From Opitutales bacterium (GTDB taxonomy: Bacteria > Verrucomicrobiota > Verrucomicrobiia > Opitutales > CAXXNP01): DNA of 64,000 bases. The notes beneath the pieces were generated by a model that searched no databases, was not told where the DNA came from, and saw only the letters and a list, made by a program, of their open reading frames with translations. Numbering within the stretch: position 1 is the stretch's first letter; each line of letters starts with the position of its first letter. A program made the position numbers and the translations under genes. Positions 1-64,000 of this stretch are shown piece after piece. The stretch covers positions 1,382,563 to 1,446,562 of the forward strand of contig OY762281.2 in NCBI GenBank assembly GCA_963665345.2. Reading direction: 5' to 3'.

Positions 1-63
1 CACGAACGCATATCCTCCTCCGAGGACGGCCAGAAAGATTATCAATAGTGCCAGCTTTCGCAT
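1..63 (-). CDS. 5' end of a membrane/secreted protein gene that runs off the window
   Basis: Reverse complement of 1-63 reads ATG MRKLALLIIFLAVLGGGYAFV with no stop before the window edge. The segment is hydrophobic and signal/TM-like. It is too short for a family call. Confidence 0.3.
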   Translation of the reverse strand, partial: MRKLALLIIFLAVLGGGYAFV

Positions 64-195
64 ATCTGGATTGTTGGGGATTCCGGAAGATAAGGAAAGC
101 TCGATACGATCGAAGGCAGAGGGCTACACAAGTTTCCCAACATTAACTAAGTAAACGCCTGGGACTAGGTCGAGTTTCATGCGTAGGTGCCTTTG

Positions 196-306
196 GTAGC
201 TGGACGCTTTCGCGTTCAGACAACCAGCTTGATCCAGTTTAGCACTGCGAGCAGGAGAGAAAACACAGGATCGGTCGCAAAAGTAGGATGGAGCGCCTGC
301 TCCGTC
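196..306 (+). repeat. REP-like GTAG-headed hairpin units (family A at 196-219, family B at 283-306)
   Basis: A = GTAGCTGGACGCTTTCGCGTTCAG and B = GTAGGATGGAGCGCCTGCTCCGTC. Each is GTAG plus a short imperfect palindrome. The same units recur at 1960, 5260-5465 and 7115-7226. ORF 216..407(-) is just a translation of these repeats. Confidence 0.7.
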
Positions 307-497
307 ATATTGATGTATGCCATGGCCTGAGCTAAGTTAGCGCTTATGGGGCTCCGCCTCCGCGACGCTTCCTTGGCCTTCCGAAGTCTATCGATTGGTC
401 GCGGCATCGGTAGTAGGGACGGTCCGCTCGTTCGTCCGTTCCCGGCGCCTACCTGAATTTTCTCGCGCTCAGTCGGAGCATCGCTTTGTTGCTTGAC

Positions 498-1430
498 ATG
501 GAGTATCGACGTTTGGGCCGGACTGGCCTTGAAGTTTCAGTCATGGGTTTCGGCTGTGGCGGGCCCAGTCGAGCCGGAGTCAGTACGGATAAGCCGAAAG
601 AGGAGTCGGTGCGCGTCATTCGGCGGGCTCTTGATGAAGGCGTGAACTTTGTCGATACCGCGGAGGCGTATGGAACCGAGGATATAGTTGGCGAAGCGAT
701 CGCCGGTCGGCCTCGCCATGCGGTTGTCATCTCGACCAAGAAAAGCACCTCTGCTGATCTCAAGCCGAGCGAAGTTGAGCGAAGCCTGGAGAATAGTCTG
801 CGTAAGCTGCGAACGGAGTATATCGATGTCTATCATATGCATGGAGTCCGCTATGGGGATTACGATTATCTCTGCCATGAGATTTTGCCGGTGTTTGAGA
901 AAGCGAAACAGGCGGGGAAGATTCGTTTCATCGGGATCACCGAAAGCTTCGGCGGCGATCCCGATCACCTGGGTCTTCAACGTGCGGTCCAGGATGACTG
1001 TTGGGATGTCATGATGGTGGGATTCAATGTGCTCAACCAGACGGCGCGGGATACACTTTTGGTAAAGACGAGGGAGATGGATATTGGCGTCCTGATCATG
1101 TTCGCCATCAGGCGCGCCTTGAGCAGGCAGGAGCGCCTCAGGGAGGTAATTGCTGAATTAGTCGGCAAGGGTGAAATTGAATCCGACGTCTTGGATAGAG
1201 ACGATCCGCTTGGTTTTCTCGTGCAGGAGGCGGGCGCGGCGAGTGTGCCGGACGCCTGTTATCGCTTCTGCCGCGACGAGCCTGGTACCCATGTCATTCT
1301 TTCGGGCACTGGGAGTATGGCACACCTGGAAGAAAATCTGGCTTCCTTTCGCCGACCTCCTCTGCCCGATGCAACAACGGAACGCTTGAGGCAGGTGTTT
1401 CGCAATGTTGTTTCCACTTCGGCTAATTAG
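498..1430 (+). CDS. aldo/keto reductase family oxidoreductase
   Basis: The N-terminus MEYRRLGRTGLEVSVMGFGCGG is a classic AKR start. FVDTAEAYG and IRFIGITE motifs are present. I prefer the ATG at 498 over the TTG at 486 given in the ORF track. Confidence 0.9.
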   Translation: MEYRRLGRTGLEVSVMGFGCGGPSRAGVSTDKPKEESVRVIRRALDEGVNFVDTAEAYGTEDIVGEAIAGRPRHAVVISTKKSTSADLKPSEVERSLENSLRKLRTEYIDVYHMHGVRYGDYDYLCHEILPVFEKAKQAGKIRFIGITESFGGDPDHLGLQRAVQDDCWDVMMVGFNVLNQTARDTLLVKTREMDIGVLIMFAIRRALSRQERLREVIAELVGKGEIESDVLDRDDPLGFLVQEAGAASVPDACYRFCRDEPGTHVILSGTGSMAHLEENLASFRRPPLPDATTERLRQVFRNVVSTSAN

Positions 1431-1959
1431 CAATTTGTCGGACTTGGATTCTTGGATTCTAGTCTTTTTGGAAAAGCTGGCCGAGAAAGCGAAGTAGGAA
1501 TTTGGGTGATCCGGGCAATTGACAAATTGCCTAAAGCTCTTCTGTAAAGAGCTTAATGGCCATCAACTATGGTTGCATTATGAACCTTTCGACGGTGCAA
1601 TCTGGAGGGCTGAGGTCCCACGAGGCCGAGCGCATGATTACCATTAAGATCAGGATCAGGACACGCTTCTGATGATGGGGCACAGCGGGTATCTCGAGAC
1701 GGACCGCCGCGCCCTCGTCAATACGCTCAGGCGGTTGCGACTTCCAAGCGACGACGAGACCGTCAAGCGCTACCGGACACCCTTTGAGGACACTCCATTT
1801 CAACCTGATTTCGAGATTTCAGATTTCGCCGAAATGGCCGACGCACTCTTGCCCTAGATAGTTTGCGGGAATTGCTCCGCCACAATACTGGCGCGATCCA
1901 TTCCGGTTCCCGTTCAAGGCCTCGAACTGGGAAAAGAACCGCGGATCAGGTCGCCGAAA

Positions 1960-1983
1960 GTAGGATGGAGCGCCCGCTCCGTC
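1960..1983 (+). repeat. REP-like unit, family B
   Basis: GTAGGATGGAGCGCCCGCTCCGTC, with a perfect GGAGCG/CGCTCC stem. About 15 nt of upstream flank (GGTCGC..AAA) is shared with the copy at 283. Confidence 0.65.
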
Positions 1984-2062
1984 GCCCGGGCAAGGAGACC
2001 GAACGGCCGAGCCGGAATTTCCGGGTTGTTCCAGCTCGTTCCCTACGCCACCTTTCACCGGT

Positions 2063-3619
2063 ATGGATTTTGATCTCCTGTTTCGAAACGCGCTTATCAT
2101 CGACGGAACCGGGGAGCGATCGGCTTTTCGCGGGGATTTGGGGGTCAAAGGTGATTGCATAGCCGCCATAGGCGATCTCGCGGAGGCGGAGGCCGCCAAC
2201 GAGTTCGACATCTCGGGCCGTATATTGTGCCCTGGGTTTATTGATGTTCATATCCATTCGGAAATCGCTATTCTGGGCGGGCCCGATCAGTTCTCCAGTG
2301 TGCGGCAGGGAGTGACGACGCACCTGCTCGCGCCCGACGGCTTCGGATGGGCGGGCTTGGCTAAAGATCCGGCAGTTGAACTTTGGGAGTACACACGGTT
2401 TTCAGTGGGAAATGTGGAGAGGATCCCAATTCCCTTGGAAATAGAGGATTACCTGAATCTATTCGAAGGGCACGTCCCGGTAAACGTGTATCCTCAGGTG
2501 CCCCACTGCGCGATTCGACTCGCCGTAATGGGTTGGTCTTCGCGTTCCGCCCGTGGCGATGAAATCCTCGAAATGGAGCGGCTCACTCGCGATTGGATGG
2601 AAGCGGGGGCGGGTGCGCTGAATCTCGGATTGGATTATCAGCCTACGGCAAATGCCAGCTTTCAGGAGATGGTGGCGCTTTGCCGTGTGGCTCGAGAATA
2701 CGGGGGAATTTACGCCGCACACATACGCTACCGTTTGCTGGGTCGCTACCGGGCATGGATGGAAACGGTCGAATTGGCGAAGGCGGCTGACATACCCGTC
2801 CATATCTCGCATGAGCGGGTTGACGATGAGGTCGAGCCGGTCCTCGAGCTGGTGGACCGCGAGGACGTCGACTTGACTTTCGAATCTTATCTCTATGCCG
2901 GTGGTATGACCCATCCAACCATGCGCTTGCCCATGGAATACCAGGTCGGTAGCCCTGCAGCTGTGTTGACCCGGTTGCAGGATGCCGATGTAAGGCAGCG
3001 CTGTCTCGCGTTTCTGAAGGATGATCTAAAAGGAATGAATCCCGTGATCGGCAACACGCGTTCAGGCCGATTTACGGGTGAAAAGCTGGCTGCCGTGGCG
3101 GCGCGCCGAAAACAGTCCGTGGCAGTTTGTCTCTACGACCTCATTCTGGAAGAGAATGGGTTGCAGGCTTACGTGATGCCCTGGCCCATAACTGCTGAAA
3201 AAGCAGCAGCTACGTTGGATCGGACAGTCCAGCACCCCCGCATGATGGTGGCGAGTGATGCCATTTACAATGTGCCGTTTTCCCATCCGCGAAGTTACGG
3301 TTGTTTTCCCCGCGTGCTGGGTGAGTTCGTGAGAGAGCGGAACCGGATCAGCTTGGAGTCGGCCCTGTTTAAGATGTGCGGTTTCCCAGCCCGGCGCTTC
3401 AGTATTCCGAACCGGGGTGAGATCGCAGTAGGCAAGACTGCTGATCTGGTCGTCTTCGATCCGAATTCGGTGGCCGGGCCGAGCAGCTGGGAATCACCTC
3501 ATCTCCTGCCAATCGGAATCGAGCACGTTGCGGTTAGTGGGAGGATCGTTATCGAAGACGGCAAGCCGACCGGTTCGCTCCCAGGTAGGTTGTTGCGCAG
3601 CGAGGGCAAGCGGCGCTAA
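2063..3619 (+). CDS. N-acyl-D-amino-acid deacylase (D-aminoacylase) family amidohydrolase
   Basis: The start DLLFRNALIIDGTGERSAFRGDLGVKGDCIAAIGDL...CPGFIDVHIHSE is typical of this family. It carries the metal-binding HxH, and the length (518 aa) fits. Confidence 0.85.
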   Translation: MDFDLLFRNALIIDGTGERSAFRGDLGVKGDCIAAIGDLAEAEAANEFDISGRILCPGFIDVHIHSEIAILGGPDQFSSVRQGVTTHLLAPDGFGWAGLAKDPAVELWEYTRFSVGNVERIPIPLEIEDYLNLFEGHVPVNVYPQVPHCAIRLAVMGWSSRSARGDEILEMERLTRDWMEAGAGALNLGLDYQPTANASFQEMVALCRVAREYGGIYAAHIRYRLLGRYRAWMETVELAKAADIPVHISHERVDDEVEPVLELVDREDVDLTFESYLYAGGMTHPTMRLPMEYQVGSPAAVLTRLQDADVRQRCLAFLKDDLKGMNPVIGNTRSGRFTGEKLAAVAARRKQSVAVCLYDLILEENGLQAYVMPWPITAEKAAATLDRTVQHPRMMVASDAIYNVPFSHPRSYGCFPRVLGEFVRERNRISLESALFKMCGFPARRFSIPNRGEIAVGKTADLVVFDPNSVAGPSSWESPHLLPIGIEHVAVSGRIVIEDGKPTGSLPGRLLRSEGKRR

Positions 3620-3645
3620 AGCGTTAGTGTTTCGCGATCTGTCGC

Positions 3646-3681
3646 TAGCCCCAAAATAAGCGAAGCGGCATTTTGGGGCTA
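3646..3681. terminator. 12-bp perfect stem-loop just downstream of the deacylase gene
   Basis: TAGCCCCAAAAT (3646-3657) pairs with ATTTTGGGGCTA (3670-3681), with a 12-nt loop. There is no clear U-tract, so terminator function is tentative. Confidence 0.35.
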
Positions 3682-4228
3682 AAATGGGCCCGAAAAACCG
3701 TGTTGAAATAAACATAAGCGTCCATATATAAATAGCTTACGAAATTCATCAAGACCGATATAAGGGACACCTTCGAAGTTAATGTTGACAAGCGGCGCTG
3801 CAATTGGATCGGAAATACAAACGGCGGCAAATCTGGAGGGACGAGGGCCCCCGAGTCCGCAAGGCAGGCAACCTTCCCTATCGCTGATCATACCTTTCAG
3901 GCGGGCAACCGGCTCGTTCCCGATACCGGACCTGGTAGCGGCCTCCGGAGCCGTCGTCCCTCCAGAGGCTGGCAGACCGCTTTGCATCTGCCAAAGTTCG
4001 CTGGATCTGTCGCTAGCAGGCTGTCGGTTTTGAGGTTTCTGCTGAATCCGAATTTTCAAACATTCTACTTCAATGTACCCGTTTGGCGCGTTTCAGGCTC
4101 TCCGGTCTCGTGCCGGGGTGGCGCCCGGTTTCCAGCTACTGGACACGACTGGGATGGCATGCATTTATAACCGTTCAGCAGAAACCCGCGAGAGATGCGA
4201 GGCAAAGCCCGAAAGATTGCTATAAACC

Positions 4229-5263
4229 ATGACGAGACTGGGGCGCTATCAGCGTAAATTGGAAACCGGTGCTCAGCGGGGCCGATCCCTGAAAACGGGT
4301 CCGCTGTTCCTGGCTCTATGCTTTCAGGGCGTCTTGTTGTTGGGTACCGCGTTTGTAGTCGTTATCGCACCGCTCTATCGGAAGAAACCCGAATTCAGTT
4401 CGCACAAGACAATATACCTTCCTCAGCGTGAACTTGAGCATCGCGAGGCGGTAGCAGAGCTGCGGCAGGTCGCCAGCCCGCCGGTCATGATGGAGCGATT
4501 GACCACCACGGCACTCTTGCCTGACCGCCTCCCCCAATTGCCGTCGTTTCCCAAGGTGGAGTACTCGCTCTCCGACAAGAGCTTACCCGTCAACCATTCG
4601 CATAGTCTGCTCGGGGAGGCAGGTTTGGTTTCGGCCCTGCAAGGTCTCGGCCAGGGCGCGTCTGCGGCATCACTTTTCGGTATTGAAGATCAGGCCGAGC
4701 GCTTCCTGATCATGTTTGATGACGGGGGATCCGTTCTGAACAAAGCCAGGGCCAGTGGGGCGCCGATTGAAATTATCAAAGAGGAAGCCATTCGCATGGT
4801 CGAGCAACTGAACGCCAATACGCTTTTTGGCATCGTGAATTTCGTGCGTCAGGTAGGTTCATTTCGCGATTTCCTTTTGCCCGCTACGGTTACCGGCAAA
4901 GCCTCCGCCCGGGATTGGATTAACCGTAATTTTGGAAATCGCCGGAAAAAAACCGGATTGACGGTTACGGGTTCTGGCATTGAGGCTGCCTTTGAGGTAG
5001 CGTTCCAACTGCAGCCCGATGTTATCTATGTCATGTCCGACGCCGATTTTCAGCGCAATAAGGTTGGTGCGGGCGGTTCTCGGGGCGAACAGGTTCCTTG
5101 GGGCGATCTGAGGAGCAGCTTGCGTGAGCTTAGGCATCGATACGACCGCGATCTACGTATTCATTTTATCGGTTTCCAGGTCGAAGAGGCGCATCGGGCT
5201 GAGATGAAACGGCTGGTTCGGACTTTCCTCGGAAAGTACCGAGACATAGGTTCGGGCAAGTAG
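4229..5263 (+). CDS. membrane-anchored protein with a vWA-like domain
   Basis: N-terminal TM segment (GPLFLALCFQGVLLLGTAFVVVIAPL). The C-terminal half shows a vWA-like pattern: FLIMFDDGGSV, FGIVNF, GSGIEAAFEVAF, VIYVMSDADF. The gene ends in TAG. Confidence 0.6.
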   Translation: MTRLGRYQRKLETGAQRGRSLKTGPLFLALCFQGVLLLGTAFVVVIAPLYRKKPEFSSHKTIYLPQRELEHREAVAELRQVASPPVMMERLTTTALLPDRLPQLPSFPKVEYSLSDKSLPVNHSHSLLGEAGLVSALQGLGQGASAASLFGIEDQAERFLIMFDDGGSVLNKARASGAPIEIIKEEAIRMVEQLNANTLFGIVNFVRQVGSFRDFLLPATVTGKASARDWINRNFGNRRKKTGLTVTGSGIEAAFEVAFQLQPDVIYVMSDADFQRNKVGAGGSRGEQVPWGDLRSSLRELRHRYDRDLRIHFIGFQVEEAHRAEMKRLVRTFLGKYRDIGSGK

Positions 5264-5465
5264 CATGGAGCGCCGTCCGCGACATCGAATCATGATAGCC
5301 TGGTCGTGGATCAAGCTGCCGTAGCCGTAGCTGGACGCCTTCGCGTTCAGTTGCCAAGCACCGTAGGATGGAGTGCTGCTCCGTCCCTCAGGTTCGAAGA
5401 TGATTGCCTGGCCGAGCATCAATGCGTCGGTAGCCTTATCCGTAGCTGGACTCCTTCGCGTTCAG
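5260..5465 (+). repeat. four alternating REP-like units (B' 5260-5283, A 5327-5350, B 5363-5385, A' 5442-5465)
   Basis: GTAGCATGGAGCGCCGTCCGCGAC; GTAGCTGGACGCCTTCGCGTTCAG; GTAGGATGGAGTGCTGCTCCGTC; GTAGCTGGACTCCTTCGCGTTCAG. Together they fill the spacer between the vWA-like gene and the DUF374 gene. Confidence 0.75.
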
Positions 5466-5486
5466 ATACCAAGATTGAACAGGCAA

Positions 5487-6181
5487 TGACTAACTCGGCT
5501 AATCTTCCAGAACCTGCACCTGAGGCGATGTCCCGGGGAGTCTACACGGGTTCGATCTGGCGCACGGCCGCGCTTTTTCCTTTCAGCGTCATCCTCAGGC
5601 TCTGGTCGGCAACCCTCAGGTTTGAAGTCGATGACACTGCCCTTCAGAGAATCGCGGTTTCAGGACGGGGGATCGTATTCATCTTCTGGCACAATCGCCT
5701 CTTCATCGTATCTGAACTCTACCGTCGATTCCGAAGGGGCGGACGTATCTTTGCGCTCGTCAGCGCCAGCCGGGACGGAGCCTGGTTAGCAAGTCTGTTT
5801 CATCTGCTCGGCATTGGAGCCATCCGAGGTTCAGGTTACTTCCGTGCTTACGGCGCCGCTCGAGAGTTGCTGAACGTGCTCGCCGAGGGCGCCGACATTG
5901 GAATCACTCCCGATGGTTCGCGAGGTCCGGTCTATCGCCTGCGGCAGGGTGCTATTCTACTAGCCGAACGGGCCAATGCTCCAGTGCTCCTGGTTTCAGC
6001 CCGCTTCGAAAAGTCTTGGCGTTTACATACCTGGGACGGCTTCTACCTGCCGAAACCGTTTTCAAAAGTGGTCATCGAGAATCGGGCTTTCTCGGGTTAC
6101 GCGGAGTTGGGACTACCCCAGGATCGTCGACACGCGGCGGCTCGCCTTCAGGAAATGTTGATGGCTATCACGGAGGATTAG
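5487..6181 (+). CDS. DUF374-type lysophospholipid acyltransferase family protein
   Basis: Motifs FIFWHNRLF, ASRDGAWLA, GITPDGSRGP and WDGFYLPKPFSKVVI are typical of DUF374. Start set at ATG 5487 (MTNSANL). The longer ORF from 5306 only translates the REP-like units. Confidence 0.8.
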
Positions 6182-6292
6182 TGTGCCTCAGCAACAACCT
6201 CAAACGGCTCATCAATCTAATGGGCGAGGATCGCACTATGGAACCCTAAGAAGGGCCATTCAGGGAGCATTTTCGTCCCACTAAATGCTTCC

Positions 6293-6313
6293 GCGCTCTT
6301 CGCAGAAGAGCGT
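6293..6313. terminator. hairpin between convergent genes
   Basis: GCGCTCTTC gca GAAGAGCGT gives 8 bp plus one G:U pair. It lies between the DUF374 gene (+) and the 6409..6891 gene (-). Confidence 0.35.
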
Positions 6314-6408
6314 TAGGCAATCTGTCGCCTGCCTGACCGCCCGAAATCCAGTTTCCCTACGTTCACCCAATTCCTTCCACAAACTCAGAATCCAAGCCCG
6401 ACAGATTG

Positions 6409-6891
6409 CTAAAATGTGGGTTGCATCACTGATTTTTGCCCATGGCGAATGGCGATATTTTCGCCTGCCGACCAGGTAAAGTCGTTGATCAGAAACTTGC
6501 AGATCAGGTCTTCTTCGAGGCGCTCACTGCACCACTGCCATATGTCGGCTTCGATATTTTCCATGGCAATCCCGCGATGCCATCTGAGATTGGCGCCCTC
6601 GCCCCGGATAAAGAGCTCGTTGCCCCAGCCCACATCGACCTGGGCCATGATTATCGTTGGGTATACGGATTTAGGGCGCTTCCGAGTGGACGCTTTCTTG
6701 CCCGTTGCAGGCGTAGCGAGCGTCTTGTTGGCGGGCGCTTTTTTCGCACTGCGCGAACTTGCCGCGGAAGCACGGGCTTTGCTGCCAGCCTCAACCGCGC
6801 TGCTCTTCCTTGTTGTCGCCTTCCTCGTCATGGAAGCCGATGTTTTCGGGGATTTTGTTGATTTCTTTTCCCGTTTGGATCTCTCGCTCAT
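6409..6891 (-). CDS. hypothetical protein: Lys/Ser/Thr/Ala-rich basic N-terminus plus a possible CBM20-like beta-sandwich C-terminus
   Basis: Start placed at MSERSKREKKSTKSPK (ATG at 6891). The C-terminal GNELFIRGEGANLRW...IWQW...KFLINDFTWSAGEN resembles starch-binding (CBM20-type) signatures. That assignment is tentative. Confidence 0.55.
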   Translation of the reverse strand: MSERSKREKKSTKSPKTSASMTRKATTRKSSAVEAGSKARASAASSRSAKKAPANKTLATPATGKKASTRKRPKSVYPTIIMAQVDVGWGNELFIRGEGANLRWHRGIAMENIEADIWQWCSERLEEDLICKFLINDFTWSAGENIAIRHGQKSVMQPTF

Positions 6892-7114
6892 GATAATTAT
6901 ATGCTTTGAAAAACCCGAATTAAGAGATGCTTGATCAATATACGTCCCAGATTGCCAAGCAATTGGCAGACCAATTTTCACGTTTGAGCATAGATTGCTC
7001 ATCCGTGCTGCCAATGCCTGGTTATGGACATTAGGAGGTTCCGCATCGAGGCCCGCGCCCGTCAACTATGGTCGGATCATGAACCCTGGATTCTTGGAAA
7101 TCCCGCGAGGCGAT

Positions 7115-7226
7115 GTAGCTGGACGCCTTCGCGTTCAGGGCAGCTTGAATAATCGAGCCGGGTCTGAAGCCGAAAGGTTCCAGCTTCGATTTGCGCCTGG
7201 GCGTAGCTGGACGCCTTCGCGTTCAA
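7115..7226 (+). repeat. two family-A REP-like units (7115-7138, 7203-7226)
   Basis: GTAGCTGGACGCCTTCGCGTTCAG and GTAGCTGGACGCCTTCGCGTTCAA. Weaker decayed copies (..GTTAGGCAATTCGCGTTCAG.., ..GGGTAATCCGCGTGTTCAA..) follow up to about 7350. Confidence 0.7.
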
Positions 7227-7484
7227 ACGAAGAATATGATTACGATTAAGATTACAATCACGATGCGAAGCTCTGTTAATAAGCGTTAGGCAATTCGCGT
7301 TCAGCAGATGCTTATCATGCGCGTCGCTTGGGTAATCCGCGTGTTCAATTGACATAGAACCGTATTACGCCACTGTCTGGCTTCTTGCGGAGCGGTGATC
7401 GTCTTCTTTAGTTTTCTCAGGAGGCTGATTAAAGCATCCATTGCCACCATTCGCGGCCTGTTCACTATGTGAGCAGGAGTTCTT

Positions 7485-7560
7485 GGGGCCGTAGCTCAGA
7501 TGGAAGAGCGCTTGAATCGCACTCAAGAGGTCGGCGGTTCGATCCCGCTCGGCTCCACCA
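7485..7560 (+). tRNA. tRNA-Ala: tRNA-Ala (anticodon CGC)
   Basis: GGGGCCGTAGCTCAGATGGAAGAGCGCTTGAATCGCACTCAAGAGGTCGGCGGTTCGATCCCGCTCGGCTCCACCA folds as a cloverleaf. The anticodon loop is ATCGCAC, giving CGC. The G3:U70 Ala identity pair, the GTTCGATCC T-loop and an encoded CCA are all present. Confidence 0.95.
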
Positions 7561-7725
7561 TATAAATAGTTGATATTAAGCTATTTGCGAAATTAGCCTA
7601 GAAACGCAAGATTGTGATTGAGCGATATTTACGCAATCTGCGCTTGAATTTTGAGCCCCCGTGCCTCACTTTAGATCGGTCGTTTCCGTATCGATGGGCC
7701 TTTAGAAACCAAGCGAGAAGAGATT

Positions 7726-7823
7726 GAAGGTTGCCCCTATCAGGTTCGCCTCGCTCAGGACTGCCTTGCGCAGGTTTGCCCGCCCGGGTCGGCACTGTTG
7801 AGGTTGGCCTCGGTCAGGTCTGC
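7726..7823 (-). pseudogene. pentapeptide-repeat protein remnant (frameshifted)
   Basis: The minus strand reads ADLTEANLNSAD (7823-7788) in one frame and ANLRKAVLSEANLIGATF (7779-7726) in another. These are A(D/N)LxX pentapeptide repeats with no start codon and a frame break. Confidence 0.35.
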
Positions 7824-7852
7824 CCGGCTTGCCCCAGACCTGCTGGAGGCAT

Positions 7853-8656
7853 TCAATTTTCCCGGTTTCCAGATATCTTTTCCCAGCCCAGGCGGCACGA
7901 TCGCCCAGACCTGATGGCGGCCTGTATCACGCCCTCTTCCCAGAACGTCTTCAGCGAGTCCGGCATCTGAGAATCGGCATAGTGCCGGCTGGTTGTGTTG
8001 GCATCGAAATGCCCGCCCTGCTGTTGTGCAGCCAGCAGACCGTCAATCTTGACCTTACTGGAGAACCAGAACGTGCGTAACCCATGTGCGGGGTGGGTGA
8101 CATTTAACCCTTTCACCCGCAACCACTGGCTCAACCTCTGAAACGCCATCCCTGCCTTGTGGTAGTGGTCGAGTCGCTCCTCCGCATCTCCATCGAGAAC
8201 AAAGTCCGACCCTGATCGTTGTTTCCAGAGCTCACGATAGGCAAACTCGCTCACCACCACCTCCCTCTCGTGCTCGGCCTTCGGCATGAAGCGCCCGTCG
8301 GCATGAACCCGAAGCTCAACCACATCGCCGATGTTCCACTATTGCCAGCGGCAAAACCCCGCCTCTCTGCGCCGGCGCCGCTGGAGCATCTCGAGGTCGT
8401 CTTCATTAACCTCACTCAGAATGGCGTCCTGGAAGTCGTGGAGTAGTCGAGCCGTCAACTCATTAACCCGCATCGCTTCATACGGCGAATAGTCGATCTT
8501 GGGCGACCCCGACCGGCTCACGAATTCCTCGCCCCGACGGTAAGCGTCCACCCGCCGCCGCAGCAACATCAGCGACGACCAGTTCGTTTTAACGGTCCCA
8601 GGCGACAACCCGAACCGCTTCGCCGTGCTTAGATATTCGTCAATTATCTCTCCCAA
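7853..8656 (-). pseudogene. tyrosine recombinase/integrase interrupted by one in-frame TAG
   Basis: ORFs 8339..8656 (SAM-like N-domain, GEIIDEYLSTAKRFGLSPGTVKTNW) and 7853..8323 (catalytic part with HGLRTFW and GGHFDANTTSRHY) are in the same frame. They are separated only by a TAG at 8341-8339 (..CRWQ*WNIGDVVEL..). The gene lies 3' of the tRNA and points towards it. Confidence 0.75.
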
Positions 8657-8756
8657 CGTCGAGAAACCGCCCCGGCCGTTTTTTTTTCTGGGGTTAAAGC
8701 GCGCGATTGCCTCTTTCAGTGTGTGCTGCCTGTCCTGAAGGAAGTGTCAATGTAGC

Positions 8757-9098
8757 TCACAGTTCTAACCTGGAGGTCGAAGAGCCACGGCAAGGTCCGG
8801 CTTTCCTTTTGTTTAGGCAGGACCGCCTCCCAACCGGTCCATTTTTACGGTGCCTACGCGTGTTCCAAACGCCGACTTCTAAGCACTCTTCGAGGTACTC
8901 CCTCGCACATCTCTCGACTATGTTCCGGGCTGCTTTACACGGCCAGACGTCGTTTTCATCAGCCGGTGCTTTTGCCAGAAGCACGCCAATGGCTGGGTCA
9001 GCTTCCCTGAGATTTTCCTGTTCGCCGCATATCGTTCGCACTTCACTCACCCATTGAATCAGGCGCTCGGCCTCCGCTGGATCATCGATCGCCTCCAT
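8757..9098 (-). CDS. hypothetical protein (4th gene of the islet operon)
   Basis: 113-aa ORF starting 8 nt after the stop of the upstream gene. The N-terminal half is acidic. The C-terminal tail is basic and low-complexity (RRHRKNGPVGRRSCLNKRKAG), so the 3' end may be decayed. No family recognised. Confidence 0.45.
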   Translation of the reverse strand: MEAIDDPAEAERLIQWVSEVRTICGEQENLREADPAIGVLLAKAPADENDVWPCKAARNIVERCAREYLEECLEVGVWNTRRHRKNGPVGRRSCLNKRKAGPCRGSSTSRLEL

Positions 9099-9106
9099 GC
9101 GCTGCT

Positions 9107-9700
9107 TCAGATGCGCTGGACTTCCTCGGTCTCTGGGCGCGCGAAATACTTTGTAAGCCTTATCAGGAAGTAGTAGAACCCATTCTGTGAGAACGACGCA
9201 ACGCGCCTTCCCGCAGAAAGCGCAGTACTGTATAGGTTGCTGCTCACTGCTGACATGCGCTCCAGCAGGATTACGGCGCCCTCGCGAAATCCGGGACAGT
9301 CCGCCAGATATAGAATCTCGTACACCTTGTTCTGCTTCACGCTATGCAAAAAGTCCGCTGCCGCAGCGCGATTCCGTCGGCCCCTTCGAATGCCTCCCTC
9401 AAATGCTGAGAATTCGAACACGGGCACAACGGTAATGAACTCCGATCTACCGGGCTGCAAGTCACAGGTGTTGTTGACCACGGCAACCGTGAATACAGCC
9501 CTCCTCGCCGCACCGCCGGCGTCGATGATGGCGAAAGGCATCCCATCCACCAAATCCCCCTGTAGCCTCTCTTCATCAGGATGCGGGTCGACAAGAAGCG
9601 GTGGCGTTTCCGGCTCCTGGTGGAGCCAATCCAGGAAGGCCTGGAGGCTACTCCCCTGAAACAAGCCGCTATGCCTCGCAGCCTCGTCGAGATACATCAT
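9107..9700 (-). CDS. hypothetical protein (3rd gene of the islet operon)
   Basis: 197-aa ORF whose ATG overlaps the upstream stop (ATGA at 9700-9697). Motifs seen: VVNNTCDLQPGR..FITVVPVFEF and a C-terminal ..SQNGFYYFLIRLTKYFARPE. No family confidently recognised. Confidence 0.6.
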   Translation of the reverse strand: MMYLDEAARHSGLFQGSSLQAFLDWLHQEPETPPLLVDPHPDEERLQGDLVDGMPFAIIDAGGAARRAVFTVAVVNNTCDLQPGRSEFITVVPVFEFSAFEGGIRRGRRNRAAAADFLHSVKQNKVYEILYLADCPGFREGAVILLERMSAVSSNLYSTALSAGRRVASFSQNGFYYFLIRLTKYFARPETEEVQRI

Positions 9701-9984
9701 TCGAACTGAGCGAGGAAGAAGTCGTCCACGGCACTTCTCTCCCAGTCCACCATCGGGCGCATGCTGCGCAGGGCCGCGTTGGCTGCAGCAAGGAGACTCA
9801 CCGGCCTGGAAATCTCATCGCCCGCGCCTGACGTCGAGTCACTCCAGTTCCAAACCGTCACCTCTGTCGGTTGAACCTGGTCGAACTCGTATTCCAGCGT
9901 AGAGGCAGTGTTGGACGGTGCGCCATGTAAGCCAGCCAGTACACCGAGCGCCAACAGTGGAGAATCAATTCTTACAGATGCCAT
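9697..9984 (-). CDS. small acidic hypothetical protein (2nd gene of the islet operon)
   Basis: 95-aa ORF overlapping the end of the TIGR04255-like gene by 20 nt and the next gene by 4 nt. No family recognised. Confidence 0.5.
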   Translation of the reverse strand: MASVRIDSPLLALGVLAGLHGAPSNTASTLEYEFDQVQPTEVTVWNWSDSTSGAGDEISRPVSLLAAANAALRSMRPMVDWERSAVDDFFLAQFE

Positions 9985-10738
9985 TTTCCCTGATCGGATC
10001 GAATAACTCTCTCGTATTATCCTTTAGAAATGCTTCGAACGCAAGCGCTTGTGGTTCATGCACCAACTCCAGACGATCAGGGAGCTCGTCGCCACGCGCA
10101 TTTCCGGCGAGGATCACATCGAAATCGAACATCACGGTGCTGGAACCCGCTTCCTCTGACCGAATGGTGCCGATATTGCAGACGGCCCGAAGTCCCTCCT
10201 CAAGCTCATTATCGTAGTGAATTTGCACTTTACCACCGGGACGTCTGAATCGATCCGGTATAGGAATCCGAAATTCGAACCAGTCTTCCCAATTGAGCGG
10301 AGTTTCCGGAATCTCAATTCTGTCGATATATCGTAACCCTAGCCGAGAAAGGCCCTCAATGCCCAAAACAGAATGCGCCTCGGAGAATCGACTCAGAATC
10401 ATCGGTTTAAATCCTTCGCGCCATCCCGGATAGACGGCGAGGTGATTGACTGCCATCAGAGTCGGCGCTAACTGAACCAGTTTCTTTCCATCCGACGAGC
10501 GGCATATCAGCTTGCTGCCAAGGTGCTCTTCCCTGGCTTGAATCCCGTCGATGCTGATCTTGAATCCAAGCTTTTTCTCCTCAGCGAGATTTTGAACGGG
10601 ATACAGCTCCTTCCACACGGGTCGAAGCTGCTCAATTTCATCTTCCTTCAGAGGTTGCGAACGGTCGAAATGAATCTCACAAATCACCTCTTGGAGCGGC
10701 GGCTTCCCGTATTTCGTCTCCTGGCGCGGCATCAACAA
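9965..10738 (-). CDS. TIGR04255-like uncharacterised protein (1st gene of the islet operon)
   Basis: The N-terminal KYGKPPLQEVICEIHFD matches the Y-x-x-P-P-[LI]-x-E-[VA]-x-x-E-[IF]-x-F start I associate with TIGR04255. The length (257 aa) fits. Needs HMM confirmation. Confidence 0.7.
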   Translation of the reverse strand: MLMPRQETKYGKPPLQEVICEIHFDRSQPLKEDEIEQLRPVWKELYPVQNLAEEKKLGFKISIDGIQAREEHLGSKLICRSSDGKKLVQLAPTLMAVNHLAVYPGWREGFKPMILSRFSEAHSVLGIEGLSRLGLRYIDRIEIPETPLNWEDWFEFRIPIPDRFRRPGGKVQIHYDNELEEGLRAVCNIGTIRSEEAGSSTVMFDFDVILAGNARGDELPDRLELVHEPQALAFEAFLKDNTRELFDPIRENGICKN

Positions 10739-10832
10739 TAGTCAGAATCGGTGATCCATGTGCCTTCTGTCGAGCACTTCTTCCCCAACCCCGTTGTGAT
10801 CGATTAGAATCTCTGACAGTCCCCCAAGAAGA

Positions 10833-11147
10833 TTGGGCAGCTTCGGAACGCTCTCCTGTTATCGCTGCGGTGGCGAGCTTCAGCTTTCCTGGGATGATGG
10901 CCCGGATTACAGTTGGTCTTGCCTGGAGGGCTGCGGACCACGCATCCGAACAGGAGCGCTGATTACTGAAACGGATTCCCAGTTTCTCGCGAGTGGCGGA
11001 AGGGGTTACCGTAGGCGCCTTCGTGCCACCGATACTTCGCTTTATGTTCGGCCGGAGCGAACCACCTCAGAGGTTCTACTGAGTGCCAGGGTGTGCATGC
11101 CCTATCCATTGCAGCACTTCATCGAATGCACGATGATGGTCTGCTAA
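10833..11147 (+). CDS. possible small Cys-rich (zinc-ribbon-like) protein, divergent from the operon
   Basis: ORF with a TTG start containing CYRCGG...SCLEGCG. No other support, so it could be non-coding. Confidence 0.25.
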   Translation: MGSFGTLSCYRCGGELQLSWDDGPDYSWSCLEGCGPRIRTGALITETDSQFLASGGRGYRRRLRATDTSLYVRPERTTSEVLLSARVCMPYPLQHFIECTMMVC

Positions 11148-11304
11148 ATGGGCATCTACAGGAATTTATTGGTTCCTCATCTCGATAATGTCGATGTCCT
11201 GGACCATGTGCTCCACGCAAGTGTCATTAGCCCTTGGGTTAACACCATTGAGGGAAAGCGGTTAACACCATCGAGATCATCGATATCTCCGAGCATCAGC
11301 CCGC

Positions 11305-11593
11305 CGCATCCCGTCCGCGAAATGGCGCGAACTGATCAAGAAGGTCTGGGAAGCCGACCCGCTGCTCTGCCCCACATGCTCACGGGAAATGCGGATCGTC
11401 GTGCTTATCGACGACCGGACCGTGATCGAGCGCATCTTGCGGCATCTGGGCCTGTGGGAACAGTTCGCGCGGGTGTTTCTCTCCAAGGGCACCTCCGGAA
11501 CCGGCCGAATGGGTCATTGGACCCTCCCTGGATGACCCATTTCCCGACTACGACACCGAACCCATCTACTTGTCTTCCGAAGCTTCGGCGTAG
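11305..11593 (+). pseudogene. IS91-family (Y2/rolling-circle) transposase C-terminal remnant
   Basis: One frame reads RIPSAKWRELIKKVWEADPLLCPTCSREMRIVVLIDDRTVIERILRHLGLWEQ. After a frameshift it continues PSLDDPFPDYDTEPIYLSSEASA*. This is the typical zinc-finger tail of IS91-type transposases; the N-terminal roughly 300 aa are missing. Confidence 0.7.
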
Positions 11594-12071
11594 GAGGATG
11601 GCGTAGGCGAACGGCTGAACGCTCGCGATAGGTGGGGCCTGTCGCCGGATGCCGGTCTCCGGCTCGACCAAGCCCCCCGTGGGTATTCCGGGGCGGCTCG
11701 GGAATACCCACGGGGGGCTTACCGCTTCGTCCTTGCCTTCTCATGTCCCCTTTCTGCCAACACCCCGGCCGTGACAACGCTGTTTCAGGCCGGTCGAAAC
11801 GGGCCCGTGCCCGTACCGGCTGAAAAGCGATTTCTTATCAGTATGCGGGCGTGAGCGGCGGGGATTTCTCGAAGATAAACGGCAAAAATGTCAAAAAGAT
11901 CGACATGACCCCTTACCCGTTGCCGATCAGGTGCTCTCCCCAAGGAATTCTGTCCGGTTCCTGATGATCCAGCGTTGTGAGTACGCGTTCTCTTGGTAGC
12001 ATTGTTCTCCTCCCCAGCGGTACAACAGAATGCTCAAGCCTTTTACCTGCCGTTTGCGCATTGTCAATGGC

Positions 12072-12091
12072 GAGGTCGTTTGCCCCGCTCG
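12072..12091 (+). other. possible decayed copy of the tRNA-Ala 3' end (candidate attR)
   Basis: GAGGTCG..TTTGCCCCGCTCG compared with tRNA 7527-7551 GAGGTCGGCGGTTCGATCCCGCTCG. A 7-mer and an 8-mer are shared in the same order, with a 5-nt gap. Confidence 0.3.
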
Positions 12092-12158
12092 CGGTGCGGA
12101 TATGCTGTTGGGGCGGCAGGACGGGGTTCGTACATTCGGATTTTAAAAAAGGATCATT

Positions 12159-13214
12159 ATGCCCAAAACCTATACAGCCGCAGTCGTCGGTGCAGGCGGA
12201 GGCGGAAAAGCCAGCCTCAAAGGTCTCTCCGATTCAGATCGTTATGATCTACGCGCAGTCACGGATCTCAACCCCGAAGTTCAAGAAGAAATCAAAGGCC
12301 TTTACCCAGGCATCCAAACCTTTTCCAACCACCGCAACATGTTTGCCCAATGCCCCACCGACATTGTCTGCGTCTCAACCTGGCCACCGTCACATCTCGA
12401 AATCACACGCGAGGCCCTCAATTTACCCCTCACTGGCATTGTCGTTGAAAAACCTCTGGCTGACAACGCCGCCGCCGGTCGCACCATTTGCAACCTCATT
12501 CACGAAAAAAACCTGCCCGTTGCAGTCCCTCACGGCCTTCTTGTATCCGAACACATCGACCGCATTATGGCCCATGCACACAATGGCGATCTGGGTGACA
12601 TCAAGCTGATCGAAATCCAATGTACCAATTGGGACATTATCAACGCAGGCATTCACTGGCTCAACTTTGTTGTAAACCTCGTTAATGAACCCTTCGACCA
12701 CGTCCTCGCCGCCTGTGACAAAACCACGCGCACATATAGAGATGGCATGCAAGTCGAAACCCTTTCCGTCACAACAGCCCAAACCAAAAGCGGCATTCGC
12801 ATCGTCATGCACATAGGCGATCATGTCACTGTCAATGGCGATGGTGGTGTCGTCTTTCGCATTCTCGGCACAGACGGCGACATCGAATTCTACGGCTGGA
12901 AGTCGGCTTATCGCATTCGCAACGCCGATCACCCCAGCGCTGAACTCATCGATGTACCCGCACGCCCCGGCACCCGGCATCAGCTTCACCTTGAAAACCT
13001 CGCCAATCAAATGGATCGCAACGAACTGGACTATCGCCTCATTGAAAGCTCATGGGCAGCCCTTGAACTATGCGAAGCAGCTTACGTTTCTGCCCGTCAT
13101 GGCTGCGCCATCTCGTTCCCCCTCGCCGACTTTCCCATTCCCGACAAAAACGATTGGGACCCCGGCATTCCCTACAGCGGTTCGGGCGGTGGGAGGAACG
13201 GGCGGACACTTTAG
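12159..13214 (+). CDS. Gfo/Idh/MocA family oxidoreductase
   Basis: N-terminal Rossmann motif AAVVGAGGGGKASL, followed by VVEKPLA. Confidence 0.88.
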   Translation: MPKTYTAAVVGAGGGGKASLKGLSDSDRYDLRAVTDLNPEVQEEIKGLYPGIQTFSNHRNMFAQCPTDIVCVSTWPPSHLEITREALNLPLTGIVVEKPLADNAAAGRTICNLIHEKNLPVAVPHGLLVSEHIDRIMAHAHNGDLGDIKLIEIQCTNWDIINAGIHWLNFVVNLVNEPFDHVLAACDKTTRTYRDGMQVETLSVTTAQTKSGIRIVMHIGDHVTVNGDGGVVFRILGTDGDIEFYGWKSAYRIRNADHPSAELIDVPARPGTRHQLHLENLANQMDRNELDYRLIESSWAALELCEAAYVSARHGCAISFPLADFPIPDKNDWDPGIPYSGSGGGRNGRTL

Positions 13215-13290
13215 GGTCCTCACCCCCCCGGCCCCCTCTCCCAAAGGTGGGAGAAGGGGAGTTTATAATCAATCTTTGGAGAATATTCAT

Positions 13291-14355
13291 ATGATCAAAT
13301 TTGGAATCGTTGGCACAGGATGGCGGTCACACTTTTTTCATCGAGCAGCGCATGCCTGTCCTGATCTTTTTACATGCGTTGGTGTTGTCACTCGCGACCC
13401 AGAACGCGCAGCGCCATTGGGTGAGCAATACGGCGTAAATCTTTATCCTGCACTCGATGACTTGCTTGCGCAAAAACCCGACTACGTCGTCACCAGTGTG
13501 CCCTGGCCCGTCAATCCGGGTCTCTTGCACCAACTCGCCGATGCCAATATGCCTGCCTTAGCCGAAACGCCGCCTGGCCCAACGACAGAAGAAATGGCTG
13601 GCCTTTGCAAACGAACGCAAGACGGTGCCATCATCCAGGTGGCCGAACAATATTTCCTACAGCCGCATCATGCAGCCAAACTCGCCTTTATCGAAACCGG
13701 CAGACTCGGCACCATCTCTCAAGCCCAAGTATCCGCCGCGCACGGTTATCACGGCATCAGCCTCATTCGCAAATTTCTTGGCATCGGCTTTGAATGCCCC
13801 ACCATTACAGCTCACGAATTTACCTCGCCACTTACAAAAGGTCCCAATCGCGACGGTCCACCTGAAGAAGAAAGCACCGGCAACAGCAAACAAACCATCG
13901 CTTATCTCAACTTTGGCGACCGCTTAGGTGTATTTGACTTTGCCGGAGATCAATACTTCTCTCACATCCGCAACCAGCGTGTGCTCATTCGCGGTGACCG
14001 CGGCGAAATCATCAACGATACAGCCACCTATTTAAAAGATTACCTCACACCCGTTACCGTACACTTCACCCGACAGTGCGCTGGCCCCGAAGGCAACCTC
14101 GAAGGCAACCACCTCAAAGGGTATCAAGCCGGTGAATCCTGGATCTACCAAAACCCCCTTGCTCCCGGCGAACTCTCCGACGACGAAATAGCCGTAGGCC
14201 ATTGCATGCGCCTTATGGGCGAACACGTCAACGGCGGTGATCCCGTTTACCCTTTAGAAGAAGCCTGCCAAGATCACTACCTCAACCTGTGCATTCAACA
14301 AGCACAACAGGAGAATAAATCAGTCACAGTTGAACCTCAATCTTGGGCATTATAG
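13291..14355 (+). CDS. Gfo/Idh/MocA family oxidoreductase
   Basis: MIKFGIVGTGWRSHFF start at ATG 13291. The ORF-track start at 12823 is an out-of-frame overlap with the preceding gene. Confidence 0.85.
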   Translation: MIKFGIVGTGWRSHFFHRAAHACPDLFTCVGVVTRDPERAAPLGEQYGVNLYPALDDLLAQKPDYVVTSVPWPVNPGLLHQLADANMPALAETPPGPTTEEMAGLCKRTQDGAIIQVAEQYFLQPHHAAKLAFIETGRLGTISQAQVSAAHGYHGISLIRKFLGIGFECPTITAHEFTSPLTKGPNRDGPPEEESTGNSKQTIAYLNFGDRLGVFDFAGDQYFSHIRNQRVLIRGDRGEIINDTATYLKDYLTPVTVHFTRQCAGPEGNLEGNHLKGYQAGESWIYQNPLAPGELSDDEIAVGHCMRLMGEHVNGGDPVYPLEEACQDHYLNLCIQQAQQENKSVTVEPQSWAL

Positions 14356-14357
14356 GA

Positions 14358-14390
14358 AACCCCCCGGAGCGATAATCGCTCCGGGGGGTT
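14358..14390. terminator. 14-bp perfect GC-rich hairpin between convergent genes
   Basis: AACCCCCCGGAGCG ataat CGCTCCGGGGGGTT begins 3 nt after the stop at 14355. The weak T-tract suggests a bidirectional or Rho-assisted terminator. Confidence 0.5.
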
Positions 14391-14460
14391 CGCTTGCCAG
14401 GCGCTGTCCACGATCGCGACGCGCGTTCAAAGCGCCCTGTTCTTGAGGAATGAGGCGGCA

Positions 14461-14540
14461 TCGAGGGGTTCGCAGCGTTGTGCAGCCGGGCAAAGCCCTG
14501 TGGGCTTCCTCCCGGCTGCCCGCCTTGCGCTGCCCCTCGA
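14461..14540. other. 80-nt four-tier extended hairpin (structured element, function unknown)
   Basis: Nested perfect complements: TCGAGGGG/CCCCTCGA, GCAGCG/CGCTGC, GCAGCCGGG/CCCGGCTGC, and AAGCCC tgt GGGCTT at the tip. Confidence 0.5.
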
Positions 14541-14587
14541 TGGCGCTCTCACCTGTGTAAAGGAATTTGCGGGACACCACACTAGGA

Positions 14588-15421
14588 TCAGCTCGTTCGC
14601 TTTGCCGTGAAACCGAGTTCGTGCTCGATGAGGCCGACGTCGTAGACCGAATCGTACTCGTGTCCAGGCTGCTCGAAAAAGGATAGATCCACATCATTTC
14701 CCCACCAGTTTCTTAGAATCTCTGCCACGGGAACTGCCGCCCATGTTTTCGGTCCCGCTGCGTTCATGATGCGAACTCCGGGGCTGTAGGGAGCTTCCGC
14801 GGCCAGGCTGAAGGCGCAGACGGCATCGCTGCGCGCCATCACCGTAATGTGACCGAGTGACCACTTGCTCAATGCTGTCACACGTCTGAGCGGCGGCATA
14901 TTCTCGTCCGGCGCCACCGACGAGAGACGAAGGTTGATCACATCGATCCCCTCGTTTTGGCGATGGTAGTACTTCGTGACCTCTTCCATGAGGTATTTGG
15001 AAAAGCCGTAGCCGTCGCGGTCCAGACAAGGGTGCTCGTCGGGGATAGGGATCTGAAAAGGCCTGAAGCGCTTGCTCTGAAAGCCAACCGCCGCAATGGA
15101 ACTGGCCATAACGAATTTCTTGCAGCCGGAATCCATCAGGTACCTCATCAGGCAGCGTGGACCCTCGACGTTAACGAGCATGGCGTCTCGTTCGAGACAA
15201 CCACCCGTAACCGCGGCAAGGTGGACGACCGCATCGATTCGCCGGTCGTTGAGCCGGCTCAGGTCCTCAAACGAGCCGAAATCACCCCGAATCCAAGGGA
15301 GATTCAGGTCGGGATTGTTCCGGCTCATGCAGACCACGTCATGGTGCGCCGACATGGAGGTGGCAAGGGCACGGCCAATAAATCCACTCGCTCCGGTCAA
15401 CAGTATTGTGCTCATCGACAC
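14588..15421 (-). CDS. NAD-dependent epimerase/dehydratase (extended SDR)
   Basis: ILLTGASGFIGRAL glycine-rich motif and YGFSK (YxxxK) catalytic motif. Confidence 0.9.
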   Translation of the reverse strand: MSMSTILLTGASGFIGRALATSMSAHHDVVCMSRNNPDLNLPWIRGDFGSFEDLSRLNDRRIDAVVHLAAVTGGCLERDAMLVNVEGPRCLMRYLMDSGCKKFVMASSIAAVGFQSKRFRPFQIPIPDEHPCLDRDGYGFSKYLMEEVTKYYHRQNEGIDVINLRLSSVAPDENMPPLRRVTALSKWSLGHITVMARSDAVCAFSLAAEAPYSPGVRIMNAAGPKTWAAVPVAEILRNWWGNDVDLSFFEQPGHEYDSVYDVGLIEHELGFTAKRTS

Positions 15422-15448
15422 TCTCTCTGCGCCAAGAAGCCGGCGACG

Positions 15449-16468
15449 TCAATCTCGCCAGTCGATGACGACACCGACAATATCCTCGGCCGTTCCTTCA
15501 TTGATTCGCTGATACATGGCGGGCGCATCCGCGTAAGAAATTCGATGGGTAATACAGCGCTCCCATTGCAGCGCTCCCATCGCCATGTTCTTCAGGACGG
15601 CCCGCCGGCAGGGCTGCCAGCCGTCATCACAGGGAAAGAACATTTTCAAACGGCGACCGTGCGGAGCGGTGAAGTCCATCGACACCGGCAGGTCGCCGTA
15701 GTGGCCCTGCCAGACAAAGCTGCCGTGCCGGCGGCATAACGCGATCGCCGGATCGATACACTGCGGAAGTCCCGTGCACTCGAACACCACATCGGCGCCA
15801 CCGGGAGCGATGCGCTCCACGTGCTCGGCCACATCGAGGGCACGCCCGTCGATCGCATAGTCGGCTCCGAACGCCTTGGCGAGGGCAAGCCGCCGGTCGT
15901 TGATATCCACGGCAACCACCACGCAGCCGCGGTGGGTGCACGCGGCCACGACGCCCAGCCCGATCAGGCCGGTACCGTGCACAACTACCGTCTCTCCCAT
16001 CCGGGGGTTCGCCATATCCACTCCGTAGAGCCCTACCGCAGGCATAACGAACATACAGGCTATGTCCAATGCAACGCCCGGGACCATATGGGCTATCCCA
16101 TGGGTTGTGTTGGGCCTCGTGACTGCGTGGCTGCAATGGCCGCCGACAAGGCAAGTGACCGAAGGCCCGTGGGCGAGTGCCATGGAATCATTCCCCCGGA
16201 AGTAGACCTCGTCGCCGACCGCGAAATTGTCGATCTCCGTTCCCACCGCTTCGATCACTCCCGTGCCCATATAACCCGTGCAGAGGGGATAAGGCCGCGA
16301 CAGCTTACTGCGGATAAACGCGAATTCCGTCCCGATGCTTACTCCGGTATAGAGCGTTCGAATAGCCACTTGATCGGAAGCGGGATCCTTCAGGATCACG
16401 TCCTCGATAGAGAAGGTCTGCTTCTCATCACATATGAGTGCTCTTGCCCTCATCGAATCGTCCTCCAA
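15449..16468 (-). CDS. zinc-type alcohol dehydrogenase (MDR superfamily)
   Basis: Shows GVSIGTE, GHCSH, and the Rossmann motif VVVHGTGLIGLGVV. The start may be the internal MRARAL at 16453. Confidence 0.88.
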   Translation of the reverse strand: MEDDSMRARALICDEKQTFSIEDVILKDPASDQVAIRTLYTGVSIGTEFAFIRSKLSRPYPLCTGYMGTGVIEAVGTEIDNFAVGDEVYFRGNDSMALAHGPSVTCLVGGHCSHAVTRPNTTHGIAHMVPGVALDIACMFVMPAVGLYGVDMANPRMGETVVVHGTGLIGLGVVAACTHRGCVVVAVDINDRRLALAKAFGADYAIDGRALDVAEHVERIAPGGADVVFECTGLPQCIDPAIALCRRHGSFVWQGHYGDLPVSMDFTAPHGRRLKMFFPCDDGWQPCRRAVLKNMAMGALQWERCITHRISYADAPAMYQRINEGTAEDIVGVVIDWRD

Positions 16469-16639
16469 TGACCCCTTGTACGACTACGACGCCGAAACGG
16501 CCGCGATGCGGGCGAACGCGTGAGCCACGGCAACGGTCTACTGTCAAACGGCGCTTTTACTCGCATCCAGCCGGATTTTTTGACAACCCTCTGCCCGAAA
16601 AGCAATTTCTTTTCAATTTGCTTCCTATCGGTCTAACCC

Positions 16640-18656
16640 CTCTTTCTCAACTGGGCGTCATTTTTGACCTAAGTCGTTGATAAACGACCAAAGGTCTCCA
16701 CTACATCTCGCTAGTTTTCGATTCGATTTTTGGTGGCGGTTGTGCAGGAAGTTCAAGCTTTAGCTGGTTGAGCAATAGCTTTTGATCCTTACTGGGCTCG
16801 GTGTAACGGGTGAGCACCACGGTGCGCCCGTCGGTGGTGGGTAGCTTTACATCGAGCATTTGCATCGCCGCCATTTTCGAAAGCACCTCGGCGGCAGTAA
16901 GACCAGGGGCCAGATCGCGCAAGCGACGCTTCAGAGTGACCCATAGGCAGTAAGCCAGGAAGCTGATAAAAATATGGGCCTCGATGCGATCGTCCCTTTG
17001 GTGATGGATGGGCCGGATGGAGAGGTCATTTTTCATTTCCTTGAAAACTTGCTCGATCTCAGTGAGTTGGATGTAGAGGTGCCAGAGGCGGTGCGGATTG
17101 TCGGCACTGAGGGTGCTGCGCAACAGGTAGCGGCCTTCCCGGCGATAGGCCTGACGGTAGTTCTTCCAGTTCAACCGGAAGCTCACCGGCGAGCCATTGG
17201 CGGGGCCATCCTCGGGGGCTACGGCAATGTCGAGTAAACGCCAGATCCGCGGGCCGGCTTCCTTCTTGGCTTCGCCCAGTTTAATGAGGATGGTATCGCG
17301 CTGGTAACGCCGCTTGCTATCGCGGAGCTTCTTGAGCCTCTCAAGCAATCGGCGCAAACCGCGCAGACGCATACCCTTTTCTTTGTGCAGACGCTCCTTG
17401 CTACGGGCCAAAACATAAGTTTCACCCCCCTCCCTGATGAGTTTTACGTCGATACCTGCACGCAGATTCTGCCACTGCTTTTGCAGCAACGATTGCTCGA
17501 ACTTGTCCAGCCACGAGCGCGGCGTACCCACCAGATAGTCGATCGGCGGGTCGCTTGCACGCATCTGGGCCAAAACCTCCTCGGTAGGTATTCCCCGATC
17601 CATGACCCAGATGCGCCGGGCCTTGCCGTAGGCCTTTTCGATGCGAGCAAGAAAATCGCCCAAGGTGGTTTGATCCAGGGTGTTACCGGGAAGCACTTCA
17701 TAGGCAATCGGAAAGCCCTCCGGGGTGACTACCAGGGCGATCACCACCTGCAGACAATCCCAACGTTTGTCTCGGCTGTAGCCGAACTTGCGGATTCGGC
17801 TCGAAGCCGCTGGTTCCTGGTTCGGATCACACTCGAAATAGGTGCTCGTCAGATCGTATAGCAGTACCTCGTAACGGGTGTTGAACAGATCGCTCCAGCG
17901 GTTGGTCAGGTGGCTGAACAGGGCCTTTTTGTGCTCCAGCAATCGATCGTGGCAGCGATACAGGGTGTTCTTCTCGGCCAAGGCGAAGTCTTCGCCCAGA
18001 AGATCGGCCATGGCTGATTGCTCATACCATTGGCGGTGCAGCCGCCACTCGCTTCCTGGATCGATCAGTCGATAGGCCACCAGGGTTTGCAACACATGGG
18101 CCCACCGCCTGCCTTGCCGGGAAGGCCTCACTCGCTCGCGCCAGAACTCACCCAACCCCAATTGTTCATAAAGCACGCAGGACAACCAGCACGCTCCCCA
18201 TTGCCGGGGCCGCTCTATCCTCAAATCTTTGAGCCGAATCCGTACGATGCTTTCCTCCTCGAGCGGCGGCGCCCGATCTTCGGGAAACAGCGCCACCTGC
18301 TCCGGCCGGGCACTACCCTCGGCAAAGATCTCGATACTCTTGCGCCAAGCGCTGCGCTGGCTGTCGTTGATCTCTCCAAGGTAGAGAACCTGCCTCTGCA
18401 CCACCCGACCGCCACCCACACGCTTATTCTCCACGATGTTCCAATAGCAATGCTCTTTGCCATCTTTGCGCCGACGATTGCACCTCAGAAACATGATGGC
18501 CCCCAATTATACAAACATATCGAGGCCTGGGAAGAGGGTAGGTCTACACTACAGGCTGTTCTGCCAACCTTCCCCCACTGTTTATGCGACTCGACAGCCC
18601 ATTTACCCCCGAAAAAAACTTTTTTAGAGGTTGAGTTGGTCAAGTCGGGCTAAGAT
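16640..18656 (-). mobile_element. IS1634-family insertion sequence (boundaries approximate)
   Basis: A single large transposase gene with about 60-150 bp flanks sits between two unrelated genes. I could not define terminal inverted repeats convincingly by eye. Confidence 0.55.
16701..18494 (-). CDS. IS1634-family DDE transposase
   Basis: MFLRCNRRRKDGKEHCYWNIVENKRV..RVVQRQVLYLGEIN is the characteristic IS1634 N-terminus, and the length is about 600 aa. I prefer the ATG at 18494 over the TTG at 18506. Confidence 0.88.
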   Translation of the reverse strand: MFLRCNRRRKDGKEHCYWNIVENKRVGGGRVVQRQVLYLGEINDSQRSAWRKSIEIFAEGSARPEQVALFPEDRAPPLEEESIVRIRLKDLRIERPRQWGACWLSCVLYEQLGLGEFWRERVRPSRQGRRWAHVLQTLVAYRLIDPGSEWRLHRQWYEQSAMADLLGEDFALAEKNTLYRCHDRLLEHKKALFSHLTNRWSDLFNTRYEVLLYDLTSTYFECDPNQEPAASSRIRKFGYSRDKRWDCLQVVIALVVTPEGFPIAYEVLPGNTLDQTTLGDFLARIEKAYGKARRIWVMDRGIPTEEVLAQMRASDPPIDYLVGTPRSWLDKFEQSLLQKQWQNLRAGIDVKLIREGGETYVLARSKERLHKEKGMRLRGLRRLLERLKKLRDSKRRYQRDTILIKLGEAKKEAGPRIWRLLDIAVAPEDGPANGSPVSFRLNWKNYRQAYRREGRYLLRSTLSADNPHRLWHLYIQLTEIEQVFKEMKNDLSIRPIHHQRDDRIEAHIFISFLAYCLWVTLKRRLRDLAPGLTAAEVLSKMAAMQMLDVKLPTTDGRTVVLTRYTEPSKDQKLLLNQLKLELPAQPPPKIESKTSEM

Positions 18657-18731
18657 CCTTTGCCTGAGTTTGATGTTGCCTCCGAGCTGGTTTCGAATTC
18701 CGTTCCAGTACTCCAACACTCTGCGCCGACT

Positions 18732-20348
18732 ATGATGAAACCCATCCTCCTGACTGATGAACAGATGCGCGAATTTATCGTCAACGGATACGTCGTACTA
18801 AATCCCGGTGTTCCCGACGAAATTCACGCGACGATATTCGAGAAACTCACAGGGATGTTCGATCAAGGTCCAAACCCCGGGAACAATGTGCTGCCGGCGG
18901 TGCCGGAAATGCGGCACGTACTGAACAGCCCTGAGGTGCGCGGTGCCTTGATCAGCCTCCTTGGTGAGGATTACATCGAACATCCCCACCGTTATTGCCA
19001 TCGTGTGGCCCCGACCATCGAGCGGCCGCGTGGTATCCGCGCGAAACTGGCGAAGAACTGCCACCAGGATTCCTACACGCCGATCGGCCATTCGCGACAG
19101 CACCTTATCCGCTACGCCCGTATCATGTACTACCCGCAGGACACACCGGTCGAGTTGGGGCCGACGCACGTTATACCCGGGACGCAGTATCAGAGCGCGC
19201 TCACGAAGGAAGATCGAAAACGGGCGATTCCTGTATTCGGTCGAGCAGGCACGGTTTCGATAACGCATTTCGACGTTGGGCACGCCGCCGGTGTGAGCTT
19301 GCTGAATCAACCCCGGCATATGATCAAATTCGTCTATATGCGGCTATCGGAGCCGATAGCGCCGTCATGGAACTGTCGGAGCAGGACGTGGCGGCGCCCA
19401 CGCAATGTCGAAGCCCCTTACGATCTGAACGTGGCTTGGTCTCACGTGTGGGATTGGATGGCGGGCAAGCGTGATCGGTATGAGAGCCTCGGGAATGGCC
19501 GTAGATGTGCATCGGCGGACGCGATCTCGCGGCTGATCCAGGAGTTGCCCAGGAACCGGCGGTTACCCGTGCGTCTTGAGGCGATCCGGCAACTGGCGTG
19601 GGAGCGTGCGAGAGCCGCTGCGGCGGTGCCCGCGCTGTTGAAGGTGTTGAACGTGGATCACCAGGCGGTGCGCATCGCTGCTACGTACGCATTGGGGGCG
19701 ATCGGTGAATCCGTGGTTGAGCCCCTGGTCGATCGCCTTAAGGAATCGGGACGGCTCGAGGATGGGCACGCCGTGCCTCGGCCCTGGGACGAACGAGCCA
19801 CCTCCATGCAGGATGAGGCGCACGCTTTGGGTGCAATTGGCGCTCCCGCGGTGCGAGCCCTCACAGAGCTACTCGAATGCGAGTTTGAGTGGACGCGAAT
19901 CAATGCCGCTTTCGCGCTTGGCGAGATGGACTCTGCAGCCGTTGATGGGGTTCCTGCGCTGACGCGTTGTCTCAAGGATGAATCCCATTGCCTGGTGCGC
20001 ACGGTGTTGGATTCACTGGGTGCTATACGGCAGCGGGTGTCTGTATCGGAGATAGGCCGACTTCTGGAAAACGGTCGCGACGAATGGGCTGCGCCGTTGC
20101 TCCGCGGTTGGTCCGCGCGCGACCAGGTCCGGACCAATGCGGCAATGGCTTGCGCGCGTCTTGGCGAGGACGCTGCTCCCGCTGAAGCCGCCCTGACGCG
20201 TGCATTGGATGATCCCTGCGGGCACGTGGGAGCCTTTGCGGCCTACGCCCTGGAGGGTATCGGAACGCCGACTGCAGCGGCTTCGGTTCGGGATTATCTC
20301 TTCGCCCAGCGGTGGGATGCTTCCCTGAAGGGGCCACATATGTTTTGA
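18732..20348 (+). CDS. phytanoyl-CoA dioxygenase (PhyH)-like domain fused to C-terminal HEAT/PBS-lyase-type repeats
   Basis: The N-terminal part, LTDEQMREFIVNGYVVL...HQD...H, is PhyH-like. The C-terminal roughly 280 aa are repeated A(V/A)PAL..L.D....VR..A..ALG.IG units. Start set at MMKPILL (18732). Confidence 0.75.
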   Translation: MMKPILLTDEQMREFIVNGYVVLNPGVPDEIHATIFEKLTGMFDQGPNPGNNVLPAVPEMRHVLNSPEVRGALISLLGEDYIEHPHRYCHRVAPTIERPRGIRAKLAKNCHQDSYTPIGHSRQHLIRYARIMYYPQDTPVELGPTHVIPGTQYQSALTKEDRKRAIPVFGRAGTVSITHFDVGHAAGVSLLNQPRHMIKFVYMRLSEPIAPSWNCRSRTWRRPRNVEAPYDLNVAWSHVWDWMAGKRDRYESLGNGRRCASADAISRLIQELPRNRRLPVRLEAIRQLAWERARAAAAVPALLKVLNVDHQAVRIAATYALGAIGESVVEPLVDRLKESGRLEDGHAVPRPWDERATSMQDEAHALGAIGAPAVRALTELLECEFEWTRINAAFALGEMDSAAVDGVPALTRCLKDESHCLVRTVLDSLGAIRQRVSVSEIGRLLENGRDEWAAPLLRGWSARDQVRTNAAMACARLGEDAAPAEAALTRALDDPCGHVGAFAAYALEGIGTPTAAASVRDYLFAQRWDASLKGPHMF

Positions 20349-20750
20349 CGCCGGGGTCGATTGCCGACCTGTCGGCGTTTGAATCAGGGCTCCGAAGGCT
20401 GTCGGGGTGCGGATTCGGGGGCTTGGTCCCCCCAGGGCGGTGCCGGTTACCGGCCTGCCACCTTTGTCCCTGGGCCCGACTCGAGTTGAAGGCGTTCCTC
20501 TCCGTCTGGAGGCGACAACCGTTCCGGTGGAGGGCCGAGGGCTCTCGAGGCCGGGAATGCGGCGTGCCTGAAAACTTAGGGGTTTTTTCTGCCGACGGGT
20601 CTATGCGATGGCAGCGCCGCCGATTCTACTGCCGAACCTGGAGCGACTGGCGCTGCGGCGGGCGAACCGGTCGGGGGCTGTGGAGCGGACAGCGGCCGGG
20701 GCTCAAGCGATCAATGTGCCGGATGAGCGGATCCGGGAAGGAGGATAAAT

Positions 20751-20771
20751 TGTCAGACATAAAATTGGTTG
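20751..20771 (+). repeat. left copy of the 21-nt direct repeat bracketing the AbiE module
   Basis: TGTCAGACATAAAATTGGTTG versus TGTCAGACAGAAAATTGATTG at 22435-22455 (19/21 identical). Confidence 0.55.
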
Positions 20772-20982
20772 CTGGGAATGGGTGCATAATCTGATTTAAG
20801 AGGTTCGCGGGCCTCGGCTTCACTGCCGGAACAATGTTTCGGGTGCCTCCCTGAATTCTCGACGCCTCGAAGAAATATAGGTGTCCTCTAATCTCGATTC
20901 ATAAATTCAACAGTTAAAAAGTTAATTATTCGAATCCTGACCTCCTCGTCCTCGCGCTCGTCTGTTTCCTCCGATAATTAAT

Positions 20983-21014
20983 ACGCATAGTTGACACAAA
21001 TGTCAACTATGCGT
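20983..21014. promoter_or_regulatory. perfect 14-bp inverted repeat (candidate operator overlapping a TTGACA -35 box) upstream of abiEii
   Basis: ACGCATAGTTGACA caaa TGTCAACTATGCGT, 24 nt upstream of the ATG at 21038. Confidence 0.5.
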
Positions 21015-21037
21015 AATGTAATTGCCATCGATCCGCG

Positions 21038-21802
21038 ATGAACATGTACGAGGCAAGGCAGTATATCGAACTCTTCAACCTGCTGTTCCTGGACTTCCTC
21101 GGACGTAAGTTGGACAAGAGGCGCTATGTCCTTAAGGGCGGCTGTAATCTGCGATTCTTCATGAAGAGTTTCCGGTATTCGGAAGACATGGACATCGATG
21201 TCCAGGACATTCCGAAGCAGAAGCTGTCCGATACCGTTGACTTGATCTTGAATTCCAGATCCTTCGCCCAGGTCCTGCAAATCAATGAAATGGGCCTGGA
21301 GAGATATTCGGCGCCGAAGCAAACGGAGACGACCCAACGATGGAAAATGCTGCTCAAGGTAAGGGGCGTCGATGTCCTCTTGAATACAAAGACCGAGTTC
21401 TCGCGCCGGGGAGTGAGTCAGGAGCACGTCTTTGAGGCCATTGATCCTCTCCTGGTGGGCGCATATTCGCTAGCTCCGATTCTAACGAACCACTACACGC
21501 CTCACGCCGCATACAAGCAGAAGGTGGAAGCCCTGATCACAAGATCTGCGACGCAGGCACGGGACGTCTTTGATCTCTACCTTCTACTGTCTACCGGCGT
21601 CGATTCGCAACTCGATGACTTCAAGCTGAACGACTGTCTTGGCGAGGCGGCATCGAACGCCATGTCCGTCACATTCGATATTTTCAAAGCGCAAGTTTTC
21701 TCCTACCTGCATCCCGATTACCAGTCAAACTATGACTCACAAGATCTGTGGGACGACATGGTTCTTAAAGTGGCTGAGGCTATTGAGGAAGCGGCGCAAT
21801 GA
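21038..21802 (+). CDS. abiEii: nucleotidyltransferase AbiEii/AbiGii-family toxin (DUF1814)
   Basis: YVLKGGCNLRFFMKSFRYSEDMDIDV matches the KGGTAL...R.S.D.D nucleotidyltransferase signature of the family. Length is about 250 aa. Confidence 0.85.
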   Translation: MNMYEARQYIELFNLLFLDFLGRKLDKRRYVLKGGCNLRFFMKSFRYSEDMDIDVQDIPKQKLSDTVDLILNSRSFAQVLQINEMGLERYSAPKQTETTQRWKMLLKVRGVDVLLNTKTEFSRRGVSQEHVFEAIDPLLVGAYSLAPILTNHYTPHAAYKQKVEALITRSATQARDVFDLYLLLSTGVDSQLDDFKLNDCLGEAASNAMSVTFDIFKAQVFSYLHPDYQSNYDSQDLWDDMVLKVAEAIEEAAQ

Positions 21803-22416
21803 GACTTGACGAAGCACTCGCTCGAATTCGGCAGACGGGACAGATGGTCATGAGAACGGCTGACGTAATGGCGCTTCTGGATGTGAACAAGGACCACGCC
21901 GGCCAGATCCTGTCTCGCTTGGCCGGGTCCGGGCATCTCCTGCGACTGAAACGGGGCCTGTGGCTGGTCTCCGAGACGCGGAATCCGCTTCTGCTTGTCG
22001 ACTATCTGACGGCGCCATTTCCGTCGTACATATCCCTTCAGACGGCGCTGTACCGCCATGGAATGGTTTCGCAGATGCCGGCTGTCATCTACTGTGTGTC
22101 GCCGGCACGGTCACGGGTCTATGCCACACCGGTCGGCACATTCTCAGTACATCGTATCTCCGAGCGTTTCTTCTGTGGATTTCAACGACCGGGCGACGGT
22201 GGAACGAAAATGGCGTCTCCGGAGAAGGCCCTATTGGATTTTCTTTACCTGAGTTCCACCAAGACGAGGCTTTTCGTCACCTTGCCGGAATTGGATCTGT
22301 CGACTGGCTTCAGCTTCCGGAAGGCTCAGCGGCTCTTGTGCTGCATCCCGTCACCGCAACGTCGAACGATGGTAGAGCGTAAGCTTCGCAATCTGGAAAG
22401 AGCGTTTTCAAGCTGA
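21799..22416 (+). CDS. abiEi: AbiEi-family antitoxin-like transcriptional regulator
   Basis: An N-terminal wHTH ends in the family-typical LRLKRGLWLV. The ATG overlaps the abiEii stop (ATGA). Confidence 0.8.
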   Translation: MRLDEALARIRQTGQMVMRTADVMALLDVNKDHAGQILSRLAGSGHLLRLKRGLWLVSETRNPLLLVDYLTAPFPSYISLQTALYRHGMVSQMPAVIYCVSPARSRVYATPVGTFSVHRISERFFCGFQRPGDGGTKMASPEKALLDFLYLSSTKTRLFVTLPELDLSTGFSFRKAQRLLCCIPSPQRRTMVERKLRNLERAFSS

Positions 22417-22434
22417 GAACGGTATTATATTATC

Positions 22435-22455
22435 TGTCAGACAGAAAATTGATTG
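22435..22455 (+). repeat. right copy of the 21-nt direct repeat bracketing the AbiE module
   Basis: TGTCAGACAGAAAATTGATTG, 19 nt after the abiEi stop. Confidence 0.55.
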
Positions 22456-22561
22456 ACGGAATTGCAGTGCAGGGGAAGTGATGGGCAGGGTTGCGGTTGC
22501 AAGAACACTTCTCCGGACGACGCCTGATCGCGAAGGGTAAGAAGCGATGAATGCCGGGTAG

Positions 22562-25342
22562 CTACCCATCCTGCCGCTTTTCAAACCGCTCGACATTCTG
22601 CATGAGGCGAAGCACCAGAATGCGTGCGAGGTTGAGGTTCAGGCGAGAGGAAAGGTGCGGATAAAATCGTTGTATCTTGGACAGTGATTCCCAATCGATG
22701 GCCAGGAGCTTGGAGTCGGTAATGGCGCTGATGTCGGCAGTGCGTTCACTCTTTGAAATGAGTGCGATTTCTCCGAAAACGTCGCCCAGGGTAAGTTTCT
22801 GAAGGACGGTGCGTTCATTGGCGATGATCTTAGAGACTTCCAGTTCGCCATCGATAACGACGTACATGAGGTCGCCCCATTCGCCTTCACGGATTACTTC
22901 GGCACCGGCAGTGGCATCTTCCAGGTGGGAGAGGAGAATGACCTTCTTTACTTGCCAAGGGCTCATGCCGGAGAAGAGAGGCGAGCGGTTGCGCAGCGTT
23001 TCCCGCAGTTGCATACCGAGGATCTCCCACAGCGTAATAAGCCGAATTTTTGAGAAAAGAATGGGTGTCAGCACGAGGTCGACGATAACTGCGATAATAA
23101 GCACAAAAGCGCCGAGCAGACCAAACTGCATTACCGGGACAAAGCTGGAAGCGCCCAGGACTACAAAACCGGCTGCGAGACCCAGCGAGGTCACAAGGAC
23201 GGGCAACACCTCCGCGCGAAGGGCCCGGCCGAGCGCCTGATGTTCATCTTTGAGGTACTTCAATTCCCGGTGATAACGGACCATGAGGTGGAGGGTATCA
23301 TCAATACCGATTCCTAAGGTGATGGCCGCGATCATACTGGTGCCGACGTTCAAGGGTATGTTAAAAAGTCCCATCACGCCGAACATGACTGCGACGGAAA
23401 ACAGATTGGCCAGCACTGCTAGAATGCCGCAACGGATAGAAACGAAAAGGCCGCTGACAATAATGAATAGGAGCAGAGAAATCCCACCGAGTGAATATAT
23501 TTGGCCGCCCACTACGCGATCGACGGCGGCCGATACGAGGACGGACTTTCCCGTCAGCGTGTAAACAAAAGTTCCTATTTTCCCGCTGTCGAGGACCTGG
23601 CGAATTTCATCCATGAGTTCGTTGAAATGCGTGGTGTCACTGATACTGGTTCGGATTATGATATTGGCCTGCGAGTAGTCGTGAGTGATATAGGGCGTAA
23701 GGTCGCTGCGATGAAAAAAGAGTAGATATTGTGCGATCAAATTGTCGGAAGCGGGAACAACGAAATCTTCCTGTTCGCCGCCACGCATTTCCATGTTCAC
23801 GAGGCTCAATATGTCGGCCAGGGAGATCACGGAATCAAACTCCCGGATTTGCTTCAGACGTGCACCCAGGGCACTGACTTTTCTCAGCTTTGATGAAGAT
23901 TTAAATTCGCCCTCATTGCCCTTCAGGGTCAGGTAGACGACCTTTGAACCCGAGAGTTTAAAAGCCAATCGACTGAGGCGTTGGTATAGGGTGGAGTCTT
24001 CGCGGAGGAAAGAGATCAGGTCGTTACTGACACGAATATTCCGACCCAGGAACACACAGACCATGGCGATCAGGAAAAAGACGGCGGATACTGCCAGGGG
24101 GCGCCGTGCGAATTTATCCATGACAAGGGAGGAAAAACGGTCGAGAGGTGAAGTGTTTCCGCTATCATCAGTGGGCGAAGGGATGGATGCTTGCGACCGG
24201 CTCTTTCCTAAACTGAGAAAGGCCGGGAGGAGCAGCAGCGAGATGCCGAATCGCGCTGCCATAGCGATGCCGGCGGTTATGCCAAACTGCTGCATCACAG
24301 GTACTTCGGTCAACCCCGTGGCCGAAAAACCGAGAACCGTGGTGAGTGCAGTGAGCAGCAGCGTGAGACCGATCCGGCGACCCGTTAAATAGATGGCTGA
24401 CGATCCGTCCTTGTTCTGTTTTCGAAGCTCGCGATATTCGACCAGGACGTGAATGTCCTCCGTTGCGCCTACGATGAGGATGAGCGCGGGAATTATGTAG
24501 TTCAACATATTCACCGGGAGGTCGAACAGGGCCATGATACCGGCGGTCCAAATGGAAGTGACAACGGCGTTAGCAAGAGGTATGAGGGCCGCGACAATAC
24601 TCTTGAGGGTAATCGCAATCAGGAGCATCAGAATTAGTCCCGAGAGGGGGAGCAGGAAGAGTTGATCTTTTATCAGAAACCGGGAAAGGTTGGCTTGGAG
24701 GGCGGGCGATCCGAATTGAAAGACCCTGTCGAAGTCGGATTCATATTTCTGGATAACCTTCTCGACCTCGTTGAATATGGTTTTGTCGGCACTCGCTTCG
24801 GCGCGGCGTCGCTCCCGCTCGTCGAGAACGTTCTCAGGATCTTCGGAATTCAGGTACAGGGTAAACAAGGTAGCTTGACCCTTGGTCGAAATCACGTTTC
24901 CCCGCATAAGCGGATTCTCCCTGGCTTGCTTGATGCGCGAACTCAGGTCGTCCTGATTTTCGGGAATGGGATCGAGCAGTGGTCCGATTTCGAGCCAGCC
25001 CTCTCGACTTTCGATATGGTTCAGGGTGAAGAGGCTTTCGACGCGCCGGACCTGCTCGAGAGCTCCCAGATCCTGACCCAATTGCGCCAGTCGCTTGACC
25101 GCTTCTACGGTAAAAAGCTGGCCGTCATCGACGTAGACGGCAGCGATCTTATCGGAACCGAAAGCTTTCTGTACCTGTGCGTACTCCTGGTGCAGCGGTC
25201 CTTTTCGGGGCAGGAGGCTGTCTGAGGATACGTCGATCTCCAGGTTGCGAGCAAAGAAGAAACCGATAAGCCCCGTGAGCAACAGGGTGATCGCAAGTAC
25301 CCTGATGGGGCGATCGTAGCTGAACTTGAGAATCCTGCCCAC
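22562..25342 (-). CDS. RND-superfamily (MMPL/COG1033-type) exporter with a C-terminal cyclic-nucleotide-binding domain
   Basis: 926 aa comprising two 6-TM bundles with large loops, in an MMPL-like layout. The last roughly 150 aa carry a cNMP-binding fold with the phosphate-binding cassette FGEIALISKSERTADISA. Confidence 0.8.
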   Translation of the reverse strand: MGRILKFSYDRPIRVLAITLLLTGLIGFFFARNLEIDVSSDSLLPRKGPLHQEYAQVQKAFGSDKIAAVYVDDGQLFTVEAVKRLAQLGQDLGALEQVRRVESLFTLNHIESREGWLEIGPLLDPIPENQDDLSSRIKQARENPLMRGNVISTKGQATLFTLYLNSEDPENVLDERERRRAEASADKTIFNEVEKVIQKYESDFDRVFQFGSPALQANLSRFLIKDQLFLLPLSGLILMLLIAITLKSIVAALIPLANAVVTSIWTAGIMALFDLPVNMLNYIIPALILIVGATEDIHVLVEYRELRKQNKDGSSAIYLTGRRIGLTLLLTALTTVLGFSATGLTEVPVMQQFGITAGIAMAARFGISLLLLPAFLSLGKSRSQASIPSPTDDSGNTSPLDRFSSLVMDKFARRPLAVSAVFFLIAMVCVFLGRNIRVSNDLISFLREDSTLYQRLSRLAFKLSGSKVVYLTLKGNEGEFKSSSKLRKVSALGARLKQIREFDSVISLADILSLVNMEMRGGEQEDFVVPASDNLIAQYLLFFHRSDLTPYITHDYSQANIIIRTSISDTTHFNELMDEIRQVLDSGKIGTFVYTLTGKSVLVSAAVDRVVGGQIYSLGGISLLLFIIVSGLFVSIRCGILAVLANLFSVAVMFGVMGLFNIPLNVGTSMIAAITLGIGIDDTLHLMVRYHRELKYLKDEHQALGRALRAEVLPVLVTSLGLAAGFVVLGASSFVPVMQFGLLGAFVLIIAVIVDLVLTPILFSKIRLITLWEILGMQLRETLRNRSPLFSGMSPWQVKKVILLSHLEDATAGAEVIREGEWGDLMYVVIDGELEVSKIIANERTVLQKLTLGDVFGEIALISKSERTADISAITDSKLLAIDWESLSKIQRFYPHLSSRLNLNLARILVLRLMQNVERFEKRQDG

Positions 25343-25344
25343 GT

Positions 25345-26214
25345 CTACCCGGATCCGGCCAGAATAGCGTCAATCTCTTTGTCGTAAGCGGACTTCCAGT
25401 TTTCAATCGCCTCTTTACTGAAATACTTGGCAGGCACGGGAATGTCGTAGCGCCCCTTAGTAACCACAAGCATGGAATGGGTTTTTTTCTGATGGTGATC
25501 CATCCGGAAACGGTGCGGTTGAAAAACGGGATACTGGTTCCCCGGTTCATTTCGATAGTCCGAGATGCTCAGGGTCTTGATTTTCTGGCCGGAGCGGTCC
25601 AGGAAATCGATCTTGAGGAGATGAAAATCATTGTGCGAAACCCAAAGTTCGCGTGATGCGTAGCTCGTCGACCGGCGTTTTTCTGAAGAGGCGGGCTTGG
25701 CAATGATGTGGTATGTCCTGGTGTCGTCGATGGTGGCGTCAAACTGGCGCTCGTACTCGAAATCACTAGGATTTTCCCGAAGCAGGTCTTCATAGGCAAA
25801 GTCCGAACCCATGAAATAGCCCTTCTTGCCGCTTCCCACGATTCGCTTGGTCTGGCCAAGGGCGGACATGTAGACATATTGCGTCGTATTCCCCTTGTCA
25901 GACTGGTCGCTCAGAAGGGCCACTCCCGCGATCTCGGGCGGGCCCATAAATCTCAGCAACGATTTCCAAGAGCCGCCGTCCCCGGACCTGATCATACGTA
26001 ATACCTTGCGAGTCTCTACGTTTCCCCGACTATCAAGGGTAACCATTTTGATCACCTCGACCTGGGATCGAAAGCGGGTGCGCTCGATATACTTGTCGAT
26101 AATGGTACGCGCGCCGAGTCCGGACCCACGAAATCCAGAGAGGCAGGCCAAGGCAAGTCCTCCAAGAATTAAGGCCAACCAGAAGCTTTTTCGGAATAGG
26201 GTGTTTGACACCAT
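25345..26214 (-). CDS. LolA-like outer-membrane lipoprotein-sorting family protein
   Basis: Signal peptide present. The gene sits 3 nt upstream of the exporter, the usual partner arrangement for COG1033 exporters. Size and pattern (..MVTLDSRGNVETRKV..) fit the LolA_like family. Confidence 0.7.
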   Translation of the reverse strand: MVSNTLFRKSFWLALILGGLALACLSGFRGSGLGARTIIDKYIERTRFRSQVEVIKMVTLDSRGNVETRKVLRMIRSGDGGSWKSLLRFMGPPEIAGVALLSDQSDKGNTTQYVYMSALGQTKRIVGSGKKGYFMGSDFAYEDLLRENPSDFEYERQFDATIDDTRTYHIIAKPASSEKRRSTSYASRELWVSHNDFHLLKIDFLDRSGQKIKTLSISDYRNEPGNQYPVFQPHRFRMDHHQKKTHSMLVVTKGRYDIPVPAKYFSKEAIENWKSAYDKEIDAILAGSG

Positions 26215-26310
26215 CGGCGTGCTCGGTTCGTGAGCATGCCGATCCTAGGGCCACCGACCTGACGTTCAATCTTTTTGTGGTTCCGGTTGAACGGGAAGGC
26301 GCGATCCGGT

Positions 26311-26808
26311 TCAGAAGTTCTTACCGTGGACCAGGGGAAGGGCGTCCACTGCCTGTCGGGCGTCGGGGGTGCCGCATTCACCGGAACTATGCAGGGTCCC
26401 GAAGACTACGCCGATCAGATTATCGCGAACGATCGGCTCGGGGTCCCGCACCCAGTTATTCTCTCCTTGAGCGATAACGCGGTCCGGTGCTACGGTAGTC
26501 ACCTTATGTCCGATCAACTGGCCTTCATGGTCACGGTAAATTGTGATCATGCCCTTTTGCAGATCCTCGAAATTAACTGACTGCACGAGCAGCAATGAAT
26601 TCACTCCGAAATAGGGCTCCATGGAATTGCCCGTGCAGCGCATGACCCGCCAGTTTGGATTCATCTCAGCGACCTCTTGGGCGTCGCTTAGTGCCTGATC
26701 AAGGGAGACGCCGGTTCGGGGTGTGCTTGCGCTGCAGAGATTGAGCATCAGGGTTATGGTGAAGAAAGTGAAGCAAGTGCTGCGGATTAGTAATGTGGTC
26801 TTCTGCAT
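26311..26808 (-). CDS. S26-family signal peptidase, SipW/archaeal-ER type (Ser/His)
   Basis: An N-terminal anchor is followed by GNSMEP (Ser box), IGHKV (His box) and AQGENNWVRDPEPI (GDxNxxD-like box). Confidence 0.65.
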   Translation of the reverse strand: MQKTTLLIRSTCFTFFTITLMLNLCSASTPRTGVSLDQALSDAQEVAEMNPNWRVMRCTGNSMEPYFGVNSLLLVQSVNFEDLQKGMITIYRDHEGQLIGHKVTTVAPDRVIAQGENNWVRDPEPIVRDNLIGVVFGTLHSSGECGTPDARQAVDALPLVHGKNF

Positions 26809-26939
26809 GATGCTTTAAAGAATACCACAGCCATCCCATAAGGCCTAAACCCTGAAGGCAAGCCTGAGGGATGGAGCGGGATAGCGGTTGATATTGGGAA
26901 AAAGTCAAAATGTAAAACAGGGGGGAAATGGTTGATATG

Positions 26940-28290
26940 GACGGATGCTGTCCCACAGAGCTAAGGGGAGAAACCGGGCAGGTAAGCCTGTTGAGGCTGG
27001 GAACACATTCGATATCGGGTTCGTGCTGTCCCATAGAAGTCCGCCAGATCGAAAAGCCCGAAGCGGTCCCAGAGCACGCCGCGCACGAGCGTAAACAACC
27101 GGGTGAAGCTGTGCGGCCACTGGCTGATAAAGGCAATGTATCGGAGCAGAACGAGCAGCAGCAGGGCGGCCCACAGCTGCCAACGGATGGCCTGCTTGGA
27201 ATGCCCGAGAAAATCGCAGACCTTGAAGGTTTGCTTGATCTGCTTGAAAAACACCTCGATGCCCCAGCGGCAGCGGTAGAGGGCGCAGACACTGGAAGGG
27301 GCCCAGTCCATGTTGTTGGTGAGGAAAACCATGACGACCCACTCGCCGTTGACTTCCACTTCGGCTTCGATCCGGCGCAACCTGCCGGGATACTGCTGGC
27401 GGGAGGCGGGAACCTTCAGGGTGACCTCGTCATCCCGCAGGATAGGTCCTTGAGGCTTGCGCAGGCGCTTGCGGCAAACATGGCAGCGCAGGTTGTCTTT
27501 GGCGCGCGTGACCCAGAATATGCCGCGTTCGCTCAAATGGAAAAGATTGGCAAAATGCACGTAAGCCTTGTCGAAAACCGCGATCTCTCCAGCCTGCAGC
27601 CCCGCGCACAGGGCCAGGGTCCGCGTGCCGTCGTGATGGGAAGCTTCTTCAATGACGGCAAAGCCGGGAAGAAAACTTTGCAGGTTGAGCCGCAGGTGCA
27701 TCTTCGCCGCGGCCTTGCGCCGACGGTGCTTGGCCCAGTCCATGCAGTTGGCCACCAGGGCAATGGTGGTGGAATCGATCGCATGGATCGCCCGTTTGAA
27801 GCGACGGGGCAGGCCTCGGTAGCGCCCGGCCGGTCCAAAGCCCGGCGAAAGCTCTTGCAGATGCCCCAGCACCTTCCAGAACAACGCCTCCATCATGTCG
27901 CTGTCGCGCTCCCTATTGGCATGCGAAAGAGTGTTTCGGCTCGGTGCAACCGCTCCCCTGATCGCCCTGAGCTTGGCCGCATGATGCCGCAGGGTGTCGC
28001 AGACGTCGTTAAGGCCGATGGCATGGGTCAGTTGCGCAAAGAGCAGACTGACCACATGACTCCATGGCGTGAAGGTGCGCGCCTTTTTATCGACCCCGTA
28101 CTCCCGGGCGAGTTTTTCCGTCAAATGCGACGGGATGAGTTTACAAAGCTGATGCAAGGTGCTGCTGTAGTGTTTCGTCGGCGTTATGTTTTTCATACTG
28201 CGGATTCTTTGGTCGGAATCCGCCGCCGACCACCTTTTTTTAACCCTGCCCGAAAGGGAGTCTCACCACATCCTGTGGGATGGCTGTGCT
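26940..28290 (-). mobile_element. IS4-family insertion sequence (boundaries approximate)
   Basis: Imperfect terminal inverted repeats sharing TCCCACAG....CGGGCAGG: left at about 26946 on the + strand, right at about 28280 as the reverse complement. Confidence 0.6.
26961..28196 (-). CDS. IS4-family DDE transposase
   Basis: DDE signature AIDSTTI / VFDKAY / YRCRWGIEVFFKQIK (canonical Y-x2-R-x3-E-x6-K), with a DUF4372-like N-terminus. Confidence 0.9.
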   Translation of the reverse strand: MKNITPTKHYSSTLHQLCKLIPSHLTEKLAREYGVDKKARTFTPWSHVVSLLFAQLTHAIGLNDVCDTLRHHAAKLRAIRGAVAPSRNTLSHANRERDSDMMEALFWKVLGHLQELSPGFGPAGRYRGLPRRFKRAIHAIDSTTIALVANCMDWAKHRRRKAAAKMHLRLNLQSFLPGFAVIEEASHHDGTRTLALCAGLQAGEIAVFDKAYVHFANLFHLSERGIFWVTRAKDNLRCHVCRKRLRKPQGPILRDDEVTLKVPASRQQYPGRLRRIEAEVEVNGEWVVMVFLTNNMDWAPSSVCALYRCRWGIEVFFKQIKQTFKVCDFLGHSKQAIRWQLWAALLLLVLLRYIAFISQWPHSFTRLFTLVRGVLWDRFGLFDLADFYGTARTRYRMCSQPQQAYLPGFSP

Positions 28291-28484
28291 GTGATTTCAC
28301 GAATTCTGCTTCGACGGGCACCATAGACGCGCAGCTAATGCTACCTATGCCGAGTAGGTGATTTCGCCTGGTGTGGTGGCCGAAGTCAGGACCGAGCGCC
28401 TGCTCGGTCACCCGGCCGTATCGGGATACTCGATGAGAGGCGCAGTGGTGCTTCACCCTGTAAGGGCAGCGCAATTCCGTTTGA

Positions 28485-28808
28485 ATCGCCGACCGGAAAC
28501 CTGCTCACAGCGAGTTTCAAGCGATTCTCAAATTTGCTGAATATCCGAACCTCACCATGAAGCTTCCCGGGTTAGGTGAAATCGCCCCCGTACCGATTGA
28601 CCGCTCCAGCGTCCCTCCACTTCTTGATATGGCCCTGGAAGTATTCGGACCCGAGCGACTGATGTGGGGCAGCGATTATCCCCCGGTTAGCTCACGCGAG
28701 GGATACCTGAATTTCCTCAGGCTGCCCCTGGAGCATTTCTCGAGTCTGAGCGAGGATGAACGTTCCTGGATCTTCGGGCGAACAGCCATGGGCGTATGGG
28801 GTCTCTAG
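28485..28808 (+). pseudogene. 3' fragment of an amidohydrolase-2 (PF04909-like) gene
   Basis: In frame: ..FAEYPNLTMKLPGLG...RLMWGSDYPPV...ERSWIFGRTAMGVWGL. Only about 105 C-terminal residues remain, and the fragment lies next to the IS4 right end. Confidence 0.65.
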
Positions 28809-28810
28809 CC

Positions 28811-30154
28811 CTACTCGTGTGGCTTGGCGTTCCAGGCAGCCAAGGCCAGGATCATGGACGCAATACAGGCGCCAACCCAGAAAATGAACACGTTTCCGAA
28901 GTCAAATGTGGGAACCCCATCGATGATCGTTTTGGTGTTTTCAATGAGTAGCCCGCTTACCCAATCCTGGGTAGCGGCGCCAATATAACTGAATAATCCG
29001 ATGATGCCTTTGACCGCACCGGCCGCGCGCTTCGGGAGAATATCTACCGCGATGAGCCCGGCCAGGAATACGACCAAGCCCCCAACGCCGAATCCGAATA
29101 TGCCTAAAGCCAGCGCATCCAGCCAGAAATTGCCGGGAGGAACAAGAAAGAGTAGAATGAGGGCGCCCGTCTGGAGAAAACCATAGAACAGCGTAGGGAG
29201 GTTGCGGCGAGATTTGAAAAATCGATCGGAGGTATATCCGGAGAGGACCGCACCGATAAATCCGAATAGGGGATAGGCAGCCATCACGGCTCCTGCTTCC
29301 ACGAGACCGTATGCCTTTGCTTCCTGCAGGTAAAATATAGCCCAGCTGTTAACGGCATAGCGGCCGGTGTACATGCATGCGCTGCTGAGTCCGAGCACCC
29401 AGACCAGCGGGTGTTTGAGGACTATCAGCTGGAGTGCGCCTACCGATTCGCCGGAGGCGCTGCCACCTGTGAAGTCGTTTCGATAAATCGATACTTGGGG
29501 AAGCCCATAAGTCTCTGGCCTGTCGGCCAATTTCAGATAGAGAACTAGAGCGATAAAGAAACAGGCGATGCCCGGCCCTATGAACCCCCATTCCCAACCA
29601 AGCGCACTGACGACCATAGCGGTTCCGAGAAAGGTAAGGCCCTCGCCAATATTGTGGGCGCCCGCCCAGATACCATAGCGGGTGCCTCGTTCCTCATGAC
29701 TGTACCACTGGCAGATCGAGACCACACTAGGCGCGGAGCCAATCGACTGGAACCAGCCGTTCAGACCCCAGAGAATGGCAAAAACGAAGAAAATCGAGGT
29801 CAGGCCGAAGAGCAGATTGGTGATCGCGGAGAGCAGAAGAGCAATGGACATAAAGCGCCTGATGTTCGCACGGTCAGAGAGGAACCCGTTGGTGCATTTC
29901 CCAAACGCGTAGACGTAGAAGAGCATGGCACCGATGAATCCCATCTCATCGACGCCAAGCACGCCGGCGTCCAGCATCGGCTTCTTCGCTACCGATAGAC
30001 TCAACCGGCAGGTATAGAAGAAGCCGTAGCCGATTGTGAGCCAGAGAAAGACATCGAAACGCTTCTTTTCGTATACCCGTTCGACCTCTTTGGGATCCTC
30101 GATAAGTGGAAGGTCGGGACCGGTCCTGAAAAATCGTAAGACTGCGTTAGCCAT
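28811..30154 (-). CDS. MFS transporter, organophosphate:Pi antiporter (UhpC/GlpT-like) family
   Basis: 12-TM MFS with N-terminal ..KRFDVFLWLTIGYGFFYTCRLSLSVAKKPML, typical of the OPA family. Start set at MANAVL (30154). Confidence 0.8.
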   Translation of the reverse strand: MANAVLRFFRTGPDLPLIEDPKEVERVYEKKRFDVFLWLTIGYGFFYTCRLSLSVAKKPMLDAGVLGVDEMGFIGAMLFYVYAFGKCTNGFLSDRANIRRFMSIALLLSAITNLLFGLTSIFFVFAILWGLNGWFQSIGSAPSVVSICQWYSHEERGTRYGIWAGAHNIGEGLTFLGTAMVVSALGWEWGFIGPGIACFFIALVLYLKLADRPETYGLPQVSIYRNDFTGGSASGESVGALQLIVLKHPLVWVLGLSSACMYTGRYAVNSWAIFYLQEAKAYGLVEAGAVMAAYPLFGFIGAVLSGYTSDRFFKSRRNLPTLFYGFLQTGALILLFLVPPGNFWLDALALGIFGFGVGGLVVFLAGLIAVDILPKRAAGAVKGIIGLFSYIGAATQDWVSGLLIENTKTIIDGVPTFDFGNVFIFWVGACIASMILALAAWNAKPHE

Positions 30155-30356
30155 AGCAATGTCCTGGCGAATCTCGCGGCAGATGGATCGTCGGTAAAGG
30201 AAATCCTTTCTGCGGCCTGATATCTGGCTGCTGCTGCGAGGGTAGGCTCGGTTCTCGATGGAACATACCGTTTCGAGTCGTGTTCCTTGTTTTGACAGGG
30301 ACGGAGGAGTCATCTTATCTGCCTTAAATGCTGCGGATTCAAATCACGCCCAACCC

Positions 30357-33254
30357 ATGACCATGCTGAGAAAAGTCATCTGTCTGTTTGGCTTCGGATT
30401 CTTGACGTCCACTTTTCTGGCCCCACTTCCTGCAAAGACGATCTCCAGCAGCGATGGACCTTGGAGCGGGTCCTGGGCGTTTGAACGTAGCCAGTTGGAT
30501 GCGGATTCAAGGGTAACCTGGAGCCGAATGGATAATGGTTTGCGGTATGCCCTGCTCCCGCATAAGGGGGTTCCGGAGCGCGTCAGCCTGCGACTTCTGG
30601 TGCTCGTCGGTTCTGTGGAGGAGACTGTAGAGGAACTCGGCATCGCTCATTTTATCGAGCATATGGCTTTCAACGGGACGCGAAATTTCCCTGCCGATGA
30701 AATGAGCCAATTCTTTCTGGAACTGGGCATGGAATATGGCCACGACGTGAACGCCCAGACGGCATTCGATCACACTGTTTACGGCCTCGAATTTTGGGAG
30801 AACAGCGAGCCCCTGCTACGACGAGGTCTGACTTTGTTCAGGGATATGGCGGATGGCATCAGTTTTCAGACTGAGGAAATCAATAAGGAGAGAAACGTTA
30901 TCCTGAGCGAAATGCGGAGCCGTGATGGACTTGGGTTGCGGACACAATGGTCCGCTTTCCAGCTTTTTTTTAAGGGTCTTTCCTTCACCAATCGTCTACC
31001 CATTGGCACCACGGAATCGCTGAACGGTCTGACTCGGGACCACTTTCTCAAATTCTATAAGCGCTGGTATCGCCCTGACCTGATGGTGGTTGTTGCGATA
31101 GGTGACTTCGATGCCGGGCGCATGGGGACAATGATCGAGGAGCAATTCGGCTCGATCACGTACCCCACGAGACCGTTACCCCAGCGGAATGTTGGAGCAA
31201 TGGCGCGATCGTTGCGGCTTCGGGCTTCAACCTACCGGATTTCTCATGTGGGTTCAGCGCAGATTCAGGTTGCCTCAGTCGTCCCGCCTGCCCAGCGTCC
31301 GGTAGCCGATTCGATCGAGGCACGGCGCCAGGATTTTTACCGGCAGTTTGCCATGAGCCTGCTTCTGCAGAGGATGAGAGGAACCATACCGGCGGCGGGA
31401 GACGGGTCAGCCGAATTCTCCCATTACTTCAACCATGGTGCTGCGATTGCTTCAATTTCGATCGACGGACGTGGCTGGGAGGACGGCGTCGTTTCCCTCG
31501 ATCGCGTAATCCGATTTACCGAGAGGGAGGGGTTTGAGGCCCATGAAATCGAAAAATTGCGCCAGAGTGAACTCGTTAGGACACGTAAGATGTCCATCTA
31601 CTATCCGAAGCTTGACCCGACTCCGATCGCAGATGGGCTCATTCAGTCGATCCTAGAGGACAGGGTATTCATCGGTTTGGACCGGGAACTCGCGCTCCAT
31701 GCGCAGATCCTCGGGAATATCGATGTGAAGCGTATCCACCGCACATTCGCCGAAATGTGGGATCTCGATAGACTCGCATTCCATCTATCAGGTGAATTCG
31801 ACATAGAGGACGACCCGCCGCGTAAGATCCGGGAGGCGGTGGCGAAGGCCCGGCAAGGCCGAGCCAGCATCTACTTGCCCCAGAACGAAGCTGGTCTGGA
31901 CTATGAACCGGTAACCTGGCTGGTTGAGGGAAAAGTGGTGGAAGAGCGCGTGGAGGCCGATTTCGGCGTTCATCTTCTTCGTTTCGACAATGAGGTCAGG
32001 ATGAATTTTATCGAAACACAGAGTGAACCGGGCTTGATGTCCGCGCTGGTCAGGGTTGGCGGCGGTTTGTTTGACTTGAAGCGCTCGCTGCCAGGTCTCC
32101 GGGAGTTCGCTTTGCAGGCTGTTCTAGGTAGTGGAACCAAACGCCATGCGGCGGACCAGATACAGCGTATCTTGGCCACCGAGATGATTGACTTCTCCTT
32201 TGATACCAATGACCACGACGCCTTCAGTTTTAGGGGAGCCTTCGGACCTGAGAGGTTGGAGGCGTTTCTGGGAATTGTATCGGAATACTTGAGCGGACCG
32301 GAAATCTATAAATACAGCTATCGCGACGCCAAAATGGGTGCGGCCATGCACCGGTATCAATCGGCCGTGGGAATGCAGGATGGATATCGCGCCTTCACTA
32401 CCTTCATGTTCGAAGGCGATGACCGGTTTGCCTGGGGGACACGCCAGGATTACAGTGGACTCGGCGTGACCGACGTGAGAGAGTGGCTGGAAGAACCTTT
32501 GGCGCGGGGCTTTGTCGAAGTCAGCATCGTCGGTGACGTCGGAAAGGAGGCGGCAGTGAGCGCCGTGGCCCGTACGCTGGGCACCTTAAAAAAGCGACGC
32601 TCGGAAAAGCGGAACCCCTTTCCTCAGCGGTCGGTTGAGGTGTCGGCAAGTCCCGGATTCCACCGTATTGAGTTTGTCGGTGAAGAACATCAGGCAGCGG
32701 TCGTAGGGATCTGGGAGATTGAGGGCGAACTGAGTTTCAACGACCGCATGGCCCTTGAGGCCTTAGGGCGAATCTTGGAAGCGCGAATGCGCAAACGCCT
32801 CCGTGAGGACTTGGGACTCACCTACAGTCCCTCGGCCGACTTCTCACCTTTTCTGGAATACCCCGATTTTGCTACGATTCGAGCTAATGTTGATTGTAGT
32901 CCCGACGATGCCACCAATCTCGCCCATGCAATACTGGAGATATCGGAGGAGATTGCCGAACAGGGTATCCGGGATAAGGAAGTTAAGGGTGCTCTCGGTC
33001 CCATTAAAGTGAAGGTGCGGCAGGCCCTCCGCTCAAATGATTACCTCCTACACAGTATTTTGATGCGTGCTCAGGAGCGACCGGCCAATTTCGAAGAGGC
33101 CCGTGCCCTGCAGGAAGGGATCTTGTCGACCCTGACGGTGGAGGAAGTCAATGGCTGGGCGCGTAAAATCATGGTCCCTGAAAATACGCGCGTGGCGGCT
33201 ATCGTACCCCGGGCATTTATCGGTATCTTTCAGACGGGACCTCAAGGACTCTAA
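30357..33254 (+). CDS. M16-family (pitrilysin/insulinase-like) zinc peptidase, double-length
   Basis: HFIEHMAFNGT contains the inverted zinc motif HxxEH. A signal peptide is present. Start set at MTMLRKV (30357). Confidence 0.88.
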   Translation: MTMLRKVICLFGFGFLTSTFLAPLPAKTISSSDGPWSGSWAFERSQLDADSRVTWSRMDNGLRYALLPHKGVPERVSLRLLVLVGSVEETVEELGIAHFIEHMAFNGTRNFPADEMSQFFLELGMEYGHDVNAQTAFDHTVYGLEFWENSEPLLRRGLTLFRDMADGISFQTEEINKERNVILSEMRSRDGLGLRTQWSAFQLFFKGLSFTNRLPIGTTESLNGLTRDHFLKFYKRWYRPDLMVVVAIGDFDAGRMGTMIEEQFGSITYPTRPLPQRNVGAMARSLRLRASTYRISHVGSAQIQVASVVPPAQRPVADSIEARRQDFYRQFAMSLLLQRMRGTIPAAGDGSAEFSHYFNHGAAIASISIDGRGWEDGVVSLDRVIRFTEREGFEAHEIEKLRQSELVRTRKMSIYYPKLDPTPIADGLIQSILEDRVFIGLDRELALHAQILGNIDVKRIHRTFAEMWDLDRLAFHLSGEFDIEDDPPRKIREAVAKARQGRASIYLPQNEAGLDYEPVTWLVEGKVVEERVEADFGVHLLRFDNEVRMNFIETQSEPGLMSALVRVGGGLFDLKRSLPGLREFALQAVLGSGTKRHAADQIQRILATEMIDFSFDTNDHDAFSFRGAFGPERLEAFLGIVSEYLSGPEIYKYSYRDAKMGAAMHRYQSAVGMQDGYRAFTTFMFEGDDRFAWGTRQDYSGLGVTDVREWLEEPLARGFVEVSIVGDVGKEAAVSAVARTLGTLKKRRSEKRNPFPQRSVEVSASPGFHRIEFVGEEHQAAVVGIWEIEGELSFNDRMALEALGRILEARMRKRLREDLGLTYSPSADFSPFLEYPDFATIRANVDCSPDDATNLAHAILEISEEIAEQGIRDKEVKGALGPIKVKVRQALRSNDYLLHSILMRAQERPANFEEARALQEGILSTLTVEEVNGWARKIMVPENTRVAAIVPRAFIGIFQTGPQGL

Positions 33255-33489
33255 GTACTCGAATTCGTAAATACAGTGTTTCAACTAAATTCGGGACATC
33301 GCCGCGCCCCACGCACCGTGGTGGTAGTAGAAGGCTGCTGCCAGCGCGCCCCGATCATCAGCTTTTGAACTGTGTGAATTGCGGATGGGGGCCGGATCTC
33401 GCCAGGGCCTGGACTGCTGCGCCGTCGGTCGCTGCTCCTGCCAGAGGGCTTGTCATTTAGAGTCTCATTCTGTGGAATGTTTATTAGTC

Positions 33490-34647
33490 ATGCTTAAGGA
33501 TCGATTTTCGGACCAACATGCGATCCCACCGTTTCTGAATCTGGACGCCTGCCATTCAACACCGGTGGTTGTCGAAGCCATCGAGGCATTCCGGTTTTCC
33601 GGGAGCTATCTTGTCAGAGCTCGGAGTAGTGACGGTGCGGTGAGTGTTGCCACATGCAACGTACGTTCGCGATTTTTCCTGCCCATGTTGAAGGGTCTGG
33701 TAATACCGGCCTTCCTGGGAAGGGATGTCCGCGAACTGGAGACGCTCGTCAACGAGGTCTACATCTACGAGAATAACTATAAGTACCAGGGAACCCCGTT
33801 TTGGAATTGCGTCGCCTACGTCGAAGCCGCCTTGTTTGACCTCCTGGGCCGCATCTCAGGGCGCTCAGTGGGTGTGCTTCTGGGGGGTCCCTGGCGTGAT
33901 AGGATTCCTGTATACCTGTCTAGTATGCGTCGAGATACTACCGCGGATGAGGAGGTCGACTGGATTAATGCGCGAGTCAGGGAAACGGAGGCGACAGCCG
34001 TAAAAATGAAGATCGGCGGACGCATGCGGAACAATGCTGATTCGTTGCCTGGACGAACGGAGCAACTCATTGCCCGGGCACGAGAGACATTCGGGGCTGA
34101 AGCCACGCTCTACGTCGACGGTAACGGCTCTTACGATCGACACGAGGCGGTAAGGATAGGTCGGATCCTGGAGCAGTACCAGTACTCATTTTTTGAGGAG
34201 CCGTGTCCCTTTGAACAGTACGAGGAAACGAGGGCCGTTACTGAGGCTCTTGAAATGGACGTGGCTGGGGGAGAGCAAGACTGTAACCTGGGTCACATGA
34301 AGGTTATGATTCGCGATGGCTACGTCAACGTCATCCAACCGGATATGATGTACAATGGCGGCATCATTCGAGCGCTGCGCGTTGCTCGCATGGCGGCTGA
34401 GGCGGGTATACCGGTAACTCCCCACAGTCCGAAGCACAATCCGGAACTTGCTACCCTGATTCATTTCGCATCAGTTGTGCGAAATACGGGTCCCTATCTG
34501 GAGTACCCGGCCCTGCCCGTAACCTTCGATTCGTGGTATTCGCCCGCGTTTGAAATCGAAAGGGGCGGCTATATTCGAGTGCCTGATGGACCCGGACTCG
34601 GGGTCGAGTATGACGGCGCAATCTGGGAACGGGCCGAACTGTGTTGA
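33490..34647 (+). CDS. enolase-superfamily enzyme (mandelate racemase/muconate lactonizing family)
   Basis: LYVDGNGSY, FFEEPCPFEQYE and VAGGEQD are the metal-ligand motifs of MR/MLE dehydratases. Start set at MLKDRF (33490). Confidence 0.85.
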   Translation: MLKDRFSDQHAIPPFLNLDACHSTPVVVEAIEAFRFSGSYLVRARSSDGAVSVATCNVRSRFFLPMLKGLVIPAFLGRDVRELETLVNEVYIYENNYKYQGTPFWNCVAYVEAALFDLLGRISGRSVGVLLGGPWRDRIPVYLSSMRRDTTADEEVDWINARVRETEATAVKMKIGGRMRNNADSLPGRTEQLIARARETFGAEATLYVDGNGSYDRHEAVRIGRILEQYQYSFFEEPCPFEQYEETRAVTEALEMDVAGGEQDCNLGHMKVMIRDGYVNVIQPDMMYNGGIIRALRVARMAAEAGIPVTPHSPKHNPELATLIHFASVVRNTGPYLEYPALPVTFDSWYSPAFEIERGGYIRVPDGPGLGVEYDGAIWERAELC

Positions 34648-34698
34648 AGGCAGAACGCATCGATCGAACATGCGATGAGAAGGGCTTGATTTCGTTTG

Positions 34699-35478
34699 TC
34701 AGGCGGAGCCGGCATCCCCCTGATTGGCATGGTGCCAGGCGACCACGCTTCGGTAGGGAATCGTTCCGCCAAAAACGTCCAATGAACTTCCGATCGTGAC
34801 GTCGACTCGATCTGAGCCCAAGTCTTTAACGGCATCGAGATCGGAAAGGGATCGAACCCCGCCTGCGTAGGTCACCGAAATCGGAGAGTGCCTGCCCAGC
34901 AGGCGGATCAGGTCGGATTGGACCCCTTTCATTTTTCCCTCCACATCGACACCGTGAACGAGGAACTCGGCGCAGTGTTGGGCGAGCCGCTCCAGAGTTA
35001 CCGGGTTCACGCTTAAATCCGTAAACTTCTGCCAGCGGTCAGTTACGATCCAGAAGGCCCCATCCCTTTTTCGGCAGCTCAGATCCAGCACCAGGCGATC
35101 TTTGCCGACTGCGGCGACGAGAGATTTGAGGTTTGTCAGATTAAGCCGGCCATCAGAAAATACGTAGGAGGTAACTATAACACGACTGGCGCCGCCATCC
35201 AGGTAGTCTTTGGCATTATCGGGCGTTATCCCGCCGCCATAGTGAAAGCCCCCCGGGAATGCGCTCAATGCCCTCATTACGGCGCCCCGATTCCCGGGGC
35301 CGAGTGAAATTACATGGCCTCCCCAGAGGCCGTCCTGGCGGTACATTCGGGCGTAATCGGCTGGTGAACGCTCGGTTTCGAAATTCGTTCGAAGTTCCGC
35401 TTCGTCATCTCGAAGCGAACCGCCGACGATCTGAACGACGCGACCATTCCGTAAATCTATGCACGGCCGAAATCGCAT
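34699..35478 (-). CDS. HisA-type (His6/eukaryote-like) ProFAR isomerase family protein
   Basis: MRFRPCIDLRNGRVVQIVGG start, with GGH..SLGPG and VTYAGGV phosphate-binding motifs of the HisA/HisF barrel. Confidence 0.8.
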   Translation of the reverse strand: MRFRPCIDLRNGRVVQIVGGSLRDDEAELRTNFETERSPADYARMYRQDGLWGGHVISLGPGNRGAVMRALSAFPGGFHYGGGITPDNAKDYLDGGASRVIVTSYVFSDGRLNLTNLKSLVAAVGKDRLVLDLSCRKRDGAFWIVTDRWQKFTDLSVNPVTLERLAQHCAEFLVHGVDVEGKMKGVQSDLIRLLGRHSPISVTYAGGVRSLSDLDAVKDLGSDRVDVTIGSSLDVFGGTIPYRSVVAWHHANQGDAGSA

Positions 35479-35614
35479 CTTACTGGACCACTTTTCTGCC
35501 TCTATAGACCATCTGCGCCAATTCCGGCGTCCTGCTTGCGTCCTCTGATTCCTTCAAGGTAGACGCTTTCGTGCTACAGTCCTTCAAGTTTAAGTGTAGT
35601 GCCATCAACCATAA

Positions 35615-35686
35615 AGTAGAAGCGGCGTCCCGCCGCCTTCCGTGGGCCCAAAGCGGGCATCACAAAGCGGCGAGATGCCGCTTCTA
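35615..35686. repeat. REPIN-like doublet: two GTAG-headed hairpins in inverted orientation
   Basis: GTAGAAGCGGCGTCCCGCCGCCTT (35615 onwards, + strand) and GTAGAAGCGGCATCTCGCCGCTTT (reverse complement, ending at 35686), separated by about 23 nt. Confidence 0.65.
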
Positions 35687-35731
35687 CCTTAGCTTCGCTG
35701 CTTCCGGATAAGGTTTCAAGATCACATTCAA

Positions 35732-36368
35732 ATGGATTGCACGAGCGTGGACAACAGCGAGAGCTCCACTTGGTCGTATCGCCGCCAAGCAGGCCTCACT
35801 CGGGATGGAACCTATGATCTCCTTCCCCATTTTGTGATCGATCCCGTGAACTGGGAACCGGACGTAGGGATATGGAGACCGAGTCCGTCCCTCGGAGCCA
35901 ATCCAGGTATCGGCGTCAACCATACCGGCACGACCGTTACCTTTACCTTAAACGCCAGTACCTTCTTCTGGCCTCAGGATACGATCTGGTTGCACCCCAA
36001 TCCGAACGAACTCATTGTCGTGAGCTGGTTGAGCGCGATTTCCTCTCTGGTTGATATTGAGTTCGAAGTTTCGGACATGGACGCCACCGGAGGACGCGCT
36101 GATGACGGCGTCGCGTGGTTCGTTGACCTTTTCGCGAGGTGGATCGAGTGGCCTCCTAAAAATCCTTGATCAGCCGGTGAGTTTGGGCGACCGGGTCAAT
36201 TTTGTGGTAGCTCCACCAACTTCGAATCACAGCTTTGACTCCACTCAGTTGACCGCCTCGATCACGGCCGTTCCCGAGCCGGTCGCGGCGTCCTTGTGGG
36301 GATTGTGGGCGCTTGCCTTCGCGCTGGTGGCGAAGCGTCGAAGGGCCTGGCACAGGCAAGTCAGATGA
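35732..36368 (+). pseudogene. PEP-CTERM-anchored protein, frameshifted and lacking a signal peptide
   Basis: The C-terminus ITAVPEPVAASLWGLWALAFALVAKRRR is a PEP-CTERM sorting signal. The body is split between two frames around 36130-36160 (..GVAWFVDLF / SRGGSSGLLKILDQPVSLGDRVNFVV..). No N-terminal signal sequence. Confidence 0.6.
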
Positions 36369-36489
36369 AACGGCTAGGGGGGACGCTGGGCTGCTTGCGA
36401 AGCGCCGGGGTTACCAATACGGTTGTCTCCTCTTTGTTCGCCTTTTCAATATCAATCTGCTGGCGGATCGGATAAAGAGGTCGGAAAGC

Positions 36490-37197
36490 ATGACCAGGAT
36501 CGGAATCATAGGAACGGGTGGCGTGGCAAAGTCGCATGGGCGGGCCATCAACAGTCTCAAAGAACGCGCGCAACTTGCGGCTATCGCCGAGATCGACGAG
36601 GAGAGGCGTAATCAGTACCTGGAGATGTATCCAGCGCAGCCATTCGCTTCAGCTGAGGAGATGTTGGCAGATTGCGATCTCGATTGCGTGGCCTTCTGTC
36701 TGCCCCATCACCTTCACGCTCACTATGCGATTGCCGCAACTCGAGCCGGTAGGCATGTCCTGGTGGAGAAGCCGATGGCGATTACGGTTGCGGAATGTGA
36801 TCAGATCGTCGATGCCGTCGACGCTTCCGGAGTCAAACTGACAGTCGGCCATAGCCATCGCTATCAGGACGGAATCTGGGCGGGGAAAAAGGTGCTCGAG
36901 TCCGGTGAAGTAGGGAAACTGCTATTTGCCGGGCAGTGCTTCCACTCCAAGGAGGAGATGGATGCAGACGATTTTGGCGTCACCTTGATGCGCCACGCCA
37001 ACAATGTACAAAGCGTGACCCTGATAAACGGGTACCGCACGGGGGCTCCCAGGTACCATTTGGAGATGACCTGTTCCGCAGGCATGATCCGGTGCGAAAG
37101 GAAGGCGCTTTGGGTTGGTAAGAACAATACCTGGGAGGAGCGGACGTTCGAGGCAGGAAACGATAAGGTCAGAGAAAGCACGAAAATAGACCTTTGA
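36490..37197 (+). CDS. Gfo/Idh/MocA family oxidoreductase (short, probably C-terminally aberrant)
   Basis: Shows MTRIGIIGTGGVAKSH and VLVEKPMA. At only about 235 aa it is shorter than typical family members. Confidence 0.65.
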   Translation: MTRIGIIGTGGVAKSHGRAINSLKERAQLAAIAEIDEERRNQYLEMYPAQPFASAEEMLADCDLDCVAFCLPHHLHAHYAIAATRAGRHVLVEKPMAITVAECDQIVDAVDASGVKLTVGHSHRYQDGIWAGKKVLESGEVGKLLFAGQCFHSKEEMDADDFGVTLMRHANNVQSVTLINGYRTGAPRYHLEMTCSAGMIRCERKALWVGKNNTWEERTFEAGNDKVRESTKIDL

Positions 37198-37221
37198 CTC
37201 GGATCCATTCAGCTTGGGCGT

Positions 37222-37536
37222 TTGGGGTCTTGGTTTCTCCTGCAGACTGTCTACGGAGGCGGGGCCAGCCCCGGCGATTTTGCCATCCTCCGACTCAACC
37301 ACGACCTCGATCAGGACCCCGAAGCTGACGCTACGCCAGGATACACGGTCGGTTTCAATGACATAGGTGATGGATTCCCAGAGTTGTCGATTACCGTGAT
37401 GCCTGAACCTGAGCTGGCTGACTTATTGATGGCCATGAGTGGCCTCGGTATCTGTCTCGCGCCAGCTCGCAGTCGAGCCCCGAAAAAAGGTCATTTTCGC
37501 GGTCGAACCGCCCGACGGAGTTCGTTTATGCTTTGA
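37222..37536 (+). pseudogene. possible C-terminal remnant of a second PEP-CTERM protein
   Basis: ..ITVMPEPELADLLMAMSGLGICLAPARSR resembles PEP + TM + Arg-rich. There is no credible N-terminus. Confidence 0.3.
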
Positions 37537-37568
37537 GTTCGAAAGAAATACTTGTGACGAAATAGGAG

Positions 37569-38348
37569 ATGAAAATTAGCGAAGAGCAACGCAGGCAATT
37601 CGATGAAGAGGGGTATTTCATTCTGAAACGGGCGCTGCCGAATGAAATGCTGCAGATGCTGAGAGAAGAATGCAGCTATTTCCTGGGCCGGATGGACCAG
37701 GAAATGGAGGACCTGGGCGAGGAGAGGCGCGGGCTCACCCACAAGCGAAAGCGTTATTTCATTTCTCGACTCTATCGCAAGAGCACGCGCCTTTGGCGGT
37801 TTATCTATTCCGACCTGATGGCCGAGATCTGCCGGGCTACGCTCGGAAATGAATCCTACCTCTTCAACGAGCAGTGGGTGGTCAAGGGCGCAGAGGTTGG
37901 GATGAAGTTTGCATGGCACCAGGATTCGGGGTATGTCAAATTTCGGGATCCCGACACGACGCACAAACCCTATCTGTCTTGCTGGACCCCCCTCGACGAT
38001 GTAGACGAGACCAATGGTACTGTCTACCTGCTACCGCACTCCCGGGCGGGGACGAGGAACCGCATCTGTGACCACACCCGTGAGGAGAGGACCAATGACC
38101 TGATCGGCTATACGGGCGACGAGCCCGGGGTCCCGGTGATCGCTCCGGCGGGTTCCGTCGCCTGCTTTTCCAGCACCTCACTGCACCGTAGCGGCGCCAA
38201 CACCACCGAGGCTATGCGCCGCGTCTACCTGACTCAGTACTCGGCTGAACCGGTTTTGCGCAGTGACGGTACCCTATGGAGTAGTGCTGTGCCGTTCCTG
38301 AGAGCAAGAGAGATCATATACGATCCTGAGACGGATGGTCTGGAGTAG
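37569..38348 (+). CDS. phytanoyl-CoA dioxygenase (PhyH) family protein
   Basis: ISEEQRRQFDEEGYFILKRAL start, with WHQDSGY, a TNGTVYLLPHS facial-triad region and SLHRSGAN. Confidence 0.85.
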   Translation: MKISEEQRRQFDEEGYFILKRALPNEMLQMLREECSYFLGRMDQEMEDLGEERRGLTHKRKRYFISRLYRKSTRLWRFIYSDLMAEICRATLGNESYLFNEQWVVKGAEVGMKFAWHQDSGYVKFRDPDTTHKPYLSCWTPLDDVDETNGTVYLLPHSRAGTRNRICDHTREERTNDLIGYTGDEPGVPVIAPAGSVACFSSTSLHRSGANTTEAMRRVYLTQYSAEPVLRSDGTLWSSAVPFLRAREIIYDPETDGLE

Positions 38349-38621
38349 ACTCTTTTCACCGAAATTAGGAGATCTGGGAATTCAGGAGGAAACGAACCAA
38401 GTCGCGGTTATAGCCCAATATCGGGGCTCGACCGATAGCGTTTTCTATCTCGGCTCTCGAGTGGTTAATTTCATGGCGCAATGATCGAAGTTGAGGCTTG
38501 GCGCGCCAGCAGCAGATGTGCTCAAGAGAAGGTTCGGCGATGCGGGTTCTGACAATGAGTATTATTTGACCGACAAAAAATAGGTTGACTTGGATCCATG
38601 CAGTGGACATAGTTATGTTTA

Positions 38622-39599
38622 ATGGGATTACGAAGAGTGAAAGTTAATGGTGAGATGGAAGCTGTGTACCACTGTGTCTCGCGAATCGTGGGAGGAGAGC
38701 GTTTAATACGGGTTCGAGGGAAGGAGATTCTTCGCAGGCAGATCTGGAAAGTCTCGAATTTCTGTGGGGTGGAGGTGTTGACCTTTTGCATCATGAGCAA
38801 TCACTTCCACCTGCTGGTGCGGATCCTGGAGAAACAGGAAGTGTCTGACCAGGAATTACTTCGGCGATTCTTTATATTGTATGGTGAAGAGAAAATCTCG
38901 ATTAGATCATTGGCTGACATGCTACAAAAGAATGGCAGAGAGGCGAAGGCGTGGAGAAAGCTGATGTTGCGGCGGATGGGCGATGTATCGATATTCATGA
39001 AGATGCTCAAGCAGCGCTTTTCGATCTGGTATAACCGCAGCCATGAGCGGTTCGGTACGCTGTGGGCGGAACGGTTCAAGAGCGTGCTTGTGGAGGATGT
39101 CAATTTTGCCCTGGAGATCGTGGGGGCCTATATCGACCTGAATCCGGTTCGCGCGGGATTGTGCCGGGATCCGAAGGACTACCGCTTCTGCGGGTATGGG
39201 GAAGCGGTAGGAGGATCCGAGCGCGCGCGTTCGGGTCTTTGCTCACTCATGCGAACCAAACGGGCGTGGGCAATGGTGGCGCGGGAATACCGAGTAGGGC
39301 TCTTTGGCAAGGGTGCGATGCCCAAAGCAGGAGGAGAGCCATATATTGATCATCAAAAGGTAAGTGAAGTCATGAAACGGGGCGGCCGGCTTTCGCGAGC
39401 CGAGCTGCTGCGCTGCCGGGTGAGGTATTTCAGCGATGGGGTGGTGCTGGGGAGCGAGGAATTCGTGCAGAATCAGTTCGAACGGATTCGCGACCAGCTC
39501 GGTCCCAGGCGAAAGTCCGGTCCGCGTCCAATGCGAGGAGGCGACTGGGGAGGATTGACGGTGTTGCGCGCCTTACAGAAAGGCGTGATCTCATCTTAA
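38622..39599 (+). CDS. RAYT-like HUH/Y1 (IS200-like) transposase family protein, copy 1
   Basis: AVYHCVSRIVGG; HUH motif SNHFHLLV; FGTLWAERFKS; YIDLNPVRAGL (compare DYIYINPVKHG around the catalytic Tyr of E. coli TnpA-REP). Confidence 0.8.
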   Translation: MGLRRVKVNGEMEAVYHCVSRIVGGERLIRVRGKEILRRQIWKVSNFCGVEVLTFCIMSNHFHLLVRILEKQEVSDQELLRRFFILYGEEKISIRSLADMLQKNGREAKAWRKLMLRRMGDVSIFMKMLKQRFSIWYNRSHERFGTLWAERFKSVLVEDVNFALEIVGAYIDLNPVRAGLCRDPKDYRFCGYGEAVGGSERARSGLCSLMRTKRAWAMVAREYRVGLFGKGAMPKAGGEPYIDHQKVSEVMKRGGRLSRAELLRCRVRYFSDGVVLGSEEFVQNQFERIRDQLGPRRKSGPRPMRGGDWGGLTVLRALQKGVISS

Positions 39600-39681
39600 T
39601 TAAAGGCAGAATTCGCGGATCCCCCGCATGCCCTTCTTGACTCAATGTGCGGCACATGGCGCGTGACGGCCCCCATGACAA

Positions 39682-40392
39682 TCACCCGCCCCCTGCCGAG
39701 ATTATCTTTTCGGCACGCGCGACCAGCAAACCGGCTTCTTTTTCGATTCGAATAGCAAAGTCCGCGCGGTCGATTTCAAGAGCCAGCTCGCGATCCTCGG
39801 CCCGGAAATGTAGTTGCTCGGGGTCGCCAAACTTTTGTGACTCCTGTCCGGTTAAGACAAGCGAGCGAACGGCTGCCCTGTCCGGCTGTCTTCGCTGCAA
39901 CAGATTTCTCAGATACAGCGCGCACTGCTCGTCTTCATCGGTACGCTCATAACCAGCCCATCCCATTGCCACTAGGGTAACCATTTCAGGATTAGCATTT
40001 AAAATCGCCTGAGCCGTCGCCCAAGCATTAATCAGTGCGCCTCCATAGATAACATCCGACTTGGTTGCGGCGCTCACACCCACCGTGCCCGCACGCGTTG
40101 AGTGAATCAACGTCTTCCCTTCCAGATCAGCCTCGCGCATTTCCTGTGGCGAATTATTGAAGTCAAATCCTTCGGGACGCCTGCCATCCACCTCGCCCAC
40201 ACAGAAATCACCAACGCCCCGATTGCGCAACTGCAACGCCTTCTCGACTTCGGCTACCAAGACTATCTTCTTCACCCCTCTTTGGAACGCAATCGTCTCC
40301 GTCGTAAACGCCCGATACACGTCAATAATGACGGCAGTACCTTCTGCCTGATGTGCTCCACCTAACAAACTTGCGATCCGAACCTTCATCAA
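39682..40392 (-). CDS. 2-phosphosulfolactate phosphatase (ComB) family protein
   Basis: AVIIDVYRAFTTETIAFQRGVKKIVLV and the overall 236-aa length fit the ComB family. Confidence 0.75.
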   Translation of the reverse strand: MMKVRIASLLGGAHQAEGTAVIIDVYRAFTTETIAFQRGVKKIVLVAEVEKALQLRNRGVGDFCVGEVDGRRPEGFDFNNSPQEMREADLEGKTLIHSTRAGTVGVSAATKSDVIYGGALINAWATAQAILNANPEMVTLVAMGWAGYERTDEDEQCALYLRNLLQRRQPDRAAVRSLVLTGQESQKFGDPEQLHFRAEDRELALEIDRADFAIRIEKEAGLLVARAEKIISAGGG

Positions 40393-40506
40393 TCAGCCAC
40401 TAAGAAGCATAGCATCGGAGGGACAGCCATGAGAAGAAGCAAACTGGCAATTTTCCACGCTTCGGGTAACTGCTCCGTGCTGGTCGAGTTTGAGGCCTGG
40501 GGAACA

Positions 40507-40900
40507 CTACTCATCCCATATTCCTTCCATCACGATTTCCAGAATGTTGTCCTCGGTATCCCGAAAATAGAACGATTCTAATCCGCCTTTCCAGGTCTGT
40601 TCATGGATGATTTCTACCCCTTGGCGCTGCAGATTTTCTTTCGAACGGTCGTATTCCTCGTGCCCTACCTCAAAGGCTATGTGTTGGTTTCCGCTTCCGT
40701 AGTGGGGAGGAAGATTCTCGTCCTTCCGGGTAGCTTTTGGATTGAAACAGAGCAGAACTGAGGTTCTCGCCCGGAAAAAGACATGCCTTCCCTCCTCCTG
40801 ACCGATTAGGGGAAGTCCCAATATCTCATGGTAAAATCTCCGCGTTTGATCCAGGTCGGTCTACGTACAGTGCAGTTTCTTTGATCTGTTTGATTCTCAT
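40507..40900 (-). pseudogene. VOC/glyoxalase-family protein with a +1 frameshift
   Basis: MRIKQIKETALYVD (from 40900) continues as DLDQTRRFYHEILGLPLIGQEEGRHVFF.. only after skipping one extra C near 40858. This could also be a sequencing error. Confidence 0.6.
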
Positions 40901-40951
40901 ATTCACTTTAGAAACGTGCTTCGGGAAGGTGTCGACTTTGCCTCACAGATT

Positions 40952-41115
40952 GTGGCTTCCTGTTTCGACCTGAATCCGGTGCGCACGGGGTTGTGCCAGG
41001 ATCCGGAGGATTACCGTTACTGCGGGTATGGAGAGGCGATCGCCAGCCGATGCAAGAAGGCGATTAGGGCGGTTTGACAGTTCTACCCAGCTTAAAGAAG
41101 GGGGTGATCTCCTGA
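40952..41115 (+). pseudogene. internally deleted fragment of a third RAYT-like copy
   Basis: Reads ..FDLNPVRTGLCQDPEDYRYCGYGEAI.., then jumps to the last roughly 13 codons (LTVLPSLKKGVIS*). The shared 3' flank AAAGGCAGAAGGCAGAATTCG follows. The Tyr of YIDLNP is lost (ASCFDLNP). Confidence 0.6.
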
Positions 41116-41184
41116 TAAAGGCAGAAGGCAGAATTCGAGGGTGCCCCGCTTGCAATGGGTAGCGCGAAAGCGTGGGATGAACCC

Positions 41185-42033
41185 TCACGGACTTACCCTC
41201 TTGATAATCATCGAACTGATGCGGTCGTTCCAGTTTTCCCCTTGCTGGCTTCGGACGTGATAGAGATTTTCTTCGCTGGAACGGAGTTCGAGGACGGCTC
41301 CGCGAAACTGCTCATGCTCGTATAGCAGGACGACAAAGTCACCCCGGATTCTCACGGATGAGATCTGGTCGTTCATGTCCGGGATATCAGCCATATTGTG
41401 GACCTTATATGCTTCGTGGAATGCCTTGGCCGCGCCTTCGTAATTGGCGTGCTGGAAGAGCCAGACGCCGGATTTGCGATGCGGGAGCCTTGCATATTCC
41501 GGGACCCGGGGACGTGAGGACTGGAGAATTACCTTGAGCGACGAGGCCTGATTATCCCAGTTCCCAGCCCGGGATGAAGGGACCTCCCCGCCGCCGACGC
41601 GATAGCGTCCACTTCCGTTCGAATTGGAGGGCGAGATCCATTCATCGCGATCCCGGCTGTTTCGGGAGGACGCAGAAATCCGGGAAAACCAGTCGGTTCC
41701 CGACTTCTCCAGAAGGACCGCCTGAAGGTCCCGGATATCGTGCCGGATGCGGATGGAACGGCCGTGGAACTCCTCATTCTCATACAATATCAACTCGACG
41801 TTGCCCTCGATCCGGACCGACGAAATGCGGTCCTGAAAATCAAACACTCGACTACGATAAGGCACACGAGTGAGCAACGCAAAGTGCAGCTCGGGCTCGA
41901 TTTCGAGGGCCTTCCCCCGAAAATTAGGCTCGGTGTAAAGAACGACGCGATCGGCCCGGAGCTCCGGTGTTGCGGAAAGCAGGCATGCCAGCGCGGACAG
42001 GCTAAAGAAACCTCGGGAAAATAGAACGGACAT
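41185..42033 (-). CDS. secreted protein with two beta/gamma-crystallin-type double Greek-key domains
   Basis: Signal peptide present. Repeated [VL]xL[YF]xxxx[FY]xGxxxx..(D/N)xISS[VM]xI motifs occur four times, with a Ser/Arg/Gly-rich linker. Confidence 0.65.
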   Translation of the reverse strand: MSVLFSRGFFSLSALACLLSATPELRADRVVLYTEPNFRGKALEIEPELHFALLTRVPYRSRVFDFQDRISSVRIEGNVELILYENEEFHGRSIRIRHDIRDLQAVLLEKSGTDWFSRISASSRNSRDRDEWISPSNSNGSGRYRVGGGEVPSSRAGNWDNQASSLKVILQSSRPRVPEYARLPHRKSGVWLFQHANYEGAAKAFHEAYKVHNMADIPDMNDQISSVRIRGDFVVLLYEHEQFRGAVLELRSSEENLYHVRSQQGENWNDRISSMIIKRVSP

Positions 42034-42209
42034 GGCTATTTGCGAAGAATATGGGTCATGCGCACGAGCGAGGATGCTCGGATTTGCGCAAAACTACTGA
42101 CCCAGCGTTGTCAGAATTGATCCCAAAGCCAAATGAAGAATGCACAGAAATTTTTATCTGGTAGAAAATAGCTTGACCTAAGAACGAGTAGAAGATTGAG
42201 TAACCAGAT

Positions 42210-43187
42210 ATGGGTTTACGAAGATTGAAAGTTAGGGTTGAAATGGCGGCTGTCTACCATTGCATATCGCGTATCGTTGGGGGAGAACGCATGATAGGGA
42301 GCCGAGGGAAGGAGATCTTTCGACGGCAGATGTGGAAAGTCTCGGATTTCTGCGGGGTTGAGGTGTTGACCTACTGCATCATGAGTAATCATTTCCACCT
42401 CCTGGTGAGAGTTCCGGAGAAGCAGGAAATACCTGACCATGAATTACTTCGGCGATACTTTGTATTGTACGGGCAGGAGAAAAGCCCAATCGATTCACTG
42501 GTTGAGATGTTGAAGAGGAATGGCGGAGAGGCGAAGGCTTGGCGGCAGCTGATGCTTGGGCGCATGGGTGATGTATCGATGTTCATTAAGATGCTCAAGC
42601 AACGGTATTCGATCTGGTATAACCATAGCACCGAGCGGTTTGGCACACTGTGGGCGGAGCGGTTCAAGAGCGTGCTGGTGGAGGATAGCCACTTCACGTT
42701 GCAGATCGTGGGGGCCTATATCGACCTGAATCCCGTTCGTGCGGGGTTATGCCAGGATCCGAAGGATTACCGCTACTGCGGGTATGGGGAAGCGATGGGC
42801 GGATCGGAGCGGGCGCGGTCGGGTATTTGCACGCTCCTGCGCGCAAAAAAAGCGTGGACGACAGCGGCGCGCGAATACCGCGTAGGGATCTTTGGCAGGG
42901 GCGCGATGCCCAAAGCGGGCGGCAAGGTGTTTATCGACCATGAAAGGGTAAAGGGGGTCATGAAACGGCGTGGGCAGCTTTCCCGAGCGGAGCATTTGCG
43001 CTGCCGGGTGCGTTATTTCAGCGACGGGGTCGTGTTGGGGAGCGAGGAATTCGTGCAGCATCAGTTCGAACGGTTTCGCGACCATCTCGGTCCCAGGCGA
43101 AAGTCCGGTCCGCGTCCGATGCAAGGGGGCGATTGGGGAGGATTGACTGTCTTGCGCGGCTTGCAGAAGGACGTAATCTGCCGATAA
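42210..43187 (+). CDS. RAYT-like HUH/Y1 (IS200-like) transposase family protein, copy 2
   Basis: Same 325-aa length and same motifs (SNHFHLLV, YIDLNPVRAGL). About four-fifths of residues are identical to copy 1 by eye. Confidence 0.8.
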   Translation: MGLRRLKVRVEMAAVYHCISRIVGGERMIGSRGKEIFRRQMWKVSDFCGVEVLTYCIMSNHFHLLVRVPEKQEIPDHELLRRYFVLYGQEKSPIDSLVEMLKRNGGEAKAWRQLMLGRMGDVSMFIKMLKQRYSIWYNHSTERFGTLWAERFKSVLVEDSHFTLQIVGAYIDLNPVRAGLCQDPKDYRYCGYGEAMGGSERARSGICTLLRAKKAWTTAAREYRVGIFGRGAMPKAGGKVFIDHERVKGVMKRRGQLSRAEHLRCRVRYFSDGVVLGSEEFVQHQFERFRDHLGPRRKSGPRPMQGGDWGGLTVLRGLQKDVICR

Positions 43188-43360
43188 AGGCAGAAGGCAG
43201 AAGTGCTGCGCGCGTAGCTCAGGGCAAAGCCGGAAATCGGCGGCCAGCCGGTCGAAATTCGGCATGGGTCTCGGGTATGGTCACGAGCTGGTAGTAATCG
43301 AACATTTCTTTGTGTTCGACAGATGGGCAGCGGAGCAGGATGAGTCCCCGGCCAGCAAGC

Positions 43361-44734
43361 TCAGGCTGGATGGCTCAATTCTTCTGAACCATCTCGTTCC
43401 CGATTCTTCAGCTCGCGACCCGCCAGGGCGATGCCCTCGACTTCGTCGACCCGATAGAGGATGGCCGCGCCGATCGCAAAGAAGAGCAGAACGGTCAGCA
43501 GCCCGGCACGTTGGGAGGCAAAGGTTTGGGTCATAAATCCGAAGAGAAGGGGGCCCAAGAAAGCGGTCGCCTTGCCGGAGAAGGCGAAGAAACCAAAGAA
43601 TTCATTCTCCTTGTCGGGCGGTACGAATCGGCCGAGGAGCGAGCGACTTGCCGATTGGTTGGGACCGACGAAGATGCCGATCAGAATGCCCGACAACCAG
43701 AAGACGGTTTTGTTGGGTGCAATCACTCCGATGGTCGTCGCCACCGAAAGCCCCGCGAGGGTCAACAGAAGCGTCTTCCTTCCGCCGATGCGGTCGTCGA
43801 GAAATCCGAGAGCGTAGGCGCCGAGGCAGGAGGTGACGTTCAGGGCGATTCCAAAGATGATGATCTCGGGAATGGAGAATCCGAAGGTGCCTGCTGCATA
43901 AATGCCCCCAAAGGCAAAAATCGTTACCAGTCCGTCGTTGTAAAACAGCCTCGCCGCTAGCAGTCGCACTATCTGCCGGTAACGCCGGATCTCGTGAAAG
44001 GTGCGCCAGAGCTGCGCCTTGGTTTCCCGCATCAGGTTAGCATCGGAAGGGGCCGTGGCAGGTCGGTCCTCGCGCACGAACAGGAAGAGGGGAAGGGCAA
44101 AGAGGGCGAACCAACCGGCTACGAGAAGATTGGTCGCCCGGACGTGGGCGCCTGTTTCCTTCGTCAGCCCGAACCAAGGTGATTGGGGAAATACGAAGCC
44201 AGTGAATGCCACCACCATGCAACTGAGACCGCCGATGTAGCCCAAGGCATAGGCGAAGCCGGAAACTCGCCCGATTCGGTCGGGGGGAGCAATTTCGGGG
44301 AGAAACGCGTTGTAAAATACAATGCCCATTTCGAAGGCGATGTTGGCGGTAACGAACCAGACGAGTGCCTGGACCGCTTCATCAGGCAGGCCGGTCGCTG
44401 CGAGGGTGGCCGCCGGCAGGGGAAAATAGAGCATCGCGGTCGCTCCCACGCAAACCGCGGTCGACCCGGCCAGCATCAGTTTCCGAAAGCCGCCACGGTC
44501 GGCCAGAGCGCCCAGAACGGGCGAGAGCAGCGCGACGACGATCGCCGTAAAAGCGATTCCGTGCGACCAAAGCGCGGTACCGGTAACGTTGCCTTCGCTG
44601 GGCGGCGCGATATATTCCGTGAAGTAGACGGAGTAGATGAAGGTAACAACGAGGGTGGCGAAGGCGGAGTTGCCGAAATCGAAAAAGGCCCACGAGAGGA
44701 TGGTCCGACGGGCGTGCGGTGCCGTATTCATCAT
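43361..44734 (-). CDS. MFS transporter, UMF1 (Atg22-like) family
   Basis: ILSWAFFDFGNSAFATLVVTFIYSVYF is the signature start of UMF1-family MFS proteins. 12 TM segments. Confidence 0.82.
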   Translation of the reverse strand: MMNTAPHARRTILSWAFFDFGNSAFATLVVTFIYSVYFTEYIAPPSEGNVTGTALWSHGIAFTAIVVALLSPVLGALADRGGFRKLMLAGSTAVCVGATAMLYFPLPAATLAATGLPDEAVQALVWFVTANIAFEMGIVFYNAFLPEIAPPDRIGRVSGFAYALGYIGGLSCMVVAFTGFVFPQSPWFGLTKETGAHVRATNLLVAGWFALFALPLFLFVREDRPATAPSDANLMRETKAQLWRTFHEIRRYRQIVRLLAARLFYNDGLVTIFAFGGIYAAGTFGFSIPEIIIFGIALNVTSCLGAYALGFLDDRIGGRKTLLLTLAGLSVATTIGVIAPNKTVFWLSGILIGIFVGPNQSASRSLLGRFVPPDKENEFFGFFAFSGKATAFLGPLLFGFMTQTFASQRAGLLTVLLFFAIGAAILYRVDEVEGIALAGRELKNRERDGSEELSHPA

Positions 44735-45027
44735 CCGTCGGCAATGCGGAAAAGATGTTGTGAAACCGGTCGCCCAGGCGCCTTTTCACACCGCTCTTGC
44801 CTGTTCGAGTATCCGTGTTGCTCTCTTTGGTCTGGATCCCCACCAGGCTCAGATCGATCCCAATCCCGCGTTTGTATTTTCGAATCGATTTTCACGCCAC
44901 CTACCTTACGATACTAAGGAGTCGGGGGCAACCACGCGAACCGTGCGGAATTAGAAATCACTTGTCTGCTTCGGAATAGGCAATTCTGTCAATTTGATCT
45001 CCTTGCAATTATGGAATTCAGGAAAAA

Positions 45028-45744
45028 ATGAAAAAGTTAGTATTTGTTTGCTCACTAACCATTATTTCAACGGTTTCATTTGCTACAGAGCTATTTCAAA
45101 CGGTTACGGATTTTCAGCGTTTCTATACTTATTACTATTTGAATCCTCAACGCGAAAAAGTGATTCCTTCGATTGATTATTATGTGGAGTCCAAGCTCTA
45201 TGAAAGGATTAAATCACGTACTCCAATCGCACATTTTTATGCAAGCATCTTAAGATTCGATAACGAGCACCTGTTGGATCTAATTGAATGGCAGAGCCAG
45301 GCCGGTACTATGAATTCAAGAGGTTTTACTATCGAGATTCTGGTAATTGTTAACACCGATGTCAGCACGGGGCTCGTTCAAAAATACAGGAAGTCTTGGT
45401 CAGATGAAGCAGTCCAGGAGAGAATTGCTGTGATTGAGAATGCCTCGCGTGACGATATTATGGCGAGAGCGCCGAAATCAATGGAGGATTTGGATAATAT
45501 CTGGAGCATTTTTTTCGCCACCGGAAGCGAAGAAGCGGTAGAGAAAGTAGCCTCCATTCTGTACTTGAGGAAGAGGGGAAAAGGAGCGGATATAATGCTT
45601 GGTGAGGGCGCCTATTGGTCGCTTCTGAGTAATGCGAAGCAGCACGGGAAGGTGCTCAAGATTCTAAAGTCCGAGGTCAAGAGAGCAAAGGGGGTAGGGA
45701 AGAGAGAATTGGAAGAGGTCATTCGTAGCGCCAGCCGGAATTAG
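45028..45744 (+). CDS. secreted hypothetical protein in a conspicuously AT-rich segment
   Basis: Signal peptide MKKLVFVCSLTIISTVSFA. Codon usage and GC are visibly lower than in the neighbours. No family recognised. Confidence 0.6.
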   Translation: MKKLVFVCSLTIISTVSFATELFQTVTDFQRFYTYYYLNPQREKVIPSIDYYVESKLYERIKSRTPIAHFYASILRFDNEHLLDLIEWQSQAGTMNSRGFTIEILVIVNTDVSTGLVQKYRKSWSDEAVQERIAVIENASRDDIMARAPKSMEDLDNIWSIFFATGSEEAVEKVASILYLRKRGKGADIMLGEGAYWSLLSNAKQHGKVLKILKSEVKRAKGVGKRELEEVIRSASRN

Positions 45745-45764
45745 CCGTATATCGGATAGCCGTA

Positions 45765-46724
45765 GTGGCGCGATCTTGCCCACAGAACCCATTTCCGCAT
45801 CATTCTTACTTTGTGAAAACCATTGATACGCAAAGACTGGAGGTTCTGGTCCGTGAAGAACCGGGTTTGCAGTTACTTGATGTGCGCCTGGCCGAAGACT
45901 ACAACGCCGGACACCTTCCCGGAGCTGCCAACAACTGCATTTTTGCTGTGACCTTTATTAACGGGATCGAGGAACGCGTGAGCGACAAAGCGGCGCCGGT
46001 CTGTGTCTATGGAGCGGGCAACGACAGCCACGAGTCGCGTATGGCCTACGAGAAACTCGACCGAAACGGGTATAGCGAAGTTTACGAGTATCGCGGAGGC
46101 GTGGCGGCCTGGCTGGACGCAGGCAGGACACTAGTCCAAGAAGGGGCCGTCGAATCGCAACTCGAAGCAAAGCCTTCACGTCTCCTCGAAGGTGAGCACC
46201 CGATCGACCTTGAAGCGAGCCTGGTTGAGTGGGCGGGACGAAATCTTGGCACCAGGCATTGGGGGACCGTGGGCCTGCAGCCGGGCGTGGTAGTGTTTTC
46301 CCATGGAATCCCGATTTCGGGACGGGTTGTCCTTGATATGACTTCGATTACCAACGCGAATCTCAGTGAAGGCCAAGGCAGGAGCATTCTGGAGGGCCAC
46401 CTCAGAAGCGACGACTTTTTTGATACTGAGCGATTCCCGAAAGCGAGCATCGTGCTGACAGCCTTCGATCTGATAAAGGAAGCCAGGGCGGGTATGCTCA
46501 ATACGAAGATCACCGGAGACCTGACTCTCAAAGGGATTACCCATCCCATGCGATTCCTTGCGGTTACCGGCCGGAACGCGGAGGGACCTTGGATTGCGCA
46601 GGGCAATTTCGACTTTGATCGCACCCGCTGGAAAATCATTTACGGCTCTGGAAGGTTCTTCCGCAACCTCGGGATGCACGTCGTTAACGACCTCATCAGC
46701 CTGCAGATCAAGATCGTGGTTTGA
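45765..46724 (+). CDS. rhodanese domain - YceI-like domain fusion protein
   Basis: The N-terminal part LLDVRLAEDYNAGHLPGAAN is rhodanese-like. The C-terminal part HLRSDDFFDTERFPKA...LTLKGITHPMRF...FDFDRTRWKI is YceI-like. The start codon is uncertain (GTG at 45765 or the downstream GTG). Confidence 0.75.
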   Translation: MARSCPQNPFPHHSYFVKTIDTQRLEVLVREEPGLQLLDVRLAEDYNAGHLPGAANNCIFAVTFINGIEERVSDKAAPVCVYGAGNDSHESRMAYEKLDRNGYSEVYEYRGGVAAWLDAGRTLVQEGAVESQLEAKPSRLLEGEHPIDLEASLVEWAGRNLGTRHWGTVGLQPGVVVFSHGIPISGRVVLDMTSITNANLSEGQGRSILEGHLRSDDFFDTERFPKASIVLTAFDLIKEARAGMLNTKITGDLTLKGITHPMRFLAVTGRNAEGPWIAQGNFDFDRTRWKIIYGSGRFFRNLGMHVVNDLISLQIKIVV

Positions 46725-46945
46725 GCCTCCTTCCGAAAATGTGGCGGCCGACTTTACAAGGTCGGCGTCTATCGATAATCGATAATAACCGGGTAGATTA
46801 AATCCCGAAAGTTTCGTGTACGGCAACATGGTTCCGGCGCGGGGTCAATCTCCAGTTGCGAACGCCGGTCTGTTATCCAACCACATCTGCTTACGTTTGT
46901 GCCATTCCACCTTGACCGGCACCATAATATACACATGGTATATCC

Positions 46946-47176
46946 ATGAAGGTTGCGAAGTTGTTCAAGAATGGAGGGAGTCAGGCAGTCCGTATCCCGA
47001 AGGCGTATGCCTTTGAGGGAGAGCGCGTAGTGATTGCGCGAGTGGGCAACGGAATCTTGATCCAGTCACTCTCGGAAGGCCTCGAGGATTGGTTTGCCTC
47101 GTTGGACTTTTCTGACGACTTCATGGCCGACGGTCGGCGCCAGCCGAACCCCCAGGAGCGGGCGTTCAGTCTTTGA
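46946..47176 (+). CDS. vapB: VapB antitoxin (AbrB/SpoVT fold)
   Basis: MKVAKLFKNGGSQAVRIPKAYAF is the classic SpoVT/AbrB antitoxin start. A 4-nt overlap links it to the PIN gene. Confidence 0.85.
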   Translation: MKVAKLFKNGGSQAVRIPKAYAFEGERVVIARVGNGILIQSLSEGLEDWFASLDFSDDFMADGRRQPNPQERAFSL

Positions 47177-47586
47177 TGCGCTACCTTCTCGACACGGATA
47201 CCTGCATCTACATTGCCAATCGACGTCCGGCGGCGGTGTTGGCGAAGTTCAAGCAAGTAGGAGTGCTACAGATAGGAGTATCAGCTGTGACGGAATATGA
47301 ACTCTATTACGGGGCAGCAAAGAGTGCCCAGAAGGAGCGGAACATGGCCTCGCTGACTCGATTTTTCGAACGTGTTAGTGTTATCACCTGGGATTCGGTC
47401 GCCGCTCACGAATCTGCGCAGATTCGCGCCGACCTGGAGAGCAAGGGCCTCCCGATAGGCGCCTACGACCTCTTGATCGCCGGACACGCAGTGAGCCGGA
47501 GACTCGTTCTCGTCACCAACAACGAGAAGGAATTCGGACGGGTGCCAGGATTGCCGATTGAGAACTGGTTCCATGGAGGGCACTAG
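47173..47586 (+). CDS. vapC: VapC PIN-domain toxin
   Basis: YLLDTDTCIYI, TEYELYYG, YDLLIAGHA and VTNNEKEF carry the PIN acidic residues. Confidence 0.88.
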   Translation: MMRYLLDTDTCIYIANRRPAAVLAKFKQVGVLQIGVSAVTEYELYYGAAKSAQKERNMASLTRFFERVSVITWDSVAAHESAQIRADLESKGLPIGAYDLLIAGHAVSRRLVLVTNNEKEFGRVPGLPIENWFHGGH

Positions 47587-47626
47587 AGTCGTGTCCGAAT
47601 AGGGTCCCAGGAAACCGGCGAACAGT

Positions 47627-48440
47627 ATGATAGGCAGTCGCGAACTTTACGATCTGGGCACCGGTTTGGACTCACGATCGATCTCGTTCGAAAATCCAAC
47701 TGGTGGGAAAGGTGCTGGAGGCCATGCAGCCCGTCCTGAAACGGGGGTGGGACGAAAGGGTCGCCCTTCGATTGTGATCGATTCGGGAGAAAGCGTCTCC
47801 CTAGCCGATATCGAGGGACCGGGAACGATTCGAGTTGATCAACGAGAGTGGAGTGGAAGCGCGATTCTATTACCAGATGGATTACACGATTGGCGACCGC
47901 CACCAGGAGGATTTCGGGAGGTTGCACGTGCTCTTCCGGCGAGAAAACCCTACTACTTTGAAGGAGGATTTTGAGCTATTGCCCAAACGCGTCAGCAGGG
48001 GTCGTTACCTCGGTGCTGTCATCGGCGCCCGCATCCTTGACCGCACGCACTGGTGGGGCGAAGGGGAGGCGAAAATCTATCTCGATGGCGATCGTGAATT
48101 TCCCAGCATTTGTACAACGGGGTCGGAAGACTACGCATGCCTGGGATTTGAGGTTCAGGAAACTACGCATCCTTACGGTGGCTGCACCCTGTGCCGCGAC
48201 GAGTTTGTTTCCTTCTACCGCTGGCACCTTCCCGATCCCGTTTATTGGAAAAAAGACATCCGCGTCACCATCCAGCAACTCGGTATAGAGAAGGGCATCC
48301 TATTCGAGCGCCAGGACGATTGGTGTTGTTCGAGTTTCTGGTACGAACCGGTGTCGAGTGCCCCCCTGCCGAGCTTCTCTGATATCACGGATCGTCTGGC
48401 GGATATATGGTCCCTGATTCGCAGTGGAAGCGACGGGTAG
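47627..48440 (+). pseudogene. DUF2961 (GH172-like) family gene with internal deletion and frameshift
   Basis: ISFENPTGGKGAGG...IEGPGTIR is in one frame. After a frame change comes ..FYYQMDYT...WWGEGEAKIYLDGD...TGSEDY. The central conserved block is missing. Confidence 0.65.
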
Positions 48441-48672
48441 GGCGAATCCCAAAAGAGATCGGGGTGAACTGCAGACCTCGGCACGCGGTTCATCCCGAGG
48501 CTGTCCGCGGCAAGCCGGGACTATATCGGGATTCGCCCTACCCAATACAGCAGCACGGAATTCTGATAAAGGGTCTGTTACGATTCCCGAGTCAGCGGAG
48601 TGCGGTCCCAGATGTCGTAATTGAACTTGATCATTCGTTGTAGATCGCTACTGGGTCTCCCTGGGCGTATCG

Positions 48673-48781
48673 GACCCGCCCCGGCTTTCAACCACCCCTC
48701 CCGAGAGGGGAACTTCGCCTAACGGTAGCCATCCATAATGATCCCCCCCCTCGGAGGGGTGGCCAAAGGCCGGGGTGGGTC
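48673..48781. repeat. MITE-like long inverted repeat (~38-nt arms, ~32-nt loop)
   Basis: GACCCGCCCCGGCTTTCAACCACCCCTCCCGAGAGGGG ... CCCCCCCCTCGGAGGGGTGGCCAAAGGCCGGGGTGGGTC. Each arm also holds a local CCCCTC/GAGGGG mini-hairpin. Confidence 0.55.
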
Positions 48782-48884
48782 GAGCGTTGAACCTGTCGAC
48801 GCAGTTCCAGAATAGCAATATATCCAGGGACGCCCATGTTTTAGGGGGGGGGCAATCTAATCGCTTCGTTCATTCTACGGCGAA

Positions 48885-49815
48885 TCAGCTCGCTGAATTT
48901 GGCTGGAGCGTAAGTCGCTCCGCCTGGCTGCGCAGGACCTCTGCGTTGAGACTCACTGGATCCCATTGGGCATAGAGCCGGCTTTCCAGGTCTCGTCGAA
49001 TCGCGGCGAATTCGGCACGGCTGGAAAGATCGTTGAGCTCTTCCGGATCCCTCTCGACGTCGTAGAGTTCCGGTTCCTCGTTAAGGCTTTGGACGAGCTT
49101 GTAAGATCCCTTACGTAAGGCGGCCAGGGGCCGGTCCACCCAGGTTCCATAGTGTTCCACCAGGGCTTCATCTTTCCAGGCAGGATGCTTGCCGCGGGCG
49201 AGGGCAATGAATTCATTGCCGTCCAGCGGCATGGTGTGAGCTACCTCCGCTACCGAGGCAATCGTAGCGGCCAGGTCGATGAGCGAGACCACTGCCTCCG
49301 CGCGCTTTCCAGAGGGCAGGTGGTCCGGCCAGCGGGCGATGAGCGGAACGCGGGCGCAGGGTTCGAACATGGAGGACTTATTCCAGAGGCCGTGCTCCCC
49401 CAGCATTTCTCCGTGGTCACTGGTGTAAATGACGAGCGTGTCCTGCTCCTGGCCGGAATCACGGAGGGCATCGAGAATCAACCCGATGCGCTCATCGATA
49501 CGTGTGATGAGGGCATAGTAGGTCAGGCGCGCGCGTCGCACGAGATCGTCCGGGTAGAGGCCCTCGTGGGGTGTGCCGGGCAGCTCGCAAGCGCCAGTGC
49601 ACGGGATGCTACATCGCTAAATGACCCTCTGGAATTGCAGGCATGTCGATCTCTTCCGACCGGTAGCTATCGAGGTAGGTTTGCTCCACGGCCCATCGCG
49701 GATGGGGAGAAAGGAAACTGGCTACCATTGCCCACGGCTGGTTGCTTTGTGCTCTTTCCTGAATGAAGTCGACAGCCGCAGGAGCGATGGCGTCATCAAC
49801 TGAATTGGGTCTGCC
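48885..49815 (-). pseudogene. sulfatase gene, 5'-truncated and frameshifted
   Basis: The C-terminal half is intact-looking (LVIYTSDHGEMLGEHGLWNKSSMFE). The upstream piece (..ASFLSPHP..YLDSY..) is in another frame, with the break near 49610. The N-terminal catalytic CxPxR region is absent. Confidence 0.72.
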
Positions 49816-49833
49816 CACGGCGGGGTTAAGGCG

Positions 49834-50142
49834 GTGCTGATGACCGGGCACCGCGTGGTCGCCGGCCGGACGTCGGTAACCTATGGCGCCAGCAAGCATG
49901 CCCTGCGAGTGCTGACCGACGGTCTCCGCGCGGAACTGGCCGCAAAGAAGAGCCCGGTCAAGGTTGCCATGATATCTCCCGGCATGGTGCGCACGGAATG
50001 GCACAGCCGCGCGCGCCACGAATACGAATACCGGCCACTCGAACCCGAGGACATTGCGGACGTGGCCATGTATATTCTTTCTGCGCCACGCCACCTACAG
50101 GTGTGCGATGTGCTCGTCCGCTCAATCGAGCAGGCTGTTTAA
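49834..50142 (+). pseudogene. 3' fragment of an SDR oxidoreductase
   Basis: YGASKHAL (YxxxK) ... VAMISPGMVRTEW ... DIADVAMYILSAP. The Rossmann N-terminus is missing. Confidence 0.6.
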
Positions 50143-50164
50143 GCCCTCGTTTCCTCTCGATCAT

Positions 50165-50953
50165 CTCACCTTCGCCCACGCTTTAAAGAACGCCGATTAC
50201 AGCTGCGCCTGCACCGGTGTTCGCGGCGCCGTTCGATCTGCGCGTGACATGGGCGGACTGGGCCTTGAGTCCCTTCCCGGCAGCAAAGATTACGAGATTA
50301 CGAAGAGCGCCGTTGAATTCATCGGACGTGATCATCGGCGTCCCTTCTGCCTGCAAGTAAACCACAGGTGGATTCACGTTCCCATCGAGCCTTAACCGGA
50401 AAGAGAGGCCAAATTCGAGAGATTTGTCGATCGCAGGTGTGCTTGGAAGAATTCGGCCTATGCGGCCGTTATGGAACAAATCGACAACAGCGTATCACAA
50501 ATTCTCGCCGCACTGGATGCTGCCTGCTCTCGGGATAACACGGTCGTCATGTTCCTCCCTGACCACGGTGGATTTCTTGCTATGATGACGAAACCTGCAC
50601 TTCGAACTTGCCCCTGCGCGAGGGCAAAGCCAGTCTCTACGAAGGCGGTATTCGCGTTCCATGGATCGTGCGGTGGCCCGGCGTTACGCCCCGAGGAATG
50701 AACTGCCGTCAACCATGTCGATCTCTTCCCCACCGTGCTCGAGATTTCGGGTGCGCGAATCCCGGCCGACTATAAGCTTGATGGGCAGAGCCTGATGCCC
50801 CTTTTAAAAAGCTCTCCCAGCCCGGAGTGGAAAGCTCGAACCTTCTTCTGGCACTGGCCTCATTACCGCCGAACCATGGCTTGCATCCGCCAGCTCGCTC
50901 AGTGCATCCTGGGTAATTGCGGCAAATGGTCAAAATGCCCGTCGCGGGAGTAG
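50165..50953 (+). pseudogene. second sulfatase gene, multiply frameshifted
   Basis: Pieces lie in three frames: LTFAHALKNADY..; [28 protein letters not shown]; [26 protein letters not shown]; [30 protein letters not shown]. Confidence 0.6.
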
Positions 50954-51285
50954 AGGAACAAATGGCTCTCCACCGTCAGGGCAGCAATCCAAAGGTCGTT
51001 TGTCGGTATCGGCGTTCCCTGTTTTCTCAATTGAAAGAAGAGGTGCGCATAATGATGGCTGGTGTTTTCTGTAGGATAGAGCACTTCCACCCGCGAGAAT
51101 TGCAGAAACCGAATCAGAACGCGCTCGTTTTCGCGCGCCTTGGCCCCGCAGAGAAATCCCGCCCTTAATTCCGCGATCGTGATGAAGGGAAGATAAATCT
51201 TTTCCGCCAACTACACCCGATCAACCGCCTCGGGGTGGTTCGCGCAGAAATCCCGGTAACGGTTGGTGTCGATTACGATCTTCAC
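50899..51285 (-). pseudogene. PIN-domain toxin with an in-frame TAG at codon 25
   Basis: GTG at 51285 overlaps the antitoxin stop (GTGA). The gene reads VKIVIDTNRYRDFCANHPEAVDRV*LAEKIYLPFITIAEL...TNDLWIAA..., with the TAG at 51213-51211. Confidence 0.7.
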
Positions 51286-51524
51286 CCCCACATTCCCGGA
51301 TCAATGCGATCCATCTCCTCCACCGCCCGGTCGAACGCCGGGTCCTCAACCCACGTTCCCGCCAGTTTGTCCAGATCATGGTAACGGATTCCCCCCCCAT
51401 CGATCCCAACGCCCAAAGTCAGCGCCTCCAGTGCCGTGTCATTAAGGCTCTTATTCGCTTCCCGCGCGCGCTTCCGCAGGGCGCGGTCCACCGCTTCAGG
51501 CACCTTTCGTATCGTATATTGCAT
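51282..51524 (-). CDS. RHH (FitA/Arc-like) antitoxin
   Basis: MQYTIRKVPEAVDRALRKRAREANKSLNDTALEAL is a typical RHH antitoxin N-terminus, and the gene is coupled to the PIN gene. Confidence 0.7.
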   Translation of the reverse strand: MQYTIRKVPEAVDRALRKRAREANKSLNDTALEALTLGVGIDGGGIRYHDLDKLAGTWVEDPAFDRAVEEMDRIDPGMWG

Positions 51525-51831
51525 GCTGCCTAAAAAATATGCCTGTAAACCAGGCTAATTTTGCCTACATGTCAACTAAGCGGTCACAGAAACGACGCCA
51601 TTCCTTGATCAAATGCCGTCAGGCTACGTTTTTTCCCGAGCAGGAATGAGAGAGAAAATCTTTTTTCAGACATAAAGTGATTGACGCTTGCCGATTTCTC
51701 GAGAACTCATCTCGCTGGTAATACCTAACCCGGAAATCTCACAAATTCCGGATTTGCCCACGCCCGCTTTTCCGCACTCGATACAGGCGAACCTCTGCGG
51801 CGCTAACCGATTCCCTTTCCGATGGGTGCCG

Positions 51832-52131
51832 TTAGTGTTTGCTCGACTCCGTGACGACCTTGGCGTAGAGATTCTCAAAGGTCTGCCTAAGCGGGTGGGT
51901 GGACGAGACGAGGAAGCCGTGCACGCCCTCGGTCCACCACTTGGTTACCGCTTCGGGGTGCATGGGATCGTGCGAGGCCATGCTGATGGCGCAGCGGCCG
52001 CGCACCTGACCGATGATGTCACGCAGCGCCTGCTCCACATCAGGGTGATCGGGATTCCCGGAATGACCGAGTGATTGGGCCAGGTCCGATGGACCAAGAA
52101 AGAGCATTTCGGAATGGACAAGATCGAAATG
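51832..52131 (-). pseudogene. 3' fragment of an HpcH/HpaI-type aldolase gene
   Basis: ..MLFLGPSDLAQSLGHSGNPDHPDVEQAL..I......G resembles the C-terminal third of HpcH-family aldolases. No N-terminal part is present. Confidence 0.45.
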
Positions 52132-52190
52132 CGGATGCTGTGTTCCGGGCCTTGACAATGGTAAGCTGTGTAGTGATTTATACTCAAAAT

Positions 52191-52448
52191 ATGAGTAAAC
52201 GCCTTCAAGTAGTGATGGATGAGAGAGAATTCGCCGAAATCGAAGCGGTTGCGCGGCAGTCTGCCATGTCTGTCTCCGAATGGGTCCGCCAAACGTTGCG
52301 AACCGCGCGTGATACAAATCCGAGCGGGGAAGTAGGAAAAAAGCTGGAGAGAATTCGATCGTCCACGCGCCACGAATTTCCTTCTGGAGAGATCGACGAC
52401 ATGCTGAGCGAAATCGAACGAGGTTACCTTGAAACGAAAACTGAATGA
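52191..52448 (+). CDS. CopG/RHH-family antitoxin
   Basis: [37 protein letters not shown] 4-nt overlap links it to the following PIN gene. Confidence 0.7.
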
Positions 52449-52849
52449 TCTTTATCGATTCTAATATACCGATGTATCTGGTTGGTTCATCCCATCCGCA
52501 TAAGATCGATGCCCAGTTTCAGCTTGAGGCTGCGATTTCGGCACGTTTGAAATTGGTCACCGACGCGGAAGTATACCAGGAGATCCTCCACCGATATATG
52601 GCGATTAATCGGAAGGATGCTATCCAACCGGCATTCGATGCCCTTTCCGGTGTTGTGGATCAGGTATTTCCGATAGAATTGGAGGATGTCGAACGAGCGA
52701 AGGAAATCTTGTTTGGCGCACTCGATTGTTCGGCACGCGACTCTATACACTTGGCAACCATGGAACGTTTTGGTGTTGATCAGATCTTGACTTTTGATCG
52801 GGGATTCGACGCCTATCCAGGCGTGCGTCGCCTATCCGCGCCACACTGA
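52445..52849 (+). CDS. PIN-domain (VapC-like) toxin
   Basis: [32 protein letters not shown] and ILTFDRGF carry the PIN acidic residues. Confidence 0.82.
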
Positions 52850-52870
52850 CCCTGACCGAAAGTCCGGCAA

Positions 52871-53845
52871 TTAATAGCAACCCGCGATCCGAGCTCTTTG
52901 CTGGAGGAGTGGGAGGACAACGTCAATTGTTGGAGTATCTACTTCTACCAGGCGACCCATCTCCTGAACAACGGTTAAAAGGGCGTTGATCTCCATGGGC
53001 CGGCCACGTTCGAGATCTTGTAACATCGAAGTCTTGTGTGCCCCCACGGCCGCGGCGCCAGCGATGCGCCGCTCGACATCGACTCCGAAACGCACCCCCA
53101 ACTTTTCACCGATCGCCTGGGCTTCCAGCATCATCGCGCGCGCCACCGTTCGGGTGCCGGGCTGTGTGGCTATCACATCCAGTGTTGCCAGGGTAAGCGC
53201 GCTGATCGGGTTAAAGCAGAGGTTGCCCCACAGTTTGACCCAAATTTCATTCCGGATATGGGCGCGCAGCGGCGCTTTCAATCCCGCTCTGCGTAAACTG
53301 TCGCTCAATTTTTTGACTCGGTCGGTCTTTTCCCCGCTGGGCTCGCCTACGCTGAATCGATCGCCGTCGATGTGCCGTATGACTCCGGGTTCGGACACTT
53401 CGGTGGCCGGATATACAACACAGCCGATGGCCCGCTCCGGACCAATTTTCTCCCACTGCTCACCTGCTGGATCTACGCTCGCAAGCCTGTGATCCCGCCA
53501 CGCCCCTTCAAGTCGATAGAAATACCAGAACGGTATTCCGTTGTAGGCCGTCACGACCGCCGTATCTGGACCGAGCAAAGGCTGTATGGTATCGACGATG
53601 CCAGGAATCGAAGGGGCTTTGAGCGTGATGATAACGTAGTCCTGGAAACCAACTTCGCCTGGATCGTCCGTGCAGGTCGGATGGGCCAGGTGCTCCTCGC
53701 CTCGGATGCACAGCTTCAGACCCTGCGTTTGCATTGCTTTGAGGTGCGGTCCACGGGCGATCAAGGTAACCTCATCGCCCGCGAGCGCCAATTGCACACC
53801 CAAGTAGCCGCCGATCGCACCGGCGCCGTATATGCAGATCCGCAT
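52871..53845 (-). CDS. panE: 2-dehydropantoate 2-reductase (ApbA/PanE family)
   Basis: MRICIYGAGAIGGYLGVQLALAGDEVTLIARG is the signature N-terminus. Confidence 0.82.
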   Translation of the reverse strand: MRICIYGAGAIGGYLGVQLALAGDEVTLIARGPHLKAMQTQGLKLCIRGEEHLAHPTCTDDPGEVGFQDYVIITLKAPSIPGIVDTIQPLLGPDTAVVTAYNGIPFWYFYRLEGAWRDHRLASVDPAGEQWEKIGPERAIGCVVYPATEVSEPGVIRHIDGDRFSVGEPSGEKTDRVKKLSDSLRRAGLKAPLRAHIRNEIWVKLWGNLCFNPISALTLATLDVIATQPGTRTVARAMMLEAQAIGEKLGVRFGVDVERRIAGAAAVGAHKTSMLQDLERGRPMEINALLTVVQEMGRLVEVDTPTIDVVLPLLQQRARIAGCY

Positions 53846-55383
53846 CAGGTGATTCCCAGCTTTTCAGCGAGACCGATGCGCTGTATTTTTCCCGTCGGGC
53901 CCTTAGGGATCTCGTCGAGGAACAACACTGTGCGAGGCACCTTGAAATTCGCCAGGCGCGCCGAGGCAAATGCCTGGACATCGTGTTCAGAAGCCTCGGA
54001 TCCCTCCCGCAGCACAATGGCCACGGCGACTTCCTCGCCCAGCTTCTCATGCGGCTTGGCAAACGTCACCACCTGCTCCACAGCCGGATGATCCATGAGC
54101 ACATCGTCGACTTCGCGCGGGGAAATCTTCTCGCCACCCCGATTGATGATCTCCTTGAGCCGCCCAGTTATGGTCAGGTATCCATCCTTGCCCATTACTC
54201 CCTGATCACCTGTTCGAAACCAACCGTTAGTGAAGTTCTCGGCATTGGCCTTGGAGTTATTCTCGTATCCCGGGGTAACGTTGGGACCACGGATGACCAC
54301 TTCACCCACCGCTCCGGCCGCCAGCAACGAGCCCTGCTCATCCATAATCGACACTTCCGGACCGGCGGCGGGGCCCACTGTCCCCGGCTTTCGCTGTGCG
54401 GGCGGCAGTGGATTGCAGGTCATCTGGTGCGCCGCCTCCGTCATCGCGTAGGCCTCCACGACCGGCGCGTTAAAGACTTCCTCGAGTCGCTGCATCACCT
54501 GTGGCGGCAGAGATGCTGAGGAAGAACGAATGAAGCGGAGGCGCGCCGCATCGACGATTTCCTGATTTCGCCTGGCGAGGCTCAGAATTACCTGATGCAT
54601 CGTCGGAACCACGGTGTACCAAGTCGGCTTGGCCTCCTCCAACCAGGAGAAAAACCGTAGTCCATTGAAGCCGGGTGTGCAGAACACACTGGCACCGGCA
54701 CGCAGCGTTGAAAGGATCGCCGCTATCAGACCGTGGATGTGAAAAAGTGGCATCACATTCAGGCAGTGATCGTCCGGCGTCAGCGCCAACGTCTCGTAGA
54801 TGTGTTCGGCTGAGGCGCACACGTTCCGATGAGTCAGTGGCACGATTTTCGGTCGCGACGTGGTTCCCGAGGTGTGCAGAACCAGGGCCACGTCATCAGC
54901 GGCCGCCTCGCCATCGGAACTCGCGGGAACCGCGTCTCCCGTGCCAAGCCCAGGGCCCGGCACGATGTCAAACCGTCCTGCGGACAGGCTTGTGTCGATA
55001 ACCATCTCAAGCACCGGTATGTTGAGCGAGCGCGCAGCTTCGATGGCGGGTGAGGTGCTTCCTTGCTCCACAAGAAGCGCCTTTGCCCGGAGGTCGGAAA
55101 GATAGAATTCAAACTCCTCTCTCCGGTAAGCGGGATTGAGGGGCGCCGTGGTCGCACAGGCTGCAATCGAGACAAATGCCACCGCCATTTCGGGGCCGTT
55201 CGGCAGGACGATGGCGACGCGCTGGTTGCGGCAAATACCCAGCCCGTTCAACCTCGCCACGATCTGCTCAACCTGCTTCCGCAACCCTTCGTAAGTGAGT
55301 CCCCCGCGCCCCCTCGCGGCAATGGCAATGGCATCGCCATTGCCGATCGAAAGCAGGTTCGTGATGGTTGAAGATTCAGACAT
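53845..55383 (-). CDS. AMP-forming acyl-CoA synthetase/ligase (ANL superfamily)
   Basis: LHTSGTTSRPK (A3/P-loop), YAMTE, TGDQG and the GRLKEIINRGGEKISPRE motif are present. Confidence 0.9.
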   Translation of the reverse strand: MSESSTITNLLSIGNGDAIAIAARGRGGLTYEGLRKQVEQIVARLNGLGICRNQRVAIVLPNGPEMAVAFVSIAACATTAPLNPAYRREEFEFYLSDLRAKALLVEQGSTSPAIEAARSLNIPVLEMVIDTSLSAGRFDIVPGPGLGTGDAVPASSDGEAAADDVALVLHTSGTTSRPKIVPLTHRNVCASAEHIYETLALTPDDHCLNVMPLFHIHGLIAAILSTLRAGASVFCTPGFNGLRFFSWLEEAKPTWYTVVPTMHQVILSLARRNQEIVDAARLRFIRSSSASLPPQVMQRLEEVFNAPVVEAYAMTEAAHQMTCNPLPPAQRKPGTVGPAAGPEVSIMDEQGSLLAAGAVGEVVIRGPNVTPGYENNSKANAENFTNGWFRTGDQGVMGKDGYLTITGRLKEIINRGGEKISPREVDDVLMDHPAVEQVVTFAKPHEKLGEEVAVAIVLREGSEASEHDVQAFASARLANFKVPRTVLFLDEIPKGPTGKIQRIGLAEKLGIT

Positions 55384-55430
55384 CTTTCGATTTAATGTTA
55401 TTCGGTATTTGCGAATTCCAAGTGCCCTTC

Positions 55431-56171
55431 TCAGCGAAAAAGGGGGTTTGTTTCGCCGAAGGCATCGATGGCAGTTCCGGTGATCGCCCAGCTGGCTTCT
55501 GATACCAAAAAGACCCCCAAGGCAGCAATATCTTCGGGTTTCATCAGTTTCGGGTTCTCTTCTCGACCCCTGCTCCCGAACGCCTCTCGATAGCCCTCTG
55601 TATCGACACCACCCGGGCAGATACTGTTCACGTCGATACCGTAATCCTTGACTTCGGCTGCCACGCTCTCGGTCAGACTGATTAATCCTGCTTTCGTTAC
55701 TCGATAGGCGCTGCGGCTCTTGCCCCCCTTTCGCCCGCCAATGCTCGCAATGTTGATGATCTTGCCAAACCGGTTCTCGATCATTGAGGGCAAGACGGCC
55801 TTTGTGAGCAGCGCCGTTCCCGTGAGATTAACGTCGATCACCTTCCTCCACAAACTGGAGTCGAAATTCACCAAGTCGATGCGAGGATGAATAATAGCGG
55901 CATTGTTGACCAGAATGTCGATGCGTCCGAAGCGAGACCGGGTCTCATGGGCTATGCGCTCAATGTCGGTCTCAACACTCAGGTCCGCAGTCACCTCCAG
56001 AGCCCGCATTCCCATGCCCCTGATCTCTTCTGCAACGGCTTCAATCGATTCAGTTGTACGAGCAATTGCGACGACGTTTGCCCCCTCACGACCAAAGGCG
56101 AGAGCCATCGCCTTTCCGATGCCCCTGCTGGCTCCGGTTACAATGGCGGTCCGGTTTTCAAGTTTCCCCAT
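55431..56171 (-). CDS. SDR-family oxidoreductase (FabG-like)
   Basis: TAIVTGASRGIGKA, NNAA and the YRVTK (YxxxK) motif are present. Confidence 0.9.
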   Translation of the reverse strand: MGKLENRTAIVTGASRGIGKAMALAFGREGANVVAIARTTESIEAVAEEIRGMGMRALEVTADLSVETDIERIAHETRSRFGRIDILVNNAAIIHPRIDLVNFDSSLWRKVIDVNLTGTALLTKAVLPSMIENRFGKIINIASIGGRKGGKSRSAYRVTKAGLISLTESVAAEVKDYGIDVNSICPGGVDTEGYREAFGSRGREENPKLMKPEDIAALGVFLVSEASWAITGTAIDAFGETNPLFR

Positions 56172-56701
56172 CAGCTTATCCTCACCTTATACCTCCTAAA
56201 TAAGGGCTACGGAAGTATCGAGAATTTATATCATCATAGGACAGGGCTGTGGAAGAACAACCTTTGCCGTAGGAACGGGGCGCGTCAACAGATCTTGATT
56301 CTGCGGAAACCCTTTCAGGTTCGTGAGCCGGCGTCGACGATACTCAGTCAGTCGTGGCTGCATGCAGCTGCGATTGTAGCCACAGCGAAACTACTTACTG
56401 CTATGACAATGTCACAGCGTACGGGCGCTGCATCGATGATATGTGACTGTAATTCAATGCATTTCTTTGATTTATTAAGCAGCGTCGACGCTTCAGATCA
56501 GGCAGCGTCAGCGCATTGATAAAAATCCCTGTTCCAAGGGATTCTTGTGATGCAATACATTCATTGAGAACCGGTTCCGGAGATCCCTTACAAAAGCCTG
56601 CGAAAACATTTTCGTGACATAACGGCAGATGCGTCAGCTCTGCCTACAAGAGGGTTCGATGAGAAGGAAGAAGACTCTCACAGAGGCACAGAGACACGGA
56701 G

Positions 56702-56975
56702 ATGGAAGAGAATGAAATTGGAACGATTATCGTGGATTGTGCCGTGCAAATCCACAGCGCACTTGGACCAGGATTGCTGGAGACGTGAGGTGACCTTAGC
56801 TCGCCGCTCGGGAAAGCAGGGACTACGGGCGGACAGGCAAGTTGCCATTGCGATAGAATTTGACGGAGTGAAGTTTGATGAGGGATTACGTGCTGACCTG
56901 ATCGTTGAAGAAAAAGTCATTATCGAGTTAAAGTCGGTGGAGAAGGTAAGCGCGGCACACAACACGGCAGATTGA
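56702..56975 (+). pseudogene. GxxExxY (PD-(D/E)XK-like) protein, frameshifted and truncated
   Basis: MEENEIGTIIVDCAVQIHSALGPGLLET* is followed in another frame by ..GLRADRQVAIAIEFDGVKFDEGLRADLIVEEKVIIELKSVEK... The VYE core and the C-terminus are missing. Confidence 0.6.
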
Positions 56976-57005
56976 CAGCTGTGAACCATCAATTATGCTT
57001 CGATC

Positions 57006-57212
57006 ATGACAAAGCTCCTCGAGAGAGCGATTTCGGAGATCTCAAAACTTCCTGAAGAAGAACAGGATGCGCTCGCATCGGTGATTCTGGAAGAGATGAT
57101 TGCAGAGAAACGTTGGTCGGAAATGTTCGCCGATTCGCAGGATCTTCTCGTCGCGATGGCCGAAGAAGCCGAAAAGGATTACGAAGCGGGTGAAACCAGG
57201 AAGTTTCCCTAA
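57006..57212 (+). CDS. type II antitoxin-like small protein (orphaned)
   Basis: MTKLLERAISEISKLPEEEQDALASVILEEM..RW...F..SQD resembles antitoxins paired with RelE/ParE/HigB-type toxins. Downstream, 57216-57330 holds only scraps of such a toxin (..RAFWKGFDRLP*). Confidence 0.5.
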   Translation: MTKLLERAISEISKLPEEEQDALASVILEEMIAEKRWSEMFADSQDLLVAMAEEAEKDYEAGETRKFP

Positions 57213-57476
57213 ACTTTGGATTCACGAGCGAAACGTGCCTTCTGGAAGGGTTTCGACCGGCTCCCTTGAGGATTACAACAACCTCATTAGGCGGAGAAAG
57301 GTATAACATTGCGTCGACTTAACGCGGACAAGCCGCGTCCGTCAGGCACACCGAAATGATGATAGTGTGTCCCGAGATCACGGATGGGCTCCCAACTTCC
57401 CCGTTTGGCTCGATAAAAATGATTACGGCCGGTTTGTGACTGAGCTTGAAACGGCGTTTGAAGAACTCCCGACCAC

Positions 57477-57662
57477 CTATCGTGGGTTTTCATTTTGAGG
57501 AGTACGAAGCCGGGTCCTCAACGTCAGGGAGTATATTGAAACTATAACCGCGTTCCGGAAGCGCCCCGATGAATTACATGTAGGTTGAGCCTGTTGTGAA
57601 AATCGGATGATGTCTACTCCCGCCAGCGAGAGCAATGCGCAGGTATCGAGGATCAGGTCCAT
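57477..57662 (-). pseudogene. truncated PIN-domain toxin remnant
   Basis: MDLILDTCALLSLAG is a PIN N-terminus, but the ORF stops after 61 aa. Confidence 0.45.
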
Positions 57663-57803
57663 CCTTCGATATTAAGTTTTCCTTGTGTCTGCGTTTTGGG
57701 TTAAGTTCGTTAGAAAGATCTATTTTACCGGGAACGGAGCACGCACAATAAGCCCCGTTCCTCAGAAATCCGGGTTTGAACAGGTATGAAAATCTGATCC
57801 GAG

Positions 57804-59006
57804 ATGAATATTTTTCGACCTCAGAGGCCCTATATATTCCGGCCGCCGAAGTACTCTTCGTTTCTGGCACCTTTTCTCATAAAAATAAGCGAGGTGTTTT
57901 TCCTTCGAAAGACATTCCGGATGCGGAGAATTACTTCGGAGGGGTTGGATTCGGTCTCCCAATTGGTAGATGCGGGACACACCGTTTTGATAGCCCCCAA
58001 TCACGCTGATCATGCGGATCCCCATGTCCTCATTTGCCTCGGTAGGCGGCACGGTCTCACATTTCACTTTATGGCTGCCCGGGAGGGATTTGAACTGAGT
58101 CCGTTACACGCCTTTGCTTTGCAGCGCTGCGGGGCCTTTTCCGTAGACAGAGAAGGCGCCGACATCGCCTCCATAAAAACGGCCATGCAAATTCTTCGAC
58201 AAGCTCGTTTCCCGCTTGTGGTGTTTCCGGAAGGAGAGATTTACCATCACCAGGAGCAGCTCGATCCTCTTAACGAAGGGGTATGCACGATGCTCTTACG
58301 GGCTGCCAAAAGCCTTCCTAACGAGAAGTGCGCCTATTTGATTCCGGCGGCAATGCTGTATACCTACGAGGAGACGGTGGAGTCCTCTTTTCCTGAACGA
58401 CTGAACGTGCTGGAGGAGAGAATTACCTGGAAACCAAAAGACGAAATGGAGGTAGTTGACCGGATTTACCGTCTGGGAGAAGGGCTCCTGGCGCTTAAAG
58501 AGGTCGAGTTTCTGGGGTCGGCGCGGTCGGGCAGCTTGGTTGATCGCTTATCGAATCTTCGAAATGAATTGGTAGCCGCCGTCGAGGAGAAACACCTGCC
58601 TAAGAAGGGAACGGGAAGCATACCGGAACGGGTGAAAGCTTTGCGCGCCCGCATTCGAAAGCAATTACTCGGTTCGGATGGGAATGTTTCCGAGGAGGAG
58701 CAAGCGCGGCTCTATGATGATCTGGACACCCTTTTTGTAACAGTTCAGCTCTACAGCTACCCGGGAGAGTATCTCCGTGAGAATTACAGTGTCGGCCGCA
58801 TAGCCGAGACGATCCTGAAACTGGAGGAAGACGTGCTCGGAAAGGCAGACTATCCTGTTCCGAGAGATGTTCACGTCAAATTTGGGGCGCCTGTCGAAGT
58901 GAAGGCCTACCTCAAAGAACAATCCCTCAATACGCGGAATGCGGTAGGCCCATTGACGACGTTGCTGAGCGAGAGAATTCAGAGTATGTTGCAGGAGCTG
59001 GGATGA
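57804..59006 (+). CDS. PlsC-family (lysophospholipid) acyltransferase with a long C-terminal extension
   Basis: The H(x)4D motif NHADHADP and the FPEGE box are present. The stop overlaps the next ATG (ATGA). Confidence 0.72.
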   Translation: MNIFRPQRPYIFRPPKYSSFLAPFLIKISEVFFLRKTFRMRRITSEGLDSVSQLVDAGHTVLIAPNHADHADPHVLICLGRRHGLTFHFMAAREGFELSPLHAFALQRCGAFSVDREGADIASIKTAMQILRQARFPLVVFPEGEIYHHQEQLDPLNEGVCTMLLRAAKSLPNEKCAYLIPAAMLYTYEETVESSFPERLNVLEERITWKPKDEMEVVDRIYRLGEGLLALKEVEFLGSARSGSLVDRLSNLRNELVAAVEEKHLPKKGTGSIPERVKALRARIRKQLLGSDGNVSEEEQARLYDDLDTLFVTVQLYSYPGEYLRENYSVGRIAETILKLEEDVLGKADYPVPRDVHVKFGAPVEVKAYLKEQSLNTRNAVGPLTTLLSERIQSMLQELG

Positions 59007-62000
59007 AGAATCCGCTACGAGGCCTGCTGGTCACACAATTCTTCGGCGCTTTTAACGATAATGCGTGGAAGCTGATTGTAGCCCTCCTGGCTATCGAGCG
59101 AATCAGAGGCGAAGTTGGCGATGTCGGCCCTGAATTTGAAGCGGCGGCTCAGCTCCAGACGATGCTGCCTTTCATGGTGATATCACTCGCTCTCATGCTC
59201 TTTTCGCTACCGGCCGGGGTTGTTGCCGATCGGTTGAGCAAGCGTACGGTCATAATCGCGGCGAAAGGGGTGGAGATCCTGCTCATGGCGGTGGGGACAT
59301 TGCTGCTTTGGAGCAATCCATCCGGCAGCATGCTGCTTCTTGTGGTGCTCGGTATCATGGGCGCGCAGAGCGCTTTCTTCAGCCCCGCCAAATACGGTAT
59401 TCTTCCCGAGATTCTTGATCACGAGCGACTCTCCGCGGGCAACGGAGCGCTGGAGTTGTGGACTTTTATGGCGATTATCGCGGGGACGGCGATGGCTGGT
59501 CCTTTTCTTGATAAATTTGCCTCCGAAGTCTGGGTCGTCGGAGCAATCTTAACGACTCTGGCGATAATCGGATTTCTCGCTGCCTTTTCCGTTCCTCGCG
59601 TTTCTCCGGCCCGTTCAGAGGGAGGCATTTTTGACACTGTGAGCATTGCCTGGGTGGCAATGCGCGGGGACCGGGTGCTCTGGTTGTCCGTCATGGGCTT
59701 GATGATGTTCTGGTTTGTAGTGGCGCTCCTTGGTCAAAACATCGTCGTTTATGCAAAAGCCGTGCTTCATCTCTCGGATTCGAAGACCGGCTTTCCCATG
59801 GTCGCCTTCGCCATAGGCATTGCGGCGGGAAGCGTGCTGGCCGGGAAATTGTCGGCTGCCAAGGTGGAGTACGGGCTTCCGCCACTTGGGGCAATCTCAC
59901 TCTTTTTTACGACCTTGGTCTTCGGCCTATGGGGTCCACAGCTTGCCGGCACTCTAATCTTGATGGCTCTCGCCGGGATTTGCAGCGGGCTTATTATAGT
60001 GCCTCTTCACGCGCTCGTTCAGTGGCGTTCGCCCACGGATCGTCGGGGCGCGGTAATCGCGCTTTCCAATGTATTCAGTTTCGGAAGTATGCTGGCAGGT
60101 TCGCTGGGAGCGGCAGGGCTTTCATTGCGGCACATCCCTCCACAAGGAATATTTCTCGCTGCTTCCGTCTTTCTTCTTGGGTGCACCATCTGGGCCATCC
60201 GTCTCTTACCCGACGCCCTGCTTCGCCTGATCCTGGTCCTCCTCACCCACACTGTCTACCGTCTCAAAGTTACCGGGCGATCGAACGTTCCGGAAGCGGG
60301 CGGCGCTCTCCTGGTTCCGAATCACGTCTCCTTCGCGGATGGCCTTTACGTGCTGGCGAGTCTTGATCGTCACGTTAGTTTTCTTGTCGAGTCGAGCTAC
60401 TTTCACCGCCCCTTATTCAAGCCGTTCATGAAATCGCTTAGAGCGATTCCCCTCGCTTCGTCGAGTAGTCCACGAGAACTGCTGAGCGCATTGCGCGAGG
60501 CCGGGAAAAGACTCGAGGAGGGCGAGTTGGTTTGCATTTTTGGGGAAGGGCAGATCACCCGCACGGGAATGCTGGGTCCCTTTCAACGCGGGCTCGAACG
60601 GATCGTCAAGGGACGCACCACCCCGATCATCCCGGTTAATCTCGACCGTGTCTGGGGAAGTATCTTCAGCTGGGCAGGCGGGCGATTTGTCACAAAGGTT
60701 CCGGAAAAGATCCCGTATCCGGTAAGCGTATCCTTTGGAAGCCCGTTGCCTGCCGGAGTCTCCTTTAACGAAGTACGCGCCGCGGTGCAGTCATTGAGTG
60801 AGACCGCATGGCGCCTACGCAAAGCCGACCGCCCTCCACTGCACCACACGTTTGTCCACGCTGCTCGACGGCGGCCCTTCCGGTTTGCCATGGCGGACCT
60901 GAGCTTTGCTCGCATCTCAAGAATTGGCGCACTCGCCGGTGCCATCGCGCTGGCACGAGCGCTGCGGCGCCACTGGGAAGGACAGACCGCGGTTGGGATC
61001 CTACTCCCGTCGAGTGTCGCGGGATTTTGGGCAAACGTTGCGGCCGCGCTCTCCGGCAAGACGAGCGTAAACCTGAACTTCACTGCCGGATCTTTCGGTC
61101 TGACTTCGGCGGCACAGCAAGCGAATCTTCAAACCGTCTTGTCAAGCCGGGCATTTCTGGAAAAGGCAAAAATCGAACTTCCAGAGGGCGTTAGGCCGCT
61201 CTGGATTGAAGACCTCCGCGATACTATGGGTGCGGGCGCGAAATTCCTTGCCTTATGTCTCGGATTTTTCGCCCCTATCCGGGTTATTGAGCGCGCTTGC
61301 GGAGCAAGACAGTCGCCTTCACCGGATGATATCATCACCGTCATTTTCAGCAGTGGAAGCACCGGCGAACCGAAAGGCGTTCGTCTTTCCCACTTCAATA
61401 TCGACTCAAACGAGGAGGCCGCGGCGCAGGTCTTCCGCCTGGAACCGTCCGACCGAATTCTAGGCATTCTCCCGTTCTTTCACTCTTTCGGCTACATGGC
61501 GACTATCTGGTTGGCGGCAAACCAGGGTATGGGGGTGGTCTATCATCCGAACCCCCTCGATGGAGGCGCCATCGGTGACTTGGTTCAACGTTACCGAGTG
61601 ACTTTTCTATTGGCTACGCCGACCTTCTTGCAGATATATCTCCGCCGCTGCAGCCCCGCTCAGTTTGGTTCCCTTCGCGTCGTCCTGACCGGAGCAAAAA
61701 AGCTCTCAGAGAGACTTTCGCATGCATTTGAAGACCACTTTGGGATTCGCCCCCTCGAAGGCTACGGGACGACTGAATGCTCGCCGGTGGTTGCGGTAAG
61801 CGCCCCGGACTTCCGAGCGCCGGGGTTTTATCAGCCAGGTTCGCGTCGAGGCTTCGTGGGCCAACCGCTCCCAAACGTAGCTGTCCGAATCGTTGATCCG
61901 GACAGCTACGAGTCAGTGGAAACCGGTCAGCCCGGAATGCTCCTGGTAAAAGGCCCGAATGTGATGTGTGGCTACCTCGGTCGAGATGACCTCACAGAGA

Positions 62001-62407
62001 AGGTGATGCGCGACGGATGGTACGTTACGGGCGATATTGCTCTCATGGACGAGGACGGGTATCTAAAGATCACCGATCGCCTCTCTCGCTTTTCGAAAAT
62101 TGGAGGTGAAATGGTTCCTCATGGACGGGTAGAAGAGGCCCTGCAGGAAGCGTCTGGTGACCAGGCGCAGGTCTTCGCTGTAACGGCAGTGCCCGACGAG
62201 CGCAAAGGGGAGCGTCTGGCGGTGTTGCATACCTTGGAAGAGAGTCGAATTCCCGAGATATTGGAGAAGGTTCGCAGTAGCGGGCTTCCCCAACTCTTTA
62301 TCCCCCGCAAGAATCAATTCGTAAAGGTGGAGCAGCTCCCGCTCCTGGGAACCGGCAAGCTCGACCTTCGCGAGATCAAACGAATCGCCTCCCAAACGCT
62401 GGTTTGA
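59003..62407 (+). CDS. triple fusion: LplT-like MFS lysophospholipid transporter + PlsC-type acyltransferase + acyl-ACP synthetase (Aas-like)
   Basis: The N-terminal roughly 400 aa form a 12-TM MFS. The middle part has NHVSFADG and FGEGQITR. The C-terminal part is ANL-type (SSGSTGEPKGV, YGTTE, TGD..DEDGYLKITDR, GKLD). The total of 1134 aa is roughly LplT + Aas. Confidence 0.82.
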   Translation: MKNPLRGLLVTQFFGAFNDNAWKLIVALLAIERIRGEVGDVGPEFEAAAQLQTMLPFMVISLALMLFSLPAGVVADRLSKRTVIIAAKGVEILLMAVGTLLLWSNPSGSMLLLVVLGIMGAQSAFFSPAKYGILPEILDHERLSAGNGALELWTFMAIIAGTAMAGPFLDKFASEVWVVGAILTTLAIIGFLAAFSVPRVSPARSEGGIFDTVSIAWVAMRGDRVLWLSVMGLMMFWFVVALLGQNIVVYAKAVLHLSDSKTGFPMVAFAIGIAAGSVLAGKLSAAKVEYGLPPLGAISLFFTTLVFGLWGPQLAGTLILMALAGICSGLIIVPLHALVQWRSPTDRRGAVIALSNVFSFGSMLAGSLGAAGLSLRHIPPQGIFLAASVFLLGCTIWAIRLLPDALLRLILVLLTHTVYRLKVTGRSNVPEAGGALLVPNHVSFADGLYVLASLDRHVSFLVESSYFHRPLFKPFMKSLRAIPLASSSSPRELLSALREAGKRLEEGELVCIFGEGQITRTGMLGPFQRGLERIVKGRTTPIIPVNLDRVWGSIFSWAGGRFVTKVPEKIPYPVSVSFGSPLPAGVSFNEVRAAVQSLSETAWRLRKADRPPLHHTFVHAARRRPFRFAMADLSFARISRIGALAGAIALARALRRHWEGQTAVGILLPSSVAGFWANVAAALSGKTSVNLNFTAGSFGLTSAAQQANLQTVLSSRAFLEKAKIELPEGVRPLWIEDLRDTMGAGAKFLALCLGFFAPIRVIERACGARQSPSPDDIITVIFSSGSTGEPKGVRLSHFNIDSNEEAAAQVFRLEPSDRILGILPFFHSFGYMATIWLAANQGMGVVYHPNPLDGGAIGDLVQRYRVTFLLATPTFLQIYLRRCSPAQFGSLRVVLTGAKKLSERLSHAFEDHFGIRPLEGYGTTECSPVVAVSAPDFRAPGFYQPGSRRGFVGQPLPNVAVRIVDPDSYESVETGQPGMLLVKGPNVMCGYLGRDDLTEKVMRDGWYVTGDIALMDEDGYLKITDRLSRFSKIGGEMVPHGRVEEALQEASGDQAQVFAVTAVPDERKGERLAVLHTLEESRIPEILEKVRSSGLPQLFIPRKNQFVKVEQLPLLGTGKLDLREIKRIASQTLV

Positions 62408-62456
62408 TCTTGTTCTCGAGCGACTTTACCCCATTGTTTCAAAGAATTAAGAAGTG

Positions 62457-63509
62457 ATGAAAAGCAAGGCGCAGACCGGAAAGGCCTGGGCGATCCGAAT
62501 GCTGAAGCTGCTCACCGTCCTCGTGAGCGCATTGCTCGTCTACGAGATCGTCCACCTGGTCTTTCTGCCGGACATAACCGGGTGGGGCATCCTCGCCTGG
62601 ATGGAGGAACCCTCGGCGGAGGGACCTTCGGCTCTGGCCGCGCCAGAGGACCGTGGGTCTTTCGAACAATTTCTTTCCTACGATGGGGTAACTTCCAGCC
62701 CGACGCTGGACGCCTCGATCCTCGGATCGCTTGGCCTTTTCGTCGTTTTGCTGTGGTTTTATTTGCGTCCCGTGCAACGGGCGAACGAACGTCGGCTGAA
62801 GGCGAGGAAGGTCCTTGCTTACGCGATGGGAGTCTCGCTCACTGTTTTCCTGGCGCTTGTTTCTGCGGCGCTGTCTGGCAAGGGAGCTCGACAACGCGAA
62901 TTCAGCGACGAATCCTGGGAAAAGATCAGGGACCGGTTGCAAGTTGGTGACGTCCTCGCCTATCGAATGGAAAAGTGGAGCGCCCGGAGGGAGATCTTCC
63001 TGCGTGGCGACCTGACTTTCGTCGGCTACCGCTTATTCAAGTACGGCCACTTGGCCATCGTCGTCGCGGACCCGCTGGATCCCGGCAAGAAAGTCCTCTT
63101 CACCAGCCAGAGCTTCAAAGGGGTAAATGTAGACGAGGACCTCGACACTCTCAGAACTCACAACTGGGATGCCTACCGGCTGGATAGATGGGAGCGCATA
63201 GACAAGCAGCGTTTCAGCCAGTATGTCGACCATTGTCGGAATGCCGCCGGACATTTCACCGGGTACGACTTCTCCGGTATGTTCGCGTTATGGAACGCGA
63301 ACCTGAAGCCAAAAAACAGGGAAGACATCGGCGCCGAGTACATCTGTTCCACTGCTGTGGTGACTATCCTCCACTACGCGGGGTTCGAAAGCGACGCCAT
63401 TCAGCGTGACGGCTGGTTCGACCTCGTCACACCCTATCAGGTCGTGAAGGCAATGGGCCGATTTATGCCTCTGCCTCCAGAAGGAGTCGCCCCGCCAGAA
63501 AGCAGGTAA
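62457..63509 (+). CDS. membrane protein with a YiiX/YaeF-type permuted papain-like (C92) domain
   Basis: N-terminal TM segments, followed by GDVLAY, YGHLAIVV, GYDFSG and EYICSTAVV (Cys box). Confidence 0.6.
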   Translation: MKSKAQTGKAWAIRMLKLLTVLVSALLVYEIVHLVFLPDITGWGILAWMEEPSAEGPSALAAPEDRGSFEQFLSYDGVTSSPTLDASILGSLGLFVVLLWFYLRPVQRANERRLKARKVLAYAMGVSLTVFLALVSAALSGKGARQREFSDESWEKIRDRLQVGDVLAYRMEKWSARREIFLRGDLTFVGYRLFKYGHLAIVVADPLDPGKKVLFTSQSFKGVNVDEDLDTLRTHNWDAYRLDRWERIDKQRFSQYVDHCRNAAGHFTGYDFSGMFALWNANLKPKNREDIGAEYICSTAVVTILHYAGFESDAIQRDGWFDLVTPYQVVKAMGRFMPLPPEGVAPPESR

Positions 63510-63525
63510 GCTACGATAAAAGACA

Positions 63526-64000
63526 CTACTCCGCGATCTCATCCGCGAACATATCCTCATAGTGGCGATACCATTCACTCTGAAATCGGGCCTCGGGGTC
63601 GTGCTTTTCCTTCAGCCTAAGAAACTCAGGGAACTGCGGATAACATTTCAGGACCTGCTCGCGAGTTGCCCATCGGTGGTAGGTGAGAAAGTAGCTGCCG
63701 CCGTACTGGATGCCGCGGTCAATCAATCGCCGGAAATCCGCTCTTCCTTTTTCGAGGCCGACAGCATCGTGGCCGACGTGCAGATTAAAGATCACGCTGG
63801 CAAATCGCTCCCTGGCCCAGGCAAGAAAGGTCTCATCGTCCTTCTCAATGAGTCGGATTGTCCCGTAAATCAGGTTCACATCGTTTTCGAGGAAATCGCC
63901 TCGAACATCCTCCAGGAAATTTCGTAGGGCATGGCGGGGCACATAAATCTCCGAAATCATCTCGGTTCCGTTCTGGAGCGGACCGAGTCGTCCGCTGAGC
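63526..64000 (-). CDS. C-terminal part of an FAD-linked oxidase-like protein (gene continues beyond the window)
   Basis: The reading frame is open to the window edge. ..EIYVPR..L..F......IYGTIRLIEKD..TFLAWA...GGSYFLTYH resembles the C-terminal domains of FAD-binding oxidoreductases. Confidence 0.55.
   Translation of the reverse strand, partial: LSGRLGPLQNGTEMISEIYVPRHALRNFLEDVRGDFLENDVNLIYGTIRLIEKDDETFLAWARERFASVIFNLHVGHDAVGLEKGRADFRRLIDRGIQYGGSYFLTYHRWATREQVLKCYPQFPEFLRLKEKHDPEARFQSEWYRHYEDMFADEIAE

Follow-up and report, generated by a model that had tools for sequence, protein, structure and literature searches.

The minus strand of the window, that is, of the whole stretch of 64,000 nucleotides that was analysed, carries at positions 9107–10738 a conserved unit of three genes, A, B, and C. 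With rather more confidence than doubt, we read this trio as one copy of a mobile three-component toxin–antitoxin (TA)-type module that most likely serves in abortive infection or phage defence. Because the trio is conserved, mobile, and undescribed, and is found in phage-defence islands, on plasmids, and in temperate phages, it is a credible new TA-type immunity module. A preliminary description of this DNA had presented four minus-strand genes as one unit and as a candidate novel defence/addiction system. That proposal holds for A, B, and C, given their synteny, selection, fold, and neighbours, but it does not extend to the fourth frame, D. The features of the locus are the following:

9965–10738, minus strand: gene A, TIGR04255-family protein of 257 aa from TTG 10738, or 255 aa from ATG 10732; first gene of the cassette
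9697–9984, minus strand: gene B, acidic protein of 95 aa
9107–9700, minus strand: gene C, protein of 197 aa with a predicted MazF/PemK-like fold
8757–9098, minus strand: ORF D, lineage-specific orphan of 113 aa, 8 nt downstream of C
7853–8656, minus strand: tyrosine-integrase remnant, in two ORFs (8339–8656 and 7853–8323)
7485–7560, plus strand: tRNA-Ala(CGC), from ARAGORN
11266–11532, plus strand: remnant of the C-terminus of an IS91-family transposase, from tblastn, on the opposite flank of the cassette from the integrase
10833–11147: Cys-rich ORF

All four minus-strand ORFs are present where the preliminary description had placed them and are joined as it said, by a 20-nt overlap (A/B), an ATGA overlap (B/C), and an 8-nt gap (C/D). 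The strings VVNNTCDLQPGR, RRGRRNR, and LIRLTKYFARPE, which it quoted from the 197-aa protein, were also found. Public protein collections carry the 255-aa version of A. When all the ORFs were searched against Pfam, NCBIfam, PADLOC, and PHROGs, the only matches were TIGR04255 for A, phrog_4575 for C, and a partial match to phrog_18693 for D. In PADLOC-DB v2.0.0 there was no match for A, B, C, or D, as had been anticipated, nor for 93 members of the superfamily to which C belongs.

The order A-B-C was identical in every related locus examined, these being 29 non-redundant loci in total plus a Phocaeicola (Bacteroidota) plasmid and two Pseudomonas temperate phages. It was observed in all of the distinct loci found through C (15/15) and also in loci found through A, and 37 retrieved loci have B flanked by A and C. 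The junctions in the related loci are mostly overlaps of −1 to −22 nt or gaps shorter than 15 nt, and no fusion of A, B, or C was found among the best 150 relatives of C. The dN/dS values of 0.04–0.22 across the three genes (0.04–0.18 for A, 0.04–0.22 for B, and 0.05–0.18 for C) indicate strong purifying selection on all of them. The trio consists of small, adjacent, co-directional, and translationally coupled genes with a patchy distribution on mobile DNA, as in type II TA systems. Loss of synteny elsewhere, a dN/dS of about 1, and housekeeping folds had been named beforehand as grounds for doubt. For A, B, and C the synteny is strict in all the related loci, the selection is as given above, and no housekeeping fold was matched, the predicted fold of C being that of the MazF/PemK toxins.

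The frame D is not part of the module. Neither the rest of the window nor about 100 related loci contain a homologue of it, it forms a singleton cluster among 15 billion proteins, and searches of the PDB and, by tblastn, of phages gave no match. It is therefore very improbable that all four ORFs form a functional operon in this organism, with D as a lineage-specific fourth component. D lies on the same strand as C with only the 8-nt gap between them, the near-identical assembly L103 annotates it as a gene, and its residues 4–81 match an internal stretch (1115–1193 of 1258) of the large phage family phrog_18693 (E 3e-9), all of which would suit such an operon. However, D has no homologue beside any other A-B-C trio or in any locus fetched, different genes follow C in each of the other loci, the second near-identical assembly (L102) does not call D, and its last 30 residues are of low complexity and rich in Arg and Lys. 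D is possibly the remnant of a larger gene. A giant STAND protein that follows C in locus L001 was considered as the source of D and was ruled out by BLASTP.

The statement that no function could be assigned to any of the four proteins proved too pessimistic for C, for which a MazF/PemK fold is predicted. The AF2 model (pLDDT 86) shows an SH3-like beta-barrel followed by a C-terminal helix, with N-terminal helices and a two-helix insertion. In a Foldseek search of the PDB, the top 34 matches were all of the MazF/MoxT/PemK type (best E 5.7e-5, probability 1.0), with target-normalised TM scores of 0.56–0.76. The ToxN-like CptN was also listed, and the matches in BFVD were PemK-like. PDB sequence and profile searches with C found no MazF or any other protein, hhalign gave a probability of 0.4% when the C family was compared with four MazF/Kid sequences, and neither C nor the 93 superfamily members had a match in Pfam. 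C does match phrog_4575 (E 4e-21), and its superfamily comprises 821 clusters at 50% identity that have no Pfam or PADLOC model.

The residues that are invariant in C are its own. In the close family these are RLQGD, NNTCDL, R85, R166-A168-S169, R188, E190, and R196, and four positions (Q47, D49, C79, and R188) are invariant across the whole superfamily. A basic residue before beta2 is found in the close family and is not conserved in the superfamily, and the basic RRGRRNR patch, to which attention had been drawn earlier, is present but is not conserved in the relatives of C. The catalytic pair of MazF, an Arg in the beta1-beta2 loop and a Thr/Ser at the end of beta3, is not evidently conserved in C, a comparison made without a residue-level structural alignment, and the beta1-beta2 loop of C is short. 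Since this pair is not evident, the loop is short, and the protein is acidic (pI 5.6), an RNase activity of C would be an analogy with MazF. The CcdB branch of the MazF/CcdB fold is not a nuclease. By the same analogy, C is putatively toxic. As for its distribution, the C of the window had no tblastn match in phages and plasmids and a scan of IMG/VR with the C profile found no relatives, while the distant superfamily member P0145 retrieved phage and plasmid copies by tblastn.

The middle protein, B, has a pI of 4.27, which bears out its earlier label as acidic. It resembles an antitoxin in being small and acidic, in being encoded directly upstream of C with the ATGA overlap, and in its rate of evolution, which exceeds that of A and C everywhere but in a conserved C-terminal motif, P(M/L)T..ER...(D/N)EFF(W/L)..F, and it may be the cognate antitoxin of C. 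No Pfam, NCBIfam, PADLOC, or PHROG match and no recognisable DNA-binding domain were found in B, which in this respect is not the DNA-binding, autoregulating antitoxin of type II TA systems. A hydrophobic segment at the N-terminus occurs in 84% of the B proteins vs. 17% of control ORFs. A "chaperone-addiction" role of such a segment, common to all middle proteins, was also considered and rejected, as the segment is present only in B of the MazF type and absent from the middle proteins of the HEPN-type cassettes described below.

The assignment of the first protein, A, as TIGR04255-like is well founded, as the NCBIfam model is matched over positions 2–251 of 252 with an E-value of 1.6e-25 and 90.4 bits, the curated cut-off being 30 bits. 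The A genes of the sister cassettes, of both phages, and of the plasmid also pass this cut-off. The AF2 model of A (pLDDT 91, pTM 0.85) has an internally duplicated beta-alpha-beta4-alpha pattern, and the order of the secondary structures fits a duplication. Foldseek matched it to TBP with probabilities of 0.93–1.0, yet with TM scores of 0.26–0.43 and an rmsd of about 11 Å, so that the model weakly suggests an internally duplicated, TBP-like fold. Among 78 family members with 26–100% identity, the polar residues E17, E21, D83, Q89, N98, Y103, R136, Y137, D205, and H227 of A are conserved. Because A is acidic (pI 5.3) and has this conserved polar constellation, ligand or protein binding fits better than DNA binding. 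No HTH or RHH was detected in A with Pfam and NCBIfam, it is not SecB-like, PDB sequence and profile searches found nothing, and a literature search gave no mention of TIGR04255, CHP04255, or IPR026349.

TIGR04255 proteins head cassettes in which the effector is interchangeable. In the more distant of these, the third gene encodes a HEPN (35 loci), PIN, or Fic protein in place of the MazF-like one, and the middle gene changes family together with the third. PADLOC had no match for the A proteins of these sister cassettes and gave only generic, weak HEPN matches for the third gene of the HEPN-type ones. The occurrence of three classical toxin domains in the slot of C argues against a different reading, in which C is not a toxin and its MazF-like model is a fold coincidence; A could then, for example, act as an enzyme or bind nucleotides, with B and C as accessory subunits, or phages could carry the trio for anti-defence or regulation. 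Such a reading would agree with the lack of sequence similarity between C and MazF and with the invariant Cys/Asp/Gln/Arg set of C, which suggests a different chemistry. Many conserved acidic and basic residues of A could be catalytic, A has a weak Foldseek match to a triphosphate-tunnel enzyme, and the phage-borne copies could equally serve counter-defence. We nevertheless consider it quite unlikely, as the top structural matches of C are without exception toxins and the chromosomal copies lie inside bacterial defence operons.

The genes around the trio in other genomes are enriched for those of phage defence. A check of the neighbourhood for known defence genes had been proposed, and restriction–modification (R-M), BREX, and STAND genes do adjoin it. 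The most common neighbours in the 29 loci are the methyltransferase and S subunits of type I R-M systems, PglX, BrxL, and type IIG enzymes. In three loci, the trio lies between pglX (identified by PADLOC) and brxL (identified by Pfam); the identity of the ∼800-aa gene that follows the trio in the BREX loci as PglZ was not confirmed, and the BREX claim is therefore limited to pglX and brxL. Elsewhere, the trio adjoins a STAND NTPase and an integrase, or HigBA and an NB-ARC protein, and in one locus (L004) it is found among ordinary metabolic genes. The same trio is carried by the Phocaeicola plasmid and by P2-like and lambdoid Pseudomonas phages, where it occupies moron hot spots: in phage Dobby it adjoins the portal gene, and in phage VW-6S it adjoins CI and the integrase.

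The presence of the trio on plasmids, prophages, and integrase-bearing islets, with a toxin-like fold (C) and a small upstream partner (B), would also be expected if it were a plain addiction module, acting by post-segregational killing or selfish stabilisation with no part in phage defence, in which A merely regulates the expression of the operon. Three-gene TA systems with a separate regulator placed first do exist (omega-epsilon-zeta and paaR-paaA-parE), and a separate regulator would make sense here, as B has no DNA-binding domain. However, A is large and acidic and has conserved, pocket-like polar residues, unlike the small basic repressors, and defence cargo is typically found where the trio lies, inside BREX operons, beside chromosomal R-M genes, and in the moron hot spots of phages. 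Pure addiction thus seems to us unlikely, though with a real chance of being correct. Many TA modules serve both addiction and defence, so that the two readings overlap.

If the trio is a defence module, C would be its effector, a very divergent member of the MazF/PemK/CcdB fold class. By analogy with MazF, it most probably blocks translation through RNA cleavage, with a site formed by Q47-G-D49, N77-T-C79-D80, and R188 in place of the canonical Arg/Thr pair. B, translationally coupled upstream, probably neutralises C by means of the helix conserved at the C-terminus of B, together with the ER...EFFW..F motif. A would be a shared third component, accessory or sensor, that is not tied to one toxin. 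It probably links the pair of B and C to a trigger, and it could do so either as the sensor of a phage product or ligand or by binding the RNA substrate, which is the part played by the TBP-like domains in RnlA. With either role of A, C would be released or directed only upon infection.

Among known systems, MazEF/PemIK (Kis-Kid) resembles the trio in the predicted fold of the toxin and in the small acidic partner that is encoded directly upstream and coupled to it; the conserved C-terminal region of B could occupy the toxin groove as MazE does. The sole segment paired by hhalign, GAVILLERMSAVS with DSVILLEQIRTID, is the topologically equivalent strand. However, C has no significant sequence or profile similarity to these toxins, differs from them in its invariant residues, and is about 80 residues longer, with the N-terminal helices and the two-helix insertion. 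In addition, B lacks an AbrB, RHH, or other DNA-binding domain, and a third gene, A, is obligatory in front of the pair. Co-transcription of three genes, with one component common to different TA pairs, is also a feature of the tripartite TA systems (TAC, omega-epsilon-zeta, and paaR-paaA-parE), and omega-epsilon-zeta has the same order of accessory, antitoxin, and toxin genes as A-B-C. The SecB-like chaperone of TAC serves HigBA, MqsRA, and HicAB pairs and is usually encoded by the last gene. The acidic A could likewise be a protein-binding partner, but it is not SecB-like, has no HTH or RHH of a regulator, and is encoded by the first gene.

RnlA, the toxin of an anti-phage TA system, has the architecture TBP1-TBP2-HEPN and requires its TBP1 both to bind the RNA substrate and to be active (PMC8266594). 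RnlAB/LsoAB unite a tandem TBP-like module with an RNase-type toxin, a combination that our cassettes may share, and the sister cassettes of A have HEPN as the third gene. On the other hand, the TBP-like domains are fused to the toxin in RnlA, while A is a separate protein, and the putative toxin of the window is MazF-like rather than HEPN. The A profile aligned to E. coli RnlA with a probability of 0.9%, which does not support homology of the tandem TBP-like domains, and RnlA was absent from the top 50 Foldseek matches of A. In type II Gabija, a validated abortive-infection defence, the effector is GajC, a split MazF-like protein with a helical insertion (PMC13069673). The predicted fold of C is likewise MazF-like and interrupted by helices, a likeness at the level of the described fold, but GajC works with the UvrD-type helicase GajB and no helicase accompanies A-B-C. 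The hyperpromiscuous antitoxin domain Panacea (PanA) is combined with many unrelated toxin domains (PMC10440598) and, as A does, represents one conserved component paired through evolution with many unrelated toxins. PanA systems, however, are two-gene systems in which PanA either is the neutralising domain or accompanies it, whereas in the three-gene cassettes it is the middle protein, distinct from A, that varies along with the toxin, and A, as the third protein, belongs to a different family.

On a broader and more tentative reading, possible though in our view somewhat doubtful, the TIGR04255 proteins would mark out a widespread and undescribed class of immune modules with three components, the trio of the window being one member, carried in BREX/R-M islands and phage moron hot spots, in which a TBP-like sensor or adaptor governs interchangeable TA pairs (the new MazF-fold family, HEPN, PIN, or Fic), and C would represent a new family of toxins whose active site is made up of Cys, Asp, Gln, and Arg. 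If this is correct, a function would be given to TIGR04255, which appears in RefSeq only as "TIGR04255 family protein" with "hypothetical" neighbours, and to the unannotated C superfamily with all its clusters. It would also reveal a defence/TA architecture with an effector-independent third component that is reused across at least four toxin chemistries, and modules of such a kind are useful for studying the wiring between TA pairs and the signals of infection. The copies in Dobby and VW-6S offer culturable Pseudomonas systems for direct tests, and the unit to be studied is now three genes instead of four.

In the window itself, the trio lies on a decayed islet, and this copy could therefore be a relic. 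The tRNA on which the islet had been placed was found, and the decayed element had probably integrated at this tRNA-Ala(CGC); a search for flanking att sites, in the form of a directly repeated tRNA end, found none. The Cys-rich ORF mentioned earlier does exist, but it has no family match in Pfam, NCBIfam, PADLOC, or PHROGs and does not figure among the genes called in the public collection. The reported integrase is integrase-derived, but only as a remnant split by a stop into two ORFs, of which the C-terminal catalytic part can be recognised. Its match to Pfam Phage_integrase is below the cut-off (E 0.016), the full catalytic domain of a tyrosine recombinase (R..HxxR..Y) is not present in it, and the alignment with the intact 370-aa integrase of locus L001 (40% identity over 63 aa, E 4e-8) is confined to the C-terminal HxxR...Y region. 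Of the transposase remnants reported, one was recovered, at 11266–11532; it had no match in Pfam, and tblastn against plasmids retrieved 102 records (best E 1e-11) annotated as "IS91 family transposase".

Reading of the sequence confirmed the four minus-strand open reading frames (ORFs) of the preliminary description, A to D, together with their junctions: a 20-nt overlap of A with B, an ATGA overlap of B with C, and an 8-nt gap between C and D.

Cassette ORFs and adjacent tRNA gene
9965–10738, minus strand: A, 257 aa (ORF listing and NCBIfam TIGR04255)
9697–9984, minus strand: B, 95 aa (ORF listing)
9107–9700, minus strand: C, 197 aa (ORF listing and phrog_4575)
8757–9098, minus strand: D, 113 aa (ORF listing)
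7485–7560: tRNA-Ala

The TIGR04255 assignment also held, as A matched the full NCBIfam model with 90.4 bits (cut-off 30). This was the only match of the four proteins in Pfam, PADLOC and NCBIfam; PADLOC was silent on all four ORFs. No PADLOC v2 model fits any component; newer catalogues may list the system under another name. In the literature search, no paper mentioning TIGR04255 was found.

The operon had been described as having four genes, but only A, B and C are conserved. A homology search with C gave 58 clusters of about 195–213 aa, and the gene order A (~250 aa, TIGR04255-like), B (~90–113 aa) and C was kept in every context retrieved, that is, three look-ups and 12 genome loci, mostly from Verrucomicrobiota, with MAGs of Binatia, Syntrophobacteraceae, Pyrinomonadaceae and one labelled Saccharimonadales. 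Scanning metagenomes with the A profile brought in 80 further loci, and by chaining the downstream ORFs the same arrangement was found in 37–39 loci (29 non-redundant); at most junctions the genes overlap (−1 to −22 nt) or are separated by a short gap. A, B and C alike gave dN/dS of 0.04–0.22 (pairwise Nei–Gojobori, unsaturated dS), a sign of strong purifying selection. In contrast, tblastn and phmmer found no homologue of D at any locus or in the rest of the window; D was a singleton among 15 billion proteins, and gene calling left it out in a near-identical assembly (99.97% identity). The genes 3' of C vary between loci. These observations mark D as an orphan rather than a component of the system. 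It may be what is left of a larger gene, and its residues 4–81 match an internal part of phrog_18693 (1258 positions) in PHROGs.

The statement that no function could be assigned to any of the four proteins now looks unduly cautious for C, whose predicted fold is that of a MazF/PemK toxin. Its AlphaFold2 model (pLDDT 86, alignment of 46 sequences) consists of a MazF core to which two helices at the N-terminus and a two-helix insertion are added. Every one of the best 34 Foldseek matches in the PDB was a toxin of the MazF/MoxT/PemK type (E from 5.7e-5, probability 1.0, target-normalised TM 0.56–0.76), with the ToxN-like CptN also present lower in the list, and a viral structure library returned PemK-like proteins. 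At the sequence level no link to MazF was obtained: there was no Pfam match, the PDB profile search was empty, and hhalign against MazF/Kid gave a probability of 0.4%, although the sole paired segment is the topologically equivalent strand. In PHROGs, C matched phrog_4575 (E 4e-21), whose function is not annotated. An exhaustive HMM search (E≤1e-3) extended the superfamily to 821 clusters at 50% identity, almost all of them 190–215 aa long. Invariant in the close family are RLQGD, NNTCDL, R85, R166-A168-S169, R188, E190 and R196; across 93 distant members, none of which matches Pfam or PADLOC, Q47, D49, C79 and R188 never vary, and G48, N77 and D80 hardly do.

B is acidic (pI 4.3) and poorly conserved in its middle, while its C-terminus keeps the pattern P(M/L)T..ER...(D/N)EFF(W/L)..F. 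In type 1 cassettes, those with a MazF-like third gene, the N-terminus of B (9915–9984 in the window, and homologues) carries a hydrophobic segment of 12–18 residues in 84% of cases, against 17% of control ORFs. The segment has no positively charged n-region and is not a canonical signal peptide; it might anchor B in a membrane or form a strand buried within a complex.

A, also acidic (pI 5.3), was modelled as two beta-alpha-beta4-alpha repeats (AlphaFold2, pLDDT 91). Foldseek returned TBP matches of high probability and, because their TM was poor (0.26–0.43), the TBP-like label of the model is tentative; no similarity of A to RnlA was detectable. Kept across 78 sequences (26–100% identity) are Y10, E17, E21, D83, Q89, N98, Y103, W106, R136, Y137, D205, H227, E235 and R243, a pattern suggestive of a catalytic site or of one that binds a ligand or substrate. 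The acidity and the conserved polar residues argue against A being a simple repressor.

Distant TIGR04255 genes (A') head sister cassettes as well. In the second type, A' (26–32% identity to A) precedes a 145–194-aa protein with a conserved C-terminal domain and a 117–133-aa HEPN protein (Pfam PF05168), whose Rx4-6H motif reads R-N-x-x-D-Y, with no His. This type is equally common (about 35–44 loci among L054–L101; e.g. L054, 128–1700, and L080, 5001–6700), and a ~848-aa ResIII-like helicase often follows directly. At single loci, A' is joined by a 119-aa protein and PIN (VapC-like), by a 125-aa protein and Fic, or by a 119-aa protein and a C-like protein with an SQSCDL motif.

Further TIGR04255-led cassettes (PIN or Fic third gene, or plasmid copies), by locus
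L083, 3951–5500
L021, 5001–6728
L110, 4983–6813
L109, 4992–6294

On Crinalium and Thermus plasmids the TIGR04255 partners are unrelated hypothetical proteins, and the Thermus copy adjoins VapBC, a DNA methylase and cas6.

The middle gene family switches along with the third gene and A remains constant, as would be expected if the third gene were a toxin, the middle one its specific antitoxin and A a toxin-independent accessory. Within one clade of loci (L031, L032, L034, L038 and L039), A and B are 90–97% identical (dS 0.2–0.7), and C of L038 and L039 is ~80–86% identical to the rest (dS 1.5–2.0). This suggests that recombination exchanges the putative toxin gene without involving A and B.

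Among 114 ORFs flanking the trio at the 29 non-redundant loci, the commonest families were type I methyltransferase and specificity subunits, PglX, type IIG enzymes and BrxL. By BLAST, restriction-modification or BREX genes lie within 6 kb at 8 loci, at three of which the trio is between pglX and brxL. Other defense-type neighbors were HsdM fragments, a type III Mod gene, and HigBA with an NB-ARC protein; a giant AAA_16/NPHP3_N STAND protein with an integrase was also found. At one locus (L004) the trio lies among ordinary genes. Distant C-superfamily trios occur in phage VW-6S, flanked by the CI repressor and integrase genes, on a Phocaeicola plasmid, and in Pseudomonas phage Dobby (Peduoviridae; L106, MK034952.1), with the first gene above the TIGR04255 cut-off in all three. 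The Dobby trio (1090–2786 on re-reading the DNA; A 254 aa, B 109 aa, C 199 aa) is at the genome end, immediately next to the portal gene, a position that serves phiCTX-like phages as a moron locus for cargo. The deposited annotation shortens its TIGR04255 gene to 123 aa (1483–1854), while the open frame encodes 254 aa from a GTG at 1090; the 109-aa middle gene starts at 1847. RefSeq labels such cassettes only as "TIGR04255 family protein" and hypothetical proteins.

From the observed architecture, conservation, predicted folds and contexts, we infer that the trio is most likely a three-component toxin–antitoxin (TA)-type module, probably for abortive-infection defense. C would most likely be a MazF-fold toxin acting on RNA or translation, an analogy drawn from its fold and from the HEPN, PIN and Fic proteins that fill the equivalent slot elsewhere. 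B would be a labile acidic antitoxin binding C via its conserved C-terminus, and A would couple these two to a signal or substrate. It may sense a ligand or phage product and control B or C; alternatively, it may confer specificity by binding RNA, as a subunit comparable to the TBP-like domains in RnlA, of which TBP1 is required for substrate binding (PMC8266594). Counting against the TA-type reading are the canonical MazF catalytic pair, not evidently conserved in C, the acidity of C, the unaccounted-for N-terminal segment of B, the weak TBP-like call for A, and the absence of detectable similarity between A and RnlA.

By fold and gene pair the closest known systems are MazEF/PemIK, although C fails family membership at the sequence level; by architecture they are RnlAB/LsoAB (TBP-TBP-HEPN) or the tripartite TAs (TAC, omega-epsilon-zeta), whose defining parts, namely fused TBP domains, a SecB-like chaperone and a small DNA-binding regulator, are absent from the trio. 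Type II Gabija has a split MazF-like effector (PMC13069673). Unlike the trio, that effector acts with a helicase partner. The proposed novel defense or addiction system is partly supported, as a conserved three-gene cassette with a predicted toxin fold and not as four genes, and would be a variant of the TA-type defense module. The finding matters chiefly for its third component, which appears to be reusable, and for a large family of putative toxins that lacks annotation.

The integrase said to adjoin the cassette is there as a remnant, but in two pieces, with only the C-terminal HxxR...Y region kept. The transposase remnant was recovered as an IS91-family C-terminal piece at 11266–11532, where Pfam gives no match. 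The divergent Cys-rich ORF is an open frame, but has no family match, and nothing else backs its being a gene. A search for an att repeat bounding the islet found none. Adjoining Gfo/Idh/MocA-type oxidoreductase genes (12159–13214 and 13300–14355, plus strand; Pfam annotation from the near-identical assembly) indicate that the ordinary chromosome resumes on the far side, so the islet spans at most ~4.5 kb (7.6–12.1 kb). Adjoining the tRNA is a 218-aa ORF (6409–7065, minus strand) with a low-complexity, Lys/Ser/Ala/Thr-rich N-terminal half, an ordered-looking C-terminal half, and family matches at chance level only. A 254-aa ORF (21038–21802, plus strand) has as its counterpart in L102, the near-identical assembly, a gene with Pfam AbiEii (PF08843); it would be a second gene of the abortive-infection or TA type, ~10 kb away from the cassette.

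Relative to L102 (99.94% identical), the window shows a small indel difference of ~100 nt (1473–1491 versus 18215–18320 of L102) and a 2.0-kb insertion at 16637–18644, which contains the following ORF.

16701–18506, minus strand: transposase, 601 aa

The flanking alignments overlap by 9 bp at this insertion, suggesting a target-site duplication and hence a recent IS insertion polymorphism.
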